Translations under genes and position numbers: made by a program
Shown: in pieces, positions 1-30,207 of the stretch
How the letters are laid out: every line of letters starts with the position of its first letter
How positions within the stretch are numbered: position 1 is the stretch's first letter
The notes under the pieces: model-generated
The model's database searches: none
Told to the model about the DNA's origin: nothing
What the model saw: the letters and a program-made list of their open reading frames with translations, nothing else
Origin: Candidatus Hermodarchaeota archaeon
GTDB lineage: Archaea > Asgardarchaeota > Lokiarchaeia > Sigyniarchaeales > SOKP01
DNA: 30,207 nt
NCBI GenBank assembly: GCA_048885535.1
Contig: JBHLLO010000012.1
Span: 31,684-61,890 of the forward strand
Direction of reading: 5' to 3'

Positions 1-90
1 AAAGAAAATAGCGTTAAAAATTTAAAGTATAATACATTTATTTTATTACTTTATTATTGATTTATTAAAAGGATAAGTAATTGTTAAACT

Positions 91-465
91 ATGGCAAAGA
101 AAAACAAAAAGATTAGCGAAACTATTGATTTATCTCGTAAAAAAGAAAAGGAATTTGATATAGATACAAATATTAAAGTTGTCTATAAAACAGGCAAAAT
201 TATATTTGGTAGAGAGCAAGTTTTACAACAATTACGACAAAATCCTTTTAAAATGTTAATAATTGCCAATAATTGCCCAAAAGAATTTGAAGATCAAATT
301 ATCTATTATAATTCATTATTAAAAGATGGAACTTTTATTCATAAATATAAAGGATCTTCTTGGGATTTAGGTCTCGCAATGGGCAAACCATATATGGTAT
401 CAGTTATTGGTATAAATGATTTTGGAGATTCAGATTTAAAATCATTAAGAGCAAAGGCAAATTAA
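91..465 (+). CDS. rpl30e: 50S ribosomal protein L30e (eL30), with short basic N-terminal extension
   Basis: KTGKIIFG...LIIANNCP...YKGSSWDLGLAMGKPYMVSVIGINDFGDS matches the L30e pattern; it lies upstream of nusA-S12-S7 as in the archaeal str cluster. Confidence 0.95.
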   Translation: MAKKNKKISETIDLSRKKEKEFDIDTNIKVVYKTGKIIFGREQVLQQLRQNPFKMLIIANNCPKEFEDQIIYYNSLLKDGTFIHKYKGSSWDLGLAMGKPYMVSVIGINDFGDSDLKSLRAKAN

Positions 466-487
466 TTAAGTTAGTTGATTCCCTAAA

Positions 488-961
488 ATGTTAAAAAAAA
501 ACATAAAATTTGATCGCCAATCAATGGAACTCATTTCTCTATTTAATAGTATCACAGGTGCTATAATCAAAGATTGCTTAATATTTCAATCGCCCGAAAA
601 TGATACAGAGATTGTAATATTTCTAGTGAAAAAGGAGGATGTGGGAAAAGCAATTGGAAAAGCTGGAGAACACGTAAAGGATCTCATGGCTAAATTACAA
701 AAAAAAATAGATGTTATCCCTTGGTCCGATAAACTTGAAGAGTTTATTCAATTTATATTAAATACTTCAAAAAATTCTATCAAAATGCTAAATATAGAAA
801 TTAGAGAAAATAAGAATCAAAAGAAAACAGTAATAATCTCAGTACGACCTCAAGATCGAGGGAAAGCTATTGGTAAAGAAGGTTCAATGATAAGAAAAAT
901 AAAAGAATTAGTTTTACGTCATTTTGAAGTAGATAATGTAATTATTAATACCAAAAACTGA
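488..961 (+). CDS. nusA: Archaeal NusA (two KH domains)
   Basis: Two GKAIGK-x-G KH loops (VGKAIGKAG, RGKAIGKEG); conserved position between L30e and S12. Confidence 0.93.
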   Translation: MLKKNIKFDRQSMELISLFNSITGAIIKDCLIFQSPENDTEIVIFLVKKEDVGKAIGKAGEHVKDLMAKLQKKIDVIPWSDKLEEFIQFILNTSKNSIKMLNIEIRENKNQKKTVIISVRPQDRGKAIGKEGSMIRKIKELVLRHFEVDNVIINTKN

Positions 962-1058
962 AACTTTAATATTCCTAATCCAAAAATTTTAAGTTTAAAG
1001 CTATACTCATTTTTGTATTGTATTAATATTAAAATGATAAGAATTTAAAACGATTTAT

Positions 1059-1493
1059 ATGAGCAAACCTAAAGGCCTATTTGCAGCAAGGAAACTTCGA
1101 ACCAATCGTAAGAAATTACGGTGGTCAAAAACAAAATATAAGCGTAAGAAACTTAAATTAAAGAAGAAAGTTGACCCACTCGAAGGCGCTCCCCAAGCTC
1201 TAGGTATTGTATTACAGAAAGTTGGACGAGAAAGCAAACAACCTAACTCTGCCATTCGAAAATGTGTACGTGTACAGCTTAAAAAGAACGGAAAAGGAGT
1301 CACTGCTTTTCTCCCTGGCGATGGAGCCCTTAATTTCATTGAGGAACATGATAGGGTCACTATTGAAGGAATTGGTGGAGCAAAAGGACGATCAATAGGA
1401 GATCTTCCAGGTGTTCGCTATAAAGTCGTTAAAGTAAATGGAGTCTCATTGGATGCCCTTATTAAAGGGATTAAAGAAAAACCGATGCGTTAG
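1059..1493 (+). CDS. rps12: 30S ribosomal protein S12 (uS12)
   Basis: [15 protein letters not shown] and [18 protein letters not shown] signatures of archaeal/eukaryotic uS12. Confidence 0.98.
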
Positions 1494-1504
1494 AGGCAAA
1501 GAAA

Positions 1505-2122
1505 ATGAGTAAACAAAAGGAAGAAATCAAATTATTTAACAAGTGGTCATTTCAGAATATTGAAATAAGTGATTGGACATTAGAGAAATATATTAACTTA
1601 AAGCCAGTTATTATTCCTCACTCAGCAGGTCGACATGAACATAAAAGATTTTGGAAATCCTCAAGAGTTTCTATTATTGAACGATTTGTCAATAGGCTAT
1701 TAGCGCCTGGTTATATTGGGAGTAAAATAAAGGGTCATAAAAGTTCATATAATTCAGGAAAAAAAAGTAAATTATTAAACAGTATTAAAAATGCCTTTAC
1801 ATTAATTGAATTAACTACTGGTCAAAATCCGATACAAATACTTGTAGACGCTATTTGTAATACAGCTCCAAGAGAAGAAACAACAAGAATCGCTTTAGGG
1901 GGAATTTCATATGCTTCAGCTGTCGATATATCTCCTCAACGTCGAGTAGATTTGGCTCTTAAGTATATAGTTCAAGCCATTGGCTCCCGATCCCGTTCTA
2001 ATGTAAAACAATTTGAAGAAAATTTAGCTCAAGAGTTAATTCTAGCAGCAAATAATAGCCAAGATTCGAGAGCTGTTAAAAAAAAGGATGAAATAGAGAG
2101 AGTAGCTGTTTCTGCACGATAA
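1505..2122 (+). CDS. rps7: 30S ribosomal protein S7 (uS7)
   Basis: IKLFNKW, NPIQILVDAI..APREETTRI, AVDISPQRRVDLAL, KKDEIERVA. Confidence 0.98.
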   Translation: MSKQKEEIKLFNKWSFQNIEISDWTLEKYINLKPVIIPHSAGRHEHKRFWKSSRVSIIERFVNRLLAPGYIGSKIKGHKSSYNSGKKSKLLNSIKNAFTLIELTTGQNPIQILVDAICNTAPREETTRIALGGISYASAVDISPQRRVDLALKYIVQAIGSRSRSNVKQFEENLAQELILAANNSQDSRAVKKKDEIERVAVSAR

Positions 2123-2140
2123 TCTTTTTCTATAATTTTT
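2123..2140 (+). terminator. Putative archaeal oligo-T terminator after rps7
   Basis: TCTTTTTCTATAATTTTT immediately after the stop codon; weak evidence given the AT-rich background. Confidence 0.35.
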
Positions 2141-2196
2141 AAACCACTAATTCTGTGTTTTTAATAGCGAAGTAGATAAAATTATAATCTTCACTT

Positions 2197-2337
2197 TATC
2201 ATAAATATAAACACAAATATCACCTAGATATCACCAGAATTGGTGTTAGGATAAATTTCTTCCTAAATTTTTATATATTGCGAAATTCATAATTTAGTTA
2301 ACGAAATTTAAAGAAATATCACGATTTTGATGATAAC
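2197..2337 (+). promoter_or_regulatory. Candidate operator region with repeated TATCA(C) motifs and short inverted repeats
   Basis: ATATCAC at 2217, 2228 and 2316; CACCA-gaat-TGGTG at 2232-2245; TTAGGA-N9-TCCTAA at 2246-2266; TATCA-N9-TGATA at 2317-2335, directly before the GTG start. Confidence 0.3.
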
Positions 2338-4269
2338 GTGGGTGCCGACAAAAAATCACTTATGATAGAAAGACATTTGCGGATATTAGGGCAGAAAGTT
2401 CGAATAGAAATCTTAAAGAGATTGAATACTAGCCTAATTCCCTTATCTTTTTCAACGCTTCAAAAGGAAATATGTGATATAAATCAGACTAATATTAATT
2501 TATCATTCCATTTGAAAACTCTTAGAGAAGCAAATCTAATAGAATCATTAGAAGAAGGCTATCAAATCTCTATTTTAGGAAAAAAAATTTTAAATAATAT
2601 TATAATGATGGAACAGATTCTCAATGCCCAAAATAAAACGATAATGATAAGAACGTCTAAATATTCTAAAGAACCATTTAATATCAAAAAAATTGAAGAA
2701 TATTTAATAAAAGAGGGAGAGTTGGATGAAAATCAAGCAAAACAAATTGCACAAGAAGTTCAAGAACGCCTTGATAAAGCTAATATTGAATATCTGACAG
2801 CTCCTCTAATGAGGGAATATATTAATGCAATATTATTAGAAAATGGTTTAGAAAAAGTAAGACATAAGCTTACCCGGTTGGGAACACCTCCTTACGAAGC
2901 TTTCATTTTATTTACAAATAAATCAGTTAATCCGGACCAATTCTTGGAGCGATTAGGTTCTGATGTTTCTGAGCAATTTCTTCTATTGAACCTATTACCC
3001 AATCATTTAGCTGATTTATATTTATCTGGGGATATAACTCTCTTGAATTTGAATAACTGGGGATTAAGACCTCTGAGTTTTTACATCAATACTGAATCAA
3101 TATTAAATTTTATTGAGAAATCTCTTTCGATTGAAATCAATGATATTTCAAGTTTATTCGAATTTGCCATGATAATTCTAAAATTTTTTGAGATTATGGC
3201 TTTATTCAAACCGTATTTTTCAGAAGATATCCTTCTTGGAAGCTTTAGTGGACTAATAAACTCAATTATTGGTTTTAAGAATCAAGGCTTACTAAACCTA
3301 TTTATAAATCAAATCTGTAAATCAAATAAATCTTATACCTTAGACTTTTCGTGTCAAAACTCTGATCATCTAATTGAACATTTCTTTACTTCATTGAGTT
3401 CACTTATCGATTCTAAACTTAAAAACCAAATGCCCTTACTTTTAATTGATTACTCGAAATTAAATATGCTTGACTCTAATTTGCTATGTCAAAATATAAT
3501 CCCAAAATTAAAAAACTCTTTAATTTTTTGTAATAAAAAATCAAGCTTATTGAATTCCTCAATTATTAACCTAAAACTAAATAACATTTGCGATCTTAGA
3601 GGGAATAAAATCATATTAGATAAAATTTTAATTAATTTACATTCTATAGCTTTACAAAGTAATCAAAATGATGATAAATTTTATGATTTAGTTGAGGAAC
3701 GATTGAAAAGGGTATTTGAACTGTATAAAATTAAGTATGAATTGGTCTACAAGAAACTAAATCCATTGAAAGAATGGGAAAAAATAACTGATTCCTTCTT
3801 TAATGAAAAAGGACCTACACTTTTAAGGAATGCCATAAAATCTGTCTCCTTTTTTGGATTAAATAAAGCAATAAAAACCCATTGTGGAATTGAGCTTGAT
3901 CGAATTGATACTAGCCAAAAATTTGCTTTGAAAATTATATCCTTGATGAATAAACTTGTCAGTGAGATAGCACAAAATGAGAACGAAAATTATATCTTGA
4001 GTCAACCCCATGATGGTGAGTATTTATATCCCTCGATAAATGCCCTAAATTTGAGTTCAGAAGAAGAATTCAGGGGATATTCTATGAATATCATAAGAAC
4101 AGAATCAAATTTACCGCTTGAAAAACAGATATCAATATTTAAAAAATTTGAATCAAAACTTAATGGTGGGGCTATTTTTAATTATTATTTAGGACTAAAC
4201 GATCTTTCAATAAAAGATGTAATTGATTTTTTATCCAAATCCAAGTTATCTGCATTCTGTATTAATTAA
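2338..4269 (+). CDS. Winged-HTH (ArsR-like) + ATP-cone + degenerate, C-terminally truncated class III ribonucleotide reductase (NrdD)-like protein
   Basis: N-terminal RIEILKRL...LSFSTLQ...LSFHLKTLREANLIE...GYQISILG is wHTH-like. IRTSKYSKEPFNIKKIEEYLIKE...LTAPLMREYINAILLENG is an ATP cone. RLGTP, LADLYLSGDI, INLHSIA, SVSFFGLNKAI and LNGGAIF resemble archaeal NrdD. No C-terminal CxxC or RxxGY motif is present. Confidence 0.8.
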   Translation: MGADKKSLMIERHLRILGQKVRIEILKRLNTSLIPLSFSTLQKEICDINQTNINLSFHLKTLREANLIESLEEGYQISILGKKILNNIIMMEQILNAQNKTIMIRTSKYSKEPFNIKKIEEYLIKEGELDENQAKQIAQEVQERLDKANIEYLTAPLMREYINAILLENGLEKVRHKLTRLGTPPYEAFILFTNKSVNPDQFLERLGSDVSEQFLLLNLLPNHLADLYLSGDITLLNLNNWGLRPLSFYINTESILNFIEKSLSIEINDISSLFEFAMIILKFFEIMALFKPYFSEDILLGSFSGLINSIIGFKNQGLLNLFINQICKSNKSYTLDFSCQNSDHLIEHFFTSLSSLIDSKLKNQMPLLLIDYSKLNMLDSNLLCQNIIPKLKNSLIFCNKKSSLLNSSIINLKLNNICDLRGNKIILDKILINLHSIALQSNQNDDKFYDLVEERLKRVFELYKIKYELVYKKLNPLKEWEKITDSFFNEKGPTLLRNAIKSVSFFGLNKAIKTHCGIELDRIDTSQKFALKIISLMNKLVSEIAQNENENYILSQPHDGEYLYPSINALNLSSEEEFRGYSMNIIRTESNLPLEKQISIFKKFESKLNGGAIFNYYLGLNDLSIKDVIDFLSKSKLSAFCIN

Positions 4270-4274
4270 ATATG

Positions 4275-5195
4275 TTAATCACTTAGGAGCTCAGCCAGAA
4301 TAGCTTTTCTCATAGGGATTCCATAGTAAGTTTGTTTAAAATAGATAGCTTTTTTTGAATTATCTACTTCAGGAGAAACTTCAGTTAATCGGGGTAAAGG
4401 ATGCATAATTTTAAAATTATCTTTTGTCATTTTTAGATCTTCATTAGTAAATATATAGAAACCCTTAACTCTATCATATTCTTCAATATCAGCAAATCTT
4501 TCCTTTTGGATTCTGGTTACATATAATACATCTAAAATTTCTAAAATATCTCTATATTTCTCTACTTCCTTATATTTTACCTTTCTTTGTTGTAAATATT
4601 CTTTATCTCTATTTCTAAGCATTAAATCCTTAGGGCTTATAAAATAAATATTTACATCATAATTTGACAGGAGTATTGCTAGAGAATGAACGGTTCTCCC
4701 ATATTTTAGATCTCCCATAATACCTATATTTAAGCCGTCTAATTTGCCTATTTCTTCAGCTATGGTTAATAAATCTAATAAAGCTTGAGTTGGGTGTTCC
4801 CCACTTCCAGATCCTGCATTTATTACAGGGACTTTCGCAAACTTAGCGGCTAAAGTGGCTGCTCCCTCTAATGGATGCCTAATGACGATACAATCACTAT
4901 AATTCTCTACAGTTCGAACTGTATCTGCAATACTTTCTCCTTTCTTTATTGAAGAAACACTTGCAGATGAAAAACCAATTACTTTTCCTCCTAATCTGTG
5001 CATCGCAGATTCAAAGCTTAAGCGTGTTCTTGTAGATGGTTCAAAAAACAATGTTGCTAGAATTTTTCCTCTAAGTAGATCCAAATTATTGTCGTTATGA
5101 AGCATTATTTTAGCCTTATTTAATATATATTCAATATCTTCTCGATTGAAGTCTCTAGCAGTGATTATACCTTTATGAAATTTCTCTTTGAACAT
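4275..5195 (-). CDS. pyrB: Aspartate carbamoyltransferase catalytic subunit
   Basis: FFEPSTRTRLSFE, HPTQALLD, GDLKYGRTVHSL, TRIQKER and HPLPR motifs. Confidence 0.98.
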   Translation of the reverse strand: MFKEKFHKGIITARDFNREDIEYILNKAKIMLHNDNNLDLLRGKILATLFFEPSTRTRLSFESAMHRLGGKVIGFSSASVSSIKKGESIADTVRTVENYSDCIVIRHPLEGAATLAAKFAKVPVINAGSGSGEHPTQALLDLLTIAEEIGKLDGLNIGIMGDLKYGRTVHSLAILLSNYDVNIYFISPKDLMLRNRDKEYLQQRKVKYKEVEKYRDILEILDVLYVTRIQKERFADIEEYDRVKGFYIFTNEDLKMTKDNFKIMHPLPRLTEVSPEVDNSKKAIYFKQTYYGIPMRKAILAELLSD

Positions 5196-5355
5196 AATTA
5201 TACCTAATAAGAGTTTTATTAAAATTATGAATGAAAAATATAAATTCTTTTTTATTGAATTAGAATTAGTATATTAAGAATTTAATCAGAACTAATAAAA
5301 TTTAAAATTTATAAATAATTATTTATGTCATTCTAAGGAAAGAAGGTCAAAACAA

Positions 5356-5637
5356 ATGAAATATCCTCGAAGTATTCAGCGATATTGTAAAAATTGCAGA
5401 CAGCATACTAAGCATTCTATTTCTATATATAAAAAAGGGAAGGAAAGGATGTTAAATCAAGGAAGACGAAGATTGGAAAGAAAAAAAAGAGGATATGGGT
5501 CATTTCCAAAAGAAATTTTTCATAAAAACGCAAAAGTTAATAAAATGGTCACACCTCTATTAGAATGTAGTGTATGCGGCAAAAAACAATATGCCAAATC
5601 CTATCGTGTAAAAAGATTAGAATTGCAAGAAGCATAA
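5356..5637 (+). CDS. rpl44e: 50S ribosomal protein L44e (eL42)
   Basis: YCKNCRQHTKH...QGRRR..RKKRGYG...LECSVCGK zinc-finger pattern. Confidence 0.95.
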   Translation: MKYPRSIQRYCKNCRQHTKHSISIYKKGKERMLNQGRRRLERKKRGYGSFPKEIFHKNAKVNKMVTPLLECSVCGKKQYAKSYRVKRLELQEA

Positions 5638-5650
5638 AAGGTTAATGTAA

Positions 5651-5857
5651 ATGCCAAAAAAGAAAGCACAGAAAGACTTAATTCCTGGTCCAAAGAGCAG
5701 GTTTTTAAGGGTTAAATGCCTTAACTGTGGAAATCAACAAATTATTTTTGGATGTTCAGCTACAGATGTATCTTGTTTAGTTTGTGGAAAACTTTTACTT
5801 CAGTCTACTGGAGGAAAAGCACGCATATTAACAAAAATTTTGGAAGTACTTTCTTAA
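5651..5857 (+). CDS. rps27e: 30S ribosomal protein S27e (eS27)
   Basis: [20 protein letters not shown]...[13 protein letters not shown]. Confidence 0.96.
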
Positions 5858-6022
5858 ACATTAAGATTAATATATCTATAAATAAACTAACTAGATTTTT
5901 CTCATTTAAGAGCGGTTTCTATAAAATTTAAATAATTTTAGCCTTTAATATTTAAATGGGATTGAAACTCTCCAAAATTATCTTATAATGTAGAATAATA
6001 ATCTAATTGGGCTGAGTAAGAG

Positions 6023-6211
6023 ATGGATGAGAATAAAAAATTCGATCAAATAGTTGAGAGAGGATTAACGGAATACTTTAAACGTAATCCGAGAATAGCT
6101 GTTAAATTCGGGAAAGAAGAATATGAAAAAGTTGTAGAATCGGGAACTAAAGAACACAGTTTTCAGTCTCGGAAAATTATCGTAAAACTAAACTTTCACG
6201 AAAAAAATTAG
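6023..6211 (+). CDS. Small hypothetical protein (62 aa)
   Basis: ATG-started ORF with charged, protein-like composition filling the gap between rps27e and tfs; no recognisable motif. Confidence 0.55.
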   Translation: MDENKKFDQIVERGLTEYFKRNPRIAVKFGKEEYEKVVESGTKEHSFQSRKIIVKLNFHEKN

Positions 6212-6226
6212 TATCATCATGGAGCA

Positions 6227-6565
6227 TCAGTTTTTTCTCCAGGTATACTTACATTTAACACATTTAAAGAAAGAGGTACTTGGTTCATCTGCACTTCTAA
6301 TCTGCCTTTGCCACGCTTCTGCCTGAGTATGCCCACACTTAGGGCAAATTTCATTTACTTTAATATGAATAGGAATCTTATCTTTTTCTGATAATATTAA
6401 TAGTTTTTTTTCCAAAGCTTTTTTCTTTTTATTTACAATTCTTTCAGTTTCCTCAGTGTTTTTCTCTGCTTCTCGTTGATAACCACATTTACAAAAAAGA
6501 TAAACTATACCTTCTTCAAATTTTCTCCTTAAAAGACTCGAACAGTTTGGACAAAAATCAACCAT
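6227..6565 (-). CDS. tfs: Transcription factor S (TFS/RpoM family)
   Basis: N-terminal FCPNC..CKCGY ribbon; C-terminal CPKCGH...QIRSADEPSTSFFKCVKCKYTWR with intact DE catalytic pair. Confidence 0.95.
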   Translation of the reverse strand: MVDFCPNCSSLLRRKFEEGIVYLFCKCGYQREAEKNTEETERIVNKKKKALEKKLLILSEKDKIPIHIKVNEICPKCGHTQAEAWQRQIRSADEPSTSFFKCVKCKYTWRKN

Positions 6566-6665
6566 TTTAAAGAAACTTAATTTAGTTAATTTAAATCACT
6601 AAATTATTATCTTTAAAAAAATTTATGAATAAATAGTTTTAATAGTATTCAATGGTGCAAAAAAA

Positions 6666-7022
6666 ATGAGAATTCAAGAGTTTATAACCTTCTTAGGAAC
6701 GAAAAATCTAAATAATACTGCTTATTTTTATCAAAATGTATTAGGCTTAAAGTTATATAAAGATCAAGGCTTATGTAAAATTTTTAATGTCACCAAAGAA
6801 TCAAAAATAGGTTTTTGTTCACATATGCCTATTATTTCAGCAGATAAAGGTCCAATTTTAACATTAGTTGTAGAAAATGTTGAAGAATTTTATAAAAAAC
6901 TAATAAATTTAGGCCAAGAAATTCCCAATCCGCCAAAAATAAATCCAAAATTTAATATTTACCATTTCTTCTTTTACGATCCTAATGGTTATACACTAGA
7001 AATACAAAAATTTTTAGATTAA
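6666..7022 (+). CDS. VOC/glyoxalase-bleomycin resistance family protein
   Basis: FYQNVLGLKL, LTLVVENVEEFYKKL, FFFYDPNGYTLEIQ. Confidence 0.88.
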   Translation: MRIQEFITFLGTKNLNNTAYFYQNVLGLKLYKDQGLCKIFNVTKESKIGFCSHMPIISADKGPILTLVVENVEEFYKKLINLGQEIPNPPKINPKFNIYHFFFYDPNGYTLEIQKFLD

Positions 7023-7355
7023 TTCCTTTTTAATCTCATAAATTTTCTTATAATATTCAAAATTGAGATTATTCATATCTTGTATAATATCCGCTTCAAG
7101 TTCTTTTTCTCCGTTAACTTTAATGTTTAGATCACCAATTACATTAATTAAATCATTCTTCTTAAATTTAAAGTCAACATCCTTAAGATTTACCATAATA
7201 TCTCCGGTTTGATCATCTAAGACAATTATATCATTGTCAATTCTTTCTTTAAAATACCCTGTAACTTGAATTCGCACATCTTCTTCAGTAATATCTTTTA
7301 TCATTCTTTGTTTTGCATATTGATGCTCGTTTCTTCCATATTCCATACAAATCAA
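7014..7355 (-). CDS. Single OB-fold protein, RPA14/RPA3-like replication protein A small subunit (start may be the ATG at 7346)
   Basis: QRMIKDITEEDVRIQVTG...LDDQTG...LINVIG...EADIIQDMNNLNFEYYKKI resembles the Thermococcales RPA14 layout (OB fold plus C-terminal trimerisation helix). Confidence 0.72.
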   Translation of the reverse strand: MICMEYGRNEHQYAKQRMIKDITEEDVRIQVTGYFKERIDNDIIVLDDQTGDIMVNLKDVDFKFKKNDLINVIGDLNIKVNGEKELEADIIQDMNNLNFEYYKKIYEIKKELI

Positions 7356-7452
7356 TAAATTTTCTATTTATATAGATTTAAAAATTGAAGGTTATTAATT
7401 ATAAATAATTCAAAGGTTAAAATTTTCTGTTATTAAACCTCTAATACTGAAT

Positions 7453-7460
7453 TTTATAAA
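7453..7460. promoter_or_regulatory. Palindromic TATA-like element in the divergent RPA14-like/PCNA intergenic region
   Basis: TTTATAAA about 66 nt upstream of the PCNA ATG; weak evidence in AT-rich DNA. Confidence 0.25.
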
Positions 7461-7526
7461 CAGTGTGGTAAAAAAAATATTAATATCAAATCATTATAAC
7501 TATTAAAATAAAAGAACTGATTAAAA

Positions 7527-8354
7527 ATGTCATTTTTATTAAAATTAGATGATAGTCGGATTTTAAGAGGAATTATTGAAACTTTTGCTAGTTTTAGTGA
7601 TGAAAGCGAATTCAAGGTTAGCTCAAAGGATTTCGAAATTACCTCATACGACGAGAGCATGGTTAGCTTAATCAAATTTACCATGGATAAAGATAAGTTT
7701 GATGATTATAAATGTGCTAAAGAACATAAAATAAGCTTAAATATAGATGATTTAGACAAGATCTTAAAGAGAAGCACTATAGATGATTCTATTGAGCTTG
7801 AATTCCAAGAGACTGATCAAAAAATAAAAATTAAAATGAAGAATAAATCTTCTAAACGAATTCGTACATTTAGTTTATCCGTATTAGGAACCACGAAAGA
7901 AGAGGTTTCTATCGATAAATTACAGCAGATTGAATATCTAGCTACATGGGCAATGACACCCCCAGATTTTTCACCAGATTTGTTAGTAGACGCTATAAAA
8001 GATGCCGAGATATATTCAGACATTTTAAATATAAAAGTAGATGAAAATAGTGGATTAACATTTAACTCTTCAGGTCAAATTGGAGAAATGGAATATAATA
8101 TTGAATTAGATGATTTACCAGAGAAAAAAATCAAAGAAACAGAAATAGGTGCATACTCAATATCTTTCTTAAAAAAAATTCTCAAGCTTGCATCCATTAC
8201 AGAAAAATTAGATATATTTCTCAAAACTGATTATCCATTAAAAATGATTTTTAACATATTAAACGGAGGAATATTATACTATTTTCTTGCTCCTCGCGTC
8301 GATAAAGACGAATTTCAAGATGATGAAGATATGGATGAATTCGATGAGTTCTGA
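7527..8354 (+). CDS. pcn: DNA polymerase sliding clamp PCNA, with acidic C-terminal tail
   Basis: SYDESMVSLI, LNIDDLDKILKR, YSISFLKKILK, DYPLKMIF and YYFLAPRV motifs. Confidence 0.96.
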   Translation: MSFLLKLDDSRILRGIIETFASFSDESEFKVSSKDFEITSYDESMVSLIKFTMDKDKFDDYKCAKEHKISLNIDDLDKILKRSTIDDSIELEFQETDQKIKIKMKNKSSKRIRTFSLSVLGTTKEEVSIDKLQQIEYLATWAMTPPDFSPDLLVDAIKDAEIYSDILNIKVDENSGLTFNSSGQIGEMEYNIELDDLPEKKIKETEIGAYSISFLKKILKLASITEKLDIFLKTDYPLKMIFNILNGGILYYFLAPRVDKDEFQDDEDMDEFDEF

Positions 8355-8448
8355 ATTTTTTAATAATCCTTCTTACTCACACCTTATTTAATTACGTTTT
8401 TACTCTATTATTCAAATTGAAACAAAATTCATATGAGGATTTGGAAAA

Positions 8449-9642
8449 ATGGTGGATCTTACTCAATTAACAATTATTTATCCATGGCTTAATTCTTTTG
8501 AAAAGTATCATAAAGATATGGCACCTCAAGATCCAGATGACTTTATTTCCAATGTCTTTTCGAAATATCCTCAACTAAATTTATATGAACTAATATCAAA
8601 ATTTTTTGATGCTGCTTTCGAAAACCTAGAAGAGATATCCGGTTTTAATATAAGTGAAATTAGTGTGGAATTATACTTAGTTTTAAGAATTCTTATATAT
8701 ATGCTTTCTGACAATAGAATCACTAATAGAGTTGCAAACCTTTATTCTAAACTAGTATATTCGAAACTTAAAAACGAAAACGATCATAACCTCTTTTATA
8801 TATGCCATGACTTGAATATTGATATAAAATTTATTGAAAGTGAAAAAACATATAGAATAATTTATGATAAAAATCAATATGAAATGTTAAGTACAAACAT
8901 ATTAATCTATTTCATTGATTATTTGAAGTTATCAACCAATTTAAAAGATGAATACAGAAAGCTAATAAATAACCCTCTGCAGGATGGTTATATATATATC
9001 CAAAAAAGAACTCTAGCTAGACTTTTGCAAGAGTATGTTAGAAGTAAATTCTTAGATACAGCAAAAGATAATAAAAAAACTTTAGACTATTTTAAAGAAC
9101 AGATGTTAAAAGTTAAGGATTTTAAAGAATTGTATGATAATATATTAAGCTTATGGGATTTGAAAAAAGAAAGCTTTGAATATTCAATTGATTTAAAATA
9201 TAAAGAAGGTAAAGATATTCTATCTAAATTTCCTCCATGCATTAGAGAGATATTACTGAAAGCTCAAGATCATCAAAATTTAATCCATATTGAAAGATTA
9301 TTCCTTGTGTTTTTTTTACATGCGTTAGAGTATCCAATTGACAAAATAATTGATATATTTTCCACATTGCCAGACTTTGACCATGAAAAGACAAAATATC
9401 AAGTAGAATTTGCTAAAAAGAAAGGATATGTTCCACACTCATGTTCAACATTACAATCGTTAAATTTATGTATGGCTTCTAAATATGAGGATAACTTATG
9501 CTTGAATGGATTTACTTCTAAAAAAGATAACGTTAAGAAAAAAATTACACACCCATTATTTTATCTCCAATACAAGCAATTTATAAATAACCTCAAGGAA
9601 AAAAAACAACAGATTAAACTAGAAAATGAATCTAAAGACTAA
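8449..9642 (+). CDS. priL: DNA primase large subunit
   Basis: KLINNPLQDGYIY, FPPCIREIL, HIERLFLVFFL, PDFDHEKTKYQVE and HSCSTL...LC...LC (Fe-S cysteines); lies between pcn and priS. Confidence 0.93.
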   Translation: MVDLTQLTIIYPWLNSFEKYHKDMAPQDPDDFISNVFSKYPQLNLYELISKFFDAAFENLEEISGFNISEISVELYLVLRILIYMLSDNRITNRVANLYSKLVYSKLKNENDHNLFYICHDLNIDIKFIESEKTYRIIYDKNQYEMLSTNILIYFIDYLKLSTNLKDEYRKLINNPLQDGYIYIQKRTLARLLQEYVRSKFLDTAKDNKKTLDYFKEQMLKVKDFKELYDNILSLWDLKKESFEYSIDLKYKEGKDILSKFPPCIREILLKAQDHQNLIHIERLFLVFFLHALEYPIDKIIDIFSTLPDFDHEKTKYQVEFAKKKGYVPHSCSTLQSLNLCMASKYEDNLCLNGFTSKKDNVKKKITHPLFYLQYKQFINNLKEKKQQIKLENESKD

Positions 9643-10906
9643 AATTTTTTTAAAGAGATTATTTCAAGCTTATTATAAAAAGTATAAGAACAAGATCCCC
9701 CCTGTTAGTTCTTTTAATCAACGCGAGTTTGCATTCATCCCTTGGGATAAGGAGATAATGATCCGCCATATTGGATATGATTTTCAAGAGTCATTATTGG
9801 ATTACCTAACTAAGCAAACTCCTAGGCATGTTTTTTCCAGTGGGACATTATATTCTCAACCCAATTTCCCTGAAATGGAATTTAAAGATTATCTAGGGTG
9901 TGATCTAATAATTGATATTGATGTTGATCATTTTTATACTCCTTGTAAGGAAGATCACGACATTTGGATATGCAAAGATTGTGGTAAAATAGGTAAAGGG
10001 ATGCCTGAAAAATGTTCTAAATGTGGTAAATTAAAAATAAGGACGATACCTTGGATATGTAATTATTGTTTGAATGCTGCTAAAGAAGAAATCAAAAAAT
10101 TAGTCAATGATTTCCTAATCGCTGATTTTGGGATTAATACAAATCAAATAAAAATTTCATTCTCAGGGCATAGGGGTTATCATCTAAAAGTTGAAAATGA
10201 TATAATTCGAAATTTATCAAGTGAAGAAAGAAGAGAGATTGTAGATTACATAACAGGAAATAATATATCTTTTGAAGTCCTAGGTTTGAGAGAAAGAAGT
10301 GGAAGTATATTTGGATTTTCAAAAGAAAGTATTGGTTGGCCTCAAAAAATATTATCTGAATTTACGGATATTTTATCACGACCAAATATTGATATTGAGC
10401 ATTTTCTATTAGAAAATAAGTTTAATCCTCATCAAATAAAAAGCTTCTTAAATTCAAAAGAATTAGTTCTGAATAATATTTTATCTAAGGAAGGAAGAGC
10501 TTGGTCCATAGAAGGCTTTAATAATCTTGAACATTGGAATAGATTTTTAAAAGGTTTAATTAAAAACGTCGGAGTACAAATTGATGAGCCAGTAACAATT
10601 GATATCCATAGATTAATTAGATATCCTGGTTCACTTCATGGAAAAACAGGATTTCGAGTACAAGAACTAGAACTAGATCAACTTGAGAAGTTTAATCCAT
10701 TAGATGAAGACTCTGAAAGTCTTGATCCTATAGTCTTCAAAGTTGATGATAAAATAACTCAAAAATTAGAAATCATTGAAGAAGAAGTACCTATAACCCA
10801 ATTGAAAGGAAAAAGATATGGACCGTATAAAAAAGGTGAAATTATAGAAGTTCCTCATCATTTTGCTGTATTTCTATTATGTAAGGAGGTAGCAATAAAG
10901 GTTTAA
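9626..10906 (+). CDS. priS: DNA primase small (catalytic) subunit
   Basis: QREFAF, DLIIDIDVD, FSGHRGYH and IDEPVTIDIHRLIRYPGSLHGKTG AEP motifs. Confidence 0.96.
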   Translation: MNLKTKIFLKRLFQAYYKKYKNKIPPVSSFNQREFAFIPWDKEIMIRHIGYDFQESLLDYLTKQTPRHVFSSGTLYSQPNFPEMEFKDYLGCDLIIDIDVDHFYTPCKEDHDIWICKDCGKIGKGMPEKCSKCGKLKIRTIPWICNYCLNAAKEEIKKLVNDFLIADFGINTNQIKISFSGHRGYHLKVENDIIRNLSSEERREIVDYITGNNISFEVLGLRERSGSIFGFSKESIGWPQKILSEFTDILSRPNIDIEHFLLENKFNPHQIKSFLNSKELVLNNILSKEGRAWSIEGFNNLEHWNRFLKGLIKNVGVQIDEPVTIDIHRLIRYPGSLHGKTGFRVQELELDQLEKFNPLDEDSESLDPIVFKVDDKITQKLEIIEEEVPITQLKGKRYGPYKKGEIIEVPHHFAVFLLCKEVAIKV

Positions 10907-10979
10907 ATTAAGATGAATTTGTGCAAAAAATTCTAATGTCTTAACATTTTAATAAAAATATAAACTTAATTCAATCCTT

Positions 10980-11648
10980 ATGAATCTTAAACGCAATTAT
11001 TCAAAACTTTATCAGCATTGGCTTAAAGAATTTGAAGAAACTGATTTAACTTGTTTACTTCAAGAAGATTTTGATAGTTATAAGAAACTATTAGCTGAAA
11101 TTAATGCTGTCCGAATAGATAAAACTGATGACATAAAAGTACAGTTAATAGAATCTTATAAAAACAATTTGAATTTTCTTTTTAATGATCTTTTAAAAAT
11201 TAGGGAAGTTAAAATTATTAATGCTGCGCAAGTAAATCAAGAAATCAATTTGGAAAATGTGATTGAAACTGAAAAACTTCTTTACCAAAATTTAATAAGC
11301 ACATTTAAAGGTTATAAAAAAGTGAAAAATCTTTATTTGAGTGAGGATCAACCTATATTGGAACAAGAGATGGAAATTGATGAGATATCTGAGGAAGAAC
11401 CTGAGTTAGAGAAAGTAGAGGAAATGCAACTTAAGGAAGATCTAAAACCTAAGGAAGAAAAGATCAAAAAAAAGGAAGAAGATTATAAATATACACTTAT
11501 AAGGTTTCTTGAAAAAGTAGAAGCTTTAGTAGGGATAGATCTTATAAGTTATGGACCTTTTGAGAAAAATGATATTGCAAATTTACCGTATAAAAATGCT
11601 GTGATTCTTATTAATGAAAAAATAGCTGAAAAAGTCGAGATTTCTTAA
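10980..11648 (+). CDS. GINS complex subunit (Gins15/Gins51 type: helical A domain, acidic linker, C-terminal B domain)
   Basis: LLKIREVKII..A helical domain; C-terminal LIRFLEKVEALVGIDLISYGPFEKNDIANLPYKNAVILI B domain; follows priS. Confidence 0.9.
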   Translation: MNLKRNYSKLYQHWLKEFEETDLTCLLQEDFDSYKKLLAEINAVRIDKTDDIKVQLIESYKNNLNFLFNDLLKIREVKIINAAQVNQEINLENVIETEKLLYQNLISTFKGYKKVKNLYLSEDQPILEQEMEIDEISEEEPELEKVEEMQLKEDLKPKEEKIKKKEEDYKYTLIRFLEKVEALVGIDLISYGPFEKNDIANLPYKNAVILINEKIAEKVEIS

Positions 11649-11836
11649 TCTTTTTGAAATTTTTTCTTAAATTCTTCTTTAAAATACTCTATACGGTATT
11701 TTTGATATTTATCTATTAATGAGAACTTAGGAGGAAAAGGATTTATTAGTTCTCCTCCACAATACTTGCATTTAGATTCTGGAATAAATAAGCTATACTT
11801 TTTGCATTCTTTACATTTTTTAAGGTATTTTGTCAT
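11645..11836 (-). CDS. nop10: H/ACA RNP protein Nop10 (likely start is the ATG at 11836)
   Basis: LKKCKECKKYSL...CKYCGG...PFPPKFSLIDKYQKYR; directly downstream of aIF2alpha. Confidence 0.9.
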   Translation of the reverse strand: MTKYLKKCKECKKYSLFIPESKCKYCGGELINPFPPKFSLIDKYQKYRIEYFKEEFKKKFQKD

Positions 11837-11855
11837 CTTTTTTATCCAGAATTCT

Positions 11856-12680
11856 TTAATCTCTAATAAATTCAAAAGAGGTGTTTGTATTCTTTGATTT
11901 TGCTTCTAAAATTTCAATCGCATCAGAAAGAATATTTTCAGCGTCTAAGTAATCCTTAGAAATTATCTCTAATCTATAGAAGGGAGCTCCTATATAAGAT
12001 AAACTTAACTTTCTAGTTTCTTTAGGATTTTGAACAATATTATTTATATCTACTAATGCTTCCTTGATTTTATCAATACCATCTCCATCCGTGTTCATTA
12101 ACTTTATCTTACCAATAATACTAACAGTTGAGATTTCAACATTCTCATCGACAATTTTTAATAAAGCTTTCTTTATGTTGTCAGGAACATTTTCTAAGCT
12201 ATTCATTGATTCCTCTCCATTTTCTTTCAATGCTTCAACAGTTTCTTGAAAATCATAATATTGTTCTATTAGTGGCCAACCAATCTTTTCATAGGCCTCA
12301 TCTAAACTAAGATTTATATTTTTGTCTTCAGTTAAAATCTGGAGTAGATTGTCAAATTTTACTTTATACTTGAATTCTTTTTTCTTTTTTGCCCGTTGAG
12401 CTGAATTAACGCGTCTTAATGAGCAATCAATATGACCTTTAGAAGTGTCTACCCTTAAAACTCTTGCAACAACTATCTGATTAATTCTAACAAACTTTCT
12501 GATGTTCTTTATCCATCTACTTGACACTTCGCTGATATGTACCATACCTCTTGCATTATTTTCTGAAGGGAGACCTTCATATTCTAATAAATCGATATAG
12601 ACATATTGATCCTCAATGTGATTAACTCTTCCTATCACAAATTCTCCTACGTTTGGAAATGATGACCTACTTCTTACCAT
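11856..12680 (-). CDS. eif2a: Translation initiation factor 2 alpha subunit (aIF2alpha)
   Basis: FPNVGEFVIG S1 domain, HISEVSSRWIKNIR, VLRVDTSKGHIDCSLRRV, YIGAPFYRL. Confidence 0.96.
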   Translation of the reverse strand: MVRSRSSFPNVGEFVIGRVNHIEDQYVYIDLLEYEGLPSENNARGMVHISEVSSRWIKNIRKFVRINQIVVARVLRVDTSKGHIDCSLRRVNSAQRAKKKKEFKYKVKFDNLLQILTEDKNINLSLDEAYEKIGWPLIEQYYDFQETVEALKENGEESMNSLENVPDNIKKALLKIVDENVEISTVSIIGKIKLMNTDGDGIDKIKEALVDINNIVQNPKETRKLSLSYIGAPFYRLEIISKDYLDAENILSDAIEILEAKSKNTNTSFEFIRD

Positions 12681-13124
12681 TATTGTTCTGAAAAATTTCT
12701 TTTTTTTATATAGTTACTACTATGAACAATCCATATTTCTTTATTTTTATTATATTTTAATCTTAAGATTAAATTCGAGAATTTTTAGATGCAAAAATTG
12801 TAACTAAAATTATAGATAGAAAAAGAAAAAAAATTAATTTTTAAAAGGAAATTGATGAGATCTTCCAATTATTGATGGAAAGTAAGGAAGAATTACATAT
12901 AGATCTTAAAGGAAATTCAAAAAGGTAATCGAATAAAAAATATATAATAACAATCCAAGTAAAAAGTTAAACCACAGTGATTCTACTAGAATCTTCACTT
13001 AAAGTTATAGTAAAAAATATATATTGGATATCATTAAAGTAGTTATCATTTAATCTAAAATGGTTAATATTAGAATCTATTCAAAATTAATTTAATAATA
13101 AAAATATTAGGTAGTTGATGAAAA

Positions 13125-14429
13125 ATGTCTTCAAAACAAAAACAACATTTGAATCTAGTTATTATTGGGCACATAGATCATGGTAAATCGACAATGATGG
13201 GTGCCCTGTTAATAGAGACAGGAGCAGTCACAGATAGAGAAGCTCGTGAATTAGAAAAATTAGCAAAAGAATTCGATCGAGATTCTTGGTCTTACGCATT
13301 CGTTTTTGACAAATTGAAAGAGGAGCGTCAAAGAGGTATCACTATTGATTTAGCATTCAGAAAATTTGAGACACCAAACAAATATTTCACTATAATTGAT
13401 GCTCCTGGTCATGCTGATTTTGTAAAAAACATGATCACAGGTGCGTCTCAGGCTGATGCCGCTATCTTAGTTGTATCTGGTAAAAAAGGTGAAATGGAGG
13501 TTGGAATTGCAGCTAATGGTCAAACAAGAGAACACGCTTATTTAGCTCAAACGCTAGGAGTAAAACAGTTAGTGGTAGCAATCAACAAAGCTGATAACTA
13601 TGATTATAAGGAAGATCGCTTTAATGAATGTAAAGAAGCAGTCACTGACCTCTTAAAAAACATTGGTTTTCCAGTTAAAAAGATTCCATTTATCCCCGTT
13701 TCAGGGTTAATGATGCAAAATCTTTCAAAAAAGAGTGATAAATTACCTTGGTATGACGGTCCTACACTTATTGAGGCAATTGATCAATTTGAGGTACCAC
13801 CAAAACCAACAGATAAAGCATTACGACTCCCAATCCAAGATGCTTATAGAATTAAGGGAACAGGTGTCGTACCAGTAGGTAGAGTCGAAACGGGTGTACT
13901 CAAGAAAGGTGACAAAATTATAATTATGCCAACAGGATTTCAGGGAGAAATACGAAGCATTGAAATGCATCATGAAGAGATTCCTCAAGCTGAACCTGGA
14001 GATAACGTAGGATTTAGCATTAGAGGTCTTGAAATGAAGGATGTTGGAAGAGGAGACTGTCTTGGTCATCCAAATAATCCACCTAACGTTATATTTCCAA
14101 ATGGTAATTGGACAGGACAAGTTATAGTTATTTGGCATCCAACCGCCATTGCTCAAGGTTACACTCCTGTAATTCATGCTCATACAGCCCAAGTGGCAGC
14201 AAAATTCATAGAAATCAGCAAAAAGCTCGATCAGAAAACGGGAGCGGTCATAGAAGATGCACCAAAGTTTATAAAACGAAATGAGTCTGCGATCATTAAA
14301 TTACAGCCCATTAAGAAGATGTGTTTAGAAAAGTATGGAGACTTTCCTGAAATGGGCAGGTTTGCTGTAAGAGACATGGGTAGAACCATCGCAGTGGGAA
14401 TAGTTAAGGACATTGAGACAGGTGCTTAA
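13125..14429 (+). CDS. tuf: Translation elongation factor EF-1alpha
   Basis: GHIDHGKST, ERQRGITID, DAPGHADFVKNMITGASQAD, NKAD, VPVGRVETG, GRFAVRDMGRTIAVG. Confidence 0.99.
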   Translation: MSSKQKQHLNLVIIGHIDHGKSTMMGALLIETGAVTDREARELEKLAKEFDRDSWSYAFVFDKLKEERQRGITIDLAFRKFETPNKYFTIIDAPGHADFVKNMITGASQADAAILVVSGKKGEMEVGIAANGQTREHAYLAQTLGVKQLVVAINKADNYDYKEDRFNECKEAVTDLLKNIGFPVKKIPFIPVSGLMMQNLSKKSDKLPWYDGPTLIEAIDQFEVPPKPTDKALRLPIQDAYRIKGTGVVPVGRVETGVLKKGDKIIIMPTGFQGEIRSIEMHHEEIPQAEPGDNVGFSIRGLEMKDVGRGDCLGHPNNPPNVIFPNGNWTGQVIVIWHPTAIAQGYTPVIHAHTAQVAAKFIEISKKLDQKTGAVIEDAPKFIKRNESAIIKLQPIKKMCLEKYGDFPEMGRFAVRDMGRTIAVGIVKDIETGA

Positions 14430-14440
14430 AGGTATAATTT

Positions 14441-14456
14441 ATTCTGTTTTTTTCTT
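14441..14456 (+). terminator. Putative oligo-T terminator after EF-1alpha
   Basis: T7 run at 14447-14453, about 17 nt after the stop codon. Confidence 0.4.
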
Positions 14457-14804
14457 AAATTTTAAAATATAAATATTTTTTAAAATTCACTATTTCTATT
14501 AGTATATAATATCTCTATTAATATTTTAATGATGAAACATCCCATATTTCTTAGATTTGTTTTTGCGTATATAAACTTTAAACCCCCCACCTTAATGGGT
14601 CATATTGCTTAACAAATTTAATATAATACTTTAAAGCTGATTTTTGTTCCATCTTTTTTCCCCTTCTTTAAAATATTAGAAAATTAAGTAATTTATAAAT
14701 TTCTGTCCAAGAATGATTAAATTTTGCATGTTATGCGAATATTATTTTAATTTTTGAGCTGAGGTTTATCCTTTCTATCTAAAACAAATATTAAGTAGAA
14801 AGGG

Positions 14805-15290
14805 TTGGTAAAGGTTTTTACAACTAAATCAAAAATTTGTTTTGTTGGAGAAGGGGGTGTAGGGAAGACCTCTTTATTATCTTTATTACAAGGGAGAGAG
14901 GTTCCAAAGAAGAGAATCCCAACTGTTGGATTAGAAGTTGAGGATTCCATTCTAAATGGAAAAAAAGTAAGTATTTGGGATTTAGGGGGTCAAAAGCGAT
15001 TTAAATTTATGTGGAAGGATTTCTTACGGGGTGCAGGGTTAGCAGTACTGGTGTGTGATTCAACTGAGGATAGTGTTGAGAAAACAAAGGAAATATATAG
15101 CCGCTTTGAACGTAGTTTGGGTACAAAAATCATTGCTATCGCTAATAAACAGGACTTACCAGGAGCTTTGAGTGCAAAAGAAGTTCAAAAAAGGTTAGGC
15201 GGACTTAAAACGTATGGTATGACTGCTATTCGTCCTGATTTACGCGAACGAATGAAAGAAATATTAGAATATGAAGTCGCCACGTTTTAA
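14805..15290 (+). CDS. Small Ras-superfamily GTPase, Arf-like (TTG start)
   Basis: G1 GEGGVGKT, G2 IPTVG, G3 WDLGGQ, G4 ANKQD, G5-like MTA; stand-alone 161 aa. Confidence 0.92.
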   Translation: MVKVFTTKSKICFVGEGGVGKTSLLSLLQGREVPKKRIPTVGLEVEDSILNGKKVSIWDLGGQKRFKFMWKDFLRGAGLAVLVCDSTEDSVEKTKEIYSRFERSLGTKIIAIANKQDLPGALSAKEVQKRLGGLKTYGMTAIRPDLRERMKEILEYEVATF

Positions 15291-15847
15291 AACGCCTTCC
15301 CAATAAGATGAGCAATTCTTACAGGTTCAGGAATTTTTGAGTCAATGCATAATTTGTTCAATAAGTGCTTTGCTTCATCAAAAACCACACCTTTTAAATG
15401 TAAGTAAATTTTTGAACTACCTCCAGCAGTTTCTATAGTAGTTTCGTATAAATCTCCCGCGTTTATAATATGTTGGAGTTTTTCTTTATAGGATTTCGGA
15501 AATTTATTAATTAAAGCTATTTTAACGGAATCAAGATCTATTTCTCGTTCTGTAATTGCGATAATTGGCTTTTTTAATTTAGTATAAATTTCTTCTAAAT
15601 CTATAATATTAAATCCTCCAAATGTTATAGTGTCTGTTAGAATATACTGAATGTGTTTTTCATTTTGCTTAGCAAGTGAAATCAGTGCATTAGTTGCATC
15701 TTCTCCATCAATAGATATCGGATACATCAGTACTCTAACTAACCTAATGCCTTGACAAACTACTCCAATTAATTGAGTTGTGCTTACATTCGATTTCAAC
15801 TCAAATTTTGCATCATCAAATCCGATTGTAATAGGATATTCCTTCAT
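15287..15847 (-). CDS. DUF99 / endonuclease V-superfamily protein
   Basis: IGFDDAKF, IDGEDAT, DTITFGGFNIID, KIPEPVRIAHLIG. Confidence 0.88.
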   Translation of the reverse strand: MKEYPITIGFDDAKFELKSNVSTTQLIGVVCQGIRLVRVLMYPISIDGEDATNALISLAKQNEKHIQYILTDTITFGGFNIIDLEEIYTKLKKPIIAITEREIDLDSVKIALINKFPKSYKEKLQHIINAGDLYETTIETAGGSSKIYLHLKGVVFDEAKHLLNKLCIDSKIPEPVRIAHLIGKAF

Positions 15848-16302
15848 ACTTTAGATTGCGGTATATATTTTTTTATTGATTCTAGCAACTTTGTAAATGC
15901 TAATGTTGCATTTTGTAGTTCTTCTACTCTAATATTAAGATCGCCAGAGAAATTCGTTAAAATTATCTCAATCATGGAATCAATACTCAAATTTCCTGAT
16001 AACCAGACATACGCAATTAATGCTTCAGCTGTATCTGCTAAATCATGAGCGTCAGCTCTAGATTTTGCACATATCTTCAAATTAGCGTTTTTTAAGGCAT
16101 TAGATAAAATAGTCCTATTAACTTTTTTACCTGTTCTAATTATTTTGTTATTGGCACTATTTTCTGTTAAATAGCTAGATTTTGCTACAGAATATACAAA
16201 ATTTACAATACCATCTCCTATTTTAGCTAATCCTTTATCAGTACCAATGGCTTTTTGGGATGACTTTGAAGTTAAATCTTTAATTAAAAAATCATAAGGC
16301 AT
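15844..16302 (-). CDS. Archaeal stand-alone ribonuclease III-domain protein (no dsRBD)
   Basis: DKGLAKIGDGIVNFVYS (RNase III signature variant) and DLADTAEALIAYVW (acidic metal-binding motif). Confidence 0.85.
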   Translation of the reverse strand: MPYDFLIKDLTSKSSQKAIGTDKGLAKIGDGIVNFVYSVAKSSYLTENSANNKIIRTGKKVNRTILSNALKNANLKICAKSRADAHDLADTAEALIAYVWLSGNLSIDSMIEIILTNFSGDLNIRVEELQNATLAFTKLLESIKKYIPQSKV

Positions 16303-16359
16303 TAATTTTAGTTGAGGTTTAAACTCTTATAAATTTTATATAAAATTAGAATTAATTAT

Positions 16360-16866
16360 TTATTTCATAAGGGGCTTAAACGTCTTTTTTACTTCTTCTA
16401 CTTCATCTTTTAATGATTGTATAGCTTTGTGAAGGATATTCTTTATTTTATTCCCTTTCTCTAACCGAACAAACACCTCAGGAGGATCAATCCTAGTAAC
16501 TTTGTAAGCTGCTGAATTTACTCCGTCCGTACTCAGAAGGTGTTTGACTAAAATATTTAAAAACCCATGAGATTGACCTTCTACAATCAAGTGATAATCA
16601 TTCTCTTGCTTTCCTTTCAGGATGGATAAATTTAAATATTTGTACTCAGGTGGTTTAGGAATTTCCTCCATTTCGTATTCAAGCTCTTCCTCAAGGATTT
16701 CTTCCCCTTCAATATCCATTTCCACATCTTCACTTGTTTTTTCTTTCGATTTCTTTAAACTAGGATATTCAGGCTCAATATCATCAAGAATATCATCATC
16801 TAATCCTTCAAGATCATCTTCTTTCTTAGGTATAGCTTTTTTTTTTGCCAAGGTAATATACACCAT
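16360..16866 (-). CDS. rpoL: DNA-directed RNA polymerase subunit L (Rpo11), with long acidic N-terminal extension
   Basis: C-terminal LIVEGQSHGFLNILVKHLL...GVNSAAYKV...ILHKAIQSLKDEVEEVKKTF resembles RpoL/RPB11; lies downstream of csl4 as in other archaea. Confidence 0.8.
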   Translation of the reverse strand: MVYITLAKKKAIPKKEDDLEGLDDDILDDIEPEYPSLKKSKEKTSEDVEMDIEGEEILEEELEYEMEEIPKPPEYKYLNLSILKGKQENDYHLIVEGQSHGFLNILVKHLLSTDGVNSAAYKVTRIDPPEVFVRLEKGNKIKNILHKAIQSLKDEVEEVKKTFKPLMK

Positions 16867-16954
16867 AACCTTAAAATCTATTATTTCTAATTTAGAATAA
16901 AATAAATTTTTTATGTTTTAAAAAATAAAAATAAGAAATTTTTATGGCTAGTTT

Positions 16955-17179
16955 CTATGATAAGAACTGATTAGCTAGTTCCCTTAATCTCTCAATTGCG
17001 AGATATTGAAGTTCTTTTGGACCATAAAGTGTAACTTTTATAGATTTTCCTTCGACTTCGCAATTTAAATTAAGATAATTAACTTTCTTTTGAATACTTT
17101 CAAGAAATTTTATAGTATTATCTAAATTTCCGCTTGGGTTATAGAAATGAATTACTCTTCTTCCTCCACGCTTAACCAA
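16955..17179 (-). CDS. Small hypothetical protein between csl4 and rpoL (TTG start)
   Basis: Co-directional 74-aa ORF with an alpha/beta pattern (IKVTLYGPKELQYLAIERLRELA); occupies the position where DUF2067-type genes are often found. Confidence 0.65.
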   Translation of the reverse strand: MVKRGGRRVIHFYNPSGNLDNTIKFLESIQKKVNYLNLNCEVEGKSIKVTLYGPKELQYLAIERLRELANQFLS

Positions 17180-17215
17180 AGTTTCTTACCTTTTTTTATA
17201 ATTATTCTTTTCGTA

Positions 17216-17821
17216 TCAATACCGTAGGCTCTCATTAACATTCCTATAATCATTTGCTAATTTTCTAGTTTCAACATTGCCACACCTTGTGCATCTTAAT
17301 TTATTATGTCCAATTTTTTCAAGGGGAGTACCACAAATAACACAATCAGCATGGATTACACCCAAATTATTTCCGACAGTACTTAATTTAAATTCATTTG
17401 TAGTCTGCTCGATTACCTTAGCACGTACTATATCAGTTATCTGAAAAGCATCAGAAATTTTATCTACATATTTATGAGAGATCTGGGAGACATGAATATT
17501 TCCAAAATAAGAACTATTAAAATGAAGCTTATTATTTATTGTATGAAAATTTAACCCTATAGAATACTGTCTTAAAAAAAGAACAGTTCCTATTACAATA
17601 TCACCTATTTTTACTGTTTTTCGATCCTCTTCTTGATGACTCTTAATTTCGATCTCTTTTTTATTTTTATCAATTAAAATTATGCCTGTTTTAGTAGCAT
17701 AGATTTTACCATCCTTTATATAAGAAGACTGCTTATCAGGAAGAAATTCCTCGACAACTCCTAAATATTGACCCGTAATAACGATGTCTTTATTATTAAT
17801 TGCTTTTTTCATATATTTCAA
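17216..17821 (-). CDS. csl4: Exosome RNA-binding cap protein Csl4
   Basis: GQYLGVVEEFLP, KIGDIVIGTV, IHVSQIS, DIVRAKVI, LGVIHADCVICG...CTRCGNVETRKLA zinc ribbon. Confidence 0.95.
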   Translation of the reverse strand: MKYMKKAINNKDIVITGQYLGVVEEFLPDKQSSYIKDGKIYATKTGIILIDKNKKEIEIKSHQEEDRKTVKIGDIVIGTVLFLRQYSIGLNFHTINNKLHFNSSYFGNIHVSQISHKYVDKISDAFQITDIVRAKVIEQTTNEFKLSTVGNNLGVIHADCVICGTPLEKIGHNKLRCTRCGNVETRKLANDYRNVNESLRY

Positions 17822-17927
17822 AACATTCTTTTAATTTCTCTATTTAATTATTATTAAGTAAATTAATTAAATTTATTCATACTAATTTATAAAAACTCTA
17901 AACAAATTTAAGTCTCAGGCGTTTAAA

Positions 17928-18566
17928 ATAAAGAAAAAAGAAATAAGTTCTGTTATTCAGAGTACAGCTACTTTTTCTAATCCTAAAATTGAATTAGAAC
18001 AATATTGCATTGATGCAAATAGTGCTGTAGATATTATTTTCTTCGCAGGTTTTGAATTTAATGATATAACTAATCATCTAATTTTTGATTTTGGTACAGG
18101 AACAGGAAGATTATCAATTGCTTCTGCTTATTTTCAACCAAATTATATAATAAGTATTGATATTGATGTAGCAGCAATAAAAATCTTACAATATAATATT
18201 GAAAATCTTAAACTCGATCACATTATCTTCCCAATATGTGCAGATATCAGAAGTTTTGAGCTGTATCCATTATTTTTACCAAAAGATAAAAGAATTACAA
18301 CAATTATGAATCCTCCTTTTGGTGTACAAAAAAGCAGAGCTGATCGAAGCTTTCTACTTAAAGCATTTGAATTCTCTGACGTAGTTTATTCAATCCATTT
18401 AGCTAATGAAAAAGTCCATAATTTTATTAGTAATTTTATAAAAGATTTTAAGTGGAAGATTGATTATTATTTTCCTATTAAATTAAAACTCGATAAAACC
18501 TTCGAATTTCATAGTCAAAAAACGAAAAAAATTGATGTAAATATATATAGATTTATAAAAGCTTAG
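17928..18566 (+). CDS. METTL5-like N6-adenine RNA methyltransferase; probable non-canonical (ATA) start, and the ORF track shows only its last 86 aa
   Basis: Manual translation shows the frame open from 17886: IKKKEISSVIQSTATFSNPKIELEQY...DFGTGTGRLSIA...IDID...MNPPFG. This contains the LEQY, SAM-binding motif I and NPPF motifs. Confidence 0.88.
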   Translation: MKKKEISSVIQSTATFSNPKIELEQYCIDANSAVDIIFFAGFEFNDITNHLIFDFGTGTGRLSIASAYFQPNYIISIDIDVAAIKILQYNIENLKLDHIIFPICADIRSFELYPLFLPKDKRITTIMNPPFGVQKSRADRSFLLKAFEFSDVVYSIHLANEKVHNFISNFIKDFKWKIDYYFPIKLKLDKTFEFHSQKTKKIDVNIYRFIKA

Positions 18567-18586
18567 TTAATAGTCTGGTATTCTTT

Positions 18587-19891
18587 TTACTGATAATTTT
18601 TCCATGATGAATAGCTTTCTGGATAATTTGCATTCTTTCCTAAAAGTTCCTCTATCCTTAATAATTGATTATATTTGCTGGTTCTATCACTACGACATGG
18701 TGCTCCACTTTTTATTTGTCCAGAACATAACCCAACAGATAAATCTGCAATAAATGAATCCTCAGTTTCACCAGAACGATGAGAAACCATTACATTAAAT
18801 CCATTTCCAAATGCTAATCGACATGCTTTTATAGCTTCAGTCAAGGTCCCTATTTGATTTACCTTAAGTAATAATGCATTTCCTGCTTTTTCATTGATTG
18901 CTTTTTCTAGGATTTTGATATTAGTGACTGTTAAATCATCACATACTATTTGAATTGTCTTATCTATCTTTGCTGTAAGGTTAGTAAAACCTCTAAATGA
19001 CTTTTCATCAAAAGGATCTTCAATAGATTTTAAAGGATAATCGTGGATCAAGTCAAGATAGTATTGTAATAGCTCTTCCTCGTATAGTTTTTTTCCATCT
19101 ATGAAATACAAATCTTCGTTAAAAAATTCACTGGCTGCAGCATCTATTCCCAACACAAAATCTGTTCCCATTAGAAATCCTGCAGCTTCAATGGCCTCTA
19201 TGATCACATCAAATGCTTCTCTTGTTCCTGAAATATTAGGTGCAAAACCACCCTCATCACCCACATTGATAGCTGAATTACCAAATTTTTCGTTTAATAG
19301 TTTTTTTAAAGTTTGATAAACTTCAACTACATTTTGAATCGCCATTGAAAAATTAGCTGCACCTATAGGCAGTATCATAAATTCTTGTATTGCCAAATTG
19401 TTTCCAGCGTGCTTTCCTCCATTAATAATATTACAACAAGGTATTGGTAGTAAAAAATTCTCTTTTGATTTATTATGGCTTAATTCATAAATATGGGAAA
19501 ATAATGGTTTGTTTAACAGCTTAGCTGCTAATTTTGCTACACTAAGAGAGACAGACAAAATCGCATTAGCACCAATATTTCTTTTATTATCCGTTCCGTC
19601 TAGAGAAATCATTTCTTCGTCTATTTTTTGTTGTTCCCTTACGTCAAAACCAATTAATTTCTTTCCGAGAATCTCATTAACATTTCTTACAGCTTTGGTC
19701 ACATGTTTACCTAGAAAATCTTTTCCTCCATCCCGAAGTTCTAATGCCTCTAAAACTCCAGTTGATGCCCCTGAAGGAACAGCTGAACGTGCAAATTCAT
19801 CATTAATGTAGACCTCTGTTTCAACAGTAGGGTTACCGCGTGAATCTAAAATCCACCTTGATTTTATTTTTTGTATCAGATAATCAGACAT
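18587..19891 (-). CDS. eno: Enolase (phosphopyruvate hydratase)
   Basis: ILDSRGNPTVE, VPSGASTG, GDEGGFAP, LLKVNQIGTLTE, SHRSGETED, KYNQLLRIEE. Confidence 0.99.
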   Translation of the reverse strand: MSDYLIQKIKSRWILDSRGNPTVETEVYINDEFARSAVPSGASTGVLEALELRDGGKDFLGKHVTKAVRNVNEILGKKLIGFDVREQQKIDEEMISLDGTDNKRNIGANAILSVSLSVAKLAAKLLNKPLFSHIYELSHNKSKENFLLPIPCCNIINGGKHAGNNLAIQEFMILPIGAANFSMAIQNVVEVYQTLKKLLNEKFGNSAINVGDEGGFAPNISGTREAFDVIIEAIEAAGFLMGTDFVLGIDAAASEFFNEDLYFIDGKKLYEEELLQYYLDLIHDYPLKSIEDPFDEKSFRGFTNLTAKIDKTIQIVCDDLTVTNIKILEKAINEKAGNALLLKVNQIGTLTEAIKACRLAFGNGFNVMVSHRSGETEDSFIADLSVGLCSGQIKSGAPCRSDRTSKYNQLLRIEELLGKNANYPESYSSWKNYQ

Positions 19892-20004
19892 GTTTTCTTT
19901 ATTTTTTTCCTAAAATTTATTATTACTAATATAGAAAGAAATTTTAATTCTTAAATTGTATTTTTTAATAATATTATATTTTTAACTTAAATTTATACAT
20001 ACAA

Positions 20005-20976
20005 ATGTCACTTGAAAACCGTCCATGGGTTGAGAAATACCGACCTAGAAGATTAAATGATGTTGCAAATCAAAAAGGTATAATTAATCGCCTTCAACAA
20101 TTTATTAAAGATAAATCAATGCCACATCTTATATTTGCTGGTCCAGCCGGTACAGGAAAAACTACCTCGGCATTAGCAATAGTCAGAGAATTATTTGGGA
20201 GAAAAATGGCTTTAAACACTACCTACTTAGAATTAAACGCAAGTGACGCTAGAGGTATAGAAGTTATTAGGACGTACATTAAAGATTTTGCAAAAACAAG
20301 ACCTCCATCAGACATTCCTTTCAAAATTTTGATATTAGATGAAGCGGATAACATGACTGCCCCTGCTCAACAAGCGCTTAGGAGAACTATGGAAAAATAT
20401 ACCGAAAACTGTAGAATGATTCTAATTTGTAATTATTCTAACAAAATAATTCCTCCTATCCAATCTAGATGTGTGGTCTTTAGATTTTCTTCATTAAAAG
20501 GTGAAGACATAAAAAACAGGCTAAAATATATAGCAAGAGAAGAGAATATTACTGTAACCACTGATGGATTGAATGCATTAGTAGATGTCTCACGAGGAGA
20601 TTGCAGAAGAGGTATAAATTATCTACAATCTTGCTCTACGATTTCTCAAAAAGTAGATCAGAATATTGTATTTCGAGTTGCAGGGGAGGTTCCCCATGAG
20701 AGAATAAGAAATGTGCTCCAAACAGCTCTTCAGGGACAATTAGAATTCTCAATAAAATTACTAAATGATATAATCGAAGAATATGGACTTTCAGGAATCA
20801 ACATTATTAAAAATATTCACAGAGAGATATATGACTTAAATATCTCTGAAGATCTAAAAATAGAACTTTCTAAGTTGTTGGCCGAATTTGAATTCAGAAT
20901 AAGTCAAGGGGCTACGGAAGAGATTCAAATAAAAGCTCTTTTAGCTAATATTGTCATGTTGCAAGACATGGAATAG
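20005..20976 (+). CDS. rfcS: Replication factor C small subunit
   Basis: PWVEKYRP, GPAGTGKT, ELNASDARG, ILDEAD, AQQALRRTME and SRC motifs; no intein. Confidence 0.98.
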   Translation: MSLENRPWVEKYRPRRLNDVANQKGIINRLQQFIKDKSMPHLIFAGPAGTGKTTSALAIVRELFGRKMALNTTYLELNASDARGIEVIRTYIKDFAKTRPPSDIPFKILILDEADNMTAPAQQALRRTMEKYTENCRMILICNYSNKIIPPIQSRCVVFRFSSLKGEDIKNRLKYIAREENITVTTDGLNALVDVSRGDCRRGINYLQSCSTISQKVDQNIVFRVAGEVPHERIRNVLQTALQGQLEFSIKLLNDIIEEYGLSGINIIKNIHREIYDLNISEDLKIELSKLLAEFEFRISQGATEEIQIKALLANIVMLQDME

Positions 20977-21786
20977 CATTTTCTTAAGAGTATTTTTATT
21001 TTCCATATGATCAAAATAACTCATCATCCTCTTACTTGAGTTTTGATCAATTTCAAATTGTATATCTTTCTCATAGACTATATCCCATAATATTAATCCA
21101 ACTGGATTTGCAGGTTGATATGAAACGTAATTAGCCGTATCAAGTAAACTTAGAAATTCATTATAATTTATTTTTCCTATTGCTACTTCAGTTAGCTTTT
21201 TAACCATTCTTCTAATTTGCTGCCTTAAAAAGGATTTGCTCTTAAAACAGAAGATTAAAAAATCATCCATAATATTGACTGAAGCAAAGTTTAAGGTTCT
21301 GATTGTGTTGACTTTATCATTTTCTTTCTTTGCAAAATTTTTAAAATCATGTTCTCCTTCAAGTTCTTTACAGGCACGTTTTATAAGATCTATATTTACA
21401 GAGTTACCACTGCCCGGCAGAATGTACTTATAATAACGATATAAGGCATTATATCTTGAAGAAAAGTCTAATGGAACTCCAGTATATGCCCATATTCCAA
21501 TTTTATATGGTAGCTCAGAATTTATCTCCATCAATATTGGGTCTTTGTTAGTTATAACAGAGAATGTAGCGCCTCTAGCAGAGACGTATTTATCAGTCCT
21601 ACTGGCAGTTTCAAATTCTGATTCATTAACTCCATTTATATAATCTTTTTTTATCAATGCATTGATTAAATAACTTTCAATGGTTGGAACATTTAATTGT
21701 CTTTGAGATCCATAAAATTTTCCTGAACCAATATAGTAAAATTTAAAAAGGAACTTTTTCTTCTCTGAAGTCATAGATTTCATCAT
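20941..21786 (-). CDS. truA: tRNA pseudouridine(38-40) synthase
   Basis: FYGSQRQ, ASRTDKYVSA (catalytic Asp), RYYKY, GEHDFKNF, SFLRQQIRRMV. Confidence 0.95.
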   Translation of the reverse strand: MMKSMTSEKKKFLFKFYYIGSGKFYGSQRQLNVPTIESYLINALIKKDYINGVNESEFETASRTDKYVSARGATFSVITNKDPILMEINSELPYKIGIWAYTGVPLDFSSRYNALYRYYKYILPGSGNSVNIDLIKRACKELEGEHDFKNFAKKENDKVNTIRTLNFASVNIMDDFLIFCFKSKSFLRQQIRRMVKKLTEVAIGKINYNEFLSLLDTANYVSYQPANPVGLILWDIVYEKDIQFEIDQNSSKRMMSYFDHMENKNTLKKMLFHVLQHDNIS

Positions 21787-21958
21787 AAGGATAATTAGAA
21801 ATTTTAAAATGTTGAGATATAATGATAAATTTATCTCATGTTATAATATCAAGACCATTTAATATATTAAAAAATAATCTTTTAATGATAAGGATTTTTT
21901 TTATATCTAAGTTTAATTTGAAATATAAGTATTGATTAATTGGATTTAATGTACAAAG

Positions 21959-24900
21959 ATGCCTAAAATTTTATCATCAATCAAAAATTTAAGAGATCGC
22001 CTTAGAGCCGGTGTAACTATTAAATCTCAGAATGTTTTATTTTTTATCGCAATCAGTTTAGTAGTTATATTAGCAATTGTTATAAGGTTATCTCCCGCTT
22101 ATTTGGGCAATAATTTAATTAAGGCATTTGATCCATGGATTCAATATTACAATGCAGAATATCTTTCCCAACATTCATTATTTGAATATTTCAACTGGCA
22201 TGACTATAAAAGTTGGTTTCCTCAAGGATTTAACAGATATAATTTACGACCAGGACTAACTTTTACGGTAGTGATAATTTATAACTTCTTTAATTTCATT
22301 GGAATACCAATTTCTTTATATGATATTTGCTTTTACTTTCCTGCTTTTATGGCAGGTTTAACTGTTTTTGGTATGTATCTATTGGGAAAAGAAGCCTTAA
22401 ATAAGCAATTGGGCTTAGTTGCTGCCTTTTTCCTCGCGTTTAATCCGGGTTACATGCAACGTACAGTCGCTGGGTTTTTTGATAATGAAACTATAGGAGT
22501 TTTTGCTTCTATAATGACTCTATATTTCTTTATAAAGACAATCCGAACAGGAAAAATTACGGATTCTATTTTTGGAGGATTGTTTTTAGGTTATCTTTCT
22601 CTTAGTTGGGGTGGTTATTACTTCATTTATTACTTATTACCAATTACCTGTTTTATAATAATTCTTACGAAAAAATACACGACTAATGTTTTAATAGCTT
22701 ATGCTGGGGTGGAAGGAACAGGCTTACTTACTTTTATGCTGTATGTTAAGTTTAAATTTGACACTTTTTTTACAAGCATAGTGTTAGGTGGAACTTTCAT
22801 TTTTGCCATTATTTTAGTAATATATCATTATATCCACATCAAGAGGAATGAATATCCTCGGTTTTATAATAGATTAATAAACTTTGTTAAGTGGGGATTG
22901 ATTCCAGCAATACTAGTTCTAGCTATTATTATTTGGATAGACCCTGACTTAATTCCATTCGGATTTGGTGGGAGATTACAAACCGTCCTCAGTCCGTTAT
23001 TGCGAGATGCATTTAATCTTACAGCCTCGGTAGCTGAACATGCACCCAGCTCATGGAGTGTGTTTTACTATAATACATTAATTCCATTAATGTTGATACC
23101 ACTTGGGTTGTTCTTTTTATTCAGAAGATCGAATGCAGCCGATATATTATTGATTGTATTTGTCTTATTTTTATTTTACTTTACAGGCAGCATGATTCGT
23201 ATAATTTTACTGTTTGCACCAGCAGCTAGTTTAGTTGGTGCCTATGGATTAGTCCATGTCTTAAAAATATTTGGTAGTTTTAGACGATATGATTCTATAA
23301 AAATAAAAAGAAAACGACAATTAAGACGAATAGTGGGATACCAAGAGGCTGCCTGGGTATACGGTCTTGTTGGAATTATGTTACTTGCACAAGTATGGCA
23401 TGCATCAAATTATTCAGCAACTCAACTTGGCTCAAGCCAGCTAGCTCCTGGAGGATATTATCATGATTGGGAAGAATCTCTAACCTGGATGAAGACTAAT
23501 CTGCCAGGAACTACCGTTGTAGTAAGTTGGTGGGATTATGGGTACTGGTTAACCCCTATCGGAAATATGACTACGGTAAACGATAATGGGACAATAAATT
23601 CCACGAGAATCGGTCTAACGGGCATGGCATTTATGCAGTCAAATGAGATATATAGTGCAAAAATTTTCAAACTCTTAAATGCAGATTACGTATTAGTTTA
23701 TTTCGGCTATCTATTCAGCCAATTGGGCGGAGACGAAGGGAAGTGGCCTTGGATGATGCGGATCTGTAATGATCATTACGAGAAGTATAAAAGCTGGGGA
23801 TTAGAAGAAGACAATTGGGGTTCAAATTCAGTCTTTGTAGAATCTGAAATTTATAATGATACATCAGGGCGTCCGTTCAAAATATGGTTTCAATCTCAAG
23901 TTGTAAGATTAATGTTCTGGAATGTTTCAACGGCTCCATTTTCTGGAAATCCTCAAACATTTGAAGATTACTATAGAGACCAAATTAATAATAGAAGAGC
24001 GGATAACGATGGGGATCCATGGGTGAATAATATACCTCAAAATGGAGCTTATCGTTCTCAAGTATTTGTACCATGGTATTTCTCTCAAAATGGATTTGTT
24101 AAGTTGTATAAGATGGATTATACGGCATTAGAATCATCCTTCCAAATTAAAGATCCAGAAGTATTTGATACGGGATATGCTACTTTCAAATTAAAAAACA
24201 CTGGTACCAAGGATTTGGAAATCAGGGATGTTTTAATAAATGGTCAAGATTACGATTTTTACCTTGGGAAAGGCATAGAAACCAACATTTTAGCTGCTGG
24301 AGAAGAAGATTTAGCTTGGGTTGATATTAAATCGAGTGGTTATCAATTTAAGAAGAATGATGTAGTAAATATTTCAGTAATAGCTTATTCTGAAGCTTTA
24401 GAAGGCAGGACCTTTGCTTTTTCCAACAGTACAAAAAAATTCTTTGTAAAAGAAGCAGTACCAAGTGAAATTAGAATAAATGAACTAAATAGTAAAGTCG
24501 TGCAAATAAATGAAAATCAAGCAGAAATCTATTTGGAAGTAGAAAATACTGGCGAATCTGTTGTAATTTTAGATGAATTTTACGTTGATTTAGAAGATAA
24601 CACTTTATCTGATAGAACTTATTTAGAGGGATCTCCAATATTAAATCCTGGACAAAGTGCATATGTTAAGCTAACTACAGACCTCACATTTTTTCCATTT
24701 GATCTTGAAGGCATTGTTCATAAAATTGGAGTTATTACTCCGGGTGGCGTAAAAGATGAGATTTTGTTAGCGCCTAATTATGAGAATTACGATTTAAGTC
24801 TGCTATCACAATATAGAGCCATATCACCGGAGGGTTCAGTCATTCCATCTAGTTCTTTGAGAAAATATATGCCGCTTGAATTAGATAAAACATTTGCTTA

Positions 24901-25855
24901 CAGCTATGATAATGGAACTACATTATTGAGTGTTAAAGTGAAAAACACAGGAAATGTAATTATGGCTCTTGATTCAGTATATCTCACCCAAACGGATTTG
25001 TGGACGGAGGTTGATTTTTATCCTAAAAAAGGAAACCTTTTACCAAATCAAGAGAAAACAATAAAAATCATTGCTTCAGATTACTTTGATATCGATGTAA
25101 ATGAAGATATTGGCATTGTAGTCTCGGCTCTTTTCGATGGATCAACAAAAGCAGCAGATGTTGGCTTCATTCAAAGCATTAATAGTTCAGCAGATATTAA
25201 AATTATAAAAAATGTTTATGGGAAGCAAGCTTCATATATTGCTGCTAATGAAACTGGACAGCTTCTAATAAAGAATACTGGAGTAGAACCCGTTAGATTA
25301 AATAACATATATATTAATGAAACAAGTGTATTATCTTTTGAAACTGATGTAAATTTTCTTTATGGAGATATTGACTTAGATTTTCAAGAATGTGCTTTAA
25401 TTTCATTTAATGTTTCGGATTTCAAGATAAATGCTACAAATACAATTAAAATAAAAGTTACAACAAATACATCCGCAGTTTCTTCCACCATATTTAATGC
25501 TTATGTGGATTCAACTCTTTATAATATTGATATTGACGATACTCCCACATATGCAGATAGAGGTCTAGATGAAGTTATAATTCAGATTATAAATAACGGT
25601 CTAAAGAATGTTACAATAGATTCAATTTATATCAATAATACATATATTCCGTTAGCAAGCTTTACTTTCATAACTGGAAGTTCCTTTGAAGTAGAAAACT
25701 CTGGTGGATTTATCACGCTTTCAATTTCACTCACTGATATTGAAACATTTTTGGGTTTAGGTGTAGGAACTGTGGCTGTAGGCGACAAATTAATTTTATT
25801 GACTCGCAGTGAAGAAGGTGCTGAAGATACGCATCAAGAAATTGTAAGAGCTTAA
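21959..25855 (+). CDS. aglB: Oligosaccharyltransferase AglB/STT3 with long repetitive C-terminal extension
   Basis: FDPW, GFFDNE, SVAEH, WWDYG, DNGT and DEGKWPWM (DK motif); multi-TM N-terminal half. Confidence 0.95.
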   Translation: MPKILSSIKNLRDRLRAGVTIKSQNVLFFIAISLVVILAIVIRLSPAYLGNNLIKAFDPWIQYYNAEYLSQHSLFEYFNWHDYKSWFPQGFNRYNLRPGLTFTVVIIYNFFNFIGIPISLYDICFYFPAFMAGLTVFGMYLLGKEALNKQLGLVAAFFLAFNPGYMQRTVAGFFDNETIGVFASIMTLYFFIKTIRTGKITDSIFGGLFLGYLSLSWGGYYFIYYLLPITCFIIILTKKYTTNVLIAYAGVEGTGLLTFMLYVKFKFDTFFTSIVLGGTFIFAIILVIYHYIHIKRNEYPRFYNRLINFVKWGLIPAILVLAIIIWIDPDLIPFGFGGRLQTVLSPLLRDAFNLTASVAEHAPSSWSVFYYNTLIPLMLIPLGLFFLFRRSNAADILLIVFVLFLFYFTGSMIRIILLFAPAASLVGAYGLVHVLKIFGSFRRYDSIKIKRKRQLRRIVGYQEAAWVYGLVGIMLLAQVWHASNYSATQLGSSQLAPGGYYHDWEESLTWMKTNLPGTTVVVSWWDYGYWLTPIGNMTTVNDNGTINSTRIGLTGMAFMQSNEIYSAKIFKLLNADYVLVYFGYLFSQLGGDEGKWPWMMRICNDHYEKYKSWGLEEDNWGSNSVFVESEIYNDTSGRPFKIWFQSQVVRLMFWNVSTAPFSGNPQTFEDYYRDQINNRRADNDGDPWVNNIPQNGAYRSQVFVPWYFSQNGFVKLYKMDYTALESSFQIKDPEVFDTGYATFKLKNTGTKDLEIRDVLINGQDYDFYLGKGIETNILAAGEEDLAWVDIKSSGYQFKKNDVVNISVIAYSEALEGRTFAFSNSTKKFFVKEAVPSEIRINELNSKVVQINENQAEIYLEVENTGESVVILDEFYVDLEDNTLSDRTYLEGSPILNPGQSAYVKLTTDLTFFPFDLEGIVHKIGVITPGGVKDEILLAPNYENYDLSLLSQYRAISPEGSVIPSSSLRKYMPLELDKTFAYSYDNGTTLLSVKVKNTGNVIMALDSVYLTQTDLWTEVDFYPKKGNLLPNQEKTIKIIASDYFDIDVNEDIGIVVSALFDGSTKAADVGFIQSINSSADIKIIKNVYGKQASYIAANETGQLLIKNTGVEPVRLNNIYINETSVLSFETDVNFLYGDIDLDFQECALISFNVSDFKINATNTIKIKVTTNTSAVSSTIFNAYVDSTLYNIDIDDTPTYADRGLDEVIIQIINNGLKNVTIDSIYINNTYIPLASFTFITGSSFEVENSGGFITLSISLTDIETFLGLGVGTVAVGDKLILLTRSEEGAEDTHQEIVRA
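24180..25855 (+). repeat. Five degenerate protein-level repeats of about 110-130 aa in the AglB C-terminus
   Basis: LKNTGTKDLEIRDVLING (~24191), VENTGESVVILDEFYVD (~24539), VKNTGNVIMALDSVYLT (~24938), IKNTGVEPVRLNNIYINE (~25268), INNGLKNVTIDSIYINN (~25589). Confidence 0.75.
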
Positions 25856-25969
25856 ATATTAATTCCTTACTTTTTCATAAAAATCATAAATTATGTTACA
25901 CTAGAATATTTGTAGTCTTATTAGTTATATATTCCATTTTATCCTTACTTTATAATATCTTTCTAATTT

Positions 25970-27982
25970 GTGATTCAACTTATGAGCATCAGTTTTAAGA
26001 TAAAATCAGAATTCGTACCGCAAGGGGATCAACCGTCAGCTATTGAAGCTCTTAAAGATGGAATTAGAAAAGGAAAATCATTCCAAACCTTGTTAGGAGC
26101 GACAGGCACTGGAAAGACATTTACTATCGCTAATATTATACAGGAGATACAGAAGCCTACATTAATTATGGCACCCAATAAAACTCTTGCTGCTCAACTT
26201 TATAATGAATTAAAGGAACTATTTCCTGAAAATGCAGTTCATTATTTCGTATCTTATTACGACTATTACCAACCAGAAGCATATCTTCCTATAACTGGAC
26301 AATATATTGAAAAGGATTTTAGTGTCAATGAGGAGATTGAGCGCCTCAGGCTTGCAGCTACTCATGCTATTAGAACCAGAAATGATGTAATCATTGTAGC
26401 TACAGTATCGTGTATATATGGGATAGGTTCACCTGAAGAATGGGAAAAAGTCTCAATATCTCTAGGCGTTTCTCAAAAGATTAATCGAAGGGATATTATT
26501 AGGGGACTTATCAAAATGAATTATGAGAGAAAGGACATAGAATTTAGACCCGGAGTAGTAAGAGTAAGAGGAGATATTATTGACATCTTCCCAGCATATC
26601 TGGAAACGGCTATACGAATATCATTGTTTGGAGATGAGATTGAATCAATTCAAGAAATCCATCCTCTATCAAATGAGGTTATAAAAGAACTTACTAATTG
26701 TAGAATCTTTCCAGCTACCCATTTTATTATCCCTGAAGAAAATAAGATTAAAGCCTTAGAATCGATCGAAGAAGAATTAAATCAACAGATAAAGTTGTTT
26801 ACGGATAATAAGCAATATGCTGAAGCTCAACGCATCGAAAAAAGAGTAAAATTTGATTTAGAAATGATGAAAGAAATGGGTTGGTGCAAAGGAATCGAAA
26901 ATTATTCAAGACATTTAGATGGTAGATCTGTTGGTTCGCCACCCATGTGTTTAATAGATTATTTTCCCAATGATTTCCTAATTGTAGTTGATGAGAGCCA
27001 TATAACTATCCCTCAGATTCATGGGATGATAGGAGGTGATCGCTCTCGAAAGAAGAACCTTGTAGAATATGGATGGAGACTTCCTAGTGCTTTTGATAAT
27101 CGCCCTCTTACGTTTGAAGAATGGGAAAGTAAAATTAAGTTCTTAATTTTAATGAGTGCGACTCCAGGAGATTGGGAACTCGAGAAATCAAAAGGAATTT
27201 CAGCGGAACAGATTATCAGGCCAACAGGTTTAGTAGATCCAGAGGTTGAAATACGACCAGCAAAGAATCAAATTGATAATTTATTAGGTGAAATCAGAAA
27301 AGTTGTGGAAAGTAAAGGAAGGATTTTAATAACCACACTAACCAAAAGGATGGCTGAAGATATCGCAGAATATTACTCCGAATTAGGTATTAAGATCTCA
27401 TATCTTCATTCAGAAGTAGATACTGTGGAAAGATTTGACATTTTAAGGCAATTAAGAGATGGAACATTTGACGTCGTCGTTGGAATCAATCTTTTAAGAG
27501 AAGGGCTTGATTTACCTGAAGTTAAATTAGTGGCGATTTTAGATGCTGATAAGCTTGGTTTCTTAAGAGATACAAGATCATTGATTCAAACCATTGGCAG
27601 AGCTTCTAGAAATGTTGAGGGAAAGGCTATTTTGTATGCGGAAAAAATTACTACTGCAATGAAGGCTGCAATTGACGAAACTAATAGAAGGAGAAAAAAA
27701 CAAGAGAATTTTAATAAAGAAAATAATATTACCCCACAAACTATAAGAAAGAATATTCTTAATTCTCTTTCTGAAGAACAAGAGTATAAAGAAAAAGAAA
27801 TAAAGAGATTAAAAAAAGTTGTGAATGAAAAAGTCAAAGAGTTAGAAAGTGAAGGAGATTTAGAAATTATAATACAATATCTTGAAAGTAAAATGTTTTT
27901 AGCTGCTAAGGAACTCAGGTTTGAAGATGCAGCATATTTAAGAGACAAGATTATAGCATATAAAAAAGATTATACGGCATAA
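25970..27982 (+). CDS. uvrB: Excinuclease ABC subunit B (start may be the ATG at 25982)
   Basis: PQGDQP, LGATGTGKTFT, FVSYYDYYQPEAY, GIENYSRH, VDESH, GINLLREGLDLPEV, QTIGRA and C-terminal UVR motif FEDAAYLRD. Confidence 0.99.
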   Translation: MIQLMSISFKIKSEFVPQGDQPSAIEALKDGIRKGKSFQTLLGATGTGKTFTIANIIQEIQKPTLIMAPNKTLAAQLYNELKELFPENAVHYFVSYYDYYQPEAYLPITGQYIEKDFSVNEEIERLRLAATHAIRTRNDVIIVATVSCIYGIGSPEEWEKVSISLGVSQKINRRDIIRGLIKMNYERKDIEFRPGVVRVRGDIIDIFPAYLETAIRISLFGDEIESIQEIHPLSNEVIKELTNCRIFPATHFIIPEENKIKALESIEEELNQQIKLFTDNKQYAEAQRIEKRVKFDLEMMKEMGWCKGIENYSRHLDGRSVGSPPMCLIDYFPNDFLIVVDESHITIPQIHGMIGGDRSRKKNLVEYGWRLPSAFDNRPLTFEEWESKIKFLILMSATPGDWELEKSKGISAEQIIRPTGLVDPEVEIRPAKNQIDNLLGEIRKVVESKGRILITTLTKRMAEDIAEYYSELGIKISYLHSEVDTVERFDILRQLRDGTFDVVVGINLLREGLDLPEVKLVAILDADKLGFLRDTRSLIQTIGRASRNVEGKAILYAEKITTAMKAAIDETNRRRKKQENFNKENNITPQTIRKNILNSLSEEQEYKEKEIKRLKKVVNEKVKELESEGDLEIIIQYLESKMFLAAKELRFEDAAYLRDKIIAYKKDYTA

Positions 27983-28030
27983 ACGTGAAACTTTTCATTT
28001 ATAATAAATAAAATAATAAATGCATTTAGT

Positions 28031-30207
28031 ATGAATAACGATTTTATTATTATAAAAGGAGCAAGGCAAAATAACCTTAAGAATATTGATGTAAGAATTC
28101 CTCGTAATAAATTGGTTGTGATTACAGGTATTAGTGGTAGCGGGAAATCAAGCCTAGCAATGGATACATTATATGCTGAAGGTCAAAGGAGATTTTTAGA
28201 ATCATTATCAAGTTATGCTCGTCAGTTTTTAGGAGAGATGGATAAGCCTGATGTTGATTCCATAGAGGGATTATCACCAGCAATAGCTATTGAACAGAAA
28301 GCTTTGTCTAAAAACCCAAGAAGCACAGTAGGAACAGTCACTGAAATCTATGATTATTATCGATTACTATTTGCAAATGTTGGGACTCCTCATTGCCCAA
28401 ATTGCGGTAAAGAAATAAGACCTCAAACACCCCAACAAATCATTGAGCAAATACTCGAAACAATTCCAGAAAACGAGAAATTTATAATTAAAGCACCAGT
28501 TATTCGGGATAGAAAAGGAGAATATAAAGAACTATTACAAAGTCTCAAAAAACAAGGATATCTTAGAATAGAAATTGATAATATACAATATACTCTTGAT
28601 GAAGAAATAACCATGGATAAAAATGTAAAACATAATATCAATGTAATAGTTGATCGCCTTATAATGAAGAAGGATATTAGGGCAAGACTTGCAGATTCAA
28701 TAGAGACCGCATTAAGTTTGACTGAAGGTATCGTATCAATAGAAGTAGTTGACAAAGAAGAACAAATTTATTCAGAGCATCTTGCATGTATTGATTGTGG
28801 CATTTCATTTCCACAACTAGATCACAAAATGTTTTCCTTTAATATCCCTCACGGTAGTTGTAAATACTGCAGTGGTTTAGGTACTGTGATGGAATTAGAT
28901 TACGGATTAATATTAGGAGATGATTTAAATGTTCCAATTCAGGATACCCCTATAAGAGATATTCCCGGATTTGGTTCATTAACAAGTTATTCTTGGCAAT
29001 TATTAAAACAAGTTGCTAAATACTATGGGTTTGATACAAATAAAACTAATATTAAAAACATCGATCCTGAAAAATTAAATAAAGTGTTGTATGGTACTGG
29101 TGATGAAACTATTGATTTTCATTTTAAAAGTGAAAATAACGGGTATAATAACAATGATATAAAATCTTACCATGTCGTTAGATCCTTCGAAGGAATTATC
29201 CCTTGGCTTCAAAGAAGGTATATGGAAACCAATTCTGAATGGGCGAGAGAAATATACGAAAGCTTTATGAATAAAGTAAATTGCCCACAATGTAATGGTC
29301 AAAGATTAAAACCAGAGAGCTTAGCTGTAACTATTAATGATTTGAATATAGCAGAATTATCAAATTTATCAGTTCTTGATTCAATCAAATATTTTAATGA
29401 ACTAGAACTCAGTGAAGTTCAAATTGCGATAGTGAAAGAAGTCTTAAAAGAAATATCAGCTAGACTCTCTTTCTTAGATAATGTTGGTCTAGATTACATT
29501 ACTTTAAGTAGAAGATCAGATACCCTTTCTGTAGGAGAAGCAGAAAGAATACGTTTAGCTACACAACTAGGTTCAAGTTTAGTCGGTGTATTATATGTTT
29601 TAGACGAACCGAGTGTTGGGTTACATCAGAGGGATATTGATCGTTTAATCAAAATGTTAGAAAAATTAAGAGATTTAGGAAATACTGTCATTGTAGTTGA
29701 ACATGATGACGCAATTATGCGAAATTCAGATCATATAATCGATTTAGGACCATTAGCAGGTGAGAGAGGTGGAGAAATAGTAGCTGAGGGTCCCATTGGT
29801 ATAATTTTAAAGTCAAATACACTTACAGGAGAATATCTTTCAGGAAAAAAGAAAATTTTATTACCAAAAAAAAGAAGGCAACTTCTTAATGAATATATTG
29901 AAATTTTAGGAGCTCGAGAAAATAATTTAAAAAACATTGATATAAAAATTCCATTAGGAGTGTTCACATGTATTACAGGAGTATCCGGGGCAGGTAAAAC
30001 TAGTTTAATTATTGATTGTTTATATAAAGGACTTCACAATCTAATAAATAAAAGAAGTTCAAAAATAATCACTGGAGATTTTAATGAAATAAAAGGTTAC
30101 GAAAATATTGATAAGATAATAAATATCGATCAATCTCCAATTGGTAGAACACCTCGTTCTGTACCTGCAACATATACTAAAGCATTAGATTATATCAGAG
30201 ATATTTT
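28031..30207 (+). CDS. uvrA: Excinuclease ABC subunit A, partial (runs off the window end)
   Basis: Manual translation: MNNDFIIIKGARQNNLKNIDV...TGISGSGKSSLAMDTLYAEGQRR, CxxC zinc modules, LDEPSVGLHQRD, VVEHD, second Walker A TGVSGAGKT, IDQSPIGRTPRS. Confidence 0.98.
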   Translation, partial: MNNDFIIIKGARQNNLKNIDVRIPRNKLVVITGISGSGKSSLAMDTLYAEGQRRFLESLSSYARQFLGEMDKPDVDSIEGLSPAIAIEQKALSKNPRSTVGTVTEIYDYYRLLFANVGTPHCPNCGKEIRPQTPQQIIEQILETIPENEKFIIKAPVIRDRKGEYKELLQSLKKQGYLRIEIDNIQYTLDEEITMDKNVKHNINVIVDRLIMKKDIRARLADSIETALSLTEGIVSIEVVDKEEQIYSEHLACIDCGISFPQLDHKMFSFNIPHGSCKYCSGLGTVMELDYGLILGDDLNVPIQDTPIRDIPGFGSLTSYSWQLLKQVAKYYGFDTNKTNIKNIDPEKLNKVLYGTGDETIDFHFKSENNGYNNNDIKSYHVVRSFEGIIPWLQRRYMETNSEWAREIYESFMNKVNCPQCNGQRLKPESLAVTINDLNIAELSNLSVLDSIKYFNELELSEVQIAIVKEVLKEISARLSFLDNVGLDYITLSRRSDTLSVGEAERIRLATQLGSSLVGVLYVLDEPSVGLHQRDIDRLIKMLEKLRDLGNTVIVVEHDDAIMRNSDHIIDLGPLAGERGGEIVAEGPIGIILKSNTLTGEYLSGKKKILLPKKRRQLLNEYIEILGARENNLKNIDIKIPLGVFTCITGVSGAGKTSLIIDCLYKGLHNLINKRSSKIITGDFNEIKGYENIDKIINIDQSPIGRTPRSVPATYTKALDYIRDI

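Follow-up and report, generated by a model that had tools for sequence, protein, structure and literature searches.

What does a protein do when it joins a DNA-binding domain to the body of a ribonucleotide reductase (RNR) and stops where the catalytic C-terminus of that enzyme should begin? The question is raised by one gene in the window, by which we mean the whole stretch of 30,207 nucleotides of Candidatus Hermodarchaeota DNA analyzed here. From the letters alone, its product had been described as an ArsR-like winged helix-turn-helix (wHTH) followed by an ATP-cone and a catalytically dead class III RNR (NrdD), and a role as an archaeal analogue of the bacterial regulator NrdR had been proposed. 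The gene was placed among replication genes and convergent with pyrB, a setting that annotation of the window reproduces, with ORFs for L30e, NusA, S12, S7, the convergent pyrB, L44e, S27e, TFS, PCNA, PriL, PriS, Gins51 and RFC, among others.

A single ORF on the forward strand spans positions 2338 to 4269 and encodes 643 amino acids counted from GTG, with the C-terminus ...SAFCIN*. Its translation contains every motif quoted in the original prediction (RLGTP, LADLYLSGDI, INLHSIA, SVSFFGLN, QKFALKII and LNGGAIF). The ORF itself is real and undivided, but the proposed start probably needs correction: translation likely begins at ATG 2362 (M9) rather than at GTG 2338, because a 100%-identical database record is 635 amino acids long and the two closest orthologues whose starts were read open with MIERHL. 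The features of the locus are collected in Table 1.

Table 1. Positions of the fusion gene, its domains and its flanking elements, numbered from the first letter of the window.
Feature	Position	Strand	Basis or remark
Operator-like direct repeat ATATCACC-TAG-ATATCACC, 5' of the promoter	2217..2235	+	Conserved 19-mer
BRE/TATA-like promoter TTCCTAAATTTTTATATA	2260..2277	+	CTAAATTTTTATAT or a close variant conserved upstream in orthologues
CCGACAAAA box in the probable 5' leader, between GTG 2338 and ATG 2362	2345..2353	+	Recurrence in leaders
Coding sequence, including stop codon	2362..4269	+	P0002, 635 aa, 100% identical; alternative start GTG 2338
ArsR/DUF7347-type winged helix-turn-helix, aa 14–87	2377..2598	+	Pfam PF24038, PF12840, PF01022
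ATP-cone, aa 102–174, and conserved linker RHKLTRLGTP to aa 184	2641..2889	+	PF03477, conservation, model
Class III RNR α/β barrel without catalytic residues	2890..4266	+	VIA-align, Foldseek, family profile
Degenerate substrate-triphosphate motif, ITLLNL versus NrdD IHxHD	3034..3051	+	Alignments to intact NrdDs
Equivalent of the Cys-radical finger loop, no conserved Cys	3520..3609	+	Family alignment
pyrB, aspartate carbamoyltransferase catalytic chain, convergent neighbour	4275..5195	-	Pfam OTCace_N, OTCace

The predicted order of wHTH, ATP-cone and NrdD barrel is supported by Pfam matches and by an AlphaFold2 model. The N-terminal region matches DUF7347 (PF24038, aa 14–87, E = 1.9e-8), HTH_20 (PF12840, E = 8.9e-6) and HTH_5 (PF01022), and a family profile matches the ArsR structure 6j05 (E = 3.5e-5) together with 17 further wHTH regulator structures. 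The wHTH fold is present in the model, with helices at residues 20–31, 38–49 and 55–64 and wing strands at residues 68–71 and 74–77, and R22, L29, H58, L59, L62, Y75 and G81 are kept in at least 90% of 114 relatives. The most conserved stretches among these relatives are the wHTH recognition region, the cone and the linker. Of the cone and linker residues, R105, E126, R159, R180, G182 and P184 do not vary, and R175 is kept in at least 90%; D226, G231, P245, N433 and G507 of the barrel likewise reach at least 90%. When the single protein, or the cone alone, was compared with PDB sequences by phmmer, nothing useful was returned, and the family profile was required.

The predicted ATP-cone (PF03477, aa 102–174) scores 24.7 bits in this protein, below the Pfam cut-off of 25.8, while the wHTH-bearing relatives scanned score 22.7–37 bits, most of them above the cut-off. 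It is a variant cone, whose N-terminal pair reads R-T-S where canonical cones have K-R. The accessible text of PMC11226230 describes Lys7, Arg8, Arg87 and Arg91 of the P. copri NrdD cone as holding the nucleotide phosphates. The pattern RTS...YLTAPxIRE...RHKxTRLG is common to the fusion and to its intact NrdD relative P0246. In those intact relatives that have two cones, a canonical one precedes the R-T-S-type cone, so that the cone of the fusion may be the counterpart of an inner one, whose binding of nucleotide would be uncertain.

The region downstream of the cone had been described as a shortened and diverged NrdD barrel, and in the structural model the diverged middle is still an RNR barrel. 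The AlphaFold2 model, computed with 114 relatives as input, has a mean pLDDT of 90.2 and a pTM of 0.81, and together with the Pfam match to PF13597 it places the region in the ten-stranded α/β barrel fold of the RNR/PFL type. Using VIA-align, residues 197–643 were superimposed on residues 120–674 of P. copri NrdD (8p27_A; Z = 31.9, rmsd 2.9 Å over 429 residues), and residues 195–643 on residues 26–537 of T4 NrdD (1h78; Z = 28.4). Residues 100–643 of the model align with residues 1–674 of P. copri NrdD, a range that spans the ATP-cone of that enzyme. Foldseek matched 8p2c_A (E = 1.9e-18), and the family profile matched the NrdD structure 9d3x (E = 1.9e-39). Judging from the end points of the alignments, at residue 537 of T4 NrdD and residue 674 of P. 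copri NrdD, the chain therefore stops before the Zn ribbon and the glycyl-radical domain, as had been predicted. The Pfam NRDD match (aa 430–643, E = 4e-16) covers profile positions 282–505 of 562, and the protein is therefore about 57 profile positions short.

Judged by its residues, the barrel is a catalytically dead class III RNR, and the losses extend well beyond the C-terminus. When 114 wHTH-bearing relatives were aligned with two intact NrdDs, each of the two finger-loop Cys positions was occupied by Cys in 2 relatives and the bottom Cys position in 1. The columns corresponding to C387, C388 and C180 of P0271 read S, I and S in this protein, which leaves it without the thiyl and the second active-site Cys; the finger-loop columns are also given as S, I and I. 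C384 and C398 are each kept in 4 of 37 close-group sequences (P0001 counted) and C418 in 6, and 61 of the 114 family members have no Cys whatever in the region aligned to aa 380–432. The HxHD motif of NrdD, which holds the substrate triphosphate according to the accessible part of PMC11226230, is replaced by ITLLN(L), compared with GDIHVHM in the genome's own NrdD, GDIHFHD in 9d3x and GDIHLHD in P0246. A search of this protein for a CxxC...CxxC Zn ribbon and for RxxG[YFW] found neither. In the wider family the Zn ribbon is retained in 51–52 of 114 members and a complete RxxGY in 1 of 114, with a variable tail. Among the findings that, according to the original prediction, would speak against it were orthologues with an intact RxxGY domain and a separately encoded glycyl-radical domain restoring activity. 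The former are thus confined to a single member, and the latter is irrelevant to this protein because the thiyl Cys and HxHD are missing too.

Could the gene be a decaying copy without function, or a truncation introduced by assembly? The C-terminal domain is missing, and no part of the protein evolves faster than the middle of the barrel (48–62% identity to close orthologues), as a decaying copy would have it. However, 119 of the best 120 database matches are 634–672 amino acids long and share the end point, the remaining one being a partial sequence of 569 amino acids, and the 36 closest relatives, taken as cluster representatives, stop at the same point. The ratio dN/dS against the closest orthologue is 0.12 overall, with 0.04 for the wHTH, 0.07 for the cone and 0.10–0.18 for the barrel; of two comparisons, only L012 versus L013 covers all domains, and dS, at 0.9–2.0, is near saturation. 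The purifying selection that this indicates extends across the barrel, the comparison for which the original prediction had called. Given also the family-wide alignment, the wide occurrence described below and the confident structural model, we regard decay or truncation as practically ruled out.

A separate intact RNR, whose presence in the genome had been suggested as a check, was found: the same genome encodes a 711-aa NrdD with the CCR loop, the Zn ribbon and RITGY, together with an NrdG fragment that carries CxxxCxxC and is cut by a contig end. The identity between the fusion and this NrdD is 25–35%, in patches. The genome also holds a second dead paralogue, which lacks the wHTH and shares 46% identity with the real NrdD. 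The window contains no nrdG, as had been noted originally, and all 21 NrdG-like radical-SAM matches of the genome fall on contigs other than C12. The NrdR profile (TIGR00244) has no match in the whole genome, and an NCBIfam scan of the fusion protein at E values up to 1 returned no NrdR model.

The proposed survey of Asgard and Bathyarchaeia genomes revealed a widespread architecture, found beside RNR genes of two classes. The wHTH–cone–dead NrdD family was found in 31 of the 121 Asgard genomes sampled and in 135 of the 201 from Thermoproteota, including those of aerobic ammonia oxidizers that lack NrdD. The survey located at least 581 loci. In three of five genomes checked, nothing but the fusion matches NRDD, and the adjacent RNR gene is class II. 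As the family is retained where NrdD is lacking altogether, its role is independent of class III chemistry. In 23 of 24 ammonia-oxidizer-like genomes, which carry a group of fusions of about 700 amino acids, the gene abuts the only copy of class II nrdJ. The arrangement is tandem with the fusion upstream in 22 of the 24, divergent in one and split over contig ends in one; linkage was read from coordinates, with one locus annotated. One member of the group that was looked up belongs to Nitrosarchaeum koreense MY1. At 14 of 80 Bathyarchaeia loci, the next gene downstream, in the same orientation, is an intact class III nrdD, and an intact nrdD adjoins the fusion gene in one Asgard genome. In the lineage studied here, the fusion gene is not adjacent to an RNR gene.

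The neighbour in this lineage is pyrB, which adjoins the fusion gene at 14 of 15 orthologous loci, the fifteenth being cut by a contig end. The same linkage recurs at loci of two other Asgard families; across the other Asgard families, pyrB lies beside or in tandem with the fusion gene at 4 of 7 annotated loci, and it is present at 53 of the 80 Bathyarchaeia loci. In both Asgard and Bathyarchaeia the orientation of pyrB/pyrI relative to the fusion gene varies, and a 4-bp junction between pyrB and the fusion gene was observed. At two Aigarchaeota-type loci, a divergent ornithine carbamoyltransferase gene takes the place of pyrB. Thiolase/HMG-CoA genes are likewise conserved neighbours. Part of the linkage may be inherited synteny, and related genomes are not independent evidence.

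The DNA upstream of the gene contains three elements of interest. Of 15 orthologous loci in the same family, 12 have a 19-mer that matches ATATCACCTAGATATTATC with at most six mismatches; at nine of these 12 it starts 50–51 nt before the TATA element, and the remaining intergenic DNA is unalignable. The putative BRE/TATA element itself is assigned from sequence. Of the 8 runs listed for this stretch, none is recorded as RNA. In a PWM scan of the whole 3.09-Mb genome, the site at the gene's own promoter scores 28.0 bits and the runner-up 18.9 bits; the latter lies on contig C106 among SIR2-TPR, hypothetical, Ras-like and TBP genes. We looked for the 19-bp site before nrdD, nrdG and pyrB and saw none. 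Since the site is all but unique to the gene's own promoter and absent before those three genes, it does not define a regulon, and we rejected it as a regulon motif.

The third element, the CCGACAAAA box, shows a different distribution. The box or a one-base variant is found in the 5' leader of intact nrdD in all 12 genomes of the family in which that leader was examined, and before the fusion gene at only 6 of 15 orthologous loci. Of its 16 copies in the genome, 10 lie outside ORFs of at least 100 amino acids, against a non-ORF share of 13.9% (binomial 1e-5), and for sixty permuted 9-mers used as a control 7.2% of copies lie outside ORFs. Nothing in these sequences assigns the box to the fusion protein over another factor. 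A copy 202 nt upstream of orc1/cdc6 in this genome recurs in few relatives (3 of 15, this genome included), and we do not consider that link robust. Upstream of pyrB in the window, neither the 19-mer nor a CCGACAAAA-like box was seen. Motif discovery in 73 Bathyarchaeia upstream regions yielded only the promoter word GTTTAAA and, at about 15 loci, a tRNA gene. At 21 ammonia-oxidizer-like loci, GATC words are enriched 3-fold 5' of the fusion gene and 2.3-fold in the spacer between the fusion gene and nrdJ; 7 of the 69 upstream copies belong to the stop region of the preceding gene, and the enrichment is a weak lead only.

Given these features, we propose that the fusion is a nucleotide-sensing transcription regulator derived from an inactivated class III RNR and analogous to NrdR, a reading to which we assign a probability of about 0.6. 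We infer DNA binding, nucleotide binding, dimerization and the target genes from sequence. In this proposal the N-terminal ArsR-type winged helix would bind DNA, and the ATP-cone, possibly with former allosteric surfaces of the barrel, would read the adenine or deoxynucleotide pool. The dead barrel would act as a scaffold and, like NrdD, probably dimerize; through it, nucleotide-dependent changes in shape or oligomeric state would reach the two DNA-binding heads. Acting at the conserved 19-bp direct repeat, which lies 51 bp before TATA, the protein would control its own promoter. Further targets would be genes of DNA-precursor supply, namely the host's RNR gene of whatever class, and probably also pyrB/pyrI in many lineages, the present one included.

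Three other functions deserve to be weighed against this proposal. The protein might regulate pyrimidine synthesis (pyrB/pyrI) or itself only, its linkage to RNR genes being a relic of a tandem nrdD duplication. The neighbourhood in this genome and its close relatives fits such a role, since pyrB and not an RNR gene adjoins there; so do the tandem and convergent pyrB linkages across Asgard families and Bathyarchaeia, the ornithine carbamoyltransferase gene at the Aigarchaeota-type loci, and the restriction of the 19-bp site to the gene's own promoter. Yet nrdJ is not the same gene as nrdD, and its linkage to the fusion in the ammonia-oxidizer-like genomes cannot stem from an nrdD duplication; moreover, the CCGACAAAA box is common to all the nrdD leaders examined, and neither upstream element was seen before pyrB in the window. 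We therefore consider a purely pyrimidine-directed or self-directed regulator unlikely. Somewhat less probable still is that the fusion acts on RNR as a protein, either as a regulatory pseudo-subunit pairing with NrdD or by docking on RNR, with the wHTH serving for protein contacts or tethering. The barrel, including the region of the NrdD dimer interface, is kept under purifying selection, the gene is linked to RNR genes, and the genome holds the second dead paralogue, which has no wHTH. Against such a partner stand the persistence of the family in genomes without NrdD beside a class II RNR, the low and patchy identity to the genome's own NrdD, and the fact that the wHTH recognition region and the cone are the best-conserved parts.

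The barrel could also have become a new, non-radical enzyme, with the wHTH making it an autoregulated 'trigger enzyme', for which a precedent exists. The low dN/dS of the barrel and its five residues kept in at least 90% of relatives fit such a role. However, no conserved polar cluster has taken the place of the missing Cys and HxHD, those few positions of the barrel that are conserved also belong to NrdD fold motifs, and Pfam gives NRDD alone for the barrel. The C-terminal decay differs among family members, both in the ribbon and in the tail, which suits a scaffold better than an active site. We hold an enzymatic role to be unlikely as well, and return to the nucleotide-sensing regulator as the preferred reading.

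A broader form of this reading is doubtful. The fusion might be an ancestral archaeal master regulator of DNA-precursor supply that predates the Asgard/TACK split, with a barrel that binds dNTPs at the former specificity site. Cone and barrel together would then sense how large and how balanced the dNTP pool is, and the protein would control RNR of any class, pyrBI and perhaps orc1/cdc6 through CCGACAAAA. If so, an enzyme-derived sensor would have taken over the allosteric logic of RNR itself.

Gene-level control of dNTP synthesis in archaea is little understood, and the family offers a testable candidate. Roughly one in four of the Asgard genomes sampled and two in three of those from Thermoproteota carry it, among them a cultured ammonia oxidizer, N. 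koreense MY1, which is open to work on protein and transcripts. Should the proposed role be correct, the family would be a clear example of a radical enzyme turned into the sensor domain of a transcription factor. Public records label fusion proteins 'anaerobic ribonucleoside-triphosphate reductase', a label that mistakenly credits aerobes with anaerobic dNTP synthesis and makes RNR counts too high in metabolic reconstructions from metagenomes. This large archaeal family is apparently undescribed: a literature search for ATP-cone/NrdD/archaeal wHTH fusions, with DUF7347 included and with subscription journals and supplementary files outside its reach, returned no paper that describes the fusion, and a Tn7/nrdD preprint considered in this connection proved unrelated.

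Among known systems, the closest homologue is NrdD (PF13597; 8p27, 9d3x, 4coi and 1h78), with which the fusion shares the barrel fold. It keeps the ADxxLSG and xNLPR fold motifs and has the cone and linker pattern of an intact archaeal NrdD subgroup. Unlike NrdD, it lacks the thiyl Cys, the second Cys and HxHD and, in its own lineage, the Zn ribbon and the glycyl-radical domain; it adds an N-terminal wHTH, and its hosts include aerobes that lack NrdD or possess only a class II RNR. NrdR, the bacterial RNR-specific repressor (TIGR00244), consists of a Zn ribbon and an ATP-cone and is rare in archaea, according to the available portion of PMC9110341. The two resemble each other in that the gene often lies beside RNR genes and in the proposed logic of nucleotide-dependent control of RNR transcription, often extending to the regulator's own gene. 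They differ in that the fusion has a wHTH in place of the Zn ribbon, a large dead RNR barrel after the cone, and a cone of the NrdD-type R-T-S variety.

The N-terminal 90 residues match ArsR/SmtB-type regulators (PF01022, PF12840 and DUF7347). In those regulators the sensor is a metal site in the wHTH dimer, whereas the putative sensor of the fusion is an ATP-cone with an enzyme-derived barrel of about 550 residues. A further parallel is GlyXL, an NrdD-like protein needed for glycine synthesis that, in the accessible text of PMC13759103, is an enzyme with an ACT-domain partner. According to the same text, it too is a relative of anaerobic RNR without the radical residues; that text mentions neither a wHTH nor an ATP-cone for GlyXL, whereas the fusion carries both and its barrel matches Pfam NRDD directly.

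The gene is a single open reading frame whose product ends in ...SAFCIN*. Because the database record 100% identical to it comprises 635 residues, and the two closest orthologues among those with a start read open with MIERHL, the true start is probably the ATG at 2362. As the original prediction described, a winged helix-turn-helix (wHTH) is followed by an ATP-cone and an NrdD-type region, according to Pfam and our reading of the frame; in NCBIfam, NrdD matches were found only below threshold (39 bits versus a cut-off of 326).

Coordinates of the fusion gene, its domains and other features in the window and in the source genome (G000)
Feature	Location	Strand	Remarks
Fusion gene	window 2338-4269	+	643 codons from GTG
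DUF7347/ArsR-type winged helix	aa 14-87		Pfam, E 1.9e-8
ATP-cone	aa 102-174		Pfam, 24.7 bits versus cut-off 25.8
NRDD family	aa 430-643		Pfam, profile positions 282-505 of 562
19-mer close to ATATCACCTAGATATTATC	window 2217-2235
CCGACAAAA box	window 2345-2353		between GTG and ATG
Open reading frame	window 7014-7355	-	113 aa; no Pfam family (E up to 1e-5)
Arf/Roc-like small GTPase	window 14805-15290
Open reading frame	window 17216-17821	-	201 aa; no Pfam family (E up to 1e-5)
STT3 oligosaccharyltransferase	window 21959-25855		1298 aa
UvrB and UvrA	window 25970-30205		tandem at window end; bacterial-type nucleotide-excision-repair genes
Conserved region upstream of intact nrdD	L001:960-1131		counterparts in loci L133-L143
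P0272 gene	L002:1147-2982		contig C37, outside the window
wHTH (DUF7347) fused to large HdrA-like FAD/FeS protein	C11:34015-37227		locus L144; 866-aa open frame

An AlphaFold2 model built on an alignment of 114 relatives is confident (mean pLDDT 90.2, pTM 0.81). Its top Foldseek matches are class III ribonucleotide reductases (RNRs) throughout (8p2c_A, E 1.9e-18), followed by class I R1 proteins at about 1e-7. In VIA-align, model residues 197-643 superimpose on residues 120-674 of P. copri NrdD (Z 31.9, rmsd 2.9 Å, 429 residues); with the cone included, residues 100-643 align with 1-674 (Z 29.2), and residues 195-643 align with 26-537 of T4 NrdD. The middle, described originally as shortened and diverged, is still barrel in the model. 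The radical glycine of P. copri NrdD is Gly711, according to the available text of PMC11226230. Since the alignment reaches no farther than residue 674, the chain stops short of both the Zn ribbon and the glycyl-radical domain, as had been guessed from the sequence.

The 114 wHTH-bearing relatives were aligned with two intact NrdDs, P0271 from the source genome and P0246. Cysteine occupies each of the finger-loop pair columns in 2/114 relatives and the second active-site cysteine column in 1/114; at the three catalytic cysteine columns the fusion protein carries S, I and S. Its own cysteines in the finger-loop region are kept in just 4, 4 and 6 of the 37 members of its close group, and 61/114 family members have no cysteine there at all. 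The HxHD motif, which holds the substrate triphosphate in NrdD (available text of PMC11226230), reads ITLLN in the fusion protein, IHVHM in the intact NrdD of the same genome, and IHFHD and IHLHD in two other intact NrdDs. The four Zn-ribbon cysteines are present in 51-52 of the 114 members, a glycine in the radical column in 23 and the full RxxGY in one (P0182). Read across the alignment, the C-terminal domain decays stepwise over the family, and the window's lineage is the extreme, with the domain wholly absent. As judged from these residues, the barrel of the fusion protein is catalytically dead: the finger-loop cysteines and the glycyl-radical domain, singled out for checking by the original prediction, are both absent in alignment and model. 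Two NrdD-like database proteins with two ATP-cones and no wHTH, P0234 and P0249, stop at Pfam profile position 504, much where the fusion protein does; a CC pair is still present in P0249, and both may be reductases that are split or have been truncated in some other way.

The truncation is common to the relatives. Among the best 120 of 502 database matches, all have the same Pfam domains as the fusion protein, and 119 are 634-672 aa long (one is partial, 569 aa); the 36 closest cluster representatives have the ...AF... tail in common, and 36/36 lack the Zn ribbon. Comparison with the closest orthologue gives a dN/dS of 0.12 for the whole gene, 0.04 in the wHTH, 0.07 in cone and linker and 0.10-0.18 across the barrel, ratios that are rough because dS (0.9-2.0) is near saturation. 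Uniform length, common end point and a dN/dS of 0.12 rule out an artefact.

The 3.09-Mb assembly of the source genome (112 contigs) contains three NRDD matches: the fusion protein, a dead paralogue (P0272) and an intact NrdD of 711 aa with an HSQCCRKF finger loop, a CPHC...CPKC ribbon and RITGY. NrdG is represented by a fragment, interrupted where contig C81 ends, that carries the radical-SAM motif CNLNCSFC. Neither a class I or II RNR nor an NrdR was found in this 91.6% complete genome. The separate intact RNR envisaged originally is present, and the same holds in relatives: intact NrdD occurs in 5/5 Asgard genomes checked that carry the fusion (a class I/II type RNR also in 4/5) and in 4/5 Bathyarchaeia genomes checked, the fusion form standing alone in one. 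P0272 (611 aa, 46% identical to the intact NrdD) has no C-terminal domain, and a 27-residue deletion has removed its finger loop (CCR). It also lacks a wHTH, Zn ribbon and Gly tail; over the first ~100 residues it is almost the same as the intact NrdD, and frames of 600-630 aa with a P0272-type match occur in at least seven genomes of the window's family. The next gene encodes a 470-aa RagA/Gtr1-like GTPase with a weak Folliculin-like N-terminal match. Another DUF7347 wHTH, fused to an HdrA-like protein, suggests that the joining of a wHTH to an enzyme is a recurrent theme in this genome.

The fusion family is large and old. With E cut-offs of 1e-3, 1e-10 and 1e-30, a profile-free search of 1.84 billion cluster representatives returned 694, 350 and 130 clusters, part of which are intact NrdDs matching from residue ~100 onward only. 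Counting matches that begin at residue 20 or earlier, the wHTH form is present in 31/121 sampled Asgard genomes, which belong to 7 of the 26 families; within the window's family it occurs in 14 of 15 other genomes, with a fragment only in the fifteenth. Species-representative genomes hold at least 581 relatives, the best 80 of which are all from Bathyarchaeia, and an even sample of Thermoproteota gave matches (E up to 1e-20) in 135/201 genomes, nearly all of them beginning no later than residue 15. The architecture is therefore widespread in both Asgard archaea and Bathyarchaeia, the groups proposed for survey. Named members include those of Jordarchaeia, Odinarchaeia, Promethearchaeota, Hodarchaeota, Bathyarchaeia, Conexivisphaerales, Methanosuratincola, Aigarchaeota/Caldarchaeum and the cultured aerobe Nitrosarchaeum koreense MY1, whose protein (WP_007551497.1) is labeled "anaerobic ribonucleoside-triphosphate reductase" by NCBI and "Regulatory protein ArsR" by UniRef.

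Across the 114 aligned members, conserved positions lie in the wHTH (R22, L29, H58, L59, L62, Y75, G81), the cone (R105, S107, E112, F114, I119, E126, Y152-N163) and the linker (R175, H176, L178-P184), and are sparse in the barrel (D226, G231, P245, N433, G507). The cone and linker pattern is common to the fusion protein and P0246; as intact relatives of the P0246 type have two tandem cones, the wHTH occupies the place of their first cone. In one Bathyarchaeia genome (G125, locus L154) the sole NRDD match is a 771-aa wHTH form covering profile positions 8-562, with Zn ribbon and GRSSYG tail.

Annotation of the window bears out the predicted setting among replication genes and convergent with pyrB: L30e, NusA, S12 and S7 lie upstream, pyrB lies downstream in convergent orientation, and L44e, S27e, TFS, PCNA, PriL, PriS, Gins51, eIF2a, EF1a and RFC follow farther along. 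Within the window's family, the order S12-S7-fusion-pyrB (convergent) recurs, with pyrB in 14/15 loci (the fifteenth is cut) and S7 in 12/15. Among seven annotated loci from other Asgard families, the fusion in one lies directly 3' of pyrB across a 4-bp junction, next to an intact nrdD on the opposite strand and with pyrI divergent; in another, pyrB and the fusion are in tandem; the fusion converges with pyrB, then pyrI, in two; and three have no pyrB nearby, two of these carrying genes for thiolase and an OB-fold protein 5' of the fusion. In Bathyarchaeia, pyrB occurs in 53/80 loci, in most cases as the next gene downstream and in convergent orientation, whereas pyrI occurs in 31/80; intact nrdD lies directly 3' of the fusion on the same strand in 14/80, plus one ambiguous case, all of these counts being lower bounds because contig ends cut many loci. 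Those 14 nrdD products are 34-44% identical to P0271 over aligned spans of ~670-740 residues in twelve loci and shorter (cut) ones in two.

A group of ~700-aa members was picked by frame length and match type, independently of neighborhood; one locus was annotated, and N. koreense MY1 was the sole member looked up by name. Each of its 24 genomes has one class II nrdJ, which by coordinates abuts the fusion in 23 (22 tandem pairs in which the fusion comes first, and one divergent pair); in the remaining genome the two lie at ends of different contigs. The fusion is the sole NRDD-like match in 3/5 genomes checked; the fourth has no Pfam NRDD match, yet carries a diverged fusion-type protein, and the fifth (Methanosuratincola-type) has an intact NrdD in addition. 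Related genomes are not independent in any of these linkage counts, and part of the neighborhood (thiolase, HMG-CoA genes) is plainly inherited synteny. At the Aigarchaeota/Caldarchaeum-type loci L158 and L159, shorter members (529 and 599 aa) stand head to head with argF (ornithine carbamoyltransferase), a pyrB paralogue, and not with pyrB.

Of the orthologous loci, 12/15 carry a 19-mer that resembles ATATCACCTAGATATTATC and forms a direct repeat of 11-bp period; in 9 of these 12 it begins 50-51 nt before a TATA-like TTTTTATA, amid AT-rich DNA that otherwise cannot be aligned. The seed had been picked with the data in view; in the control, a whole-genome scan with a matrix from the 12 sites, the window copy scored 28.0 bits and the runner-up, beside unrelated genes, 18.9 bits. 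The 19-mer fits a putative autoregulatory operator or upstream activating site and defines no regulon. Twelve genomes of the family show striking conservation over the ~170 nt upstream of intact nrdD, in the order TATA-like AAATTTTTATATCA, GGTAAAATATTAACGnTAATAA (containing the palindrome TATTAACGTTAATA in G000) and CCGACAAAA box, the last present as such or as a one-base variant in 12/12; this region is a candidate for either a long regulated leader or an array of operators. The CCGACAAAA box also occurs in 6/15 orthologous fusion loci. Of its 16 copies in G000, 10 lie outside ORFs of at least 100 aa (11 if the start is ATG), versus 13.9% non-ORF sequence (binomial 1e-5) and 7.2% of copies for sixty permuted 9-mers. 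Further copies precede orc1/cdc6 (kept in just 3/15 relatives), a 69-aa ribbon-helix-helix gene, a Ras-like GTPase, a TrmB-type regulator and hypothetical genes. The fusion protein or another factor is its putative reader. In ammonia-oxidiser-like loci (L155, L156, L160-L178), GATC-containing words (TGATCTA, CGATCAT) are enriched near the fusion gene, at 16.4 per kb upstream of it, 12.1 in the fusion-nrdJ spacer and 5.2 elsewhere; within the spacer there is, in addition, a conserved TATGAAnTTCATA palindrome.

The most economical reading, to which we assign a probability of about 0.6, is a predicted nucleotide-sensing transcription regulator in which the inactivated NrdD would serve as sensor and scaffold. 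Even allowing for shared ancestry, linkage to genes of two RNR classes, and to pyrB in several orientations, is difficult to account for unless the fusion is functionally tied to nucleotide supply. A narrower role, as regulator of pyrBI or of itself only, appears unlikely. Among the weakest links of the regulator reading is the variant cone, which at the sequence level has R-T-S versus the usual basic pair; the invariant R105, R159 and R180 could stand in for the basic residues that the available text on the P. copri cone names. That the protein is instead a partner of an RNR is a somewhat more doubtful proposal, weakened because the family also occurs where NrdD is lacking. For a new non-radical enzyme there is a precedent in GlyXL (available text of PMC13759103), and we hold this alternative to be slightly less probable again, whereas a non-functional remnant can practically be dismissed.

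We found no description of a wHTH/ATP-cone/dead-NrdD fusion in the full-text literature searched, subscription journals and supplements aside. As a predicted regulator, the fusion would bring together two known designs, an ATP-cone-based regulator of nucleotide supply and an enzyme recycled as a sensor domain. Its proposed analogue is NrdR, which the available text of PMC9110341 describes as rare in archaea.
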